Positions 1 through 64,000 of a stretch of 64,000 nt of DNA are shown piece after piece. The DNA comes from a virus, in IMG/VR virus record IMGVR_UViG_3300005663_000003, positions 1-64,000 of that record; one strand, given 5' to 3'. The notes beneath the pieces were generated by a model. It saw only the letters and a program-made list of their open reading frames with translations, had not been told where the DNA came from and made no database searches. The first letter of the stretch is position 1, and each line of letters begins with the position of its first letter. Made by a program: the position numbers and the translations under genes.

Positions 1-1
1 G

Positions 2-196
2 ACCTGCCCGGTCTGTTGCCTCAAGGAACACCCGCGCGTCCCGTGGCCGATCGACAAGTCCTACCGCTGGCGAGCGACCTGCCCGGTGTGCGACTGCCGG
101 ACCGTGGTGCGCAAGACCGATGGGAAGATCGGAGGCCACGCGCTCGCGGTCGGGATCCCGTGTCGCGGGGCCGGGCGCGACCCGGTGAGAAAGTGA
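2..196 (+). CDS. 5'-truncated Cys-rich zinc-finger-like protein
   Basis: Frame 2 reads TCPVCC...TCPVCDCR...GH...PCRG, and its stop overlaps the GTG start of the next ORF at 193. Confidence 0.6.
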   Translation, partial: TCPVCCLKEHPRVPWPIDKSYRWRATCPVCDCRTVVRKTDGKIGGHALAVGIPCRGAGRDPVRK

Positions 197-413
197 CCGG
201 CGACAGGCACCGCCTGCTCATGGTCAGAACTCTAGGCGGTAGCTGGAGACCGCTCGCTCTGCTCGTCGGCGGGACACTCTGTATCGCGTGCAGCGGATAC
301 ATCGACGTCGACATCTTCGGACCGATCCCCTGGTGCGCCCAGCACTTCCTCGAAGAGTTGGATAGGCTCCACGGCTTGGGAGTCCCGACACTCCAGCGGG
401 ACCTGGTCGAGGC

Positions 414-944
414 GTGAGCGACCTCGAACGCCGCCGCGCCATCCGCGCCCTCATGTCAGCCCCCCAGCAGTTCAGCGATGACGAGCTGCGCCGGATCGTC
501 ATGACGATCGACGCCGAGATGATCGCCCGGGTAGGCGAGAAGGTCAGCTATCCGAAGCTGGAGAAGGCAGTCGCCAACCTGTGCCTAGGCGGAGGAGGGC
601 GGCTCACCACCGCCTTCGTCGCCATTGTTGACGGGCCCGGCGGATACCACCTTACCGTCTCCCACCTGCTAGCGATCGAGCCCGGCCTGCTGCTCGCGAA
701 AGGGGCGGGCGAAACGACGATACTAGCCACCCTCGTCGCGCTGCTCGACCTCGGGCGCGGGACCCTCCCAGCTTCCTGGCGGGCTCCCCCGAGCTTCGCG
801 CTCGCTCGGACCTGGGCCAACGCCATCGCCCTCCAGCGCACCGACCCAATGCGCCTCAAGGAGATCGCGAAGAAGGAGAAGCTCTGGAGCTGCACGAACA
901 GACTCGCGTGGCTGATCGACGGCGACCACCTGAGCGTGACGTAG
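414..944 (+). CDS. hypothetical protein
   Basis: 176-aa ORF, GTGA overlap with upstream ORF, GC3-rich codons. Confidence 0.65.
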   Translation: MSDLERRRAIRALMSAPQQFSDDELRRIVMTIDAEMIARVGEKVSYPKLEKAVANLCLGGGGRLTTAFVAIVDGPGGYHLTVSHLLAIEPGLLLAKGAGETTILATLVALLDLGRGTLPASWRAPPSFALARTWANAIALQRTDPMRLKEIAKKEKLWSCTNRLAWLIDGDHLSVT

Positions 945-1249
945 ATGGGAAGCCCGGCCTCCGCTTCTGAGGCGAGAGCGCCTCACCTACCTGGTAGACT
1001 CGGGGGGTGAAGCGAGTCCGCTGGATGCTGCCGTGGCCCCCCTCGACGAACGCGGCGGGCGACAAGGGCCTGGGCCGACCGCCGAAGCTCCACGCTTTCC
1101 GGCTCGACGACCACGAAGTCCAGGCGGCCACGCTCGACTACCACCCCACCCCGCCCGTCTGCGGCTCGAAGCGATGGCGCGGCGCGGCAGGGCCCGAGCT
1201 GACCGGCCCCCGATGCCTCCACTGCCTCGACCACCTTGGCCTGGCTAGC

Positions 1250-1357
1250 ACGGCTGACACGTCTGACACGCCAAGTGAGGCGGCTGACCGTGCTGACACG
1301 GTAGACACGGGCCCCAGCCAGTGACGCGTGATGACACGGCTGACGCGGCTGACCCCT
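1250..1357. repeat. Cluster of (C)TGACACG-like short direct repeats spanning the terminase start; candidate pac/terminase-binding region
   Basis: About nine variants (ctgacacg, ctgacacg, ctgaccg, ctgacacgg, tagacacgg, tgacgcg, tgacacgg, ctgacgcgg, ctgaccc), several with 9-bp spacing. Confidence 0.6.
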
Positions 1358-3225
1358 CGGGTCAGGACGGAGAGGCCCCCCACGCCTCACGGCAGCCCGC
1401 GTGTGAGGCGATCGAGCCGACCGCCGAGGAAGCTGCCCTAGCGATCCTGCCCGCGCTGGAGATGCTCTCGACGCTCGGGGGTCCCTACCCCACCGAGATC
1501 GCGCCCACCTGGCCCCGGCCCGCCGAGGGCGAGCGGCCCATCGACTACCTCACCCCGGTCCAGCTCCAGGTGCTTGGCCTGCTCCTGCGCGGCTACACCC
1601 GCGCCGACATCGCCCGGGACCCGGAGCTGAGGGTGAGCCGCTCGACGGTCCACCGCTGGGAGCACCGGGATGAGAACTTCCGGGCGGCCTACGCCGAGTC
1701 CATGGCCGAGATGCGGAGCGCGACCCGGCCCCTCCTCATCGACGGCTTCCGCAAGGGCGTGATGGAGCTGGTCGACCTGGTCAGCTCGACCTCCGCGAAG
1801 ATCCGTCTGGGCGCGGCGACCCAGCTCACCCGGCTCTATCGCCCCGACGAGGTCGGCGCGGTCACCGCCGGGAACGAGCGCGAGACCGACACCGACGCCG
1901 AATGGATGCGCCGGTTCACGACGAAGGGCGATGCCTTCCTCCCGCACGATACTCAGCTCGCCGCGATCAACTGCCTTGCTCGCTACCTGGTCCTGGTCGC
2001 CGGGGTCCAGTCGGGCAAGACCGACACGGGCGCCATCAACTTCTGGAAGCGGATCGTCATGGAGAACGATCCCACGGCGGTCTACTACCTGGTCGCTCCG
2101 ACGACCGGCATCGGCAAGGTGATGCGCAAGCGGTTCGTGTCTCGCGCGCCGAAGGGCTGGCTCCTGAATCCGTCGGGCAGCGGCCAGGACTTCGAGCGCA
2201 CCTGGAAGCTGAGCAACGGGGCAACCGTCGAGTTCCGCAGCGCGAACAAGCCAGAGAACATCGTGGCCGAGACTCTGTGCGGCGCGTGGCTCGACGAGTT
2301 CACTCTGATGCGCGCGACCGTCTGGCAGGTCAGCCTTCGCGGTCGCCTCGCTGCGACCGGGGGCTGGGTCATCTTTACCGGAACCCCGCGCGGACCAACG
2401 TGGGCCTACGAAGAGGTCTGGCGCCGGACACAGCCTCACGACGATCTATACGACAAGGGCGGCAACTGGGCGGGCTTCACCTGGCACAGCTCGGCGAACC
2501 CGAGGGTGTCGGCCATGGAGGTCGCCGACGCGAAGGCCACTCTCCCGGACGCGTTCTTCCGCCGCGAGTGGCAAGCGAGCTGGGAGGCGTTCCACGGCCA
2601 GGTGTTCCCGGACTTCAGCAAAGCGGCCAACGTCTTCGACTTGACCAAGGTGCTCACGAAGCGGAGCGAGGGCACGCTGTTCGATGCCGGGGTCGACTGG
2701 GGCTACGGTTCCCCGGGCGCGCTCGTCGTCGGCAGGCTCAACGCCGATGCGAGCTGGGACATCGTGCATGAGGTCCACGAAGCGAAGCGGCTCACGGCCT
2801 GGTGGATCGAGCGCTTCAAGGAGGCACACCTGCGGTTCGGCGCGATGACCGGGCGGGGCATCGACACGTTCTGGTGCGACGGCGCCGAGCCCGACCGGAT
2901 CGTAGCGGCGCGCCGGGCGCTGAGGAAGTGGGCGAAGGAGCTGGGGATCCGCGCGCCCCGGGTGCGCCCCGGGAAGAAGGAACGGTATCGGGGAATCCTC
3001 CACGTCGCTAGCCTCTTCAAGCAGAGGCGCGTCCGCATTCACCGTGCCTGCTCCGTGACCATCGCTCAGCTCCAGGGCTACAAGTTCAAGGAGGACCGGG
3101 AGGGCGACGACACCGACGCCATCGAGGAGGGGAACGACCACACGGTCGACGCCCTCCGCTACATGACCTACAGCCGGAAGCGTGCCGACCGGAAGGGCGG
3201 CAACGTGGAGATGGGCTCAGCATAA
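1321..3225 (+). CDS. terL: Terminase large subunit with N-terminal HTH (small-subunit-like) domain
   Basis: Walker A AGVQSGKT, Walker B AWLDE, coupling motif FTGTP, nuclease motifs GVDWG and NDHTVDALRY. N-terminal HTH: YTRADIAR...VSRSTVHRW. Confidence 0.93.
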   Translation: MTRDDTADAADPSGQDGEAPHASRQPACEAIEPTAEEAALAILPALEMLSTLGGPYPTEIAPTWPRPAEGERPIDYLTPVQLQVLGLLLRGYTRADIARDPELRVSRSTVHRWEHRDENFRAAYAESMAEMRSATRPLLIDGFRKGVMELVDLVSSTSAKIRLGAATQLTRLYRPDEVGAVTAGNERETDTDAEWMRRFTTKGDAFLPHDTQLAAINCLARYLVLVAGVQSGKTDTGAINFWKRIVMENDPTAVYYLVAPTTGIGKVMRKRFVSRAPKGWLLNPSGSGQDFERTWKLSNGATVEFRSANKPENIVAETLCGAWLDEFTLMRATVWQVSLRGRLAATGGWVIFTGTPRGPTWAYEEVWRRTQPHDDLYDKGGNWAGFTWHSSANPRVSAMEVADAKATLPDAFFRREWQASWEAFHGQVFPDFSKAANVFDLTKVLTKRSEGTLFDAGVDWGYGSPGALVVGRLNADASWDIVHEVHEAKRLTAWWIERFKEAHLRFGAMTGRGIDTFWCDGAEPDRIVAARRALRKWAKELGIRAPRVRPGKKERYRGILHVASLFKQRRVRIHRACSVTIAQLQGYKFKEDREGDDTDAIEEGNDHTVDALRYMTYSRKRADRKGGNVEMGSA

Positions 3226-3665
3226 GGAGGCGAGATGAACGACGAGGCGAGAGAGACGATTGAGGCTGTGACAGACTGCGAGGACTTCGACAAGGCTTGG
3301 ACTGGCGGACTCAGGGAGAGGACGATCACGAACGCGATAACGGTCAGGGTCGCTGACTGCGACACCGAGAAGGTCCAGGCGGCACTGGAGCAGGTCGCGC
3401 GAATGGGCTGGCTGGAGAGCGCGCGAATGCTGCGAAGAAAACTCAGGGGCTAGCGGACGTGAAGCCACACCACATCGACTGTGGATGCGACGTCTGCCGC
3501 GAGCAGCGGAGGAAGGAAGACAGGCCAACCGCCTGCGACATCTTGAAGGGGGTCGTGGCTGTCGTGACCCTGCCCATCATCCTGCCGCTCGCCTGCCTGC
3601 TCACCGTGCCGCTCATCATCCTGTTCGCGCCACGCCACGATGATCCCTGGCCGTAGGCTTCCATC

Positions 3666-3930
3666 CGTCGGTGTCGGTGTCGGTGTATACACTCTCCAGT
3701 CCTGGCGGGGAGTTCCCGCCTGCTGGAGTCGTCGCGTGCGGCGGCTCACGTCCGGGCCGCTTGAGACTGGCGCTACGCCTTTCGAGGCCAACCAGGTAAC
3801 AAAGGCAAAGACACGTTGCCTTCGGCAACCTTTGCCTTGTCTTAGCCCCGTGGGGGAGGGAGGGGCCGCACCCCTCCAGGTCGTCGGCCCTGGCCGGTGA
3901 CCACTCCCTCTCGGTAAGCTAGACCGGGGA
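3666..3930 (+). ncRNA. Candidate structured RNA or structured leader
   Basis: About 270-nt gap without a credible ORF, filled with consecutive hairpins, two with TTCG-containing loops. Upstream -10-like TAGGCT at 3654-3659. Confidence 0.45.
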
Positions 3931-5139
3931 GCGAAGCGATGAGCCCGAAGCTACTGGCACTGATCGAAGACGCCATCAAGGCAGCCCGAGAGGAGAAGCT
4001 CTCAGCGGCGGTGGCGAAGGACGTCGAGAAGATGCTGAACGCGGGCCACGTCCAGAAGCTCTTGGAGGATGCGCTCCTTCGGGCTCGCCTGATCTTCGAC
4101 ATCGGGCCACCGCTTCCAGAGTCGAGGGCGATGTGACCGGGCCCGAGGAACAGCGATGCCGGGAAGCGTTCAACCACTCGCTGTCCGAGTTGGTCCGCGC
4201 GTTCCACAAGCTCGGGCTGTCTCGCGAGACGCTGGTCCTTTCGCTGTGCGGCAGCGCCTTCGCGCTTCTCAAGCATCCGGGCCCTCACCACGGGGACAAG
4301 GACCGAGAGGACGCGTTCTGATGCAGGAACTCAACGGACTCTGCTACATCGGTGAGCCTCCTAACGGCGAGATGATTCGCATGGCTGACCTGCGGCCTGG
4401 CGACATCTTCCGGTTGATTCCCAGGGACGACCCCGCGATGCCGGTCATCATCGAAGAAGCAGAGAGCGCTCGTAGTTCGGGTCGATGTGTTTCGGAGCAA
4501 TCCACCAACCTCTTCCGCGCCATGGTCAAGCGTGCGCGTCTATACAGGTATGAGCAGGGTGATCCCACGGCCGATGGCAAAGCGCAGTGCTGGGCCGAAG
4601 AGGTGGAGGTGTGACCCAAGGCCGCACCATCTCTGTGGGTCCAGACAAGCCAGCGATCCTGGCCGACCGGCTCGTTCGCAGGCTGCTGAAGGATGGACTG
4701 ATCGAACCAGGCCCAACCCCGAAGGGATTCGAGCGGAAGCGCGCGGCGATCACCGAGTCGCTGGCCGACGAAATCCATCAGGACATACTCGACGCGACGC
4801 TTAGGAGTAAGAGATGAGCATCGAGGTCAGGCTGTTCGAGTGCGGCGAGGAGCTGGAGTTCGCGTCCGAGCGGTTCCCGTGCCGAGTCGAGGCGGGCGAC
4901 GTCATCCAGTTCGACGACGACAACAAACGGATGCAGCTTCGCCGCGTGAGCAGCGTGGTCCACGTCGCCTTCGGTCCAGACGAGGGGCACATCGTCGCGT
5001 TCCTCAAGCCGAAGGGTTGGAAGAAGGCTGAGGATCTGCGAGCCAAGGCCCTCGCCGACGAGCTGCGCAAGGAGGGGTGGGCCGACTCCGTGATACGCTC
5101 TGTGTTCGAGTGCCAAGCGAGGGTGGGGCAGGTCAACGA

Positions 5140-5631
5140 ATGATCCACGAACTCAAGACCTGGCCTGGCCCCTTCGTCGCGTGCGCCGACGGCCTCAAGC
5201 GGTTCGAGATCCGGCGGGCCGACCGTCGTTACGCGATCGGCGACACGCTCGTCCTTCGGGAGTGGGTGCCCACTCCCGACGACCCAACTAGCGAGGGCAT
5301 CTACCCCGGGAGCTTCGGCGTCTTCGCGGTCACCTACATCTGCGAGGGCGGCGCGTCGAGAATCCCGCGCGACCTCGTCGTCATGTCCATCACGGCGATC
5401 CCGATCTTCGCCGTTCCCGCGAAGACGAACCTGGGCAAACGCATCAAGGTTCTCTGCGCCGAGGCGCTGGAGAAGATGGACCCCGAGCAGCGCAAGCAGG
5501 CGCACGGTCGAGCGGCTCAGCTCGCAGTCGAGCGACCCGACGAGGAACCGTGCGACGGGTGCCCGAGCTGTAAGCCAGCGGGTGGCCTCGGTCGTCCTCA
5601 CCTTCCCCCCAGCAGGTTCGAGTTCAATTGA
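5140..5631 (+). CDS. ASCH/DUF3850-domain protein with C-terminal CxxC motif
   Basis: MIHELKTWPGPF...GLKRFEIRRADRRYAIGDTLVLREW is the ASCH/DUF3850 signature. Confidence 0.8.
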   Translation: MIHELKTWPGPFVACADGLKRFEIRRADRRYAIGDTLVLREWVPTPDDPTSEGIYPGSFGVFAVTYICEGGASRIPRDLVVMSITAIPIFAVPAKTNLGKRIKVLCAEALEKMDPEQRKQAHGRAAQLAVERPDEEPCDGCPSCKPAGGLGRPHLPPSRFEFN

Positions 5632-6106
5632 CCAGCAAGCTCACCGAGATGGATCGGCTCGACGAGCTGGCGTCCTGGGCGAAGGACGCGAGCAACATAG
5701 CTGCCCGCGAAGCGCGGAAGCTCCTCGGGGGTGAGGTGAAGCTGGTGGGGATCGCCCCGAGGAAGGGCTGGCGCATGGCCGAGGCGGACAAAGAGAAGCG
5801 CGCCGCGATGCCCGTCGATGAGCAGCGTTACCTGATCTTCGAACGGGTGAGCTGATGCCGCTGGTGATGTTCGCCTGGTGGCTCCTTCGACCTCACGCCT
5901 TCCTCTTTGAGGAACGGCATGGACTTCAACTGACCGTGAGCGCGCGGCGAACTACGATCCGACGCCCGCGCCGGTCCCTCTTCAGTGACCGGCCCTTGAG
6001 GAGGGCCAGGGCCGGACCCCCTCAGATCGAGCGCCACGCGGGGCGCGTCAGTAGAAATGCCGCGAAGCCCCGGGCGCGGCGTTGAAGCGACCTATGTGGA
6101 AACACG

Positions 6107-6138
6107 GGCGCGCCTCACTCTACCGGGGCGCGCCTTTT
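6107..6138 (+). terminator. Intrinsic terminator
   Basis: GGCGCGCCTC-loop-GGGGCGCGCC followed by TTTT. Confidence 0.65.
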
Positions 6139-6193
6139 CCGTTGGTCGTCCCGTCGTGTATGCTGTGAGGGCAACCCAGCCAAGGAGGGACCC

Positions 6194-6517
6194 ATGGCAC
6201 TCGACGGAACCATCACCCGGGTCGGACCCGGACAGGACGTAGGCGACGGCGAGATGCTCGTGGTCGACGTGCAAGGCCCCAGCGAATACGCCAACGCCGA
6301 GGGCGGCGAAGACCCCGTGGCCGGGAACCCGTTCGGCCTGCGCCTCGGCACTCGGGTCGACTCCTGCGATGGCAGGGCGGCCGATCCGGCCAACGGCTAC
6401 GCCAAGCTGGACCCGGCGACGGGGCTGCTTCAGTTCTTCACGGCGGCCGACGTCGAGCAGGCCGACGACGCAGACCTGTCCGCCGACATCTACCGCCTCA
6501 CCCTCCAGGGTCGCTAG
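6194..6517 (+). CDS. Probable head decoration/cement protein
   Basis: Pattern Y..GG..FGL..GY..LD..LLQFF..EQADDADLS..RL..GR resembles small phage head proteins usually found after the capsid gene. Strong AGGAGG RBS, own -10 (TATGCT) and a downstream hairpin. Confidence 0.55.
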   Translation: MALDGTITRVGPGQDVGDGEMLVVDVQGPSEYANAEGGEDPVAGNPFGLRLGTRVDSCDGRAADPANGYAKLDPATGLLQFFTAADVEQADDADLSADIYRLTLQGR

Positions 6518-6820
6518 AGTTGCAGGCGGCGGGAGGGGGCGTGGCGCACAGACGCGTCCCCTCCCCGGTCGGGAGTGAGCGAACGATGTCGGGAACCGTA
6601 GCAAAGGATGCAGGAGTGGGTGGCATGATCATCCTAGAGCCTGGTCACGCGGTCAGGTTCAAAGCCCACGACTACGTTCAGTCCGAAGGCTCGCGCGAGA
6701 TTCTCACGGTGGACTGTATCCACCACGATGCCCTAGGCGTCACGCGAGGAGCACTCAACACGACGCCAGTAGACATCTCGGCGGGGTCCAGGCTTGAGCG
6801 CGTCGCCTCGGGAGTAAACG

Positions 6821-8626
6821 ATGGGCCATGAGTTCGACGCTTTCCACAGTTTCCACGCGCGGCTGCTTGAGGTAGCCGACGGGGACATCGAGGAAGCGAA
6901 GCTCCTGCTCCGAGCCAAGCGTCGAGCGGGCAACGATGCGCGCGGGCTCAACCTCGACAACCTCACCATCAACCACTTCCGCCACTCGCTCACCTTCGGC
7001 AGGTCCGGCAACATCTTCCGGGATGCTCAGCTCCTCAACGATCAGGAGCTACAGATGAATGCGCGGCGCCTCGCCTTCGGAGGCCCGCCCGCCCGCGTGC
7101 GCGAGGAGCACTCCCAGTTCTGCCTCCTCATGTTCCAGGGCTACCAGATTCGATTCCTCGACCGGCACCCCGGCGAGACCCCCGAGGCGTTCGCGAATCG
7201 TCCTCGGAAGACGGCGGTGAACATCACGCGCGTCATCATCAACGCGCTCTCCAAGCTCTACGCCAAGCGACCAGCGCGCAAGCTCGTAGAGTCGACGAGC
7301 GAGCAGGTCAAGCTCGCGTTGGTTGGCAATCAGGAAGCGGGGGTCGAGGGGATTTGGAGCGACGCCTACGACCTTGAGCTGCTGGAGGCTGATCGCTACA
7401 CGCGCCTCGAAGGGACGACCTCGGTGCGCCCCTTCTTCGACCGCGATCATCCCGGGAACATCAAGCTGGTTGTGTTCCATTCCCACCAGCTCAGGATCAT
7501 CCCGAACCCTGCGAAGCCGTGGAAGCCGCTCGCAGTCATCGAACGGCACAAGCCTTTCGAGTCGGAGGGCGCCGTCATCATCTGGACTGCCAAGAGCTTC
7601 CTCCAGCTCAACAGCGATGGCAGCGTGGACCCGAGCAGCGGTCAACACACCATGGGGCGCATCCCCCACACCTTCTTCCTCGACCGCAAGGCAGCCACCG
7701 GATCCTTCTTCGTCGAGGGCCGGGGCCGTGGGCTCTGCGATGCGAACGCGGTCATCAACGCGAAGCTCACCGACTTGAACGAGGTCTATCAATACCAGGG
7801 CTTCGCCGTTCCTGAAATCGTGAACTGGGACGAGGAGGAAGACCTGACCTTGGGCCCCCGGCGCCCCGTCCACTTCAAAGACATCCAAGGTGACCAGCCG
7901 TTCGGCATCGAGTTCAAGGCGCCCCCGCCCATGCTCAAGGAGCTGCGCGCCGAGGTCAACGCCGACATCGAGCAGCAGTTCCGCGCGAACAACGTCCCTC
8001 CCTCGGCGACCGGCGCCGAGATCAATCGGCGGTCCTTGTCGGGCCGCAGCATCCAAGAGTCGATGCGCCCGCTCCTCGAAGACCTCCAGGAACGCGCCCG
8101 GCTGTTCTCCCCCTTCGACGTCGACCTGGCCGACAACGCCTTGAGCGTTCGGGCCGAGCACGACGACGACTTCAACTATGAGCGCGAGAAGGAGAAGCCC
8201 CGGTATCACATCGACTACCAGGAGCCCGACTTCCCACTGGGCACGGACGACCGGGTGAAGTCCGAGAGCCACGACCTGGCCCACGCGATCCGAACCGAAC
8301 CCGAGATTATGATGGAGCGCGACCCCGACCGCTTCCCCACGATCGAGGACGCGCAGAAGGAGCACCAGGCGAACCTCGCCTATCAGCGTCAGAACCCGCT
8401 GGTGCAAGACGGCAGCGCCACCGAGGTCGAGGGCGAGGACTTCTTGGAGTCGCTGCTCAAGGACCACCCGCTGGCCGAGGGTGACCTGACCTGGGTGCGC
8501 GAGGAGCTGGCCGCGCTCCAGGCGCAGGCCGAGGCGGACGAGACGGGGAGCAGCAAGGCCAAGCCCAAGGCCAACGGCAACGGAGACCTGCTCGGGGAGC
8601 TGGCGCGTGGGAAGGTGAAGGCATGA
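6821..8626 (+). CDS. Portal protein (SPP1-like)
   Basis: 601 aa downstream of terminase; motifs NITRVIINALSKLY, HTMGRIPHTFF, INAKLTD..YQGF, LSGRSI. Confidence 0.85.
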   Translation: MGHEFDAFHSFHARLLEVADGDIEEAKLLLRAKRRAGNDARGLNLDNLTINHFRHSLTFGRSGNIFRDAQLLNDQELQMNARRLAFGGPPARVREEHSQFCLLMFQGYQIRFLDRHPGETPEAFANRPRKTAVNITRVIINALSKLYAKRPARKLVESTSEQVKLALVGNQEAGVEGIWSDAYDLELLEADRYTRLEGTTSVRPFFDRDHPGNIKLVVFHSHQLRIIPNPAKPWKPLAVIERHKPFESEGAVIIWTAKSFLQLNSDGSVDPSSGQHTMGRIPHTFFLDRKAATGSFFVEGRGRGLCDANAVINAKLTDLNEVYQYQGFAVPEIVNWDEEEDLTLGPRRPVHFKDIQGDQPFGIEFKAPPPMLKELRAEVNADIEQQFRANNVPPSATGAEINRRSLSGRSIQESMRPLLEDLQERARLFSPFDVDLADNALSVRAEHDDDFNYEREKEKPRYHIDYQEPDFPLGTDDRVKSESHDLAHAIRTEPEIMMERDPDRFPTIEDAQKEHQANLAYQRQNPLVQDGSATEVEGEDFLESLLKDHPLAEGDLTWVREELAALQAQAEADETGSSKAKPKANGNGDLLGELARGKVKA

Positions 8627-9058
8627 GAGAAGGAGAAGGAGTCAGGATTTGGCTCGACGGAAAGCAACTCTATGTGCCCCACCGCGTAGACTGTCATTGG
8701 GCTGTGCGCGGCGCGCTGGGTATCCAGCGCGGCTTAGGTGTGGCGCGAGAACTCGGCGAGACTACCAAGCCAGACGGCGGTGCTCTCTTGTTCCGAGATG
8801 GCTGGGAGTTCAAGCAGGACGAGCGCTACGTGACCGGCGGCCTGGAACTGGCCGCCGAGACGTTGCGCGAATCGGAGGAGCGCGGGCAGCGAGAACCCTG
8901 GCAGGGCGACCCGGACGGATGGAAGCAAGGTTGAGTCGCGAGCGCGCCGCGCTCGTGGTCGCGGTGCTGACCGGCATCGCGATCGTCTGCTTCGTGCTCG
9001 ACGTCGTCCGATCCGCCGGGTAGACTCTTCGACGAAGGCGGGTTCGACTCCCGTTCGT

Positions 9059-9149
9059 TGGCCGAGAGCCGGTGCAATCCGGGTTCGAGTCCCGGGCGTC
9101 CGCAAGGACGATCATGCCAGCGGGGTAGCTGGCGGCCCGGTAACGCCCA
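9059..9149 (+). ncRNA. Circularly permuted tRNA-like RNA (YrlA/Y-RNA-like)
   Basis: Order is T arm (CCGGG TTCGAGT CCCGG), GCAA-capped acceptor-like stem, D-like arm (GCCAGC GGGGTA GCTGGC), all closed by GCCGG/CCGGT plus a bulged-C helix. Confidence 0.55.
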
Positions 9150-9171
9150 GGGGCTTTCACCCCTGGGCGTT
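9142..9171. terminator. Perfect 12-bp hairpin, probable terminator or processing signal
   Basis: AACGCCCAGGGG CTTTCA CCCCTGGGCGTT. Confidence 0.55.
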
Positions 9172-9197
9172 GTCCGTTCCTTGCGGTAGACTCTCGC

Positions 9198-9272
9198 AGC
9201 GCGGTAGAGCAGTCCGGTCAGCTTGCCAGGCTCATAACCTGGACGTCACAGGTTCGAATCCTGTTCGCGCTA
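9198..9272 (+). tRNA. tRNA-Met(CAT), initiator-like; CCA not encoded
   Basis: Acceptor AGCGCGG/TCGCGCT, D arm with A11, anticodon arm CCAGG CTCATAA CCTGG, T arm ACAGG TTCGAAT CCTGT. A -10 TAGACT lies at 9187-9192. Confidence 0.92.
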
Positions 9273-9389
9273 TTCGGTGGGACGGCTTGACCGTCCACCC
9301 TCCGAGGAAGGCCGGGAAGCGCACCGGTTACAGAATCGGAAGGGTCCTGGCGAAACCCCGGGCTCCGAAGCCAACACAAGGAGAGAGCC

Positions 9390-11170
9390 ATGCCGCACGA
9401 CTGCACCGGGAAGCTCATCAAGCTGGGCGACTACGTCCAGGCGAACCCCATGAACCGGACGGAGGACTTCGTCGTCGGCCGCATCGTCGAGCTGACGGAG
9501 TCGCAGTTCTGCTCCGGCCAGATTCGCTGGCCCGGTATCGGGCAGCTCGACCAGGACTACTTCGACGCCAAGGACTGCACGCTCATCCTGAAGGGCGACG
9601 GGTCCGACAAGCTGGCCGACCGCGTCCCCGTCGTCGATGGGGCGTGCGTCCCCGACTAAACTTTCTGCTTGAGAGCGTCGCACCCGTCGCGCATCATGGG
9701 GTCTCAACCCCAACGCAAAGGTGAAGCGAATGCGTGCTCTGTTTGTAGTGGCGGAAGGTTACAAAGGCGAGAACTCGGGATGTGAATTGGAGACGCACAA
9801 CGGCGTCGCCACCCACACCCAAGACAACCAGGGCCCGCTGGTCCGATTGCAGATCGGATACCGCGACGCGGGCAGCCTGATGCGCTGGCTATGGATGGTG
9901 TTCCCCGACGCGGAGGCCAACGTCATCGGCTGCCGTTGTGCGTGCGGAAAGCTCGCGACCGTCAACCTCCACCTGTTGGGCGACAAGCCGAGCGGCCACT
10001 GGTGCGACGACTGTGTGCCAGAGGACAAGCGCGAGGAGTTCGAGGAGAACAAGGCGCGCGGCGCCCACCCTCACGAGAAGCGCGCGACCGAGGAGGCGGT
10101 GAGATACTACCTCCGGTCGGCCTACGGCTACACGGTCGAGGAGGTCGCCGACGCGATCCGCGAGCACCCCTACACCATCGCGTCGGCGGCGGGCAAGGGC
10201 ATGAGCGTCGAGGAGTGTGCGGTCGACATCAACCGGCGGCGCACGCGCCCGAGCCCCCGCGTCCAGCTCGAAGAAGCCGCAGCCGAGAAAGCGGCCGAGT
10301 GATGGGACACCACATCGACTCACAAGGCCGTTTCCAATCTGACAAACATCCATCGCTGCCGCCCGACCGGCTGCGCGTGAACATCACGAACCCGCTGAGC
10401 TGGGATGGTCTACTGCAACTCGCGGACTCCTACCAGACCAAGGACCCCGAGTTCGCTGACGATCTTCGGAACCGCGTCCGCTCGCTCGACCCGGGCCTTC
10501 GGCTCGGGGAGCCGTTGGGATCCCAGATCGACAGGCTCGCCAGCTTCATCATCGCCGAGGTCCCGGGCGAGCCGAGTGAAAGCGACGGGGCCATCGACAC
10601 CGCCATCAGGATCATCCGATCGCAGCGCGGTGACCTCCAGCGGCTCGCCGACGAACTCAACACCCTCGGTATCCAGCCGTGCGTGGCCGGGGTGGTCGAT
10701 GGCAAGATCATCATCGAAGGCGCCGTCGACGGTGCCCTCCGGTTGATCCGTCAGGCCAAGGCGTCACCGTCCGAGTCGATCGACCCCACGTGTTGCCGCG
10801 TGGACTGCGAACAGGAGTCCGCCCAGACCTTCCACCATGAGGGCTACACGAACGCCTGTGCGGACCACGTTCAGGAAGTCCTTCCGTGGGTGGGCGGAAC
10901 GGAAGCCCGAGGCCCCGACTGATGGCCGAACCGAACATCGACTACGACGACCTGGACTATGAGCAATGGGCCGAGATCGCGAGGCTACGCCGCGTCGTGG
11001 TCGTCATGGAAAGCCGGGAGGCGGTAGCCGTCAAGGATTCCCTGTTCGCACAGGCCAGGGTCAAGGAGGCTCGGGTCGCCGCACGCAAGGCGCGGGACGC
11101 CATGATCCAAGCCCTCTGGCCCGAGCCCGAGCAACCGCCAGTGCCAGCGGTCCAAGAGCCTGGAGCCTAA
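9390..11170 (+). other. Four hypothetical ORFs (9390-9659, 9721-10302, 10302-10922, 10922-11170)
   Basis: RBS before 9390; TGATG couplings between the last three. Confidence 0.65.
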
Positions 11171-11187
11171 CGGCTTAGGCCAACCCC

Positions 11188-11246
11188 AGAAACTTTCTGA
11201 ACTTTGTGTTTGACCGACGTGCCCCCGGTTGTATACTGGGGGCATG
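11188..11246 (+). promoter_or_regulatory. Conserved promoter cassette copy 1 (9-bp direct repeat, -35, -10, leaderless ATG)
   Basis: AGAAACTTTCTGAACTTTGTGT-TTGACC-16 nt-TATACT-6 nt-ATG. Confidence 0.85.
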
Positions 11247-11912
11247 AGCAACACGAACACGAACACGAACACCGCGCACGTCTTTGAGACCGCTGGCCTT
11301 GGCGCCTCCCCCTTCCGCTTCGTCGGCTTCGAGGACTCGGCCGCCAAGGTCAACACCGAGGACGGCATGGTCCGCACCACGGTCGACGGCCTCGACATCT
11401 TCACCAAGCCCGGCGGGAGCTGCGACTACTGCGGCACCTACATCGTCCAGTTCTGCTGGATCAAGTCGGCCGACGGCAAGCGCTTCAAGGTCGGCACGAG
11501 CTGCGTCAGCAAGACCGGCGACAAGGGCCTGGTTGACAGGGCCAAGCGCGCCGCTGGCCGCGTTCGCCGCGCGAAGGCGAAGGCCAAGCAGGTCATCAGG
11601 ATCGACGCCGCGCGGGCCGCGTTCATTGCCGACACCGACGGCGTGCGCACCTTCCTCGCGGACGTCGCGAGCCCCACGGAGTGGCGCGCGGAGAAGGGCG
11701 AGACGTGGGCCAGCTACGTCGCTTGGATGCTGGTCGACGGCGGAGCCAGCAGCTACAGCCGTGGCCCGAGCGCCCCGGAGTGGCTCACGGACGGGACGCT
11801 CATCCCCGGCGCCGGGCACACCGGCCAGTTCGAGATGACGAAGCTCATCGAGCGCGTCGCCAAGGGAACCCAGGACACGCCCATATGGGCGTGGCAGAAG
11901 GAGAGCAAGTAG
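11244..11912 (+). CDS. Hypothetical zinc-binding phage protein
   Basis: CDYCGT...FKVGTSCV; starts directly after the cassette promoter. Confidence 0.75.
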   Translation: MSNTNTNTNTAHVFETAGLGASPFRFVGFEDSAAKVNTEDGMVRTTVDGLDIFTKPGGSCDYCGTYIVQFCWIKSADGKRFKVGTSCVSKTGDKGLVDRAKRAAGRVRRAKAKAKQVIRIDAARAAFIADTDGVRTFLADVASPTEWRAEKGETWASYVAWMLVDGGASSYSRGPSAPEWLTDGTLIPGAGHTGQFEMTKLIERVAKGTQDTPIWAWQKESK

Positions 11913-11914
11913 AG

Positions 11915-13135
11915 ATGGAGCGGAAGCAAATCCTAGTCACCGTCGACACCGACCTGACCGATGGACAGATCGAGCACAACGGCGCGACCCTCTACCTCTG
12001 CGAAGGCATGGAAGGCGACCATTGCCACCCCGCCCTCGATGTCAAGGTCTACAAGGGCGAACCCGAACCCAAACCCAAACGAAGGAGCAAGACGATGAGA
12101 ACGAACACGATCATCCAGACCGAGGGGCCCGGCGCCCCGTGGCGCGGCAAGTTCAGGGGGCGCCATCTCGACGGCGGCGACCTCGGGAACGGAGAGGGGC
12201 GGTGCATCGTCTGGGTCGTGACCCTCACCGACGCGGTGATGCTCGACGACAAGGGCGAACCACTCCGGTGCGCAAACCGTTCGGAGGAGTTGCCAGCGCG
12301 GAAGCGGGTCAACGTCCTCGCCTGGTCGATGGCGAGCGTCGAATGAGTGAGGTCGTGATGAAGCTGGTGGGGCTCGTCGCCGGAATCCCGACGATGTATG
12401 ACGGGCTCTACCTCGTTCACTACGACCCGTCGACCCTGGAGGACACAGGGAGCATCGTCCTCTCGGCAACCGCTGACAAGGCCGAGGCGAAGCGATACCC
12501 CAGCCTCATCGAGTTGCGCGCGGAGTGGGCACGTTCGATCGGGCAACGTCCCGACGGTAGACAGGATCGGCCTCTCACCGCCTTCACCATCGAGATCGAG
12601 AACGCCGACTGATGAGCAGACACCGACCGAGCGGTGCCTACGGCCACCGGCTCACGCGCATGGGTCACGACGACTACCGGATGAGCTGGACCGTCGACCG
12701 CTACTACCCCGACTCGCGGCTGCGCTTCCCGACCCGCTACACCCGCGACACCGACGAGAAGGGCGCGCGGCGGTTCGCCAAGCGTCACGGCTGCGTGTTC
12801 CCCTGCAAACCTGGAGGCTTCTGATGACCGAGCACGCTGACATCGGGCACGGGTTCAGCATCGACATGAACCGCCTACCACCAGAGATGGTCGTGGTGAA
12901 CTGCGCTGGGTGCCGGACCGTGTTGCGCGTCGACCCTCAGAACAAATGGAAGGGCGAGGCAGTTCCCCAAAGAGTTCGAGGCAGGATCAAGGGGAAGCCG
13001 TTCTGCTCGGGGTGCCTCGATGTCTCAGGCGCTGGCATCAGCGGCTTGGCCGGTGGCATGGCTACCGACTTCGGAACGCCGAGTCCGTGGCATGAGAACT
13101 CACAACGTGCCGCCGAGGACGCACCCGGCGTGTAG
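11915..13135 (+). other. Four small hypothetical ORFs (11915-12346, 12343-12612, 12612-12824, 12824-13135)
   Basis: Coupled start/stop overlaps. Confidence 0.65.
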
Positions 13136-13144
13136 ACTGGACCC

Positions 13145-14158
13145 ATGGCGAAGAAGAAGCCACGACCCGGAGATGCCACCGTCGATGAATACCTCGACGC
13201 TGCCGATGACCTGCTCGGCGGGCTCGAAGCTGCGGCGGCGGTCAGCAAGGCCGAGGTCGCGCCGCTTCGGTTGGGGCTAGCGGTGTTCGCGCGTGAGGCT
13301 GGGCGCAAGGCCCTCGCTGGCATGAAGACCAAGCAGGTAGGCCGGGCCCGCATTCTCGTCCCCGGCGGCAAGAACGAGAAGAAGGCCATCGCCGCGAGCG
13401 AGCGGGTCCGCGATCGGTTCTCCCGGTTCAAGGTCAACTGGCTCGACAAGGGAGAAGTGAACCGGCTCATCTCGTCTGGCTTCACCAAGGCCGACCAGCG
13501 AAAGTTCTTCCGGCACAGCAACCGCCTGGCCCGGCAGTCGCGCATCTTCTTCGAGCGCCTTGGCGAGCTGGAGCCCAGCCTACAGGAGGAGATCGACGCG
13601 ACCCTCCGGCAGATCACCGACGCGCGGAACGACCTGACGAAGGTGGAGTTCCGAAGCTGGACCACGGTGCAGGAGAACCTGCTTCGGAACATCAACGGCC
13701 AGGCGTCGAGGCAAGCGACAGCCAACGCGGTCCAGACCTTCGACCTCGACCGGAACCTGTTCAACCTCGCGATGCTAGAACACCCGAAGGGCGTGGCGCG
13801 CGAGCTGCTCGCGAACAGCTCCGAGCGCATGGCCGCGCGGGTCACGAGGACGGCGAGCGAGCTACCGAAGAAGGCTCTGGTGTTCGTCGGCGCTGGGCCC
13901 GACGCGGTGAGCAAGATGACACCGGACAGCCGGGCGGCCCGCGTGATGTGGCGGGTGTTCTCGGCGGACCAACTCGACAAGCGGTTCGCCGCGCTGAACG
14001 CGGGGCGGCAGTCCAGCTCCTCGTGGCGTGGGCTGGGCCAGGCGCACAACACCCCGGAGTGGTATATCCCGATTCCGCCCGAGGTCGAGGACGACGTGAG
14101 GCGTTCGATGAGGAAGCGGCGCCAAGATTTCCTGACGCGAATCCAGATCAAAGAGTGA
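13145..14158 (+). CDS. Basic protein, possible head morphogenesis (MuF/SPP1 gp7-like)
   Basis: 337 aa, helical and basic, between portal and protease. C-terminal GLGQAHNTPEWYIP loosely recalls the MuF H-x-N motif. Leaderless start (TAGACT-6 nt-ATG). Confidence 0.45.
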   Translation: MAKKKPRPGDATVDEYLDAADDLLGGLEAAAAVSKAEVAPLRLGLAVFAREAGRKALAGMKTKQVGRARILVPGGKNEKKAIAASERVRDRFSRFKVNWLDKGEVNRLISSGFTKADQRKFFRHSNRLARQSRIFFERLGELEPSLQEEIDATLRQITDARNDLTKVEFRSWTTVQENLLRNINGQASRQATANAVQTFDLDRNLFNLAMLEHPKGVARELLANSSERMAARVTRTASELPKKALVFVGAGPDAVSKMTPDSRAARVMWRVFSADQLDKRFAALNAGRQSSSSWRGLGQAHNTPEWYIPIPPEVEDDVRRSMRKRRQDFLTRIQIKE

Positions 14159-14891
14159 AGCGATGGGCGCAGAGAGAATCCTGTGCGTGACATGCAAAAC
14201 GCCCCAACGATCGGGCGCGCTGTTCAACAGGATCGGGCTTTGCCCCACGTGCGTCGACATGACGATGGAGTTCGAGTGCAAGTGCTTCATGGAGAACGCC
14301 AAGGACGGAGACTTCGTCAAGGTCTGGTGGTCTCCAGCACGTCCCGGCAAGAGCACCACGGCGGGCTTCGTTCCACCGATGCCTTACATTCCGTGCCCAG
14401 AATGCGGGCGGTCGGATCGCATCCGGCGCATGTCCAGCGGCGGGCATGTGATGAGGATCGGAGCCGCCGACGTCGCGAGGATCGGAGCCCGGTCACAGAT
14501 CGAAGAAAGCCAGACACACAAAGGAGTGAGCGATGATCGAAGGATGGGACAAGGGACCGAGGGACCGGACGAAGAAAGGGTCGATCGCGATCCACGAATG
14601 CGCTGACTGGATTCGTCGGCTCGGGCGCCAGGTGGTCATCGAGGTCATGGACCTCAACGGACCGAAGGGACAGGAGGCGAACTCAGACGAGGGCGTGGCC
14701 TACGCCGACTTGGTCATCGGAGAAGGCGCGACCGCTCACCGCTGCCAGCTCGGGCCGGTGCGGTATGGAAGATTCCTCACTGCTGCGAGTCCTCCAATGC
14801 TTCCAACTCGCGCCGACGCGTTGCGCGAGCAGGAGCGCAGGGGACGTGCGGCGGCGGTGTTCATCTTCGAGCAGCTCAAGGAGGCCCTGGC

Positions 14892-15398
14892 GTGACCGAG
14901 CTGGTTCGCACAGCTACCTGCATTGTCGAAGGACTGCTGTGGGCGGGTAGCGTCCGCTCCCTCGACCTTTGCACTCTGCTCGACCTCCAGGAGCAGGGCC
15001 TGCGCCGAGTCATCTCGGTGCTGCCCATCGGCAACAGGCCATGTGACCAGAGTGCCGAGTTCATCCGGCAACTCCTGGCCCGCCTCAAGCTCCAGCACCG
15101 CATCGTGGTCTCCGCCGACGACGCCGCGTTACCACCCGACTACGTGGCGCACGCCCTCGGTGATGACCTGGCCCCGACCCTGATCCACTGCAACGCGGGC
15201 CAGAACCGCAGCACGGCCCTTGCCGCTTGCTGGCTGATCCATCATCGCATCGGCGCGGGCACCCTACTAGATGCTGCTCGCGCTCTGTCCTGCATCATGG
15301 AGCAGCGCGCCCGCGACCTCGGCGCTGTTCCCCGACTCTGGCCCGCCATGCAGGCCAACGTCGAAGCCTTCGCGGCCTGGAAGGACGCACAACCATGA
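14892..15398 (+). CDS. Dual-specificity/tyrosine phosphatase family protein
   Basis: LIHCNAGQNRS is the HCx5R P-loop; N-terminal IVEGLLWAGS. Confidence 0.85.
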   Translation: MTELVRTATCIVEGLLWAGSVRSLDLCTLLDLQEQGLRRVISVLPIGNRPCDQSAEFIRQLLARLKLQHRIVVSADDAALPPDYVAHALGDDLAPTLIHCNAGQNRSTALAACWLIHHRIGAGTLLDAARALSCIMEQRARDLGAVPRLWPAMQANVEAFAAWKDAQP

Positions 15399-15558
15399 CC
15401 GAGCTGGTTCGCAAGGGGACCGAGGTAGTCGGGGGCAAAACCGTCGACTACGAAATCCGCATCCGTCGCGACGGCACTCACTTCAAGTCGGTGTCGGAGG
15501 GCGGCTTCCTCCAATACATCTGCGAGGTTGAGAAGCCCGAGCCCGAGGACGACGAAGG

Positions 15559-15837
15559 ATGATGCGCCACCAACCGGTGATGCACAGCGACAGCGGGGGC
15601 GCGGCGAAGAAGCAGCGCGGCGGCTACACGCAGCCATCGACGAAGCCGGGAGGGATGGCGAAGGCGCAGAGGACTCGCGGCGGGGTCGTCCACACCGTCG
15701 TCTGCAAACCGGAGAAGACCGTGGGCTCCGTCGCTGGCTTGGCGAGGGTCGAGCCCGAGAACGTGGCGCCGAAGGTCGGACGGAACGACCCATGCCCGTG
15801 CGGCAGCGGGCTCAAGTCGAAGCGGTGCTGCGCGTGA
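15559..15837 (+). CDS. SEC-C motif protein
   Basis: C-terminal [20 protein letters not shown]. Confidence 0.85.
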
Positions 15838-16230
15838 CGACGCGGCCACTCGCCGACCTCCTTGCCGATTGCTGGCTGCGCGGCGGCACTCCGAACATGC
15901 TCAGGATGGGACCGGTTCAGACCCGACTGTATCGGCGATGGATTCAGAGCGGCGCACTCGCGACCGTGGCGAAGCGCAACCACGCCCGAGCGACCAAGGG
16001 AGCGCGGCGCAGGAACCGAGGGCGCGGCACGTTCGCGCGCTGCCGATGAATGAAGGCAACGAAGTCAAGCGAACCGTCGAGCAAGTGATGCGCGGCGGCA
16101 AGATCGTCCCGATGCGCGAGCTGCGGAAGGGCGACCGCTTCACGTATCGCGGCAAAGAGTGGGACGCGACAACCGACGCAAGCTGGTGCGAGTCGCACGA
16201 GTGTTGGGAAGTCAACGCCAGGGGGCCAGT

Positions 16231-16638
16231 GTGAAGCGCGGTGGCTATCTCAAGCGCAGCTCGCCGATGCTCCGAGGCGGGAGCGCGCTACGTCGAGGCG
16301 CACCGCTCAAGCGCGGCACCCCCATCAACCAGGTCAACGTCGAGCGCCTCGCTAGACGGCGGGCGGTCCAGTTCTCACACCAGTCGGACCGTTGCCACGA
16401 GCTTCCGTGCTGCGCTTGCGGGATCGAAGACGGCCACATCCAGGCGGCACATATCAAGAGTCGCGCGAGCGGTGGCAAGGACCGCGCCAATATCGTGCCT
16501 TTGTGCTTCGCTTGTCATGGTGCGCAAGGTCAGGAAGGAATCGACACGTTTCAGAGACGGCGCGAAATCGACCTGCAAAGGATCGCAGATGAGATTTGCG
16601 ATCAACTCGAACGCGAGGGTGTCACATGGACCGAGTGA
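16231..16638 (+). CDS. HNH-type nuclease (Ref/DUF968-like)
   Basis: PCCACG...QAAHIKSRASGGKD..NIVPLCFACH. Confidence 0.8.
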   Translation: MKRGGYLKRSSPMLRGGSALRRGAPLKRGTPINQVNVERLARRRAVQFSHQSDRCHELPCCACGIEDGHIQAAHIKSRASGGKDRANIVPLCFACHGAQGQEGIDTFQRRREIDLQRIADEICDQLEREGVTWTE

Positions 16639-17153
16639 TTTCCATCTGCAAAGTATGCAGGGAAAGTGACGTCCACGCGAAAGGACGTTGCGCAAGATGC
16701 GCCGCCTACTGGAGACGGACTGGTCGAGAGAGGCCAACAGATCGACTGCTCCTATTCGCCAGAGGCGAGAACCACTGCGCTTGGAAGGGAGACGACGCCA
16801 GCACGACTACGAAGCGCGAGAGAGCGCAGAGGATGTATTCACTCGGGTCGTGTGATGAGTGCGGAAAGGCTGCGCACGACAGGCATCATCGAGATAGCGA
16901 CACCGGAAATAATGCACCCGAGAACATCGGGAAACTTTGTCGGCGCTGCCACATGGCCGAGGATGGCCGACTCGAAGCGTTCAGGAAACTTGCCAGGTCG
17001 AACGCTGAAAAGATGCGCAAGCCTCCTCGGAAGTGTCGGATCTGCCCGCGCATGACGACGGTCATCAGGAAAGGCAGATGCCATACTTGCGCGATGTATT
17101 ACCGCAGGCGCGGTGTTGAGCGTCCGTCAATCCTGCATCGCGCGAGGGCGTGA
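16626..17153 (+). CDS. Free-standing HNH endonuclease with flanking zinc fingers
   Basis: CDECG..DRHHRDSDTGNNAPENIGKLCRRCH plus two KGRCxxC repeats; codons visibly more AT-rich than neighbours. Confidence 0.85.
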   Translation: MDRVISICKVCRESDVHAKGRCARCAAYWRRTGRERPTDRLLLFARGENHCAWKGDDASTTTKRERAQRMYSLGSCDECGKAAHDRHHRDSDTGNNAPENIGKLCRRCHMAEDGRLEAFRKLARSNAEKMRKPPRKCRICPRMTTVIRKGRCHTCAMYYRRRGVERPSILHRARA

Positions 17154-17160
17154 CGTGGTC

Positions 17161-17358
17161 GTGAGGTCCGTCCGCTCGGGCTGCGCCTACATGGGCGCCC
17201 CTGTCGGGACTGAGGCGTGTTCCAAGCCAGGCTGACGTCGCGGCTTCCAGGTGAAGGTCTTCGCCTGCACAAAGCTCGGGCGGGCCTCCTTCCGCAAGAT
17301 CCCGGGCAGCGCGACCCCCGCGTGTGAGGGGTGTCCTCACTTCTCGTCTGCCAAGTGA
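17161..17358 (+). CDS. Candidate selenoprotein, 65 aa (in-frame TGA at 17233-17235 read as Sec); alternatively a pseudogene
   Basis: MRSVRSGCAYMGAPVGTEACSKPG*RRGFQVKVFACTKLGRASFRKIPGSATPACEGCPHFSSAK fills most of the intergenic gap. A SECIS-like hairpin starts 12 nt after the TGA. Confidence 0.6.
17248..17267 (+). promoter_or_regulatory. Bacterial SECIS-like hairpin
   Basis: CAGGTGAA GGTC TTCGCCTG; the apical A-GGUC-U matches my recollection of the E. coli fdhF SECIS loop. Confidence 0.55.
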
Positions 17359-17417
17359 GGCAGATGGGGGGCCCGTGATGTATGCTCCCGGGAGAACCAA
17401 TCTCCTGAGGAGGAACC

Positions 17418-17783
17418 ATGGGCGCCAAGACTTACAATCGGGACAAGGATCCCGATACCAACGCGACCCCCATCGACATCACCTACGATGGCGCGGAGAC
17501 CCCGACGGCCGAGGCACCGCTCGCGGTTGGCACGACCGGCGAAGCCGCCATCACGGTGCTCGCCGACGCCGACGAGAGCGGCGGCATCGACGTCCAGCCG
17601 CTCTACACCGTGAGCCTCGTCCCCGTCATCGACGCGGCGGCTCCCGGCGGGCAGCGGCTGACCGTCACCGTCACGCCCATCCTGGGCGGAGGCGGCAGCG
17701 GCACGCCCCTGGTCTTCACTGCCCCTCACCCCGAGACGATGGACGCGTGGCAGACCGCAGCCGGTCGGCCGCAGCAGGTCTAG
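17418..17783 (+). CDS. Probable small virion protein
   Basis: Thr/Ala/Val-rich; strong GAGGAGG RBS; -10 TATGCT at 17381; downstream hairpin. Confidence 0.6.
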   Translation: MGAKTYNRDKDPDTNATPIDITYDGAETPTAEAPLAVGTTGEAAITVLADADESGGIDVQPLYTVSLVPVIDAAAPGGQRLTVTVTPILGGGGSGTPLVFTAPHPETMDAWQTAAGRPQQV

Positions 17784-17854
17784 CTCAACCGACCGGGGCC
17801 CTCGCCGTGGTTCCGCGCCTCTAACGGCGAGGGCCTCCGTCCTGCGGAGGCCCA

Positions 17855-18085
17855 ATGCCCATCCCCGAGCCGAGGTCTGGCGAGTCGGAGCAAGACTTCG
17901 TCTCGCGGTGCATCCCCACTCAGGTCGAGGAGGGCAAGTCGCAGGAGATCGCGGCGGGCATCTGCTTCTCGACCTTCCGCGAGGCGGCGCGGACAAGGCT
18001 GCGCACGTCGGCGCGCAAGCTCAACACGCGCCTAGCTGAGCGCGTCCACCGTCCAGAAGACCGGAAGCGAAAGAAGAAGCGATGA
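17855..18085 (+). CDS. Small head-module protein
   Basis: P..GESEQDFVSRCI...EGKSQEIAAGICFS is a pattern recurrent in phage head regions. Confidence 0.65.
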   Translation: MPIPEPRSGESEQDFVSRCIPTQVEEGKSQEIAAGICFSTFREAARTRLRTSARKLNTRLAERVHRPEDRKRKKKR

Positions 18086-18846
18086 GCCTGCCCGTTCTGG
18101 AGCTGTCGGGAGTAGCCCACGGGCTCAAGCTCATCGAGGCGGGGATGCCTTCGGGCGTCGTCGTCGAGAAGCCGACCGACTACGCGGGCAAGTCGTTCCG
18201 GTTCGCCGAGGGCGACGGCTTCCGCTCGGTCCAGTTCGGTGCGGCGGTTGGTCCCTTCCGTAGCCTGATGGCGCTGCCGCCTCACATCATCCACGGCCTC
18301 GACACCGCGAGGCTACGGGAGCTGGGCGACGCGCACGACCTCTACATCGTGGAGATGAGAGGCACCGCGAAGATGCGCGAGGAGAGCGACGACGAGCCCG
18401 AGGGCGGGATGCACTGGCACGAGGCGGACCGCGAAGCAGGTCAGACCCTCCCGGGTGAGCCGAGTTGGCATCGCCACGTCTTCCTCGTCACCGACGAGAT
18501 GGAGCTGGAAGGCGGGGCGGTCATCCCGGCGGGCTCCCTCATCTTCACCGAGCTGGACGGCGGCCACCCGCACGCCATCGCCGAGGGTGGCAACGCCACC
18601 GAGGAAGACGGCCCGCACGGCCACGCGGTGAGGATCCTCCTCCCGAGCGGTGAGGTCTTGGAGCTGGCGACCACCGAGGGTGGCGCCCATCCCCACCAGC
18701 TCATGGTCCGGCGCACCGGCCTCGACGGCTTGCACGGCCACGACTTGACCATCGGTGGCGTGCGCCTCACGTCCCTCACCCCGGCCCAGTTCGCAGAGCT
18801 AGAGCAGGGCGACGACGACGAGGGCGAGGTAACGGACCCCAGCTAG
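18082..18846 (+). CDS. Acidic protein with six HxH repeats (putative metal binding)
   Basis: MHWH, WHRH, GHPH, PHGH, AHPH, LHGH. Confidence 0.7.
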   Translation: MSLPVLELSGVAHGLKLIEAGMPSGVVVEKPTDYAGKSFRFAEGDGFRSVQFGAAVGPFRSLMALPPHIIHGLDTARLRELGDAHDLYIVEMRGTAKMREESDDEPEGGMHWHEADREAGQTLPGEPSWHRHVFLVTDEMELEGGAVIPAGSLIFTELDGGHPHAIAEGGNATEEDGPHGHAVRILLPSGEVLELATTEGGAHPHQLMVRRTGLDGLHGHDLTIGGVRLTSLTPAQFAELEQGDDDEGEVTDPS

Positions 18847-18926
18847 TGAGGAGAAAGTGAGGGGGCGGCCTTGTAGTCGTCGGTGGGGTCGAGTAGCTTC
18901 TGAGGCAGAGGGCGGGAGGCCCAGCT

Positions 18927-20444
18927 TTGACCATGTCGGCCACAGCGCGCAAGAACATCGCTTCACTCCGGGGCGGCGGTGAGGGTTCGCCCAAGCCGCC
19001 CGCCCCGGTGTTTTTGGTGAACCGCTTCAAAGACAACCTCCCGATGGCCTTCGACGGTTTCCGCGAGGGGAGCGGCGACGAGAAGACTGGCAAACTCGTC
19101 GAGATCACCATCATCAAAGCGGGCGTGTCCCTCAACGGACTCGACTACCTGCCTTCGACGCTGAGGGAAGCGGCCACGCTTTTCGAGGGCGTCCCCATCT
19201 ACGCCTTCAAGTTCGGCAAGACCATCGGCGACGAGAAGAAGCTGAGCCATCTCCCCGAGCAGGCGAAGACCCGGCGCGGGAACTTCGGCAACCAGGTCGG
19301 GGTCATCAAGGAGAGCTGGTGGGACGAAGCCCTCCAGTCCATCCGTGGGCTCGTCGCGATCTTCGACGGCGACACCCGGACCAAGCTCAAGAACGCGTTT
19401 GACCAGAAGCTGATCGGCAGGGGCGTCAAGGAGCCCGCGTTCGGTCTGAGCATCGACGCGGCAGGACTCAAGGAAGGCGCGGGCGTCACCAAGATCGTCC
19501 GGCCCGAATCAGTGGACATCGTTAAGAAGGCTGCCGCCGATGGTGCCTTCGACCGACTGGTGGCATCGGCCACCGAAACAGAGGAGCTGGACATGGAAGC
19601 CAAGGAAGTCACCGCGCTCATCGAGACCGCGCTCGCGGGAAACAACACCAACCTGCTCAAGCTCCTCAAGGAGCAGGGCGACGAGGAGGGCAACGGCGAC
19701 GGCGGAGACGCCCTGAGCGGCCTGCGGAAGATGCTGGAGGGCGCGAGCCCCGAGGATCAGCGCACCCTCGCCACCCGCGTGCTCGCCATGTTCAAGGAGA
19801 TGGGCCTCACCGAGGCCAGCCCCGAGGAGAAGAAGCGGGAGCAGATGACCGAGGCTCTCAGGGGTTTGATGGCAAAGCACGCCAAGGACCCGAAGGCGCT
19901 GACCGAGGCGGTCGGCCAGCTCGTCGAGGCGAGCGACGAGCCCGAGGACGCCCGGGACCAGAAGCTCAAGCTGCAGGACCGGCAGCTCCGCGAAATGGCC
20001 ATCAGTCGGGTGCTCGACACCCTCACCCTCAAGGAGGGCCGCACGTTCGTCGACATCGACGACGCCATCGCGCTCGCCGACCTGACCAAGGTCAAGGTGT
20101 CCGAGGACTACTCCGAGGTGGCCGGACTGCTCGAAGCGATGGAAGCCCTCGCCGAGAAGAAGCCCCACCTGCTCAAGCCGATCGAGGACCAGACCAAGGT
20201 GACCTCGAAGGAGGGCGCCGACGAGGGCGCGGCGGCCACGGCGCACGGGAAGAAGCCCGCGCCGCGCGGCCAGGAAGTCATCCTCCGGGAGGACGCGGAC
20301 GACGACGACGGCCCGACCGTCAAGGGACTCGAAGCCGACCTGGCCGCCATCGACGAGCGGCTGAAGAACGGCACGGCCATCGACGCCGACCTGGTCCGCC
20401 GGGCCCGGATCGGATCGCAGCTCAAGCGGGCGCGTAGCGCCTAG
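18927..20444 (+). CDS. Prohead protease-scaffold fusion
   Basis: IIKAGVSLNG..Y, His motif, FGLSID (Ser), SVDIV..AAADG; acidic helical C-terminal half; immediately upstream of the capsid gene. Confidence 0.82.
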   Translation: MTMSATARKNIASLRGGGEGSPKPPAPVFLVNRFKDNLPMAFDGFREGSGDEKTGKLVEITIIKAGVSLNGLDYLPSTLREAATLFEGVPIYAFKFGKTIGDEKKLSHLPEQAKTRRGNFGNQVGVIKESWWDEALQSIRGLVAIFDGDTRTKLKNAFDQKLIGRGVKEPAFGLSIDAAGLKEGAGVTKIVRPESVDIVKKAAADGAFDRLVASATETEELDMEAKEVTALIETALAGNNTNLLKLLKEQGDEEGNGDGGDALSGLRKMLEGASPEDQRTLATRVLAMFKEMGLTEASPEEKKREQMTEALRGLMAKHAKDPKALTEAVGQLVEASDEPEDARDQKLKLQDRQLREMAISRVLDTLTLKEGRTFVDIDDAIALADLTKVKVSEDYSEVAGLLEAMEALAEKKPHLLKPIEDQTKVTSKEGADEGAAATAHGKKPAPRGQEVILREDADDDDGPTVKGLEADLAAIDERLKNGTAIDADLVRRARIGSQLKRARSA

Positions 20445-20517
20445 CCAGACCACGGAAACCAACCGGCCCGAGACGGCCACGTAACGCGAGAGAAGAAACT
20501 CAAGCAGGGAGAGAATC

Positions 20518-21693
20518 ATGGCCGTTGGACAAAAGGTCACTTACCAGGACGTCCAGGAAATCATGGAGATGATCGCCCCGGGCGTGGCGTTCCAGGTCCA
20601 GGACGAGTCGCAGTTCCTTCAGGCGATCGGGTTCCCCGGGCGCATGGGCAACACCTTCGACGTGGACCACAACCACATGGAGAAGCGACTCAACGCCAAC
20701 TCGGCGACGGTCGTGGGTGCCCAGGCCGGGGGCGACACCACCATCGAGTTGGTGGCGGGCCAGGGTAACAACTTCCGCATCGGCCAGATCCTTCAGGCCG
20801 ACGGCTCGCGTGAGCTGATGCGGGTGGTCGGACCGATCGTCGCGAACGAGGTGGAGGTCGCGCGAGCGCACAACACCACCCCCGCGACGGCCATCGCCGA
20901 CGGCGAGACGATCACCCGCGTCGCCTGGCCGCAGGTCGAGAAGGACCAGGGCGGCAACCCCGAGGCGAACATCCGCCAGCAGCGCGACAACTTCACGCAA
21001 ATCTTCCGAGGCGAAATCTGCGTGAGCACGTCGCGGAAGAAGGTGAAGAACAAGGGCGAGATCATGGACGAGGTCCGTGAGCAGCTCACCACCCTCCAGC
21101 GCGACAAGCTGCGCGACCTCGCCCGCGCGTCGCTCGTCGGCAAGCGGTCGGGCACCCCGCGCGGTGACGACACCACCCCGCGCGAGATGGACGGGCTCAT
21201 CCAGCTCATCCTCGACGGGGCGACGGCGCCCCAGGGTGACCCGGTCATCGTCAACGCGGCCCTGGCGCCGCTCGACATCAGCCTGCTCGACGACCTGCTC
21301 GGTCAGTGCTGGGAGCGCGGCGGTCGGCCCGACGCCCTCCTGATGAACACGTTCCAGCTCGAACGGCTGGCGCAGACCATCGAGGGTCGCCGCCGCTACA
21401 CGTCGACCGAGTCGAAGGCGGGCGGTCGGGTTAACGAGTTCGTGAGCAAGCACGGCGGAAACATCCGGGTGTTGCCCGCCGACATCTTCGTCCCGAACGA
21501 CATCGTTCTGGCGCTCGACACGCGCAAGCTCCAGATCGTCAAGCTCGGCACCGGGAACCAACTGTTCGAGGTCTTCGAGCAGGGCAAGCGCGGAACCGCG
21601 GACGAGATCGTCTTCGAGATGGAGGTGACCCTCGAAGCGAAGAACGCGGTCGACGGCGGCCACGGTCTTCTCCAGGGTCTCGCCCGCGTCTAG
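20518..21693 (+). CDS. Major capsid protein (SU10/DUF5309-like) with inserted domain
   Basis: RDNFTQIF, PREMDGLIQLI, GGRPDALLMN, EVTLEAKN motifs. Confidence 0.88.
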   Translation: MAVGQKVTYQDVQEIMEMIAPGVAFQVQDESQFLQAIGFPGRMGNTFDVDHNHMEKRLNANSATVVGAQAGGDTTIELVAGQGNNFRIGQILQADGSRELMRVVGPIVANEVEVARAHNTTPATAIADGETITRVAWPQVEKDQGGNPEANIRQQRDNFTQIFRGEICVSTSRKKVKNKGEIMDEVREQLTTLQRDKLRDLARASLVGKRSGTPRGDDTTPREMDGLIQLILDGATAPQGDPVIVNAALAPLDISLLDDLLGQCWERGGRPDALLMNTFQLERLAQTIEGRRRYTSTESKAGGRVNEFVSKHGGNIRVLPADIFVPNDIVLALDTRKLQIVKLGTGNQLFEVFEQGKRGTADEIVFEMEVTLEAKNAVDGGHGLLQGLARV

Positions 21694-21712
21694 CGAGCGG
21701 GGTGAGTGATTC

Positions 21713-21741
21713 GCTGGCCCCGGTGCTGTGCCGGGGCCAGT
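21713..21741 (+). terminator. Hairpin after capsid gene
   Basis: GCTGGCCCCGGT...GCCGGGGCCAGT. Confidence 0.55.
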
Positions 21742-21775
21742 TGTCCATAGTCGAAAAGTGAAGCGAGCGAAACAG

Positions 21776-22495
21776 ATGAACAAGCGCAGGTATTACTTCA
21801 AGCTGGCGTATCCCTTCTCCCTCCCGGGTCGTGTCCAGATCCGGGGAGACGAGAACGGCGTGTGGTGGACCGAGGATCCAAAGCTCGCCGAGAAGATCGC
21901 CATCTGTCACGGCACCACCGCCATCAGCTCCGAGCGTATCGCCGCGCTCGAAGCGCTCAGGGGAAAGGGCACGCGCGTCGGAGACGACTCCGACACCGGG
22001 CGCCTTCCATCACCCGCGCCGGTCGTCTCGACCCTCGACCCATCCGAGGACGAGGACGAAGACGCGGTGGACTGCGAGGGGTGCGGTGACGGAACCCCCG
22101 CCACCGGCCAGGACGACAACGGCGTCCCGCTCTGCGATGGGTGCCTCGAAGAGTCCCTGGTCCTGTGCGAGGCCAAGGACTGCGACGAGTCGGTGACGCG
22201 CCACGACAACGGCGACCCCATGTCCGTCTGCGCCAAGCACGCCGAGGGGGACGAGGGCAGCGAGAGCGACGGCGAGGAGGCAGGTAGCACCATTAGCCCA
22301 GACGCCCCGGACCCCGAGCCCGACGGCCCGGAGATGGTGAACGACGCCGACATCGACGCCATGACCCAGGCGGACCTGCGCGAGCTGCTCAAGGAGTGGG
22401 GCGTCGAGGTTCCGCCCGAGGACGTCACCATCGCCGACCTGCGGGCGGCGGCCCACGGCGCGCTGCCGGAACCGGCGACCGACGCGGGAGCGTAA
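21776..22495 (+). CDS. Acidic Cys-rich protein with C-terminal HeH/Rho-N-like motif
   Basis: CEGC, CDGC, CEAKDC, CAKH; DIDAMTQADLRELLKEWGVE. Confidence 0.65.
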   Translation: MNKRRYYFKLAYPFSLPGRVQIRGDENGVWWTEDPKLAEKIAICHGTTAISSERIAALEALRGKGTRVGDDSDTGRLPSPAPVVSTLDPSEDEDEDAVDCEGCGDGTPATGQDDNGVPLCDGCLEESLVLCEAKDCDESVTRHDNGDPMSVCAKHAEGDEGSESDGEEAGSTISPDAPDPEPDGPEMVNDADIDAMTQADLRELLKEWGVEVPPEDVTIADLRAAAHGALPEPATDAGA

Positions 22496-22498
22496 CCC

Positions 22499-23368
22499 AT
22501 GAGCATCCCGCGTCGGCACCCCATCGTTGAGGTTGGCGACGCGGGAGCCAGCGGGCAAAGCACCAGCGACAAGCTGGGCCGCTACTCGGCCTGGAGGACG
22601 AGCGGCATCCGCGACGAGGTCAGCGACCGAGGCGCGCTCTACCTCACCTTCGCGCCCAACGGCGCCAACGTCGATATGAGCGTGTTCCGGTTCCTGGAGC
22701 GCCAACCGGCGGACCTCGTCGCCGAAGTCCTCAACGCCCCGGTGGGTTCGCCGACGACCCCGGTCAGAGTGACGGCGGTGCCCGTCGGCCTCTCGCGCCT
22801 CACCGTGAGCACGCTGGTCGAGGACAACGCCGCAAGCTCGGGCGTCACCATCTGGGTTCAGCTCGCCACGCTCGACGACCTCAAGGAACGCGAGGGGGAC
22901 GTCGATGCTTTCTTCACGGGATCGGCTGCGCTCTGCCCCTTCGAGACGATCAGCCGGGCGTGTATGCGCCAGCTCTACCTGAACATCCAGTCCCTGTTCC
23001 CCCCGCCTCAGCGGTCGGCGCCTCCCCTCAGTCTGCGCGGGGCGGGACCCAGGCAGGTCGCGGGTCGGCGCGGTCTCCCCGACCTCGACGCCACGGACTT
23101 CTGGAGCCTCAACCCCGAGGGCGACTGGGAGCTGGTGGGCCTCCAGAACATCAGCGACTTCAAAGAGTGGGCCATCGCCTGGAGCCTCGGCCTCATTTGG
23201 AAGCGCAAGGCGGGCGGCGACAACGATGAGATGCTCAAGCGCTCGAAATCCTACTTTGAGGAGGCTTCCGACCAGTTCTCCCTCCTCCCCTTCCTGGCCG
23301 ACTTTGACCGGGATGGGACACCGGAAAGAGAAGTGAGGCGGACCACCCCCCTTATTCGCCGGGGGTAG
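22499..23368 (+). CDS. Probable head-tail adaptor
   Basis: Position after capsid; LATLDDLK motif; terminal RRG. Confidence 0.55.
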   Translation: MSIPRRHPIVEVGDAGASGQSTSDKLGRYSAWRTSGIRDEVSDRGALYLTFAPNGANVDMSVFRFLERQPADLVAEVLNAPVGSPTTPVRVTAVPVGLSRLTVSTLVEDNAASSGVTIWVQLATLDDLKEREGDVDAFFTGSAALCPFETISRACMRQLYLNIQSLFPPPQRSAPPLSLRGAGPRQVAGRRGLPDLDATDFWSLNPEGDWELVGLQNISDFKEWAIAWSLGLIWKRKAGGDNDEMLKRSKSYFEEASDQFSLLPFLADFDRDGTPEREVRRTTPLIRRG

Positions 23369-23384
23369 CTGCTAGGCTAGGACC

Positions 23385-23873
23385 ATGCTCACGTTCGAGT
23401 TCGTTGATGAAGGGCTTGCCGAAGCTCTGAGGGACCTCCCTCAGAACGTGGCGGGTGCCATCGAGAAGACGGTGAGGGACACCACCGCGCGGGCTCGGAA
23501 CATCGCCAAGTTCAAAACCCCGGTGGACTCGACCAAGGCCATCAACGGCTGGCGCATCCGCTTCGAGGAGAACGGACAGCGCGGCGTGTTCTTCAACGAA
23601 GTCCCTTACATCAACGTGCTGGAGTTCGGAGGCTACCCAGTCCGGCGGGCCAGCGCGGGCGCCTCACCCGGCACGCTGCGACGAGGGCGCGCGGTTCTCG
23701 GCGGGCTGCCCCCGGGTCCGAGGACGCAGCGCGCTCCCGGCGGCGAGCCTCCGATGCGCAGCAACGTCAGCAAGCAGGCGCCGCGCGGCATGGTCCGCTT
23801 CACCCTGCAAGAGATTGAGCCCGCGTTCCTCTTCGACCTTTCCGAAAACATCGACCAGGCTCTGGTGGCCTGA
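23385..23873 (+). CDS. HK97 gp10-like neck/tail completion protein
   Basis: KTPVDSTKAINGW, NEVPYINVLEFG, SKQAPRGMV. Confidence 0.8.
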   Translation: MLTFEFVDEGLAEALRDLPQNVAGAIEKTVRDTTARARNIAKFKTPVDSTKAINGWRIRFEENGQRGVFFNEVPYINVLEFGGYPVRRASAGASPGTLRRGRAVLGGLPPGPRTQRAPGGEPPMRSNVSKQAPRGMVRFTLQEIEPAFLFDLSENIDQALVA

Positions 23874-24373
23874 TGCCCATGGTGCTCGACGTCGACCTGG
23901 AGCGGAGCTGGCTCGACGAGCTGGTGGAACGTCTCGATACCGAGACGCTCGCCATCGATCTGCCTGGCCTGATCTTCAGGGCCAAGGCGCGGAACCGCTG
24001 GGTCGAGCCGAGGCTACTCAACCGCTTCCCAAGTGAGGCGGACCTGCGCGCACCGTGGGAAGACCTCACCCTCCAGGTGAGGTGCTTCGTCAAGGTCGAG
24101 GCCAAGGGCGAGCGAGCCCTAACGCTGAGCGAGGTCGTCGATGAGGTTCTGGGGATCATAGACCCCAGGCGCCGCACGGCCAAGAACCTCGCGGGCATCA
24201 TCAGGATCCGCGACTGCGACGGAATTGAGGTAGGCATCCTCCAGTGCCGCCCGGTGTCGGAGCGTCGTGCGTATAATCAGCAAGTCAACATCAGGGGAGA
24301 CGACCTCGCAGGACTGGACGTCGCCATCCTCACCGTTCCATGTAAGCTGACCTCGGCTGAGGTCTGCGGGTAA
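23873..24373 (+). CDS. Probable tail terminator
   Basis: Position and size between gp10-like gene and tail tube. Confidence 0.55.
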   Translation: MPMVLDVDLERSWLDELVERLDTETLAIDLPGLIFRAKARNRWVEPRLLNRFPSEADLRAPWEDLTLQVRCFVKVEAKGERALTLSEVVDEVLGIIDPRRRTAKNLAGIIRIRDCDGIEVGILQCRPVSERRAYNQQVNIRGDDLAGLDVAILTVPCKLTSAEVCG

Positions 24374-24388
24374 CAGAGGGAGAGAGCC

Positions 24389-25210
24389 ATGCCCGGCGTT
24401 AAGAACATTCGACAGGGGCGGATCCGCATCCAGAGTGGCGACCCGATCCCGTTGGAGAAGATCACCGAGTTCACCCAAGGGGACTTCACGTTCACCGAGA
24501 ACTTCCCCACCAACATCATCCGCGACCGTGGGCGAATCCGCGAGATCAACGCGGGCGACGAACAGCCGGTGGATTGGTCCTTCTCGGCCACGTTCATCCG
24601 CGAGTTCCTCCACCGGACGCTGAGGGACAAAATCTTCGACGGTCTCGCGGAGACCATCGGCGGCCTGATCCCGGCGGCGGTGAACACGAACGTGCTTCTC
24701 ACCTACGCCTACGAACAGAACAGCTTCCAGCTTGCGGCGACGGAGCCCGGCGTCAAGCTCGCGGTTCCCGGCACCCCGCCGGGCGCGGTGGACGAGTTCT
24801 CGGAGGAGCCCAGCTTGGGCTTCGACATCGAGGGCGTCCTTATCGTGCAGAAGGGAGGCGCGGGCCCGGGGTCCGGCGGCTTCAACGTCCAGCAAGCGGC
24901 GGGCGACGTCGACCGCGACGTCGTCTACGACGCGGTCGGCCAGACGACGCTGGTGCTCCCCGGCTTCCCGGCCGACTGCTCCGGCGGGCGCAAGACGTTC
25001 AAGCTCATCCTCGACATCTTCGACGCCTGCAACCCGCCCGACTTCGCGGACCCGACGGTCGGCATCATCGAGGTCAGCTACGTCGTGGATAACGCGTTCC
25101 TCACTTCGGACACCTTCGCCGAAGCGGACGACGCGGACACCATCAGCTTCACCGGCCAGGCCCTTCCCCTGAACGGCAAGGTGCGGATCGTTCCGGGTGG
25201 CGAGCCGTAG
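24389..25210 (+). CDS. Major tail tube protein
   Basis: Position, strong RBS, beta-rich acidic sequence, followed by a hairpin and the chaperone gene. Confidence 0.7.
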   Translation: MPGVKNIRQGRIRIQSGDPIPLEKITEFTQGDFTFTENFPTNIIRDRGRIREINAGDEQPVDWSFSATFIREFLHRTLRDKIFDGLAETIGGLIPAAVNTNVLLTYAYEQNSFQLAATEPGVKLAVPGTPPGAVDEFSEEPSLGFDIEGVLIVQKGGAGPGSGGFNVQQAAGDVDRDVVYDAVGQTTLVLPGFPADCSGGRKTFKLILDIFDACNPPDFADPTVGIIEVSYVVDNAFLTSDTFAEADDADTISFTGQALPLNGKVRIVPGGEP

Positions 25211-25255
25211 GCCGACGACCCCCTCACCTTTTCTGTCGACTTCTTCTAGTGGGTA

Positions 25256-25287
25256 GCGGGCCCGCCTCTTAGCCGAGGCGGGCCCGT
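25256..25287 (+). terminator. Hairpin after tail tube gene
   Basis: GCGGGCCCGCCTC TTAGCC GAGGCGGGCCCGT. Confidence 0.65.
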
Positions 25288-25330
25288 TGTGTATAGTGAG
25301 GACTCACATCAACGAAGCGAGAGTGAAGCG

Positions 25331-26047
25331 ATGAAGATCCTCGGCGCCTCAGGCATCGACCTGAGGGAAATCAAGGTCCCTATCGGCAAGCGAGCTGGCA
25401 AGGTCGTCGAGTTGACGATGCGGCCGGTGAAGCTCAGCAAGCTAATCGAAATCGAGGCGGCCATCCTGAAGCCTGTGCCGCCCTCGACCGGTGAGACCCA
25501 GAAGGACCCGAAGACCGGCAAGGCCCTCAAGCGGAATGGTCGCCCGCTGATGGTGAGGGACGGGCGGGACGAGAAATACCTGGAGCAGGTCGTGCTCCGG
25601 TCGACGGCGGTGAACGTCGCCACGGTCCTCGCGGGCCTCGGCGATCAGATCAGCGACCTGCCCAAGCGGACGGATGAGCAAACGGCACAAGCCTACTGGC
25701 TCGGCGTCCTGGACAAGCTCACCGACATGGGCATCGACACCGGCATCTTCCAGAACCTCGTCGCGGCCTCCGACGACCTGAGCGCCCCTCTGTCGAATCT
25801 CGAAATCCTGATGATGAGGAAGGCCCTCGGGACCGAGAAGGAGTCCCCAGCCCTCACCGAGGATGACGAGCAGAGCATCGGCGAGGCCATCGAGAAAGAA
25901 GAGGCAGCCTCGGGAAAGTCCGAGGGGGTCGGCGCTCCCTCCTCTACTACAAGCTCCAAGCCACCGAGCGCCTCCGCTGGCTCACCCCCGAACGATTCGA
26001 CGAAGGAGAGAGAGGAGAACAGGCAGCCCTCATCGTCTACGCTATAG
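25331..26047 (+). CDS. Tail assembly chaperone (gpG-like)
   Basis: Between tail tube and tape measure; contains the slippery site. Confidence 0.8.
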   Translation: MKILGASGIDLREIKVPIGKRAGKVVELTMRPVKLSKLIEIEAAILKPVPPSTGETQKDPKTGKALKRNGRPLMVRDGRDEKYLEQVVLRSTAVNVATVLAGLGDQISDLPKRTDEQTAQAYWLGVLDKLTDMGIDTGIFQNLVAASDDLSAPLSNLEILMMRKALGTEKESPALTEDDEQSIGEAIEKEEAASGKSEGVGAPSSTTSSKPPSASAGSPPNDSTKEREENRQPSSSTL

Positions 26048-26262
26048 AGCGTAGAAGGCAAGACCTCGAAGACTTGGGTGAGGTGGTTGAGCGAGCCTTT
26101 GGGCGTGTGCTGGCGCAAGCGTTCGGTAAGAGTGAGGAAGCAGGAGAAGAAGGGATCCGGACGGAGTCGGCAACCTACATAGGACACGACCCGAAGACCG
26201 GAGCGAGGACCGAGGCCAATGGCAACAGCCGAACTCAGAGGAGTCATCAGCGGCGACGCTAG
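25912..26262 (+). CDS. -1 frameshift extension of tail chaperone (gpGT-like)
   Basis: In-frame G GGA AAG at 25912-25918; the -1 frame stays open to TAG at 26262. Confidence 0.85.
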   Translation, partial: GKVRGGRRSLLYYKLQATERLRWLTPERFDEGERGEQAALIVYAIERRRQDLEDLGEVVERAFGRVLAQAFGKSEEAGEEGIRTESATYIGHDPKTGARTEANGNSRTQRSHQRRR

Positions 26263-29200
26263 TGAGTTCGTCGCGGCCTCGACTCAGGCCCAGCGATCCC
26301 TGGGCGCACTCGGCAAGACCGGGGCGACGGTCGCCACGCAGCTCCAGAATGTGCTGGGAGGAACCGGGACGCAGCGCGATGCGCTCGGTCGGTTCACGAA
26401 GAACGCAGGGAAGGCTCGCGACGCGCTCGGGCGTTTCAAGAAAGAAGGCGCGGCGACTTCCTCCATCTTCTCCAAGCTGCGCAACACGCTCGGCAAGGTG
26501 GGGAGGTCGGCCATCGACGCGGGCAAGTCGGCGGCCTCTGCGTTCCGTTCGGCTGGCGGAATCCTCAAGGACATCGCGATCGGCGCCACTGCGGTTGTTG
26601 CTGCGCTAGCCGCGATCGGCGGCGCGGCGGTCGTGAACTTCGCCAAGTTCCAAACCGCCTTTAGCCAGGTCCGCACCCTGGTCGACGAGTCGCAGGTCGA
26701 CGTCCAACTGCTGAGCGACGGCGTGCGTGAGCTGTCGGTGCGGTTCGGTGTCGACGTCACCGAGGCGACGCGAGCGGCCTACCAAGCGATCAGCGCCGGG
26801 CAGGACCCCGCGAACGTGGTGAACTTCCTCGCCACCGCCTTCGAGAATGCGGCGGCTGGTGCGGCCACCGTAGTCGAGTCGGTCGACCTTCTGACCTCGG
26901 CCCTTAACGTGTTCGAGTCACAAGGGCTCACCGCTGAGCAGGCGTCGGACATCCTGTTCAAAACTGTCGAGCTTGGCAAGACGACCATCGCCGAACTCGC
27001 GGCGAGCTTCGGCCAGGTTGGACCCATCGCCGCTGCCGCCGGGGTGAGCTTCGCCGACCTCGGCGCCGCGCTCGCGACGACGACGGCCCAAGGCTTGAGC
27101 ACTGCCGAGGCGTCGACCGCAATCAAGGCGGCCATCGCCGGGATCGTCAACCCGGCTAAGGGGGCTGCTGGCGCTCTCGAAAGCATCGGCGTCAGTGCGC
27201 GGAGTCTCAGAGAGGAGGGCCTGGTCGCGACGTTCGAGAGGATCGGCGACGCGACCGGCGGGGCCATCGAGAACATCGTAAGGTTCCTCCCCAACATCCG
27301 TGCGGTCAACGCGGCGGCGATCCTCGCGGGTAGTGGCCTCGACAAGTTCAGGGCGGCGGCTGAAGGGACCTCGGATTCAACCGGCGCCGCGTCGCGCGCC
27401 TTCGAGAAGCTGGTAGCCGACATTGCCCGAACGTTCAGCATCATCCGCCAGACTCTGACGGACACCTTCCGCCAGATCGGCGAAGCCTTGACGCCGATCG
27501 TCGGTCAACTCGGCAACGTGTTCAGCGCGTTCGCTATGAACACGCGCACAGAGGTCATCGCCCTGACTCGCGTTCTCGGCGCTCGGTTCGCTGACGCTGG
27601 GGACTCGATCGAGGATTTCGAGGCGACGGTGAGCAGCTCGGGCGGCGCGATCAGTCTCGGGCTGAGCGCCGTGAGCGCCGTGCTGGAAGGTCTCGCCGAC
27701 GCATTCAATTCGGTCGCCCGCCCCGTCGGCGCCATCGCGGCGTCGTTCGAGTTCCTCGCCACCATCCTCAAGTCCGCGCTCCTGTCGGTCGTCTCGCTTG
27801 TCACGATCGCGCTCAATGGGCTGCTACAGATCATCGTGGGAATCCCCGAGGCGCTCATCCGTCTCGTCTCCACGGTCGCCGACTTCATCCCCGGACTCGA
27901 CGGCCTGGTCAAGAGCCTCGACAAAGCGAGCACCGGACTCAAGGACATCCGCGACGAGGCGCAAGCCTTCTCGGATTCTCTGGAGGAGTCGCAAGAGGCG
28001 GCGGTAAAGGCTGCTGAGGAGTTCGACTTCTCTGCCGTGTTGAATGAAAGTGCGAAGGCGGTGCGTGAAGTTGGGACCAGCTTCGCGGAAGCCGCCAACG
28101 ATGTCGAGGACTTCGGCGAGGAAGTCGCAGCGGCAGTGCGCGAGGCGCAGGCCCGGGGCGAGATCGTGCAACTCGGCAGCGACCTCAAGACGACGGCAGC
28201 CGAGGCGAAGGGCGCAGCCGAAGCACTCACCGAGTTGGGCGAGGCTGGAGCCGGGGCGACCGCCGGGCTCAACGCCGCGACGACTGCGACCACCGGACTG
28301 AGTCAAGCTCTCCAGGGGATCGCAGGCGGAAGCTCAGAGGCGGCGCGCGGGCTCGCCGACCTCGGGCCTAAGGCGATGGAAGTCGCCGAGGCCATCGCGG
28401 GGATCGGGGCGGCTCAGACCGATGAGCAAGCCTTGGCCCGGCGGCAGGAAGCCATCGCGAACCTGATCGCGGCGGCGGATGCCGAACTGTCCAAAGCCAT
28501 CACTGCAGCTCGCGACCGGGGCAGGGAGCAGCTACAGGAAGCGGAAGCGAACCTGCGCGCAGCCCAGGCGACCGCACAGGAAGCGGCTGGGACCGAAGTC
28601 TTCGCCGCTGCGTTCCGGGAGGAGCGCCGCGCAGCCGACGACCTTGAGGCCACGGTTCGCAGCGTTAACGATGCGTTCAACGCCCAGCGCGCCTTGGCGC
28701 GCGAAGTCTTCGACTCGGTCATCCAAGACATCGGTGGGATCGATGGCGCGCTGGAGGTCTTCCGCACGGACTCCATCGCCAAGGCTGCGACAGCCGGGCG
28801 GGCGACCACGGCAGAGGCACGCCGCGTGTTCGACAGGGAAGTGGCCCGGCTGCGTGAGGCGCGGGCCGCTTCGGAAATCGAGGACGTCGCCTTCTTCGAT
28901 CAGCTCAATGCAGCACGCGCCCGGCTCAACCAAACCGTGGAGGATGCTGGCGACACGTTCGAGCGGGCGCGCGACCAGGCCGAGGCTGCCTTCGACCTCG
29001 GCACTCAGACGGCATCGGTCAACGAACTCGCAGACGCTCTCACCGGTCCGTTCGCCGAGGCGGTCCAGCAAGCGCGCGAGGATGCCGAGACGTTCGGCTT
29101 CAGTCAGGAGGAGTTGAACGAGGCCCTCAAGGGGATCGTCGAGCAGTCGGAGGAGACGGGCGAGAGCGTTGTGGACCTCGCCGAGGACTTCGAAGACCTC

Positions 29201-29752
29201 GGCGAGTCGGCCAAGGACGCAGCGGCGGACCTCAAGGAGTCGGCACGCATTGCCGAGGAAGCGGCCACCAGCTTCGAGAACGCGTCCGCTCGGTTGACTC
29301 AGGCGCAGAGCTTCGCAAGAACCGGTGTCGGCGTGCGGTCAGGTGGCGAGACCCAGGCGCAGGTAAACGCGCGGTTCGGCGGCCTGCGGTTCGGCATCCA
29401 ACAGCAGCCCCGGACCACGGGCAGGCGCAGCATCACGGGCCGGGCTATCAGCGAGTCGGGACAGATCGCGCCGCGCGGCATCCTGAGCTTCGACCTCGGT
29501 GGCCCGGTGCGGACCGACCAGCTCGCGCGCCTCCAGGCTGGCGAGACGGTCCTCAGCCGCTTCGACACGGCGGCCCTTCGGTCGATCCTCGGCAGTCGAG
29601 GCGGCGGCGCAGCCACCAACATCATCAACGTCTCGCCGACCTTTAATATCGAGGGCGGGAACGCAGAGGACAACCGCGCGATGGCCCGCAGCCTCATCCC
29701 GGAGATCACTCGGGCGGTAGACCTCGGAGTGGTCGGGAAGGGGGTGCTGTGA
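26219..29752 (+). CDS. Tape measure protein (TP901-like)
   Basis: 1177-aa Ala-rich helical protein; ASDILFKTVELGKTTIAELAASFG. Confidence 0.92.
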   Translation: MATAELRGVISGDASEFVAASTQAQRSLGALGKTGATVATQLQNVLGGTGTQRDALGRFTKNAGKARDALGRFKKEGAATSSIFSKLRNTLGKVGRSAIDAGKSAASAFRSAGGILKDIAIGATAVVAALAAIGGAAVVNFAKFQTAFSQVRTLVDESQVDVQLLSDGVRELSVRFGVDVTEATRAAYQAISAGQDPANVVNFLATAFENAAAGAATVVESVDLLTSALNVFESQGLTAEQASDILFKTVELGKTTIAELAASFGQVGPIAAAAGVSFADLGAALATTTAQGLSTAEASTAIKAAIAGIVNPAKGAAGALESIGVSARSLREEGLVATFERIGDATGGAIENIVRFLPNIRAVNAAAILAGSGLDKFRAAAEGTSDSTGAASRAFEKLVADIARTFSIIRQTLTDTFRQIGEALTPIVGQLGNVFSAFAMNTRTEVIALTRVLGARFADAGDSIEDFEATVSSSGGAISLGLSAVSAVLEGLADAFNSVARPVGAIAASFEFLATILKSALLSVVSLVTIALNGLLQIIVGIPEALIRLVSTVADFIPGLDGLVKSLDKASTGLKDIRDEAQAFSDSLEESQEAAVKAAEEFDFSAVLNESAKAVREVGTSFAEAANDVEDFGEEVAAAVREAQARGEIVQLGSDLKTTAAEAKGAAEALTELGEAGAGATAGLNAATTATTGLSQALQGIAGGSSEAARGLADLGPKAMEVAEAIAGIGAAQTDEQALARRQEAIANLIAAADAELSKAITAARDRGREQLQEAEANLRAAQATAQEAAGTEVFAAAFREERRAADDLEATVRSVNDAFNAQRALAREVFDSVIQDIGGIDGALEVFRTDSIAKAATAGRATTAEARRVFDREVARLREARAASEIEDVAFFDQLNAARARLNQTVEDAGDTFERARDQAEAAFDLGTQTASVNELADALTGPFAEAVQQAREDAETFGFSQEELNEALKGIVEQSEETGESVVDLAEDFEDLGESAKDAAADLKESARIAEEAATSFENASARLTQAQSFARTGVGVRSGGETQAQVNARFGGLRFGIQQQPRTTGRRSITGRAISESGQIAPRGILSFDLGGPVRTDQLARLQAGETVLSRFDTAALRSILGSRGGGAATNIINVSPTFNIEGGNAEDNRAMARSLIPEITRAVDLGVVGKGVL

Positions 29753-30306
29753 GCTGGACCTTCACCAACTTCCAGACCGGCCTGACCATCACGGTTCGCA
29801 ACCCCGAGCCCGGTGACACGCACCGCTTCGAGCGGCGGCAGGCGAGCGGCGAGACGGAAGGCGGCAGGCAGTTCACGCAAGACCTGGGCATCACCGATGA
29901 GTTCCTCGAAGGGAGCTGGGCGGCGCTCAGCCGCTGCGAGAAGGACGACCTGCTCCGCTTCTTCGAGTCGGTGAAGTATCGGGCGCTCAGCTTCCGCCTG
30001 GCGACGACCGACGGCGGCGCGCATATCCCGTTCGGGTTCAACCCGGCGAACTCCATCAACCGCGTGCGCCTCGACCAGTCGCGGCTGGAGTTCCGCCACA
30101 TCCTGAACGACGCGGCGCGGCGCGGCGTCGACGAGCGGTTCGAGACGACGATGCGCTTCCGGTTCGTGCCGCTCCCGACGGTCGAGGTTTCAGACGTCAT
30201 AGACATCGCGGACAATGTCATCATCGCGTTCAATGACGTCCTTCAGGCGTCGGCCAACGATTCGGTTTCGGTTAACGACAGCGTGGTATCGGCGGTCCTC
30301 TCCTGA
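29749..30306 (+). CDS. Probable distal tail protein
   Basis: Immediately after tape measure; size and WAALS..EKDDL..FF pattern. Confidence 0.55.
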   Translation: MSWTFTNFQTGLTITVRNPEPGDTHRFERRQASGETEGGRQFTQDLGITDEFLEGSWAALSRCEKDDLLRFFESVKYRALSFRLATTDGGAHIPFGFNPANSINRVRLDQSRLEFRHILNDAARRGVDERFETTMRFRFVPLPTVEVSDVIDIADNVIIAFNDVLQASANDSVSVNDSVVSAVLS

Positions 30307-30686
30307 TGGAAACTCACAAGCTGGCGATCCTCTGCGCCCCGTTCCGCAAGCGATCGGCCGGAGACATTACGCGCATGAAGCGCGCGAAGTCCGAACTCCT
30401 CAAGCGGGGCTGGCTCCCCATCTTCCTGCCCGACACCTTGGTGGACGTGCTCGACGACGACGACGACGAGCAGCGCGTGCTCGCGGTCGCGGCGTCGTCT
30501 TTCTTCTGCCGGACGATGGCGGACTTCCCCGACGCGGAGATGGTTGTCGTCGGTCTCCACATGACCGTGGGGATGCGCTCAGACGTTGCGTCCTGGCTCG
30601 ACGCTGGAGGCCCGGCGCCGAGGAACATCGCGGACGTCATCTTCAACGGCGAGAAGGAGGAGGTAGACGATGGCGGCAATCACTGA
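30306..30686 (+). CDS. hypothetical protein
   Basis: Coupled ORF; ILCAPF...GWLPIFLP...TVGMRSD recalls a nucleoside deoxyribosyltransferase-like fold (weak). Confidence 0.55.
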   Translation: METHKLAILCAPFRKRSAGDITRMKRAKSELLKRGWLPIFLPDTLVDVLDDDDDEQRVLAVAASSFFCRTMADFPDAEMVVVGLHMTVGMRSDVASWLDAGGPAPRNIADVIFNGEKEEVDDGGNH

Positions 30687-31188
30687 GCTGCGTGAAAGGT
30701 GGGCTCCCGTCGCTGGCTTCGGAGGATTCTACGAAGTGAGCGACAGGGGGCAGGTGCGTAGTCATCATCGCGGCGGGCGGCCCTTGCGGATCATCTACCG
30801 CAAGAGAGACGATCGTCCGTATGTGAACCTCTGTGCCCACGGCGAGCGGAAACTCAGAGCGGTGTATCACTTGGTGCTCGAAGCATTCGTCGGTCCCTGC
30901 CCAGATGGTCTTGAAGCGTGCCACGAAGATGGCGACGTTCGGAACAACTGCCTGCAGAATCTGAGATGGGACACGAAGGCGGCCAATGAGGCGGACAAAC
31001 TCAGGCACGGCACCCGATCGCGCGGAGAGCGTCACGGAATGTCGAAACTGGAGCCTCAGGACGTGAAGATCATCAGAAGCCAACAGCCACAGGACTGGAG
31101 CGCCGCCAAGGAATTGGGCGAGGCATTCGGCGTCGACCCAGGAACGATCCTACACATCTGGTCGCGAAAGACCTGGAGGCACATCTAG
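30670..31188 (+). CDS. NUMOD4-HNH homing endonuclease
   Basis: ERWAPVAGFGGFYEVSDRGQVRS; LVLEAFVGPCPDGLEACHEDGDVRNNCLQNLRW. Confidence 0.9.
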   Translation: MAAITELRERWAPVAGFGGFYEVSDRGQVRSHHRGGRPLRIIYRKRDDRPYVNLCAHGERKLRAVYHLVLEAFVGPCPDGLEACHEDGDVRNNCLQNLRWDTKAANEADKLRHGTRSRGERHGMSKLEPQDVKIIRSQQPQDWSAAKELGEAFGVDPGTILHIWSRKTWRHI

Positions 31189-31713
31189 ATGGCCGCGACT
31201 ACGCAACTTCGCGTGCATCACGGAGCGAGCCCCGGCCTCGGTGTCGACGTCAGCGGCCAGACCCTTCGGTTCAAGCAGGCCGACGATGACATCCAAGACG
31301 ATCAGAACCCGGTGCCCGTCCCGGACATCGGAGTCGCCTTCTCCTTCCGCAAGAGCTTCAAGCTCGCGGCGACCGTCGCCCCCGATAATCGCATCTTCAA
31401 CCTGCGCATCTTCACGCTCGGGGAGTCGCTCGGCGTGGGGCGGGAGGTCTTCTTCGCGCGCTCGAACAGCTACGTCCAAGCGACGGCGGCGGACCTCACC
31501 GGGGCGATCGGTTCCACGAACCTCGACGCCTTCACCCCCACGGCGCCCGAGGTCATCCAGGCGGGCGATGTCATCCTCGGCACCGACGCCATGCCGTTCG
31601 ACGGCGGGGCCCGCCAGGACTTCTCGATGTTCCAGCTCCGGCACGAGGACACCGCCATCCAGGGCGACGCGGCGGCGGCCAAAACCCTCGTCATGCGCTA
31701 CGACGAAAAGTAA
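31189..31713 (+). CDS. Probable virion protein
   Basis: Beta-rich; ends MRYDEK; in tail module. Confidence 0.6.
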   Translation: MAATTQLRVHHGASPGLGVDVSGQTLRFKQADDDIQDDQNPVPVPDIGVAFSFRKSFKLAATVAPDNRIFNLRIFTLGESLGVGREVFFARSNSYVQATAADLTGAIGSTNLDAFTPTAPEVIQAGDVILGTDAMPFDGGARQDFSMFQLRHEDTAIQGDAAAAKTLVMRYDEK

Positions 31714-32341
31714 GGACTTACGCATGAGAGCCTCAGAGCCCCGTGACGTGAGGATGCCCCACGAACGACGAGACACCGGCAGCCCCCTCACATCGCCTCA
31801 CCCGGCCCGCCCCAGGGACTACGCGGGGTCAGCGCTCTACGAGCCGTGCCCGTGCGGGGGGTGCGGCGGGCCGGACGCCTCTCGGCCTCTCTTCGTCGGA
31901 CCGGTGAGGCCCAGGCCCCAGGACCCCACCCGCTTCGGCGGCCTGCGGTGAATGAGGTTCGTTGGGCCCTCCTCATGCCGGACGGGAAGCTCATCGAAGG
32001 TGAGGGGCAGGACGCTCCCGGCGGCCTTCGGCTGAGCAACTTGGCCGAGGACGCGGTGGCGGCCCGCTTCGTCAGGGGGAGCACCGACGTCTACATCGCC
32101 GGACCGGTCGACCTGCATTGGTCGGTCCAGAAGGTTCACGCCATTGGACCCGACGGCGCAACCGCGCGCCTCACGTCGACCAGTCGGGCGCTTGTCTTGC
32201 GCAGCCTCGACGAAGACGCGCGAGTGTTCATCATGCCTGACGGCGCGGTGAACATCGCCCGGACTGTCGAGCAGGCGGGCGTCGCCTACGAAGCAATCAC
32301 CCGCGCGCTGTTGAGGTCGAGGGTGTGACGAAGTGAGGGGC

Positions 32342-32461
32342 GTGGCCCATTGCCAGATGTGTGACTTGACGTTCGCCTACGGGACACCCGATGGTAGACC
32401 GATCCGCTGCCCCAAGTGCAAGTGCAAGCGGAAGGCGAAGGCGAAGCCGAAAGCGAAGTGA
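32342..32461 (+). CDS. 39-aa zinc-ribbon protein with basic tail (below ORF-track cutoff)
   Basis: MAHCQMCDLTFAYGTPDGRPIRCPKCKCKRKAKAKPKAK; GAGGGG RBS. Confidence 0.6.
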   Translation: MAHCQMCDLTFAYGTPDGRPIRCPKCKCKRKAKAKPKAK

Positions 32462-32464
32462 GCG

Positions 32465-33523
32465 ATGGCAGCGGTCATCACCGACGTTCAACCGAGGAGC
32501 TTCCGGGCGGGAGACGACATCACCGTCACCGGCTCGGGGTTCTCCACGCTGTTCGCCGACAACCGCGTGTCCATCCAGTTCCTCAACGCCCCTCTGGTCA
32601 GCTCGACCGACACGGTCATGGTCTGCACCGTCCCGGCGGGCATCCCGACGGACGAGCAGGTCGGCGTCATCGCCAGCCGGATCGACACACAGATTGCTTC
32701 GGAGCCCTTCACGGCGTGGAGCCTCGCGAGCCTCGACGCCATCCGCGACCTCGACCTGTCCGGTCAGGTGCCCGGCCCGCGCGAAGCGGCGCATCTCGAT
32801 GTCGACGTGGCGGACATCGCCCAGGCGCGCGACTACGAACGCATCGCGTCGCACGCGCTCAGGATTGCTAACGAAATCCTCGGGAGCCCCGGCGACATCT
32901 TCACAAGCGACGGGAGCCTCCCGGTTCCGTTCCCGATCGGCGGCGGTGGGCTGGAGCTTCACGCGCGGCCGTCGGAGCCGCTCGACCTTCGATGGGAGGC
33001 GGCGAGTCGCTGGCTCACATTCCGATACGGTCTGCGTTTCCTGGACTCTCAAAACATCATCAACATGATCGGGAACGGGTCACCGTTCTCGCTGACTGCC
33101 TTCAACGTGAACGGTGAAGAGCATGGCGTTCCCTTCGAAGGGAACCTGACTCGGGTGATGGTCGCCGTGCTCGAAGAGGAGGTCCCCGGCGACTCGCTCG
33201 ACCGGGTGCGCGTCATCGTCAATGGGGCATCGGTTCACGACTCAGGCGCCGGACTCGGGCTCGGGGAGGGAGACGCCTACGTCGCCACCTTCTCGGCTCC
33301 CGTCAGGAACCCCGAGCGCGTCACAATCGAAGCGACGAAGCTAGGGAACAACGCGCAGATGAGCATCATCGGCATGGTCAAGCTACAGGAGACGACGAGC
33401 GTGTTCGTGTCGGATACCATCTTCGTTGACGACGACGTGCAAGTGACCAAGACCGGAAACCAGGCGGCGGCTGCGGCCATCGCGATCAGCGTGAGCGACG
33501 TCGCCACGGCGGCGCTGAGCTGA
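32465..33523 (+). CDS. IPT/TIG-domain virion protein, paralog 1
   Basis: VITDVQPRSFRAGDDITVTGSGFS...VCTVP. Confidence 0.75.
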   Translation: MAAVITDVQPRSFRAGDDITVTGSGFSTLFADNRVSIQFLNAPLVSSTDTVMVCTVPAGIPTDEQVGVIASRIDTQIASEPFTAWSLASLDAIRDLDLSGQVPGPREAAHLDVDVADIAQARDYERIASHALRIANEILGSPGDIFTSDGSLPVPFPIGGGGLELHARPSEPLDLRWEAASRWLTFRYGLRFLDSQNIINMIGNGSPFSLTAFNVNGEEHGVPFEGNLTRVMVAVLEEEVPGDSLDRVRVIVNGASVHDSGAGLGLGEGDAYVATFSAPVRNPERVTIEATKLGNNAQMSIIGMVKLQETTSVFVSDTIFVDDDVQVTKTGNQAAAAAIAISVSDVATAALS

Positions 33524-34488
33524 TGGCCGCCCTCGTCCAGACGATCAGCCCAGGCCGCGCACGCGCAGGCGAAACCGTCACGATCAACGGCAGCGGCTTC
33601 GGGACCTTCGGCCACAACATCGTGCGCATGGACGACGGGGGCGGGCCGGTCACGATTCCCGGCGCCGACACCCTGGACATCGACACGTCTACCATCCAGG
33701 TCGTCGTCCCCGCTGGCCTCGTCCGCGACCGCTTCATCGAGGTCGAGGTCGAGAACACCGAGGACAGCACGACCGCCATCTCCTACCTCTACTCGCAGCT
33801 CACGCTGACCGAGCTGGAAACGGATCGGCTCCCCGGGAAGAAGCCAGGGTTCCGCGAGGCGACCATCACAACGGCAGGAGTCCCCGACGAAGATGAGCTG
33901 GTGATAGAGGCCAAGGACTTTGACCGGCTGTCGGCCAAGGTCGAGAGCCTCCAATACGACAACCTCACGACGCTCGGCGACCTCGCCCCGCGAGGACCGG
34001 CGCAGGGGCTTCGCCGCATCCCGATCGGCACCGACGGGCAAAGGTGGTTCCGAGACGAGAACCTGGGCGGCCAGTGGAAGACGCTGGAGCCCGACGTAGT
34101 TTGGTGGGCGGGACAGGTTCCGGCGGCCACGGTTACAGAGCTGTTCCTCGCCACCCAAGTCCTTGGGAGCTTCGATCTTTCTGGACCGTCAAGGACCGAG
34201 CAGATCGCGCCCAAGACCGGTCAGCTTGCGCTGCTCCAGGTCCACGTTACCGACGACTCGGCGGGGGCGACCTCGCGCATCTCGCGCGTTCGCATCCTCG
34301 TCGAGGGCGTCGAGGTCTTCGACTCCCTGAGCTTGCCCGTCGGTCAAGATCCGTTCATCCCAGAGAACGGCCACTGGACGCTGGCCCCCTTCATCAACGT
34401 CACGGAGAAGGACGTCATAGAAATCGCCGTTACGAAGAACAACGCCAACGTGACCCTAAACGTCATCGCTCGGGCGGTGCTCGTATGA
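33523..34488 (+). CDS. IPT/TIG-domain virion protein, paralog 2
   Basis: VQTISPGRARAGETVTINGSGFG; LTTLGDL..RIPIGTDGQ fibre motif. Confidence 0.75.
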   Translation: MAALVQTISPGRARAGETVTINGSGFGTFGHNIVRMDDGGGPVTIPGADTLDIDTSTIQVVVPAGLVRDRFIEVEVENTEDSTTAISYLYSQLTLTELETDRLPGKKPGFREATITTAGVPDEDELVIEAKDFDRLSAKVESLQYDNLTTLGDLAPRGPAQGLRRIPIGTDGQRWFRDENLGGQWKTLEPDVVWWAGQVPAATVTELFLATQVLGSFDLSGPSRTEQIAPKTGQLALLQVHVTDDSAGATSRISRVRILVEGVEVFDSLSLPVGQDPFIPENGHWTLAPFINVTEKDVIEIAVTKNNANVTLNVIARAVLV

Positions 34489-35552
34489 GCCTCCACGAAG
34501 TCACGATCCTCGACACCATCGACGTTGTCGACTCGGTCACCCGAACGCCGAACCGCATCGACATTCTCATCCAGGACGTCATCGCGATCACCGACGCCGT
34601 TCTATTCCCACGGCAGCCCGCCATCAGTTCCTTCGACCCGGCGCACATCCGCGCGGGCGACTCGGTCGTAATCAAGGGCCAAGGCTTCGCGACCTCCATC
34701 GGTTCGAACCGCGTGACCTTCAACGGCTTCGTGGCGACGATCACGGCGGCGGCGGAGGACGAGCTAACGGTGACGGCCCCGGCGCTCCTCGCATTCACCG
34801 AGAACGGCTACGCGTTGGTGGAGGTCGAGACGCCACCGCTGTCGGCGATCAAGGCGAGCGCGGAGGTCTGGGTCAAGTTCTCCACCATCGAGGAGGAGGC
34901 CGACGAGTTGCTGGCTCTACAGGAGGCGAACCTCAAGGAGGTCGTGGGCGTCGACCGTCCCACCTTCGCCGAGGCTGGCGACTGGAACCCACTCCAGACT
35001 TTGATGGAGCACTCGCAGCAAGGCAGGGCCGAGGGCAGGGCGGGCGGCTTCAAGTCGCGCGACGCCGTGGGCATCGTCGGCGCCCCCCGGCGCAACCCGC
35101 CGGACAACCTGAACACCGGGGGCGAGTCCTTGGTGGTCGATCCGAGCGAGCCCGGCCTACTCGCCTTCGGTTGGCAGCTCGATGACACCCTCGCCTTCGG
35201 GGGACGGTTTGAAATCGCCGACTCCGGCGCGCACCTGATGGCCGCGAACGGTAGGGCGAACACCCCAATCGATGCGGAGACCGAACAGATTGCGATGCTC
35301 GATGGCCTGCTCGACCTCGGTTGGTTCATTGTCAAAGGTGGCGGGGTGGATACCATCACCCTGTTCGAGGTTCTCGTCGAAGGCGTCGTCGAGGCGAGCC
35401 AAGCAGGACCCGCTGCCGTCTCGAATGCGGTGCGTTTCTTCCGCACTAACGTTCAGGTCAGCAAGGGAGACAGAATCGAGATGCGACTGACGAAGGTTGG
35501 AGTGACGAGCCTACGCCTGATCGTCGGCGGCTTCCGCGTGAGGTATCGCTAG
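34485..35552 (+). CDS. IPT/TIG-domain virion protein, paralog 3
   Basis: ISSFDPAHIRAGDSVVIKGQGFA...NRVTFNG; the ATG at 34485 overlaps the upstream stop. Confidence 0.75.
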   Translation: MSLHEVTILDTIDVVDSVTRTPNRIDILIQDVIAITDAVLFPRQPAISSFDPAHIRAGDSVVIKGQGFATSIGSNRVTFNGFVATITAAAEDELTVTAPALLAFTENGYALVEVETPPLSAIKASAEVWVKFSTIEEEADELLALQEANLKEVVGVDRPTFAEAGDWNPLQTLMEHSQQGRAEGRAGGFKSRDAVGIVGAPRRNPPDNLNTGGESLVVDPSEPGLLAFGWQLDDTLAFGGRFEIADSGAHLMAANGRANTPIDAETEQIAMLDGLLDLGWFIVKGGGVDTITLFEVLVEGVVEASQAGPAAVSNAVRFFRTNVQVSKGDRIEMRLTKVGVTSLRLIVGGFRVRYR

Positions 35553-38500
35553 TGCTCGGACACCCAAGCATCGCTCAGTGGGGAAACCCCGAATGGGGTG
35601 AGGTCGTAGGCGAGCCCTCGAAGTTCGTGAAGTTGGAGAGCCTCGCCCGAGGCGAGCAGCAACGGACGCTGACCTTCGACAGCGTAGGCGTTCTCCTCGA
35701 CGCGGACATCACGGCAGGGTTCGACAGCGTCGCGAGCAAAGATCAGGAGCAGTCGGTCCTGTTCGACTTCTTCGCGCCGCGTGTTCCCACCGTCAAGTTC
35801 CTCGCGGACTGCACCGCCAACGTGTTGCTCATCGAGATGCGGCTACCGGCTGGGACGCGCCGCTTCGCCACGATCCCCCTCATCTTCGGCGGCGACACCT
35901 ACACCGGAAGGCTCGCGGGCATCACGACGCTCACGAGAACACAGGGCAGCGGCACCGACGATGTCCAGGTCAAGCTCGACGACACCGATGACGGCGGTCA
36001 AGACCGCCTGCGGGATGTGTTCCTCGCCGACGATCCCGAAGGCTCTGGCGTGACCATCTGGGTCGTGCTCCTCGGCGACAAGTCGAAGAACCGCATCGTC
36101 CTGTTCGAGGGAAACATCGAAAGGGTCGCGGGCTTCTCCCGCGCGGTCGTGAGCATCGACGTCGTGCGAAACGAAGCGGTGGAAGACGTGGAGCTGGGGC
36201 GGCCTATCACGCTCGCCGAATTCCCCAACGCGCCCGACGACTCCCTCAGCAAGACCAGGCCCATCGTCTTCGGGCAGGTCGAGAACCATGAGTCCGTCGC
36301 GGTGGACGTCAACGCCATCGGAAGACTCGACCGCGCACTGGTTGGAGTCGCGCCGGTCAGTCCCATCGTGTCGGGCTTCTCCAGCGTTACGACGTTCGTG
36401 ATTGCACCGAGCGGCATCGCGATTCCTCAGGTGGTCACACCGAACGACAGCATCCTCCTGCGTGACGCCGACGAGTTCCCTAGCTCGGGGGTCGTGCGGA
36501 TCGACGATGAGGAAATCGCCTACACCGGCAAGAGCGGGAACGAACTCACGGGCCTCACTCGGAGCTTCAACGGCACGCTGTTCGGTGAGCACACTAAGGG
36601 CACCGAGGTTCAAGAGGCGGGCGACTTCCAGGTGCTCGTCGCCGATCACCCACTGGGGAGGATCGACAACATCAAAGTCCTCGGCAGCGATGACGTCCTC
36701 GGCGAGCCGGTCCCCGCCCCGAGGACGGTGGACAATAACGCGGCACTCATCACCTGGAGCGAGACGCCACGCGTGAGGAACCCGAACGCCGATGCGGTGT
36801 TCGCGCGCATCCACTTCCGAGATGTCGACCCGCTGAACAAGGCCGACGGTGCAGCCTTCACCGCGCGAGAGAACCCAAGCTACCGAGCCTTCGGCTTCTC
36901 TCGCCTCGGCACTGGGGACATGGTCTTGCGAACGAACACCGACGGGCTCGGCGTTCCCGGTGACCTGGTTCGCGTGTGGATCGGGTGCATCTTCGACCCC
37001 GACACGCTCGGGTTCGCACCAGCGCCTCCGTTCATCAGCGCCGGGGCAGGACAAACCCCCACGCCGAACCCGGCCTTCAGCTTTGCTCTGCCCCAGGCAG
37101 CACTGGGCATCGCCGGAGCTGCGAGCATCGAGGTAACAGGCAGGCGGTTCAACCTTCAGCCTACCGACCTGGTCCCCGAGGAGATCGCCCGGAACGACGA
37201 GAAGACCGGCGACCGCATCTACGACGTGCCGGACCCCGTGTTCTTGCCGCAGATCGGAAGGCAGGGCGGGGAAATCCTGAGCCCCGACATCACCATCGAT
37301 CCCGGCATCTGGCAGCGCGACCCACCCGTAGGCTTCATCATCGACGGAGACGAGGACACCGAGGCCGTGAGCTTCTTCGCTGGCTTCGGCGAAGCTCTCT
37401 TCATTGGCAGCGGCGATGCCATCTTCCGGCTCGACGCCCCCCCGGACATCGGCGACTACAAGCCAGTGAGTGGAACGCTCGTGTTCGTCGCCGGGTGGGG
37501 CCCGCCCTTTACCCCGATCACGTCGCCGATGGAGGTCAAGGTCGTCAACCGCTTCACGGGTGAGATCGTCGCCGAGTTGCTCGCCAGCTCGGCCGCCCCA
37601 ATCCCGCCGTTCACCACGGGACTCATCAACGGCATCGAGAGGTTCGAAGCTCCCATCGACGTCAGTCTCTTCAACGATGACCTGAGCAACCTTCCCGACT
37701 TCGACTGGATCGTAAGCCCGATCCTCGGAGTCAGCTCTGGTCTGTGGGTTGCGCGCGAGCTGTTCATCGACCTGGAGACGGTGAACGATCCACCAATCAA
37801 CAGCGCGACCATCAACCCACTCGGCTCGGTCACCAATTACTTCGAGGTCACCGACCTCGTCGGCCTGAGTCAGACCAAGGATGCGGCGCAGGACTGGGCC
37901 TTCTTCTCGGACCTCAACCGAGGAGGACGAGTCACCTGGCGGGCCAACATCGCGGGCATCGACCCTCAGGTGTTGGAGACGTTCTGGGTTGCCGAGTTCA
38001 CTCCGTTCCTTAACGCCTCGACGAAGGTGCCGCGCGTCTTCTCCGACGTGCGCGGGATTACCGGACCCAACGGCGACGACAGCCCCGCCGACATCTCGGA
38101 GCAGGTCATCACGCAGCTCCCGCCGCTTGGCATGGGGCTCGGCGTCTCGCGCATCTCGCGCGGGAACTACCAGGCGGCGAAGGTCAGCCTGGACGCCGAC
38201 GGCATCCGCATGGGCTTCGCCATCGTCAAGCCGACCTCGGCGGTCAAGCTCATCGAGGCCATCGCGGAGCAAGGCGACTGCCGACAGAGCTGGACGCAGG
38301 GACAACACAACCTGATCCGTCGGCCTCGCGCCGACACCGTGCTCCCGGTCTTCAAAACCCTGGAGGAGTTCCGCGACATCCTCGGGGCATCGGTGGCGGC
38401 TCAGACCAAGCTGGGGCGCACCCCACTCGGCGAGGCGCGCACGCGGGTCACGGCGGTCTATCGGATCTTCGCCCCGACCGGCGACACAAGCCGCAGCGTC

Positions 38501-38812
38501 GAGGTTGTCGACGCGGCTGCGGAGGTCAAGTTCGGGCGCAAGTCGCAGACCGTCACGCTCGACCTGGTGCGCGACGACGTGGCGGCGCAGGTCATCACGG
38601 CCAGGCTCGTCGAGCGTCGGCGGCGACCGCGCTGGACGGTCGAGCTTGACATGGCGTTGCCCGGTCTAGAGCTTCGCTTCGGCGACCTCGTCGCCATCGA
38701 GCACAAGGACATCCCTGGTGGTATCTTCACGGTGTGCGAGGTCGTCGGCCTCAACTATCTCCCGGCTGGCTTCGATCGCGTGCGCGTGACCTGCGTGGTT
38801 TGGAACGAGTAG
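35552..38812 (+). CDS. Tail tip/baseplate hub protein
   Basis: 1086 aa; RPIVFGQV; C-terminal TLDLVRD..A..LELRFGDLVAIEH. Confidence 0.75.
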   Translation: MLGHPSIAQWGNPEWGEVVGEPSKFVKLESLARGEQQRTLTFDSVGVLLDADITAGFDSVASKDQEQSVLFDFFAPRVPTVKFLADCTANVLLIEMRLPAGTRRFATIPLIFGGDTYTGRLAGITTLTRTQGSGTDDVQVKLDDTDDGGQDRLRDVFLADDPEGSGVTIWVVLLGDKSKNRIVLFEGNIERVAGFSRAVVSIDVVRNEAVEDVELGRPITLAEFPNAPDDSLSKTRPIVFGQVENHESVAVDVNAIGRLDRALVGVAPVSPIVSGFSSVTTFVIAPSGIAIPQVVTPNDSILLRDADEFPSSGVVRIDDEEIAYTGKSGNELTGLTRSFNGTLFGEHTKGTEVQEAGDFQVLVADHPLGRIDNIKVLGSDDVLGEPVPAPRTVDNNAALITWSETPRVRNPNADAVFARIHFRDVDPLNKADGAAFTARENPSYRAFGFSRLGTGDMVLRTNTDGLGVPGDLVRVWIGCIFDPDTLGFAPAPPFISAGAGQTPTPNPAFSFALPQAALGIAGAASIEVTGRRFNLQPTDLVPEEIARNDEKTGDRIYDVPDPVFLPQIGRQGGEILSPDITIDPGIWQRDPPVGFIIDGDEDTEAVSFFAGFGEALFIGSGDAIFRLDAPPDIGDYKPVSGTLVFVAGWGPPFTPITSPMEVKVVNRFTGEIVAELLASSAAPIPPFTTGLINGIERFEAPIDVSLFNDDLSNLPDFDWIVSPILGVSSGLWVARELFIDLETVNDPPINSATINPLGSVTNYFEVTDLVGLSQTKDAAQDWAFFSDLNRGGRVTWRANIAGIDPQVLETFWVAEFTPFLNASTKVPRVFSDVRGITGPNGDDSPADISEQVITQLPPLGMGLGVSRISRGNYQAAKVSLDADGIRMGFAIVKPTSAVKLIEAIAEQGDCRQSWTQGQHNLIRRPRADTVLPVFKTLEEFRDILGASVAAQTKLGRTPLGEARTRVTAVYRIFAPTGDTSRSVEVVDAAAEVKFGRKSQTVTLDLVRDDVAAQVITARLVERRRRPRWTVELDMALPGLELRFGDLVAIEHKDIPGGIFTVCEVVGLNYLPAGFDRVRVTCVVWNE

Positions 38813-38815
38813 GGG

Positions 38816-41800
38816 ATGCCTCAGAACACACCGCCCCCCGAGGTCCAAGACTTCCACCTGTTCGATGTGAACGGGATCAAGCAGCACCTGCTCCAGCTCT
38901 CGGGGAAGATACGCGCGGTGTTCTTCCCCCAGGGATTCTGGGACACCAGGCCGACTCCGCAAGACATCACGACGGTTCCGCCGACGGTCACTCTCCCACC
39001 GAACCCACCGAACAGTCGGCTCCGTGCGTTCGTCGTCGACCGCCTCCTGCAGATCATGGACGACACGGGGGCAACCGGTCGCGCCCTGGGTGAACTGCTT
39101 GGCGCTGACGCGAACGGCATCCTACGCGCGATCCCACCCGGGCCATCCGGGTCGCTCCTCTTGCGGGACGACTCAGCAGTCAGCGGGGTCAGTTGGCAAC
39201 AGCTACTTGCCATCACGGAGATTCCAGGTCAACACCAGTTCGGCAGCGTGATTGACTACACCCAAGAGGGTCCGGCTCCCGTCGTGTCGGAGGTCCAATA
39301 CACCAAGGTCTTCCTCACGCAAGGGATCAGCATCAACTCGATGTCGATCTTCCGCACGACCGGCGGAAGCGCGGCGAGGTTCATCAACCTCGGCCTATAC
39401 GATCAAGCCAGCCCGATGGACCCGAACGGCCAGCCCAGGAACAGGCTCGCCGAGACGGGAGCGACCGCTACCACGGGGACCGACAGCTTCATCTCTCCGG
39501 CTCTGATCGGCGCCCCCATCGCGATCCCAGCGACGGGGTTCTATTGGCTCGCGTTCATCACGGACACGCTCACGCCGTTGCGGGTGAGCTGCACCCTCGG
39601 AATCTACCCGGCCAACTTCCTACCTGTCTTCCGCGAGGCGAGCGCGGCGACGACGCTGCCGACCACGGCCAGCAGCCTCACTCAGCCAGCGAGCACGTTG
39701 ATGTTCGCCGCAGCCCTGGAATAGAGGCCCTGCCGCATCCTCACTTGGTTACTGTCTGAGGCTGGGCCCCCTCTGCTATACTCCGGCAACCCCCAAGTGA
39801 GGAAGTGACGAATGGGCTGCACGAGCGAGGGCGCACGCCGCGCCGCGAACCTGATCTATCGCCGTGGCATCCTCGCGGCGGCGCCCGACCCCGTCGACCT
39901 CACAAACCCGCTGCCGATCGACCCCGACCCCGCTGTCTTCAACGCTGGCCTGCAACCGAACACCGGAGAGACGGTCGTCATCTCCCTGGCGTTCCTCGGA
40001 GCGGGCGACGTGGCCGACATCAGCATCATCAACTGGGGGAACGACAAGGACGGCAACCAGGTCGCCCTCAGTGTGCGCGACCTCACTCAAGTCGCGGCGG
40101 GTGTCTTCACGGATCCTGATGGCGCCTTCTTCGGGACTGAGCTGGTCGAGCCCTGCAACGCTCCCCTGTTCGAAATCCGGGTGCGAGCGAACACCGGGAC
40201 CATCGACAAAATCCGGGTGTGGACCTACTAGCATGGCGCGTAAGCGGTGCGGAATTTCCCAGGGGCTATGCGCGGCGCGCGTCGCGGCGGCGGCGGGTGG
40301 CGCTCCAGCGGGACCCGTGCTCACCGTCGACCTCCAGAAGATTACCGCGAGTCCGCTGGAGCTGGGCGCCATCCTTCCGGTCGGCACGCAGTTCAACGCC
40401 TTCGAGATGGACGCGGCGGGAGCGCTCGTCACGCGCACCATCCAAGACGACGACGGCAATGGCGCGGTAGACATCCTCGGTGAAGCGAACCCGGTCCCCA
40501 ACGCGGGGATGGGATTCAGCTACGAGAAGACCACCATCGGTGGGCAGGTCACCTTCACTTACGTCGCCGACGACGGGACGACCGTGGCGCAAGACACCGA
40601 ACAGTATTTGTGGCTGCCGAGGATTTACCTCGGGGTCGAGCCGATCCCCGGCGCAGTGGACGAGGCGTTCATCGAAGCCCTTGTAGAGAGCGAGCTGCGC
40701 GGCGACAAGGGCATCGCGCGCACGGGCATCACCTGGACCACGGGCGAATACATCTGGATCGCCTTCCCCCAAGCCTTCAACCCTACCGACGTCCTCGACT
40801 TCCTCATCGGCGTGTTCCCTGGTGGGTTCTTGCTCGACACGGTGGGGGTAGCCGTCACGGCGAACACGGCGGGCTCGCCGGTCCCGATCCTCTACGACGT
40901 GTGGCGTTCGACCGGCGCAGGCATCGGCCTCCTTGTCGACGTCTCGGTCACCCCGTAGGAGCCAAGAGACATGCCAGCAGCAGACCCATTTGACACCACT
41001 GGCTTCGGGCCTGGAGATGTCCAGGTCTCGTCGACCATCGGCTCTGCCTCCCTCACGTCGGTGGTTCGGTCCATCGACATCAAGGGCGGCGCGATGCAGG
41101 TCGCCACCATCGCGGCTCGCGACGCGATCCCGGGCGCCGCGCTCGCTCGGAACGATCCCGCGCAGTTCCGCCAGGAAGGGATGACCTGCTGGGTCGCGGA
41201 CGCGGGCTCGGGCGTCCGCGCGGTGTTCCGTCTCGAAGGTGGCATCGCGAACGTCAACTGGGTCGACGTCACCAACTCGACATCCATCGCACCGAAGACC
41301 CGACTCACCGACGAGGCGAACGTCCTCGTCGGGCACATCCTCTGCCAGTCGCCCACGGTAGCGCAGCGCGTCCGGCTCTGCGACCTGTCCGCTGACGACG
41401 CGCTCTCCCGCCCGGTCGGCGTGGCGACCTCGGCCCAGCCGATCAGCGCGAACCCGGTCCAGCTCCAGACGAACGGCGGCGAGGTAATGGCCGTTCGTCT
41501 GGTCGCGGCCCTCGTGCTCGCCCTGGGCGAGGAGATCATCCTCAGCCAAATCAACGGAGAGGGAACGCTACCCGGTCAAGGCAGCGCGCCGGTAGCGGGC
41601 GAGATGGTTCAGCGTGTCGGGATCATCCTGGACTTCCTCGGCTACGACGGAGCGGCCGACCGTCTCGTTCTGGCTCAGCTCGACTTCAGCGGCACGCGAA
41701 GGATTGAATCCTGATGGCTGACATCATCTTGAATTTGCAGAACGTCATGGGCGTGCCGATCACCCTGACCGTCGATGAGAATCAGAAGCTGCCCGTGGCT

Positions 41801-41896
41801 CACTTCGTCGACTCGACCGGTGAGAAGAAAGCGGGAGACCTGGAGGCGGGCGACTGTGTCTACCACGGCCGCGCAGCCTTCACCGTTACCGCGTAG
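38816..41896 (+). other. Five probable virion/appendage genes (38816-39724, 39812-40231, 40233-40958, 40971-41714, 41714-41896)
   Basis: Beta-rich, Gly/Thr-rich ORFs in the tail module with RBSs or couplings. Confidence 0.65.
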
Positions 41897-41905
41897 GAGA
41901 GAACC

Positions 41906-44383
41906 ATGCCCAACCCACTCGTAATCGACATTCGCGGCCAGACGCCAGGCGTCGGGCCAGCCCGCGTCGGAACGCTCGACGGCGGACTGTTCTTCTCGCA
42001 GATCGGGACGGACCTTATCGGCTCTGGAGGCGACCTCACCCAGAATGACGGAAGCGCTCCCCAGGGTCTGGTGAGTCGGTTCCGTGGGATTCTCTACGCC
42101 TTCGCTGCACGCGCGTCCACCTTCGGCCGTATTTGGCCCTACGACGAAGGGGGGATCGACGACTGGGTGCCCGAGTCCGAAGGGGTGCCGCAGGTTGCCA
42201 AGGGTGGACAGGGTCGCAACACGAGTATGAACACGGTCAACGTCCTTTCGGTCGGCGGGCTGGTCGTCGTCAACACCGAGAACCAGGACTACCTCGTCGG
42301 CGTCGAAGTCAACTTCGGGTCGAACGTAGTCAGCTTCCACCGCTACAACCCCGACGACTCCAACGACGGGCAAGTAGGCGGGCGGTGGGACACGTTCACT
42401 TCGACCGCCTTGGCCGCCGACAACAACAGTGCGATCATTTTCGTTCACAACGGGCTCGTCCACTTCATGTATTCCCTCCTTGACGACCTGGGCGTGCTCA
42501 AGAGCTTCGACCCGGTCACGGGTGGGATCGTCAACTACACTCGCCCGTTCGACGACTCCCAACAGCACGGAGCGTTCTTCACTCTCTACGACCGGCTGTT
42601 CGCCCTCGGGGTAATCGACACTGGGGGGGCTTTCCCACACGAGAACGAATGCGCCGAGTTCGCATTGGGGGTTTGGACGGTCGTTCTTACCACGGCTGGC
42701 AACTTCGGCCACCTAAGCAACCGAGGTTCTAACGTCGCTGTCTTCCAGTTGAGCCCGACGAAAGTGCTCGCGATTGGTAGCGGCGGCTCCAACGTCGCAG
42801 CCGGACTACTCGCGGCACTCTTTACCACGGTTGGCGACAGCCCGACCGGAGCGCTTCAGGTCACCGACGTCACCGACCCGGTCATTCCTCCGTCGCTTCG
42901 TGACGGTGCGCCACCGCCTCCCGACCCGCAGGACTACCGGTGCTTCGGACACGCGAACACGTCCGATCCACTCGGGACCTTGCGTCACTTCATGTTCTTC
43001 CACCCCGACGGCGCTGCCACGGTCACGCCCTCCACGCTGTTCGAAGTCATCGACGAGCTGACCGAGATCGTTAGCCTCGGCGCACCACAGTCGGACTCGA
43101 ACTTCGCTTTCCCTGTAGGCTTCTACGGCGGCGGCGAGCAAGAGAACGGCATCGACGGAAGCACACGTCTGGTCACCGTCTCGCCTCGTGGCTGGGCGGC
43201 AGGAACCACCGGCCTGCGCGTGCGCTGTTCTGCCCACGGCGATGCCCCCGTCCTCGCCCATGGGCCCATCACCGTCGGGACCAAGCTGCGCCACGGGGTC
43301 GTGACCGCTGGCCCCTTCCAGTTCGCCGAGGTCATCACCGGATCGGACTCGGGCGCGACCGGAACCGTCAGCGGCTTCGGGTCCAACGGCGTCACGGTCA
43401 CCCCCACCGCTGGCACCTTCGTCGGTGGCGAGGTCATCACGGGTGGCACGTCGGGCGCGTCGGCAATCCTTGGCATGTCGATGGGGTTTGAGACGGTCCC
43501 GTTCGTTCCCGGCGAGATCCTCACGGGCGGGACCTCCCTCGCTACGGCGGTGGTCGTCGCACGGTTCAAGCGCACGCTCCCAACCGCTGGACTCCTCACC
43601 GTCGAGGTCTCCACGATCGTGGGCGGCCCGTTCACCGCTGGCGAAACTCTCACGGGAAGCATCGGCGGCGGGACGGCGACCCTCGCGGCGCCGCCCCCTG
43701 CGGAGTATGAAGTCCTCTCGGTCCTCACCGGACTGACCTCGGGCGCGACCGCGATCATCTCGGGCGACGGCGCGAATGAGGGCCTATACGTCCGCGAGGT
43801 CATCGGAACGTTCGCCGAGGGCGAGGAGGTCGAGGATGACACCGGCACCCGCTCGACGTTGGACCACGTCCTCCAACACGGGGCGGTGACGCTCGGACCG
43901 TTCCAGGTCGCCGAGTCCATCCTGGGCGGGACGAGCGGAGCGACCGCAGACATCACCCACCTCGGGATCGGCGGCGCGGGCGAGCAGCTTGTGAAGGTCG
44001 ACAACGTCGCGGGCGGCCCATTCCAAAACGGCGAGGTCATCACGGGCGGGACCAGCGGCGCAAGCGCGCCGCTGTCCGCAGCTCCTGCCGGTGTCCATGG
44101 CGGCCTGGCCGACAAAACCATCCGCGCTCGCTTCTTCCTCGGGGCCGGGCCGAGTGGCAAGGGCATCCCCCTCACCGGCTTCGCCACCATGGTCGCGGGC
44201 AGCGGATTCAAGGGCACCGTGTCGAAGGGCTCGGGGCCGGGAGGAAGCGACGAACTCATCAACGTCATCGCCGACGGCACGGTAGGGGGAGACATCCCCC
44301 CCAGCTTCGAATGGGATTTCTTGGCCGACGGCGTCCCGAAATTCCTGGTGACGTCGATGGCTTTCGAAATCGACCGCGTCTAA
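41906..44383 (+). CDS. Large virion protein with GEVITGGTSGA repeats
   Basis: 825 aa; eight half-repeats F..GE.ITG.TSGA.A at about 43250-44075. Confidence 0.75.
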   Translation: MPNPLVIDIRGQTPGVGPARVGTLDGGLFFSQIGTDLIGSGGDLTQNDGSAPQGLVSRFRGILYAFAARASTFGRIWPYDEGGIDDWVPESEGVPQVAKGGQGRNTSMNTVNVLSVGGLVVVNTENQDYLVGVEVNFGSNVVSFHRYNPDDSNDGQVGGRWDTFTSTALAADNNSAIIFVHNGLVHFMYSLLDDLGVLKSFDPVTGGIVNYTRPFDDSQQHGAFFTLYDRLFALGVIDTGGAFPHENECAEFALGVWTVVLTTAGNFGHLSNRGSNVAVFQLSPTKVLAIGSGGSNVAAGLLAALFTTVGDSPTGALQVTDVTDPVIPPSLRDGAPPPPDPQDYRCFGHANTSDPLGTLRHFMFFHPDGAATVTPSTLFEVIDELTEIVSLGAPQSDSNFAFPVGFYGGGEQENGIDGSTRLVTVSPRGWAAGTTGLRVRCSAHGDAPVLAHGPITVGTKLRHGVVTAGPFQFAEVITGSDSGATGTVSGFGSNGVTVTPTAGTFVGGEVITGGTSGASAILGMSMGFETVPFVPGEILTGGTSLATAVVVARFKRTLPTAGLLTVEVSTIVGGPFTAGETLTGSIGGGTATLAAPPPAEYEVLSVLTGLTSGATAIISGDGANEGLYVREVIGTFAEGEEVEDDTGTRSTLDHVLQHGAVTLGPFQVAESILGGTSGATADITHLGIGGAGEQLVKVDNVAGGPFQNGEVITGGTSGASAPLSAAPAGVHGGLADKTIRARFFLGAGPSGKGIPLTGFATMVAGSGFKGTVSKGSGPGGSDELINVIADGTVGGDIPPSFEWDFLADGVPKFLVTSMAFEIDRV

Positions 44384-44394
44384 CGAGGTAGTCC

Positions 44395-47247
44395 GTGGCC
44401 GGAGACATTCTCGGATTCATCGTGATGCAGTCGACCATCTCGGGCTCGCGCATCAGTCCGGCGATGCTCGCCTTCGCCGAGGGTGGCGGGCAGGACCCGG
44501 AGAACGTCGCGCCGGACATGGGGCTTGGCCTCACTGGCGGATTCGAAAACAGTGGCGAGCTGCTGAGCTGGCGTCAATACGACCGGGTCATCAGGCGGTT
44601 CAATGACGTCACCGGCATCCAGTTCTTCGCCTGGATCCGAGACAAAATCTTGGAGCTGTCCACTGGTTGGGCGCTCGCCCACACCATCACCGGTCAAGAC
44701 CCGGGGGTGGACTTCGGCCTACACACCGGTCTCTACCACGTCACGCAAGGCGATGGCACTGAGCACCTGTGCGGGTTCTACGATGTGGAGTTCGGTGGAA
44801 CGGGCTGGCTCAAGTTCGATCCAAGGACGAACATCTGGACGCACGCGGCGGTGGCTGGCACGGCAGACCAGGCCATCACGTTCGGGATGTGCGTCGGCTA
44901 CAAGGGGCGCCTATATCACTGCAACAGCGGCAACGGTGGGGTCCTTCAAGAGTTCGACCCGATCGCGGAGACGCTCCGCGAGTTCCCAATGGGGTCCGGT
45001 GCCCAATACGCGAAGCTCGCGGTGGTCGGTGGTCGGCTGTTCATCTTCCCGGACTCGGGCCAGGCACGCCTCCTTGAGTTCGCGTTCGGCGGCGTCATCA
45101 CCGCCGCGACGCTCGCAGCCCAGTCGGTCGGGCCGAACTACAGCAGCGGCGGCGATAACATGCTGGTCGCCCACCTGACGGAAAACAACGGGCTTGCTGT
45201 CTTCTGGAACTGCCAACAGGACGGGTCCGGCTACCGACTCCACATCGTGACTCAGCCGACGCCCGGCGTCCCCGGTTCGCCGCTCACGGTGGTCGAGGAG
45301 CTGGGCCAGATCATGGACGGGTCACCCGACTCGCTCGACGCCTTCGCGTTCTTCGGCAATGCGGTCGCCTACTTCAGCTCCTTCTTCCCGGCGATCGGCT
45401 TCAACGCTGACCTCATGTGGACCGACGGCGGATGGCAGTTGGAACAGGGACCGCTGTTCAGCGGCACCCCGCTCGCGTTCCTGATGATCAAGTTCACGCA
45501 GCCGTCGAGCTACGCGACCGCCAACCTGGTCCCGGGCCCTCACATCACCGGCTACCCAACCAACCGGGTTCGTGTCGACTGGCGAGGCGTGGACCGCGTG
45601 ATGACCTACGTGGACGCGGGCAAGTTCTCCCCGCCGGTCGATCACTCGGTGTCGCTGACCCACTCGCAAATCACCGCGCCGTGGGGATCGTCGGAGCGCC
45701 TGTTCAGCAACGGGCCATCCATCACGAACATCAAGGTGGAACCCTACAGCGATGGAACGGTGGCGCGCGGTCTACGGCTCACATTCAAGATCGCGGCAAG
45801 TCAAACCCTCGGGGACCAGGGAAGCCTCCTCTACTTCGGATTTGGTCGCTTCCTCGGCCAGCCGAATGTGCGCCTCTCGCTCTCGACCGGCGACAACCCT
45901 GCGACGTTCCCCGGGGGAGTCGCGACCTTCGACGCCGCGAGCAACCGCCTGGAGAACGTGCCACCGACGGGGGTGGGCCGGACGACTCTGGCGCACGACA
46001 CGCCAGTGGGTGCGTTCATCAACGGCGAGCTGGTAGAGGGTCAGACGAGCTTGGCGCGCGGGACCATTCGCATCCTCGGCTCAGGCGCGATGTTCGTCGC
46101 TGGGATCATCGGCACGTTCGTAGATGGCGAGCAGCTACTGGGCCTGACCTCGGCCGCGACAGCGAACGCGACGGCCGCACCTGACCCGCGCCCCACCTAT
46201 CAAATCATCTGGGACGTCGGCGCGAGCGGCGACAACATCCCCGAGCGGGAGTGGGTCTCGGTCCAGGGGGCGCACTTCAACACCGAGGGCAAGGCCAAAT
46301 ACATCACGTCCTCCAACTACCAGCTCCAGATCATCACGCTTCTCACGCTGCCGGGCAACCCGGCTTCGACGCAAGGCCCCGTCGCCGAGGCGGACCCGGA
46401 CACTAGCGCGACCGTGCTGACGACTCAGGGACCCGTGGTCGAGTGGACACCAGATAGCGCGGCCTCGCCCGCGACCACGCAAGGCCCGGTGGCGGAGACC
46501 AGCCCCAACTCCAGCGCGTCACCGCTCAGCACACAGGGCCCGGTGGCTGAGGCAGCTACCAAGACGAGCGAGACTCCCGCGACGACCCAAGGACCGGTCA
46601 GTGAGTTCGTTCCTGACGCCGACCTGGAAGCGAACCTCCTCACCAAGGTCGCAGGCCGACCAGTCGCCCAAGGCGGGGGACTCGTCGGCTTCGAGGACGA
46701 CAGCGGGCCACAAGGCGACCGCGACGCGCTGACGATGGGAAGCTCGCTCGTCCTCCCCGGCCAACCGTGGGAGCCGGACTCGATGCTTCCCCAGGGGCCC
46801 GAGTTCGCCAAGCGACTCGACGGCAAGGTGGAGCTGGGCCGCGCGACCTTCGACGCCGAGAACGACGCGGTGGGCACGCGGCAGGTTCTCCTCGATGTCG
46901 ATGCCGCTGGGCTCGGTGCCCTCGGTGTTCCTCCCGGTGACCTGCCGGTCGGTTCCATCCTCGGAGCTGGCCTGCTCCTCGTCGTCGCCCGCGCCACCAA
47001 CGTCAGCACGGCCCCCTCGACTCAGCCCCAGCTCGGGCTGGGAGTCGGCGGGAGCTTCGATGACCAGGTGGCCCAGCAAGCCCTGAACCTCGTCGCGACC
47101 GGGCAAAATGAGGCGATGGCCCTCGTCTCGGTGCGCGACCTCCTCGCGGCTGGCGACGTGCTGGAGGCACAGCTCGACGTCCAAGCCGTGACCACGGGCG
47201 ACTACGTCATCGAGATCGTCGTGTATGGCTTCCACCGGGTAGGGTAG
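44395..47247 (+). CDS. Large virion protein (propeller-like N-terminus, TQGPV repeats)
   Basis: 950 aa; kelch-like segments; five 18-aa repeats. Confidence 0.75.
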   Translation: MAGDILGFIVMQSTISGSRISPAMLAFAEGGGQDPENVAPDMGLGLTGGFENSGELLSWRQYDRVIRRFNDVTGIQFFAWIRDKILELSTGWALAHTITGQDPGVDFGLHTGLYHVTQGDGTEHLCGFYDVEFGGTGWLKFDPRTNIWTHAAVAGTADQAITFGMCVGYKGRLYHCNSGNGGVLQEFDPIAETLREFPMGSGAQYAKLAVVGGRLFIFPDSGQARLLEFAFGGVITAATLAAQSVGPNYSSGGDNMLVAHLTENNGLAVFWNCQQDGSGYRLHIVTQPTPGVPGSPLTVVEELGQIMDGSPDSLDAFAFFGNAVAYFSSFFPAIGFNADLMWTDGGWQLEQGPLFSGTPLAFLMIKFTQPSSYATANLVPGPHITGYPTNRVRVDWRGVDRVMTYVDAGKFSPPVDHSVSLTHSQITAPWGSSERLFSNGPSITNIKVEPYSDGTVARGLRLTFKIAASQTLGDQGSLLYFGFGRFLGQPNVRLSLSTGDNPATFPGGVATFDAASNRLENVPPTGVGRTTLAHDTPVGAFINGELVEGQTSLARGTIRILGSGAMFVAGIIGTFVDGEQLLGLTSAATANATAAPDPRPTYQIIWDVGASGDNIPEREWVSVQGAHFNTEGKAKYITSSNYQLQIITLLTLPGNPASTQGPVAEADPDTSATVLTTQGPVVEWTPDSAASPATTQGPVAETSPNSSASPLSTQGPVAEAATKTSETPATTQGPVSEFVPDADLEANLLTKVAGRPVAQGGGLVGFEDDSGPQGDRDALTMGSSLVLPGQPWEPDSMLPQGPEFAKRLDGKVELGRATFDAENDAVGTRQVLLDVDAAGLGALGVPPGDLPVGSILGAGLLLVVARATNVSTAPSTQPQLGLGVGGSFDDQVAQQALNLVATGQNEAMALVSVRDLLAAGDVLEAQLDVQAVTTGDYVIEIVVYGFHRVG
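46360..46610 (+). repeat. Five 54-nt coding repeats (TQGPVxE)
   Basis: TQGP codons begin at 46369, 46423, 46477, 46531 and 46585. Confidence 0.9.
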
Positions 47248-47251
47248 AGAC

Positions 47252-47827
47252 ATGTCGGGAACCTCACTAGGCAAGACGGACGGCAGGCCGGGAGCGCAGG
47301 ATGGCGGACTCGCCATCCGCGTCGACACGGTCGACCAGGGCGTGCGGAACAACATCAACTTTAGGAACACGCCCGGCGTGCGATGGGCTGCGGTCGACGA
47401 CCCGACGCCCCCGGCTCGGATGATCGTGACCGCCGAACTCGATGCCGAGGTTCTTCTGGCGCCCCCAGTCACGGGCCTCGACCTCGCCACGGGCACCGTC
47501 CTCGCGACACTCCTCACGGCCATCGCCGCGCAGCTCATGCACGTCACGCGGGTCGTTCTCATCGCCACCGACATCAGCGGGCTCACCGTTCAACCCACGG
47601 TCCAGTTGGGCACTGACGTCACGGTGCCCAGCAACCTCGCGTCACCGCAGGCGCTCGCGCTCACCGCCACGGGGCAGATTCAAGAGCTGGCCTTGGCCGA
47701 TCCCCGGCCGGGAGTCGACGCGGGCCCCAGCGTATTCGACGAGGCCATCCTGGATCAGACCGTAGCCGCGACCGCGACCACCTACGAAGTCACCGCGCAA
47801 ATCTGGGGCGTCGTCCTCACTCCGTAG
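47252..47827 (+). CDS. Virion protein paralogous to the C-terminus of 44395-47247
   Basis: ATDISGLTVQPTVQLG..QALALTATGQ versus ATNVSTAPSTQPQLGLG..QALNLVATGQ. Confidence 0.7.
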   Translation: MSGTSLGKTDGRPGAQDGGLAIRVDTVDQGVRNNINFRNTPGVRWAAVDDPTPPARMIVTAELDAEVLLAPPVTGLDLATGTVLATLLTAIAAQLMHVTRVVLIATDISGLTVQPTVQLGTDVTVPSNLASPQALALTATGQIQELALADPRPGVDAGPSVFDEAILDQTVAATATTYEVTAQIWGVVLTP

Positions 47828-47850
47828 AGTAGGGGTGAAGCGAGGAAGCG

Positions 47851-49713
47851 ATGACCGAACAGAAGAAGATCGAAGCCCGCGCGAGGCGGGAGAACGCGGC
47901 GGACTTGTGGGACCGCCTTTGGAGTGAGCCCGAGTCGCGCGACTGGCGGGAGGTCGCTCTCGGCAAGGTCTACAACCGCATCATCAGTTACGTCCCGAAG
48001 GGCGCGAGCGTCATCGACTTCGGCGGCGGCGTCGGTGCGTTCGGTGCGAGACTCACCGCCGCACGCGACAACGCCGTCGACGTCCTCGTCCTCGACCACA
48101 GCAGGGCGGCCATCGACATCGCCAGGGGCAAGGGGCTGCGCGCCGACTACGTCGACCTGGAGGACCACAACAGCGTCCTTGACGCGGTCATCGACGGGAC
48201 CAACGAAGGCGAGCTGGATCCCATCTGGATCGCCACCGAAGTCCTTGAGCATCTCTCGGTCGAGGGGCGGGCGCGGCTGCTCGAACACATCTCCTGCTAC
48301 CGCGACGACGCGCCGGGGTTCTTTACCGTTCCGAACAACTGCCTCGGCCCCGAGGTCGAGCCGCAGCACACCATCCAGTTCACGGCGATGAGCTTCACGC
48401 GAGAGCTGCGCGAGCACTTCGACCACGTCCGCGTCGAGGTTCTCGGTCCCTACCTCCTCGGCATCGTCGGCGACCCGGCCAAGACTACGGCGAGCGTCTC
48501 GATGTGTCTGCCGGTGCGCGACGAGGAAGCGGACCTGGAGGCGGTGCTCGCCAGCTTCCGAGGCTTCGTCCGCGAGATCGTCGTGGGGGTCGACCCGCGA
48601 ACAGTCGATCGCACGCGAGAGATTGCGGCACTCTACGCGGACGTGGTCTTCGAGCTGGAGGACCCGACCTGCTCCGACACGACGAACCCGCTCCACGATC
48701 CGGCGGTGCCGGAGACGGGCTGTCACTTCTCGTGGCTGCGGAACCAGTGCATCGAACGCTGCTCCTCGGAGTGGGTGTTTATGACCGAGGGCCATGAGCG
48801 GTTGTGGCAGGGCCACGATGTTCTCCTCGGTGTCGGCGAGCTGCTCAAGGAGGCCGACGTCGCTTACGTCTGGCGTCGCGGGAAGCATCAGCGGTGGCTG
48901 TTCCCCTGGCTCGCGCGCCGCGACCTTCGCTACAAGCGCTCGACGCACAACATCGTCGACATCCCCGAGGACGCGCGCCGCGCGCTCATGCGCGACATCG
49001 TCACCTTCCACGACCGCGACCACGGCAACGCGGAGAAGCGTTCGGTGCAGAGGAAGGAGCAGAACAAGAAGACGCTATGGGACGACTGGAACCTGCACGG
49101 GAATCCGACCTCCCTGTTCTACTTTGCGCAGGAACTCAAACCCGACGACCCGGAGGGGGCCGTCGAGCACTTCGAGGACTTCCTGTCCTGCACCGAGTCG
49201 CCCGCCGGGCAGATGCGCTACCAGGCGCGGTTGATCCTCGCCAAGCTCTACCTGCAACTCTCGGGCGAAGACTCCGAGGATGGACACGACGTCCTCGCGT
49301 CCCAGCGGCTCGACCGCTGCGCCGAAGTCCTCCACGGTTGCAGCGCCGAAGACTGGAGCCGGACCGAACACTGGCTCTGGCTCGGGGACCTCGCTTTCGC
49401 TCGCGACCAGTTCGAGATGGCCTACCGCTTCTATGGCTACTCGGGCCTCAGCGCTGGCACGATGCCCGCGACGGTTTGGTGGGTCGACGATGCCACCTAC
49501 CTCTGGCTCCCCGCTCAGCGCCTCGCCATGACGTGCGGGCTCCTCGGGCGTGAGGCTGAGGCCCTGGTGTGGGCCAGGCGCGTCGAGAGGCTCCTCCCTG
49601 CGGACGCCTCAGTAGAGTGCATCGAGGAAGCGGCCAGGAACGTCGAGGTTATCGAGGAGTTCATCGCGGCTCGCAAGGACCAGCGCAACCCCGTTGCTGA
49701 ACCCGTGGCCTGA
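47851..49713 (+). CDS. SAM methyltransferase - GT2 glycosyltransferase - TPR fusion
   Basis: VIDFGGGVG and EVLEHL; VSMCLPVRDEE..EIVVGVD..HFSWLRN; helical TPR-like C-terminus. Confidence 0.85.
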   Translation: MTEQKKIEARARRENAADLWDRLWSEPESRDWREVALGKVYNRIISYVPKGASVIDFGGGVGAFGARLTAARDNAVDVLVLDHSRAAIDIARGKGLRADYVDLEDHNSVLDAVIDGTNEGELDPIWIATEVLEHLSVEGRARLLEHISCYRDDAPGFFTVPNNCLGPEVEPQHTIQFTAMSFTRELREHFDHVRVEVLGPYLLGIVGDPAKTTASVSMCLPVRDEEADLEAVLASFRGFVREIVVGVDPRTVDRTREIAALYADVVFELEDPTCSDTTNPLHDPAVPETGCHFSWLRNQCIERCSSEWVFMTEGHERLWQGHDVLLGVGELLKEADVAYVWRRGKHQRWLFPWLARRDLRYKRSTHNIVDIPEDARRALMRDIVTFHDRDHGNAEKRSVQRKEQNKKTLWDDWNLHGNPTSLFYFAQELKPDDPEGAVEHFEDFLSCTESPAGQMRYQARLILAKLYLQLSGEDSEDGHDVLASQRLDRCAEVLHGCSAEDWSRTEHWLWLGDLAFARDQFEMAYRFYGYSGLSAGTMPATVWWVDDATYLWLPAQRLAMTCGLLGREAEALVWARRVERLLPADASVECIEEAARNVEVIEEFIAARKDQRNPVAEPVA

Positions 49714-49742
49714 ACCTGCTATCCTCACTTGAAGGAGGACCC

Positions 49743-50288
49743 ATGCTCACCGCCTACCAAGACGCGCCGGACATCGAGGAGGTCATCTACGGTCGCGACT
49801 GCGACGACATCGGCGGCCTCGCTACGGTCGAGCTGATCCGCGACACCCCACGCGGCCCCGAGGTCAGGACCCGTTACCAGGTCTGGGTGAAGAAGCGGCA
49901 CGCGGGCCACAACCTCATCGTGAACTCGGGGAAGGTCCAAATCTGGCGCCGAGTGATGGGGCTCCAGCCGGACATCTTCGACCAGTTCCGCATCGGAACC
50001 TCGGGCGCGGCGGCGGCCAGCGGTCAGACCAACGTGCTCAGCCCGGTCGCGGGTTCGATCCTCACCGCCGACAACCTCAGCGTCCTCGCGGGCACGCGGT
50101 CGGCTCAGTGGGACGTGAGCTATCCCAGCGGCGTCGCCTCGCTCAGCGCCGCGAACATCCGGGAGGTTTGCCTCCTGAACTCGAACACGTCGCCTGGCGG
50201 CAGTTGCATGATGCGCGCCCTGTTCGCGCCGCTCACGAAGACGGAAGCCGACAAGCTCCGCATCGTTTACCAAGCAAGAATTAACTGA
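49743..50288 (+). CDS. Tail-associated structural protein
   Basis: HNLIVNSGK..IGTSG..AASGQT..IREVCL pattern of phage tail-fibre-associated proteins. Confidence 0.7.
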   Translation: MLTAYQDAPDIEEVIYGRDCDDIGGLATVELIRDTPRGPEVRTRYQVWVKKRHAGHNLIVNSGKVQIWRRVMGLQPDIFDQFRIGTSGAAAASGQTNVLSPVAGSILTADNLSVLAGTRSAQWDVSYPSGVASLSAANIREVCLLNSNTSPGGSCMMRALFAPLTKTEADKLRIVYQARIN

Positions 50289-50833
50289 TGCCCGAAGCCA
50301 TCGAACAGTGGAGAAGCATCCCCGGATGGGAAGGTCGCTATGAGGTCAGTGACCTCGGGCGCGTGCGTTCCTTGTGGACTGGATGTAGGGGGGGCCGAAG
50401 ATTGCGGAAAGGCCCTATGTTGCTGAATGGCGAGCGCGTTCCAGACGGGTATATCCGCATCGATTTACGCGATATGGACAGACGCGAGCGTATCTTCGTC
50501 CATAGGCTTGTCCTGCTCGCCTTCGTCGGACCGTGCCCGGAAGGGATGGAGGGGTGTCATACGAACGACGTTGGCGAGGACAACCACCTGACGAATCTTC
50601 GATGGGGAACGCCTGCCGAAAACAGAGAGGACGCGAGACGAAACGGACGCATTCTCTATGGCGACAAGAATCCACGGGCAAGCGTTACAGATGAGCAGCG
50701 CAAGGAAGTCAAACGCCTAGCTGGGACGATGAGTCACAGGAGGATCGCGCAGGTTGTCGGGATGCCCTACTCTACTGTTGGTCACATCATCAGAGGAACC
50801 GACCGAAAGAAGAGTCCATGCCTGGCTGGTTAG
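50288..50833 (+). CDS. NUMOD4-HNH homing endonuclease
   Basis: EQWRSIPGWEGRYEVSDLGRVRS; VHRLVLLAFVGPCPEGMEGCH..DNHLTNLRW. Confidence 0.9.
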   Translation: MPEAIEQWRSIPGWEGRYEVSDLGRVRSLWTGCRGGRRLRKGPMLLNGERVPDGYIRIDLRDMDRRERIFVHRLVLLAFVGPCPEGMEGCHTNDVGEDNHLTNLRWGTPAENREDARRNGRILYGDKNPRASVTDEQRKEVKRLAGTMSHRRIAQVVGMPYSTVGHIIRGTDRKKSPCLAG

Positions 50834-51454
50834 ATGTTGCTTGGGGCAAGTTCCGAGGCGCGCAGCGCGCGTGCCACGAGTCCGAGCGCCTGACCAAGCC
50901 GCAGATGCGCGCGGCCTGGAAGGTCTGGGACCTCATGCGCAAGACCGAGGAAGCCGCGTTCTCTGGCGAGGAAGGCTGGGCCGACAAGCTCCACGCTCAG
51001 ACCGTGGAGCTTGCCTCGTCGATGGACCCCGACCTGCGCACGGGCCCACGAACCTTGGCGCTGTGGCTCGTCGAGAACCGCGACCGCCTCGCCCAATCCA
51101 TGCTCAGGACCGTCGGCGAGTCCGCCCACACGCGCGACTCTGTCAGCGCCAAACTCACCAGATAGAAGGAAGCGATCGATGCCCAACCCAGAAGACATGC
51201 ACGGAGCGGCTGACGGATTCGGCGGCAGCGACTTCGAGGAACCCGAGGCTGAGCGCCTCGCGGCAGCGGCAGCGGAGCCCGAGCCCGAACCGGCACCCGA
51301 GCCCCCGGCGCCTCCCCCGGTCCCGGTCGTGACACACACGGCGAAGGGTCCGGTCCCGGTGGTGAAGCGGGCCCCCAAGCCCGGCATGGTGGACGCCCGG
51401 GTGTTGAAGCGCCCGAACCGGATGGTGCGGATGGTCAAGCCGAGGAAGTGACCC

Positions 51455-52486
51455 ATGGGCGGCGGAAACGTTCTCGGCCTTCAGAGCCTGCAAAGCGTCT
51501 ACGAACGTAGCGGGACGGCTCCGCACATCCTCAACACGGTAGCGAACGGCGGCTTCTCCGTTCAGCAAGACCTGGCCGCAGCGGTCGCCGACATCGCCCA
51601 ATACCGCGACGCGCTTGGCGTCATTCAGCATTCGTGGCAGGAAGACTCCCTGCTGATGGGCCCGGCGGTCACCGACATCTTCGCGGCATCGCTTGTGGGT
51701 GTGAACCTCACCCCGGCCCTCTTCCCGACTCGGCCCACCGTCAACTTCGGCCTGGACGTGCTGCGGCTCATCCCCACGTCGCGAACTTTCACATCGGCGG
51801 TCAATAAAATCCAATTCGGAAACGGAGCGGTGTTCACGCTCGACTTCCCAAGCGCGACCGCTGCGGCTGCGTTGCTCGTCAATCCCACCATCATCTACCA
51901 GCAGGACGGCGGCGGCTTCGGGAGCGGCCTGGTCGTCAACCACTCGGCGATCTATGAGGGTGGGCCCGCTGGGTCCACGCGCTTCATCGGTCCCATCTTC
52001 ACCTTCGTCCACCAGCCGACATTCAGGGCGAACGGCGCGGGGTCGACGGTCAACCATTCGCAGGGTCGTGACTTCCTCTCGCAGCCGATCCACAGAGTAG
52101 ACGGCGGCGCGACGGCCTACAACATGACGGGCATCTGGACCCAGCTCTTTTGCTCGGGACAGGTGCGAACCGGCGCAACGATGACCTTTCGCCGGATCAT
52201 CTTTTGCGGCGCGCTCGCCAACGCCACCGGCATCATCACCGACACCACGGCGATTCTCATCGACGACCTCACCCCCGAGACGACGAACCCGGCTATGGGG
52301 ATCGAGAACAACATCGGCAGTCCCGGAATTCAATACGAAGGAGCGTCCGGGCTCTGGGGTATCTTTGCGGCTACGCCCGTCGGTCAGCAGACCGTGGTCG
52401 GAAGTCGAGGAGGTAACGCCGCGCTGGCTTCTTTCCTCACGGCGATGGAGAACCTCGGCTGGATCATCGACAGCACGGTCGTCTAG
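51455..52486 (+). CDS. Fibre/spike-like protein
   Basis: C-terminal VVGSRGGNAALASFLTAMENLGWIIDST, a motif recurrent at phage fibre termini. Confidence 0.7.
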   Translation: MGGGNVLGLQSLQSVYERSGTAPHILNTVANGGFSVQQDLAAAVADIAQYRDALGVIQHSWQEDSLLMGPAVTDIFAASLVGVNLTPALFPTRPTVNFGLDVLRLIPTSRTFTSAVNKIQFGNGAVFTLDFPSATAAAALLVNPTIIYQQDGGGFGSGLVVNHSAIYEGGPAGSTRFIGPIFTFVHQPTFRANGAGSTVNHSQGRDFLSQPIHRVDGGATAYNMTGIWTQLFCSGQVRTGATMTFRRIIFCGALANATGIITDTTAILIDDLTPETTNPAMGIENNIGSPGIQYEGASGLWGIFAATPVGQQTVVGSRGGNAALASFLTAMENLGWIIDSTVV

Positions 52487-52496
52487 AAAGAACAGC

Positions 52497-53305
52497 ATGC
52501 CCATCCTTCTCACGACGTCAGTAACCTACCCCGCCGCACACGGCAAACCGGCCGAGGTCTACAGCGAACTCAAGGCCCACGAATTGAGGGGCAGAATCCA
52601 CGCGCGGAAGCTGGAGATCCAGGTCCAATACGGGAACACGGTGGATGGCAAGTGGCTCGGTGGGAAGCTACCCATCGCGCACTACCTCCTCGAAAACGTA
52701 GCGCCAGAGGAGGACCCACAGGGCAACATCATCACGCCAGCCGATCCGCGATACGACGTCTTCATGGCGACGACCTTCGGCCCTTCGGCGGTCGACATCA
52801 TCAACCGAATCATCGCGGGCACGTTGGCCCCGACCGACGCCCTCGCCGAACTCGACCAGCTCTACCTGGAAAACGGAGAGGCCATCTATAGCTGGCTTCA
52901 GTTGCAGGAGCCCAGCTACGCAGGAACCATCCAATGACCGACACCCCGCCGACTCCACCGACCCCGACCCCGCCGACGCCGATGCCGATGCCGATGCCTG
53001 ATCCCTTGCCCAAGACTATCGCGGTTCCTTTTGGGCTCGTCCTGGAGGTCGCCCAATACCTGGAGGCGACTCCGACAGCTCGCGACGTTCCGCCTAGCAC
53101 ACCGGTCGGCATGGCGCTACAGCTCAGCCAGCACGCCGAGGCGGCGATACAGAGACACAAGGCGGTCCAGGGGAAGAAGCTCAAGGAAGAGATGGAACGC
53201 CTAGCGGACGAGAAGAAGAACAGCGGCCACGTTCCACGAAAGCCGATGGACGAGTTGATGGCCGAGGCCAAATCAGCGCGAGCAAGTCCCACGCCGAAGG
53301 AATAG
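52497..53305 (+). other. Two hypothetical ORFs (52497-52937, 52934-53305), possibly fibre chaperones
   Basis: Position after the fibre gene; ATGA coupling. Confidence 0.55.
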
Positions 53306-53312
53306 TCATCGA

Positions 53313-54527
53313 GTGAGCGGCCAAGGAACAGTAGGAAGTGGATACGTCGTCACGTTCGGGGTCATCAACCCGAACGGCACGCCGCGAACTGGCTTGGTTG
53401 CTGGCGACTTTACTGTGCGGGTCGAGAACCCACAGAACACCTTCAGCACAGCGCCCGCTGTCTCCGAGGTTGGCGGCGGACAATACCGCTTCACCCTCCC
53501 CGGAGCCTTCACCACGACTCATGGAGCGGGTGAGTATGGCTGGTCGGTCGAGCTGACGAATCCCCCCGTGGATCTAATCTCGAACTGGGTAACCTTCTTC
53601 CTTCGGGATCCTGACGACCTCGAAACCGAAACGAGCGCGGCGGCCAGGGCAGTCACCAACCAGGCCGAGCACGATCAAACACAGGCCGATGTCGCTCTCG
53701 TGGAAACCGAAGCCGCAGCCGCAGCCCGGGAGGTCACGAACACGGCCGAACACGCTCAAACGCAGCTTGACATCGCGAACCTGAACGACCCGGACGTGGC
53801 CGCCATCGCCGATGGAGTCTGGGACGAGGCCCGCGCCGGGCACGTCGCGGCAGGTAGTTTCGGCGAGGCCCTCGATGCCCGCGTCTCCCTCGTCGAAACC
53901 GAAGCGGCTGCCGCCGCGCGAGAGATCACGAACACCGCCGAGCACGACCAGACGCAAACCGACATCGCAAACCTGAACGATCTTGATGCGGCCGAGGTCG
54001 CCGCAGCGGTGATAGTTGCGCTCACGGTCCAGGGTTACACCGCAGCTCGGGCGCTCCTCCTCGACAACCTCGACGCGGCCATCTCGACGCGAGCCGTTCC
54101 AGGCGACCTCATGGGTCTAGTGGCCGGGGCCATCACGGCGGCGAAGATCGCGGCGGACGCGTTCACCGCCTCGCAATTCGACGCGTCGATGCAGAGCTAC
54201 CAGGCGAAGGTCTGGAACTTCGACGACGACCTGGCGGGCACCCCGACCGATCGCTACGGCGTGGCCTTCTTCAAGAACGGGAACTTCATCACGGCGGGCA
54301 TCGGGGCGCCTTCAATCCGGGTGCTTCGCAACGTCGATGGCGTTGACCTCATTCCGACCATCGCCCTGGTCGCCGTCCCTGGCTTCCCCGGCCTCTTCTT
54401 CTTCGAGGAGACGAGCGGCCCACGGCGCATGGTCGACGGGCGGAGCTACTTCGCCGTGGTCACCGCGACCATCGACGCCGCGACGCGCACGTGGCCGCAG
54501 CAGATCGGGCGCGACAACACGCCATGA
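53313..54527 (+). CDS. Virion protein with three ETEAAAAARE.TN.AEH.QTQ.D repeats
   Basis: Ig-like termini; AIADGVWDE and LDAAISTRA motifs. Confidence 0.7.
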   Translation: MSGQGTVGSGYVVTFGVINPNGTPRTGLVAGDFTVRVENPQNTFSTAPAVSEVGGGQYRFTLPGAFTTTHGAGEYGWSVELTNPPVDLISNWVTFFLRDPDDLETETSAAARAVTNQAEHDQTQADVALVETEAAAAAREVTNTAEHAQTQLDIANLNDPDVAAIADGVWDEARAGHVAAGSFGEALDARVSLVETEAAAAAREITNTAEHDQTQTDIANLNDLDAAEVAAAVIVALTVQGYTAARALLLDNLDAAISTRAVPGDLMGLVAGAITAAKIAADAFTASQFDASMQSYQAKVWNFDDDLAGTPTDRYGVAFFKNGNFITAGIGAPSIRVLRNVDGVDLIPTIALVAVPGFPGLFFFEETSGPRRMVDGRSYFAVVTATIDAATRTWPQQIGRDNTP

Positions 54528-54790
54528 CGAACCGCGTTTTTCGTTTTGCCTTCGCGCTGTTCGATACGGAGCCCTGGCTTCAGCTCGGGCAGGCGCCCCC
54601 GCCCCCGGTGGTCCCCGGCCCCACCCAGCTTGACGTCAACCAGCGTGGCCTGGGGAACCGGCTCAGCGTCTTCCCTTCTCGCAACGCCCTGACAGTCGCG
54701 ACCGCGCTGAGGGGTAACCGGCTGAGCGTCTTCCCCTCGCGCAACACGCTCGACGCGGTGGACACGCGGAACATCTTGGACACGGAGTAG
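54524..54790 (+). CDS. Small protein with a tandem 20-aa repeat
   Basis: GNRLSVFPSRN occurs twice. Confidence 0.6.
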   Translation: MTNRVFRFAFALFDTEPWLQLGQAPPPPVVPGPTQLDVNQRGLGNRLSVFPSRNALTVATALRGNRLSVFPSRNTLDAVDTRNILDTE

Positions 54791-54793
54791 ACG

Positions 54794-55150
54794 ATGGCCC
54801 AGCCCCCGACACGCTTGAAGCGAGGCGACCGCAGCCCGATCTTCGACTCCGTGATGCGCGACCGCGACGGCAACCCCATCAGCCTCCTCGGCGCCACCGC
54901 TCGCTTCCTCATGCGCGACGCGACCGACCGTAGCAACGTGGTCATCGTTGCGCCCGCCACGATCGTCAACCCGCTCGCCGTTGCGCCCGACCCAGACCTG
55001 GGCCGCATCACCTACTCGTGGAGCGCGACGGACACCGTCACCCCCGGTAAGTTCGAAGCCGAGGTGGAGGTCACGTTCGCGGGCGGGATCGTCGAGACGT
55101 TCCCGAACGTCGGCTACCACGACGTCATCATCGAGCAGGACATCGCCTAG
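54794..55150 (+). CDS. BppU N-terminal-like baseplate protein
   Basis: LKRGDRSP..DGNPISLLGATARFLM..GRITYSW..DT..PGKFEAEVEVTFAGG.VETFP. Confidence 0.8.
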   Translation: MAQPPTRLKRGDRSPIFDSVMRDRDGNPISLLGATARFLMRDATDRSNVVIVAPATIVNPLAVAPDPDLGRITYSWSATDTVTPGKFEAEVEVTFAGGIVETFPNVGYHDVIIEQDIA

Positions 55151-55638
55151 ACCTCGGGGTAGAAAACCTCGCGCGCCCAGCCCCCTCCCTTCTTCTCGGT
55201 GACCGCGATGAAGCGGAAGGGGAACAGCCCGGCGGCGGTCTTGATCTTCACCCGCGCATCATCCTCCCAGAATCCCTTGACCTCGTGGACCTCGATGAGT
55301 CCGTCGGGGAGGATCACGAGGAAGTCAGGCGTGTAGCCGGTGAGCCAGTTCGGCCCAAGCCGCAGCTTGATGCACTCGAACCTGTAGTCCGCGATGACGC
55401 CGACGTGTTTGAGCATGTCTAGTTGGCGTTCGTAGCGGGCCTCCAGCTTGTTCATCGGCGGCCCGGCTTCGAGAGTCAGGCGCGTCGCCTTCGCCTCGGC
55501 GCACAGCTCGCGCGACGGTAGCTGCGCCTCGGGCTGCTCGCGTTCGAACTCGGCGAGGTCGACTCCCATCTGCTTGAGCTGGGCACGGGTGAACCCGTTG
55601 CCGCCTCCTCCTCGCCTCTGCCGTCGCTTCCTCGCCAT
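55147..55638 (-). CDS. PD-(D/E)xK nuclease (DUF1064-like)
   Basis: MNKLEARY..YTPDFLV..HEVKGFW; AGGAG RBS before the ATG at 55638. The only credible minus-strand gene seen. Confidence 0.82.
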   Translation of the reverse strand: MARKRRQRRGGGGNGFTRAQLKQMGVDLAEFEREQPEAQLPSRELCAEAKATRLTLEAGPPMNKLEARYERQLDMLKHVGVIADYRFECIKLRLGPNWLTGYTPDFLVILPDGLIEVHEVKGFWEDDARVKIKTAAGLFPFRFIAVTEKKGGGWAREVFYPEV

Positions 55639-55708
55639 CGTTCGCTCCTGACCCCAGGCTACCTCGCGGGAAAGACAAGCCGCAAGCCCGAGCACTTGCA
55701 GGGTTTAT

Positions 55709-55764
55709 AACTTTCTGAACTTTCTGTTTGACAGTGACGCGGGGAGTTGTATAATGAGGGCATG
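55709..55764 (+). promoter_or_regulatory. Promoter cassette copy 2
   Basis: AACTTTCTGAACTTTCTGT-TTGACA-16 nt-TATAAT-6 nt-ATG. Confidence 0.9.
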
Positions 55765-56801
55765 AACAACACGGAGCACACGACCATGACCGACCTCGCC
55801 ACCCTGCCCATGACCACCCTTGACACCATCTGCCGCGAACTCTACGCGGACATCTACTCGCTTGAGGTCGTCGCCTCCCGCAACAGCGGCGCGAGGTCCC
55901 CCTACGATGTTCGCTTCATCCGCACCCGCGCCGCACGGCGCCTCATCAAGTCGATCCGCCGCACCCTTCGCGGCAGGCTGACGACCGCCGCCAACGCTCG
56001 CCCCACCGGGGAGCGCTGGTAGCCGTGAGCGACCTCCGAGGAGCCGAGCTGCTCCGAGCCTTCCGCGCGGGTGACACCGAGGCGGGCCTGGCCTGGCTCA
56101 ACCACGCCGAGCGTGAGGACGACCTGGTCGGCACGATCATCGAGTGGCAAGAGCAGGGCTGTGGCGGGGGACCCTCACCGATGCCGAAGCGCAAACGCGT
56201 CCAGCGGTGGGGCCCCTACATGGGAGTCGAGTGCCCGGGGTGCGACCGCATCGTCGAGGTCGGCGCCGAGGATGGCCCCGTCATGCGAGCGTGGCGCGGC
56301 GGCGAGAGGTTCCCCCACTGTGGCGCCGTTGTTCTCCCGGCCTACGACCGGGCTCATCACTTCGCCCCCTTCATCTGCGTCGAGGGCGAGACGGGACCGA
56401 TGGAGTTGAGCGAGTTCCTCGAATGGATGGGCGACGACCTCACCGCCATCGACACGAACGCCGAGCAGATCCAACGGACCCGCGACAACCAGGCCGAATG
56501 GGAAGAGGCGCGGGCTCTGCGGAAGGCGAACACTGAGGAGCACAAGGCGAGACGCGCAGAACGCGCCGCGAAGGACAGGGCGGGCCGCGCCATGGATGGA
56601 CAGCTCGCCGCGTCCCTCGTCCTCGACGAGTTCATCGCCGCGCACAATGGGCCGATGTGGCCGAAGGACGTGGACCGGCTGCGACGCTTGGAGGCGGCAC
56701 ACTACGACGCGACCGAGCGGCACCGCCGCGCACACGACGGCTGGAAGGAAGCGCACGCGGCTGCGGACAAGGCAGCTAAGGCCCTGGCGGAGCTGGAGTA
56801 A
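55762..56801 (+). other. Cassette 2 cargo: hypothetical ORFs 55762-56022 and 56025-56801
   Basis: Open frames directly after the promoter. Confidence 0.65.
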
Positions 56802-56810
56802 TGGAGCCTC

Positions 56811-56870
56811 AGAAACTTTCTGAACTTTCTGTTTGACAGGACGCCCCGGAGTTGTAGACTAGGGGGCATG
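56811..56870 (+). promoter_or_regulatory. Promoter cassette copy 3
   Basis: AGAAACTTTCTGAACTTTCTGT-TTGACA-16 nt-TAGACT-7 nt-ATG. Confidence 0.9.
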
Positions 56871-59232
56871 AGCAACCCCGAAAGGAACGACATGAACACG
56901 ACCAAGAACGACGACCGCCGCACCGCCCGCCGCCGCAAGCTGACCCTCTCGATTCTGGGCCAGGAAGCGGACCGCTCCAGAACGAACAAGCCCGAGCTGG
57001 TCGACGCGGCTGCCCGCCTCTACTCGCTGGCGAGCCCCGAGGCCATCGCCATCGTCCAGGCGCAGCTCGCCGTTGACGGCGTGTCGGCCCTGCTCGACCT
57101 CGCCGAGTTCGTCTCCTTCGCTTCCGACAGCGTCGAGCAGATGGCGCTGAGCTACAAGGGCCTTGGCGACAGCACCGGACTCCCGCACGGCCCCGAGCGT
57201 CAGCGGTTCGTGAACCTGTCGGGCAAGCGCACCCACCGCAAGGTCACCTGGAAGACCATCGCCGTGGCTCTCCACGCCGCGATCAAGGCCGAGCGGATCG
57301 CCGCGAGCGAGGCCGAGCACGCCGAGCGCCTCGCCGCTGAGGAAGCTGCCGCTGCTGAGGAAACTGCCGAGGTCATCGGGAGCTTCCCCGCGACCCACGA
57401 GGGAGTGAAGGCCGCCGCGAAGGAGATCGCCAAGCGGATCGGCGAGCGTCGCCGCGCCAAGGCCGACGGTGGCAAGCTCACCGTAGTCGGCGGCGATCCC
57501 AAGGACCATCAGACCGGCCCCGTTCCCAGCCGCATCAAGTCGATCGAGGTCAGCCAGGGCGAGGGCGTCGCGCCCCTGCTCCACGCCACGGTCAACAGCT
57601 TCCACGCGGCGAACGCGTTGCTCCGTCTGATCGCCGACCGCCACACCGGCCCCGGTTACCGCAAGGTCGACCTGGACATCACCTGGGAGAACGGCGAGAC
57701 GATCCGCACCCGTCACGATGTCTACAGCTCGCCCGACGTTCGGAACGAGAAGGAGCACAGCCTCAACGCCGCGAAGCACGCCCGCGCCGTGCTCCGCTTC
57801 TTCGTGGACAAGTATGAGACCGCGAGCGCCCAGGCGATCCTCGACGGCTGCGACCTCGGGAAGGAGTAGGCCATGAACGAAACCGAAGACCGCTGGGCCT
57901 GGCTCGTCCGAATCGAGGGCGACCTGCTCCAGCTCACGACGGAGGCGGGGGTCGAGGACAAGATGGCACAGGCCATCCTCGACGACCCCGAGGGCTGGGG
58001 CTTCGACGACATCCCCGAGGAGGACCGCGCCTCCTCCTATCTGATGGCCGACATGGTGATGGCCTGCGTCTACGGCGACTTGATGCACCTGGCCGAGCAG
58101 CACGAATACCCCTGGGCACGGAAGACGCTGGAGCAAGCGGCGGGCGACTGGCTCGACACCAGAACCGCGAAGCTGTCCGAGCTGAGGAAGAAGGACCAAC
58201 GATGAGGCGGCGAGCCTACAGCGGCAAGCAGGTCGCGTGCTCAGACTGTGGCGCACGCGGCCCAGCCGAGGAGGCGGGCGATGGACCCGAGCCGCTCTGT
58301 CCAGGTTGCTCCGATCCCGTCGGACTGGTCCACGAACAGGACAGCCGGATGCCGATGCCAGGAGACGACCGATGACCGACGAGCGCGTGGAGCACCTCAA
58401 GATACACGACCTCGGCGGCGGCTTCAGTGCCGAGACCTGGCTGGCTCGCTCTGGCCGCTGGGCCTTCGGCCTGGTCCGGCAGGCTGAGCGCCTCATCCCG
58501 TGCGGCGCTGGTGTCCTCATTCAGCACCGCGCCTCAGTCAGCGCTTGGGGCTACCAGTCCCGGGGGGCCGCACTGGAGGTCGCTGAGCGAGTCGCCCTGG
58601 CCCTCGACCCTACCCGCCTCACCGAGGCGCCAGCGGGCCCTGAGGAGCCTGCCGGGGACCCGGACGAACCCGCAAGGAGAGCCAAATGAGCGGATGCGAA
58701 TTCGTAGGCAAGAGCGATGGTGACCGTGGGCGGTGCGGGGCTGAGGCTGGGGGCTTCAATCCCAAGAGCAACGGTATGGACCTGCTCCCCTACTGCGTAG
58801 ATTGTGGCGCCAACTTCTGTGAACACCACCTGGCCCGCCATCGTTGCGGCGCGATGGTTCGAGCAGGGACTAAGCGCGGAGATGCGCCAGCTCGTTACAG
58901 GGAGGAAATGGATGACTGAGCGCGAACCCAACCTGCGCCCCGGTGGCCTCCCCCTCATCGAGGTCGGCGACCGCTGGCTGATCCGTCTGCGCGGGGCGAC
59001 CAAGCTGCTCCCGTGCAAGGTGCTCGACAAGCGAGCGCGCGGCTACTGGCGTGTAGCTCTCGAAGACGGACTGGGCCGCGTCGAGGTCCCGGCCACCTAC
59101 TTCGTCGACCAGCTCCCGCCGGTCGACCCCACCCCCGTCGAACGCGACATCATGGTCGAGCTAGTGAGGCTCCGGCGCGAGGTCGCGCGCCTGGCCCTCG
59201 CGGTGTCCGCCATGCAACCCCCTGAGGAATAA
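56868..59232 (+). other. Cassette 3 cargo: 56868-57869 (333 aa), 57873-58205, 58202-58375, 58372-58689, 58686-58919, 58912-59232
   Basis: Mostly coupled ORFs, several with CxxC motifs. Confidence 0.65.
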
Positions 59233-59248
59233 GGGTTAACGGCAGGCT

Positions 59249-59307
59249 AGAAACTTTCTGAACTTTGTGTTGGACGTGACCGATTACCGTGTATACTGAA
59301 TGGCATG
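59249..59307 (+). promoter_or_regulatory. Promoter cassette copy 4
   Basis: AGAAACTTTCTGAACTTTGTGTTGGAC...TATACT-7 nt-ATG. Confidence 0.85.
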
Positions 59308-60621
59308 AGCAGCACGGCGAACAACACCACCAAGGAGACCAACATGAACAACACCTGCCCCACCCACGGAAACACCCTCATCCTCTCCATGAGCGGCGGG
59401 GGCGTTTGCCTCTTCTGCAACCACAACAACTCGGTCCCCTCCCCCCAACTGGAGGCCCCACAACTCACCCCCAAGTCGGGGGTGTAGCCGTGAAGCGCCT
59501 TCCCCTGATCCTGTTCGCCGACGCGGCGACCGTCGCCCATTACCGTGACCGCCTCGACCGTGCCGCGACGCTGCTCCGGGTTCCTCCTCGTGGCCCCGTC
59601 TTCGAGGACGATGAGCCCGAGGGCGAGCCGCAGACGTGGAACGACTACGCCGAGTGCGTAGCGGATGGATACGCATGAGCGACCGAGATCAACGCTGCGC
59701 CCTGCGGGGCGCTGTCGGGCAACCGGCCTGCGCCCGCGCGCTCGTCGCTGCCGGGCGTGCGAAACTCGCGAAAGGGCTGCGCGTCGAGCTGTCCTACCCC
59801 TGCTTCGCGCGGGTGTTCGTAGTCTCGGCCTGCTACCCGCTGCGCGATGGCTCGGGCTGGTTCGTGCTGTTCGGCTCCGCTCTCGGCGTGCGCGTCGAGG
59901 ATCGCAGCATCCTCCGGGTCGTCGTATGAGCCTCCCGACCTGCGAGCGGTGTAAGGAGCGCCCGGCGACCGCCGTGACCCAGCACACCGCAGAGCTGCTC
60001 TGCGAGCCGTGCATCCGCGCGACGTGGAACGCGTGCGCCGGGTGCGGCCACCGCGCCAGCTACATCAAGCCAGGCGACGACTGCGCGAGTTGTGCCCGCG
60101 AGACGCGCGAGAGCAAGACCGAGGACCCCGACTACAACCGAGGACTGTGACCATGCGCCCAACTGAACGACAGCGGACCGACGAACACCTGCGCCTCGTC
60201 GCCGAGGCGGGGATGCACGAACGCCAGCGCGACCGGCTGAGAACTGAGGCGCTCAGGCACGACGCCACCGCCAAGCGCCAGCGTGCGAAGCTCGCCGAGA
60301 TGGAGAGCGCCCCCGAGAAGGCGGCTAGGCTCACGGGCGCGATCCTCAGGCCGCCGCGCAAGACGCTCGCGGGTGCGCCCCTCGACGTCGAGAGCATCAA
60401 CGTCTACACCCCCGGCTGTCCCGCCGTTGTCCGCATCTTCATTCAACTCACGTGTGGCAAGGTCGCCGCCCTGGACATCTCGGAGCTGGACGCCTTCAAG
60501 CTGGAACGTCGCCTGGCTTGGAAGCTCGACGAACTCGACCGCGACAAAGCCAGCGAATAAACTATCTGAGTGACGAGTGACAGTCCCCTATGTTAGACTC
60601 GTCCCAAGGAGACGGAAGCCC

Positions 60622-61056
60622 ATGACAGCCAAGACCAAGCGGCGCAAGAATGAGGGAACCCGAGGCCCCCGCAAGGGCCAGGGCGGACGACCTCGGCGAG
60701 TGATGAACGGCCAGCGCCGTAGCGTCCGGCTCGAATCGAGGGAGTGGCGCAAGCTGTTCCGCTACAGCAACGGCACCAGCTACACGTCGCGGGTTCGCGA
60801 CCTCGTCGAGCTGGCGAACAAGTCCACGAAGAAGGAGCGGGCCAAGCTCGCGACGAAGTGGAAGGAGATCATCGCCACCGACCGGCGCGGCACCATGGTC
60901 GAGCCCACCGACCAGAGCATCCTCCTTGACGCCGAGACGTGGGACACGCTCGCCGAGCTGCTCCCCCTCGGGAGCTGGGCGGACAAGCTGCGCCAAGCGA
61001 TGGAGCTGGCGAAGATCCAAACCACCAAGGCCAAGGAGAAGGCCAAGACCAAGTAG
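60622..61056 (+). CDS. Basic protein with two ribbon-helix-helix-like repeats
   Basis: RRSVRLESREWRKL and DQSILLDAETWDTL; AAGGAG RBS; extended -10 at 60591-60599. Confidence 0.55.
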   Translation: MTAKTKRRKNEGTRGPRKGQGGRPRRVMNGQRRSVRLESREWRKLFRYSNGTSYTSRVRDLVELANKSTKKERAKLATKWKEIIATDRRGTMVEPTDQSILLDAETWDTLAELLPLGSWADKLRQAMELAKIQTTKAKEKAKTK

Positions 61057-61086
61057 ACACACCCCAAACAAGGAGACACGACACGA

Positions 61087-61491
61087 ATGAAGAAACTCAA
61101 GTTTAGCAGGCGAAAGCTGGACAAGCTCTCGAAGGCCATGAGAGGACGCGGCGCCATCGCCGAGGCGATCGGCATGAGTCGCCCGGCGGTGGACCGCTAC
61201 TTCATCGGGAAGGCGATGCGGGCGGCGACATACGACAAACTGAACAAGCTCATCAAGAAACACAGCGGCGAGCAGGTCGAGGTCGACATCGGAACCGTGC
61301 CCGAGCCGAGGACTCTGGAGCAGGAGGGCGGCCACCTGTTCCGCCTGCTGTCCAAGGCGCTCGCGCGCAACTCGGGAGTGGAGGCGCTCGGAGCGCAGCT
61401 CACTCGGATCGAAGGCCGCATCACCAGGATCGAGGAGAACCAGCGCGCCAGTCTGAGCGCGTGGAACATGCCCCAGGAGGCAGGACGATGA
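61087..61491 (+). CDS. HTH DNA-binding protein
   Basis: RGAIAEAIGMSRPAVDRYFIG. Confidence 0.7.
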   Translation: MKKLKFSRRKLDKLSKAMRGRGAIAEAIGMSRPAVDRYFIGKAMRAATYDKLNKLIKKHSGEQVEVDIGTVPEPRTLEQEGGHLFRLLSKALARNSGVEALGAQLTRIEGRITRIEENQRASLSAWNMPQEAGR

Positions 61492-62360
61492 GCGACAACG
61501 GACACGGGATCACCACCGAGGTCGTGACCATCACGCCGACGATGGCGAAGAAGTGGCTAGCTGAAACCAACTACGAGGAGAACCGCAACATCAGCAGGGG
61601 CCGGGTCGATTACTACGCGCGGCAGATCCGCGACGGTCGATGGGCCCTCAACGGCGAGACGATCATCTTCGACACCGAGGGCGGGCTGCTCAACGGTCAG
61701 CACCGCCTAGAAGCAATCATCAAGGCGAAGAAGTCGGCGGTGGTTCTCGTCGTGCGGGGCGTCAAGGAGTCCGCGTTCTCGACCATGGACCAGGGCTACA
61801 ACCGCAACGCGGGCCAGGTAATGGGGATGAAGGGTCTGAAGAACGCCAGCCTCAGGGCGGCGATTTGCCGGGCCCTGTTCATCTGGGAGGTCTCCGGCGG
61901 GCGGCTAAAGAACTACGGCAAGATCAGCCCCGACGAGCTGATGATGGTCCAGGACATCTACGCCGAGGAGATCGACGCGGCGACCTCCTACTCGAACCGA
62001 TGCCGTGGTGAGGTCCCTATGTCCAGCGGCGTCATCGGCCTCGGGCACATCCTCTTCACCAGGGCCAGGTCGACGAAGTGCGAAGAGTTCCTCCGGGTCT
62101 TCGAGGACGGGCTAACCGCCATCGCCGGACACCCCGCGCTCGTCCTCAGGCGTCGGCTGATGAAGGACAAGATGAAGGACCGCCAGCTTCCCTTCGATGC
62201 ACAGTGGGCGGCCATGATCCGAGCGTGGAATGCCTACGACAAGGGCGAGACGATCCGCACCATCATCGTCAAGCGCAACCCCGATGGCGAGTGGGTTCAG
62301 CAGGCCATCCGTGGACTCGGCGCGAAGGCCAAGCAGACGAAGCTCAAGGGCGTGAGCTGA
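61488..62360 (+). CDS. Phage ParB/Srx-like protein
   Basis: ITPTMAKKWL..NRNIS..YARQI..GRWALNGETI.FD..G.LLNGQHRLEAI. Confidence 0.85.
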   Translation: MSDNGHGITTEVVTITPTMAKKWLAETNYEENRNISRGRVDYYARQIRDGRWALNGETIIFDTEGGLLNGQHRLEAIIKAKKSAVVLVVRGVKESAFSTMDQGYNRNAGQVMGMKGLKNASLRAAICRALFIWEVSGGRLKNYGKISPDELMMVQDIYAEEIDAATSYSNRCRGEVPMSSGVIGLGHILFTRARSTKCEEFLRVFEDGLTAIAGHPALVLRRRLMKDKMKDRQLPFDAQWAAMIRAWNAYDKGETIRTIIVKRNPDGEWVQQAIRGLGAKAKQTKLKGVS

Positions 62361-62773
62361 TGGGCGGCGTCAAGCGCGCCACGTTCGCGTGCCCCTACTG
62401 CGGGCACGTCAACGTGGCGGCGGCGTCGAGCCTGAACGAAGGCGACAAGCTCGCGCGGTGCGACGCCGAGGAGAGCGGATGCGATCGTCAGTTCGTCGTG
62501 CGCTGGAACATCGCGGCGTCGGCGCGCGGCGTCGGCATCACCGACGAGCTGCCGAAGGTAATGAAGGAGGAGGGCTGATGGCCGACCCAAACGAGACGGC
62601 CATCATCCTCAACGTGGTCGACGCGGTCGACAAGTGTGACACGCTGCCCGAGGTCATCGCGGCTCTCGTCGGAGCGGCCAACGATCTTGGCGCGTTCAAG
62701 AACATCGGAACCTGGGAGCTGGAGTCCCACCCCGAGCACGGCATCGTGAGGCTCGTGAGAAAGTCGGACAACC

Positions 62774-63625
62774 GTGGCAATTGACACCAAAATTGAGTGG
62801 GCCGACAGCACTTTCAACCCGTGGTGGGGCTGCACGAAGATCAGCCCCGCTTGCGACAACTGCTACGCGGCGGCGACCGCCGCGCGGTGGGGCAAGGATG
62901 TCTGGGGTCAGGGCGTCGAACGCGAGAAGAAGATCGGAACCTGGAACGAGATGCGAAAGCTCAACCGGGCAACGGCGCAGGCAATCGATGACGCGGTCGA
63001 GCTTCACCGACCACAGCCCCAGATGCCGCGCGTGTTCTGTGCGTCGATGGCAGACGTCTTCGACGCCGAGGTTGCGCAAGCCTGGCGTGAGGAGTTGTGG
63101 AACCTGATCGACGAGTGCGGACACCTGGTGTTCATGCTCCTCACGAAGCGTCCTGGAAATATCCGCAGGATGCTCCCGGACCGTTGGCAGGAAGAAGGTA
63201 TCCCCGAGCGGGTCTGGATCGGCACGACCGTCGAGAGTGACGACTACCGCTGGCGAATCGACGAGCTGATGCGCGTCCCGGCTGCGGTCAGGTTCCTCTC
63301 GGTCGAGCCCATGCTGGGCCCGGTCAACCTCGCCAGCCATCTCGGTCTCGGCCCGCTGCCCAACGGGGAGCGTGCGGAGCATGGAGGTCGCGGCATCCAC
63401 TGGGTCATCTGCGGCGGCGAGTCCGGTCGCGGGTCGAGGCCGATGGAACTGGCGTGGGCGCGCGACCTGCGTGACCAGTGCGTGGCCTCGGACACTCCGT
63501 TCTTTTTTAAACAATGGGGACAGCACGACGCCCAGGGCAAGCGCGTCAAGTCGAAGCACGACGCGGGCCGCAGTCTCGACGGCGTCATCTGGAACCAGCT
63601 CCCGGCGGGGCTGGTGCGGGAGTGA
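62774..63625 (+). CDS. DUF5131 (phage Gp37/Gp68) radical-SAM-like protein
   Basis: TKIEWADSTFNPWWGCTKISPACDNCYA; LLTKRP; SVEPMLG; WVICGGESG; FFFKQWG. Confidence 0.92.
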   Translation: MAIDTKIEWADSTFNPWWGCTKISPACDNCYAAATAARWGKDVWGQGVEREKKIGTWNEMRKLNRATAQAIDDAVELHRPQPQMPRVFCASMADVFDAEVAQAWREELWNLIDECGHLVFMLLTKRPGNIRRMLPDRWQEEGIPERVWIGTTVESDDYRWRIDELMRVPAAVRFLSVEPMLGPVNLASHLGLGPLPNGERAEHGGRGIHWVICGGESGRGSRPMELAWARDLRDQCVASDTPFFFKQWGQHDAQGKRVKSKHDAGRSLDGVIWNQLPAGLVRE

Positions 63626-64000
63626 ACAAGCTCCGCGAGCTGCTAGCGCTTTTGAAGAAGCTCCAGACCATCGACAACACGGGGGACGCTGCGATGATGG
63701 CGGGGGACTTGCAGGACCCCGCCTACACCATCGAGCTGGAGAAGATCGTTAGCGGCACTCGGGATGCCGATCTGTTCAGCGCCTACTTGGAATGGATGCT
63801 AGAAGACGCTGGCGGGCAGGGGCTACAAGACGTCATCGTTTCACGGCCTGGATACTTCGAGTGGCGACAGGCACTATGAGCGACTACCCCGAGCACGACA
63901 AGATGCGCGAGGTCAAGCCCAAGAGCCAAGCCATCGGCGAGTTCCTCGAATGGCTGGAGGAACAGGGCATCTGGTTGGCGAACCACGCCGACAGCGACGT

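Follow-up and report, generated by a model that had tools for sequence, protein, structure and literature searches.

One gene of a phage genome, encoding a 67-residue protein of a cysteine-rich family so far found only in phage and metagenome sequences, carries an in-frame TGA at the codon of an invariant cysteine. Judged from sequence comparison, translation very probably continues through this conserved UGA. That the UGA is read as selenocysteine by the SelB machinery of the host is, on the same comparisons, the probable reading, and the original prediction of a phage-encoded selenoprotein draws its support from the conserved TGA, the cysteines aligned to it, the conservation downstream of it and the distribution of a hairpin. 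With somewhat more reserve, we lean towards the full proposal of a true phage selenoprotein in a phage-only family, made with host SelB and tRNA-Sec by way of a SECIS element that would have arisen from a latent hairpin in Lys-Val-Phe codons.

Reading frame, start and internal TGA

The window, i.e. the whole stretch of DNA analyzed here, makes up the first 64 kb of an IMG/VR record of 86,671 bp that has direct terminal repeats and 65.7% G+C. The stretch occurs in sequencing runs of marine sediment metagenomes dated 2015 and in one small run from another study, with no RNA run among them; one of the runs (X4) comprises only 5 million letters and may be a genome bin. Marine sediment is home to many selenocysteine-using bacteria.

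By the standard code, the list of open reading frames shows only pieces of 40 aa and 35 aa at the locus (Table 1). The sequence nevertheless reads exactly as first described, as a single frame with a TGA at 17233: translation from GTG 17161 gives MRSVRSGCAYMGAPVGTEACSKPG, the TGA, RRGFQVKVFAC...SSAK and the final TGA. The start assumed there, GTG 17161, is in frame, but GTG 17155 in the same frame is likelier, because it follows GAGGG by 6 nt and is the only start shared with L001, a record of the related lineage treated below. The cysteine count also changes slightly: a cysteine does stand 5 codons upstream of the TGA, but the other cysteines are four rather than five, for a total of five in the protein with the TGA codon not counted. 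Upstream and downstream of the TGA alike, between roughly 17100 and 17340, GC3 is 0.80-0.90 in the gene frame and about 0.6 in the other two phases, from which we take the frame to be real.

The TGA was also sought in sequencing data, and the assembled contigs carry it: Logan contigs of four runs are identical over 16900-17700, TGA included, with no variant seen, although these runs are possible sources of the window DNA and are therefore not independent. Because these contigs agree and the three records of the related lineage come from three other metagenomes, assembly error is an unlikely origin of the TGA.

Table 1. Features at and around the small cysteine-rich gene, in window coordinates
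Feature	Position	Strand	Remarks
Upstream 185-codon ORF, originally called 'HNH'	16596..17153	+	Insertion relative to L001/L002
Shine-Dalgarno-like GAGGG	17144..17148	+	6 nt before GTG 17155; GAGGGCGTGAC-GTG also in L001
Small Cys-rich gene	17155..17358	+	67 codons including one in-frame TGA, plus final TGA stop
In-frame TGA	17233..17235	+	Codon 27 counted from 17155; proposed selenocysteine codon
8-bp hairpin with GGTC loop	17248..17267	+	Candidate SelB-binding (SECIS-like) element
Terminal TGA stop	17356..17358	+	After ...SSAK; L001 end also ...SSAK-TGA
Intergenic block	17359..17417	+	Up to ATG (17418) of next gene; conserved at DNA level

A related lineage keeps the TGA

A related phage lineage (L001/L003, L002 and L004/L005), whose capsid protein is 76% identical to that of the window phage, has the small gene in the same place, with 48% protein identity, and it keeps the TGA at the corresponding codon along with the hairpin and the terminal stop. 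Three IMG/VR records from three metagenomes make up this lineage, and since the printed alignment is identical for all of them they are counted as one. Two loci were reached through the capsid protein, and later scans added a third record and a metagenome twin of it. Together with the window phage this makes two independent TGA lineages that share the codon, so that the alignment of TGA with TGA expected of homologs holds in the sole other TGA lineage found. In tblastn the small protein matches the related lineage at 42% identity over 64 residues, with the stop aligned (E 4e-8, in a small database).

Conservation continues past the TGA, as had been anticipated for a gene that is read through. 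When the protein is split at the TGA, none of 5000 shuffles equals the N part and none the C part; the gaps between the window and relative copies are 3, 3, 3, 6 or 9 nt, all multiples of 3. The downstream 39-43 codons keep three invariant cysteines, a proline and KVF, with no stop and with in-frame gaps only. The gene next to the small gene is 43% identical between the two lineages; both halves would not be kept over such divergence unless ribosomes pass the TGA.

The gene sits among small accessory genes upstream of a head module. In this module, part of a 505-aa protein is scaffold-like (phrog_15003, E 1.6e-5), and the major capsid protein is of the SU10 type (PF17236, E 1.1e-36). The intergenic block that follows it contains long invariant runs in alignment with the related lineage, and blastn gives 70% identity over window 17347-17475. 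On the other side, the ORF originally called an HNH gene has an HNH-like motif by eye, but matches nothing in Pfam or PHROG. It has no tblastn match in L001/L002, and since the small gene in those records lies directly 3' of a homologue of window 16159-16638, the ORF is an insertion in the window phage. This ORF also holds a 95-nt match to Mycobacterium phage Jung, too short for naming a host.

Further searches for TGA-bearing copies returned the same lineage. A viral scan with the read-through protein gave 19 stretches and no relative, viral scans with the family alignments gave only the one known TGA lineage, a metagenome scan gave a contig identical to L004 and no new lineage, and a homologous-protein search with the two TGA forms gave four candidates, none of them scored. 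Besides the known lineage, scans based on the capsid protein recovered four distant records, L006-L009, whose capsid proteins are 35-37% identical; the small gene is absent from these four by tblastn, the best match (E 0.005) falling inside an unrelated methyltransferase-like frame. Capsid relatives at 55-77% identity include P0003, P0004, P0006, P0007, P0009 and P0010. Separately, a DNA pattern for Val-Lys-Val-Phe-Ala/Thr-Cys picked out 33 viral stretches, of which three were the known lineage and the other 30, lacking the family motif, were set aside.

Relatives with cysteine at the TGA position

A profile of the two TGA forms, run against 1.84 billion proteins, found six at E <= 0.001 (5e-5 to 9e-4), five of them with the motif. 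A word-based search with the enlarged alignment found 11 proteins at E <= 0.01, five of them members of the query and six new, and a viral scan supplied the contig of P0021 (L012) as well as a fused form in viral contig L013. The TGA-free relatives number 12 (P0016, P0018-P0027 and the L013 fusion), and are phage or metagenome sequences; among GenBank phages there was no match to P0025 or P0016. A further protein, P0017 (290 aa, four repeats), does not have the Cys pattern and was dropped from all alignments.

The column of the TGA is cysteine in every one of these 12 relatives, where it is the second Cys of a CxxC/Cx4C knuckle; a cysteine aligned at the TGA codon is what the original prediction had called for. 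The 14-row alignment has five invariant columns, C10, C22, C27 (the TGA codon), C38 and C57, with G14, K34 and C60 nearly invariant, and the family motif can be written as C-x3-G-x7-C-x2/4-C-x8-10-KVF-x-C-x17-C-x2-C. The first knuckle is C-x2-C in most relatives; the closest Cys form, P0016, has CPKPSC where the window has CSKPG-TGA. By hhalign, the profile of the TGA forms matches that of the 12 Cys forms with a probability of 98.5% and E 3e-15 over 62 columns. An additional region with Cys pairs is present at the N-terminus of many Cys forms.

These alignments contain the TGA forms, and a check free of circularity was made with a profile of the 12 Cys forms only. In six frames of the 86.7-kb genome its sole match is 17149-17352 (+), which includes one TGA (E 1.2e-8). 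The records of all five relatives are matched too; in the three records of the TGA lineage the match contains one TGA and one TAG, the latter presumably being the stop of the upstream gene.

The hairpin downstream of the TGA

An 8-bp stem with a GGTC loop had been described as starting 12 nt downstream of the TGA, and it is present there as CAGGTGAA-GGTC-TTCGCCTG, with seven Watson-Crick pairs and one G.U; the L001 stem starts 15 nt after the UGA. Both TGA lineages keep 8/8 pairs. Between the two, a pair differs by a one-sided change in two cases (A-U to G.U and U.G to U-A), and no pair differs on both sides, so that compensatory changes amount to 0/8 pairs. The homologous 20 nt fold at -9.6 and -9.3 kcal/mol in the TGA forms versus -1.9 (L013) and -1.8 (L012) in the Cys forms. 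L013 has the GGTC apex too, with 6/8 pairs, and L012 has 6/8 pairs and an AATC loop; neither folds into this hairpin. The full hairpin is found in 2/2 TGA lineages and 0/2 Cys-form DNAs, the restriction to TGA forms that was expected, with the G+C content of the L012 and L013 phages (56-58%) acting as a confounder.

The hairpin is nonetheless weaker evidence than originally supposed. Its apex, AAGGTCTT, is made of the codons AAG-GTC-TTC for the conserved Lys-Val-Phe of the family, and most of the stem is dictated by Val...Ala/Thr-Cys in GC-rich codons; it therefore does not stand independently of the protein. Taken alone it is also unremarkable, since there are 77 comparable hairpins on the + strand of the window (1.2 per kb), such a hairpin begins 5-20 nt after 17 of 678 TGA triplets, and stretches of 58-79 nt fold no better than their shuffles (z -0.45 to +0.68). 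Only the GGTC loop, unique to this gene among 171 comparable hairpins on both strands, sets it apart; otherwise the hairpin by itself is not more than chance would give. When 17100-17450 was scanned against Rfam at E <= 10, the two matches, mir-346 and a snoRNA, were at chance level, and no SECIS family appeared.

In the E. coli element, according to those passages of PMC8659212 that describe it, G23 and U24 lie in the apical loop, U17 and G23 contact SelB, and 11 nt separate the UGA from a 17-nt upper stem-loop. The phage hairpins do not match this minimal element, as the bulged U is absent and the spacing is 12 and 15 nt rather than 11. Bacterial SECIS elements are described as diverse between taxa in the relevant passages of PMC12013277, which leaves room for function in another host; the same passages state that predicted bacterial SECIS-like structures increase with G+C content. 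The hairpin is compatible with a SECIS, without amounting to independent proof, and was plausibly recruited to that role from a latent coding hairpin.

Host, selenium machinery and stop codons

The genes selA, selB and selD and a tRNA-Sec were not found in the phage genome, where ARAGORN detects tRNA-Met only and no suppressor tRNA. No close cultured phage was found: the terminase is 27% identical to those of Vibrio phages, the capsid protein 27-28% to those of Bacillus and Brevibacillus phages, and nothing matches a 790-aa protein. Two scans of 185,579 species genomes gave no confirmed relative of either the small protein family or the capsid lineage (0/8 and 0/39 pattern-matched stretches confirmed as relatives).

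Among 82 high-GC3 ORFs with 100 or more codons, 40 end in TGA, 32 in TAG and 10 in TAA, which makes TGA the commonest stop of this phage; the small gene itself ends in TGA in both lineages. A crude search for further frames that cross a TGA returned seven rows, all resembling neighboring genes or shadow frames; this is a weak screen, the small gene itself having failed its filters.

Protein function

The Cys-rich domain has no match in Pfam, PHROG, NCBIfam or PDB sequences, and searches with the fused L013 protein gave no match either. Neighbors in the ESM Atlas, all scored under 0.9 and to be taken as leads only, include Zn-ribbon-bearing clusters, with TM below 0.5 and a model pLDDT of 0.54. 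In L012, a 56-kb viral record with an integrase, the domain gene comes after the tail genes and before the integrase. In L013, a 67-kb viral record with terminal repeats, the domain is the N-terminus of a 315-residue protein whose fusion partner is a 250-residue domain near sugar-metabolism genes; on one side is a Laminin_G_3 protein and on the other are genes for a glycosyltransferase and a UDP-glucose dehydrogenase. Our best guess is that the protein may be an accessory protein, a zinc-ribbon-like metal-binding or redox module.

How the UGA may be read

If the standard code applied throughout, the frame would close at 17235 and the gene would yield a 26-residue peptide, its downstream part being either restarted at GTG 17251 or a dying remnant. 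The GTG is conserved in L001, and the dN/dS values, about 0.52 upstream of the TGA and 0.46 downstream with dS close to saturation, are only somewhat below 1, which indicates modest constraint. We consider such a split gene unlikely: the downstream Cys, Pro and KVF are kept without a stop across lineages that are far apart, GTG 17251 has no Shine-Dalgarno sequence, the domain is in one chain in every Cys form, and a split at the invariant Cys would lose that residue.

Alternatively, some ribosomes may read through the UGA with Trp or another near-cognate residue, so that a long product is made beside the short one; phage Q-beta makes its coat read-through protein by such leaky UGA decoding. 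Any read-through would explain coding past the UGA, a C follows the UGA in both lineages and is a weak termination context, codons largely account for the hairpin, and so far the phage has been tied to no host known to have selenocysteine machinery. Against this, Trp or Arg would remove a cysteine of the CxxC/Cx4C pair that is invariant in 12/12 relatives, the chemistry of which selenocysteine preserves, and the phage is without a suppressor tRNA; we find leaky decoding improbable. Neither leaky read-through nor a split gene accounts for a stop placed exactly at the invariant cysteine.

Long spurious frames abound in GC-rich DNA, and the adjoining 17359-17417 is conserved as DNA and could be regulatory, so one might take the locus for a chance frame or for a conserved non-coding element such as a regulatory or packaging signal. 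This is very unlikely, and for 17155-17358 it is largely refuted: blastn of 17155-17340 finds no DNA-level match while tblastn does match, the gene frame scores 112 against L001 and every other frame pair 20-77, the GC3 signal is present, and a profile of 12 proteins from unrelated sources matches exactly the gene frame. Finally, stop-codon recoding occurs in some phages, but TGA as a sense codon throughout the phage or host (genetic code 4 or 25, or recoding by the phage) is barely credible given the 40 of 82 ORFs and both copies of the small gene that end in TGA, the missing suppressor tRNA and the lack of another convincing TGA-crossing frame in the crude, weak scan.

In the window phage and in one related lineage, UGA takes the place of the second Cys of the first knuckle. 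Decoding as selenocysteine could proceed as follows. In a selenocysteine-competent host, SelB with Sec-tRNA(Sec) would bind the hairpin, which begins 12 nt past the UGA in the window and 15 nt past it in the relative, and bring selenocysteine to the ribosome, giving a C-x4-U protein; where selenium or the machinery is missing, translation would end after 26 residues.

Comparison with known systems

Selenocysteine decoding is known from cells and a few animal viruses, and a literature search (full-text search, with listings and abstracts) turned up no report of a natural bacteriophage selenoprotein gene; a preprint on SECIS-like intergenic features deals with genes of bacteria. If the proposal is true, phages exploit a specialized recoding system of their hosts, and such phage genes would be systematically missed or truncated by gene callers. 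Synthesis of the phage protein would be tied to selenium supply and the selenium status of the host, and the gene would serve as a host marker, as the host must use selenocysteine. The two forms would also be a natural Cys/Sec pair of very small size, 67 residues, in which to study the contribution of selenium to a Cys-rich module.

The gene resembles bacterial selenoprotein genes of the E. coli fdhF type in (i) an in-frame UGA where homologues have Cys, (ii) a hairpin within the ORF that follows the UGA directly, is closed by an A-U pair and has G and U in its apical loop, and (iii) coding that runs on to a normal stop. The phage loop, GGUC closed by A-U, is like the E. coli fdhF apex as shown in the part of PMC8659212 dealing with that element. 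Unlike the fdhF type, the gene is on a phage without selenocysteine machinery, its family is new and absent from Pfam, NCBIfam and PHROG models, and its hairpin has no bulged U and a stem starting 12 or 15, not 11, nt after the UGA. The Cys-form relatives share the same domain with the same five invariant Cys columns, and their known contigs are all viral records; they differ in having Cys, mostly as CxxC, rather than the Cx4-UGA of the phage, and the L012 and L013 DNAs are without the full hairpin.

Among eukaryotic viruses, molluscum contagiosum and fowlpox viruses encode selenoproteins that are glutathione-peroxidase homologues. These are likewise virus genes reliant on host selenocysteine machinery, as is proposed here, but they are captured host genes of known function with a eukaryotic SECIS in the 3'-UTR, whereas the phage gene has a candidate hairpin of the bacterial type within the ORF and belongs to a phage-only family. 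In phage stop-codon recoding, TAG or TGA becomes a sense codon in late genes, affecting many genes and often served by suppressor tRNAs. The likeness is that a stop codon inside a phage gene would be read as sense; here, in contrast, it would be one codon in one gene, in a phage for which TGA is the commonest true stop.

Conserved block ahead of the head genes

Between the small gene (the Cys-rich frame with an in-frame TGA) and the next gene we found a block (see the table) that is more strongly conserved at the DNA level than its flanking genes when the window is compared with L001, a record of one related phage lineage. Its pattern can be written as AAGTGAGG-AGATGG...GGCCCGT...TGTATGCTCCC. 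Allowing up to three mismatches, the first motif of the block has 7 matches in all versus 1.8 expected; a looser copy at 1273-1287, with 3 mismatches, is close to the terminase gene. The block may act as a promoter or other control region for the head genes.

Just downstream, a second contig, 14-17 kb long and of higher depth, was found in three of the four sequencing runs whose contigs match the window. Its match is confined to 107 nt inside the gene after the block (17490-17596), with 17 differences, and it probably belongs to a relative of this phage from the same sediment. Three distant capsid relatives (L006, L008 and L009) carry a longer ORF (about 5300-5900) ahead of the scaffold gene, with a C-terminal part that appears methyltransferase-like by eye; nothing resembling it is present at the corresponding place in the window.

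Features of the small-gene neighborhood
Feature	Window	Other record	Remarks
Conserved block	17353-17417	L001 4340-4405	from the small gene's final codons up to the next gene's ATG
Upstream ORF	16596-17153		185 codons
Repeat copies	16612-16630; 17141-17158
SEC-C ORF	15559-15837		92 residues
CxxC ORF	14163-14606		147 residues
Fused Cys-rich domain form		L013 5992-6939	315-residue protein, no known family

Cys-rich accessory genes and a fused form

Many small Cys-rich proteins are encoded in the accessory region that lies between 13145-14158 and the head genes. The SEC-C ORF, a further Cys-rich accessory gene of the same cluster as the small gene, ends in the motif for which it is named (PF02810, E 1.9e-8), a predicted small metal-binding tail rich in Cys. 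The CxxC ORF has several such pairs and no family match.

In L013, a 67-kb viral record, the TGA-free fused form is flanked on one side by a Laminin_G_3 (tail-fibre-like) gene and on the other by DUF968, glycosyltransferase and UDP-glucose dehydrogenase genes. This gene neighborhood hints at a link between the fused protein and sugar modification.

Apparent insertion upstream of the small gene

The upstream ORF, which precedes the small gene, is missing from relatives (compared at L001 3792-4133), where the small gene directly adjoins the homologue of window 16159-16638. Because CGCGAGGG-GT-AC-TGG is present twice, once at each end of the insertion, the ORF appears to be a mobile-endonuclease insertion in which the 3' end of the target was duplicated. 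It bears what we take, by eye, to be an HNH-like motif; there was no match in Pfam or PHROG, and 95 nt of the ORF match gene 55 of Mycobacterium phage Jung at 76%.
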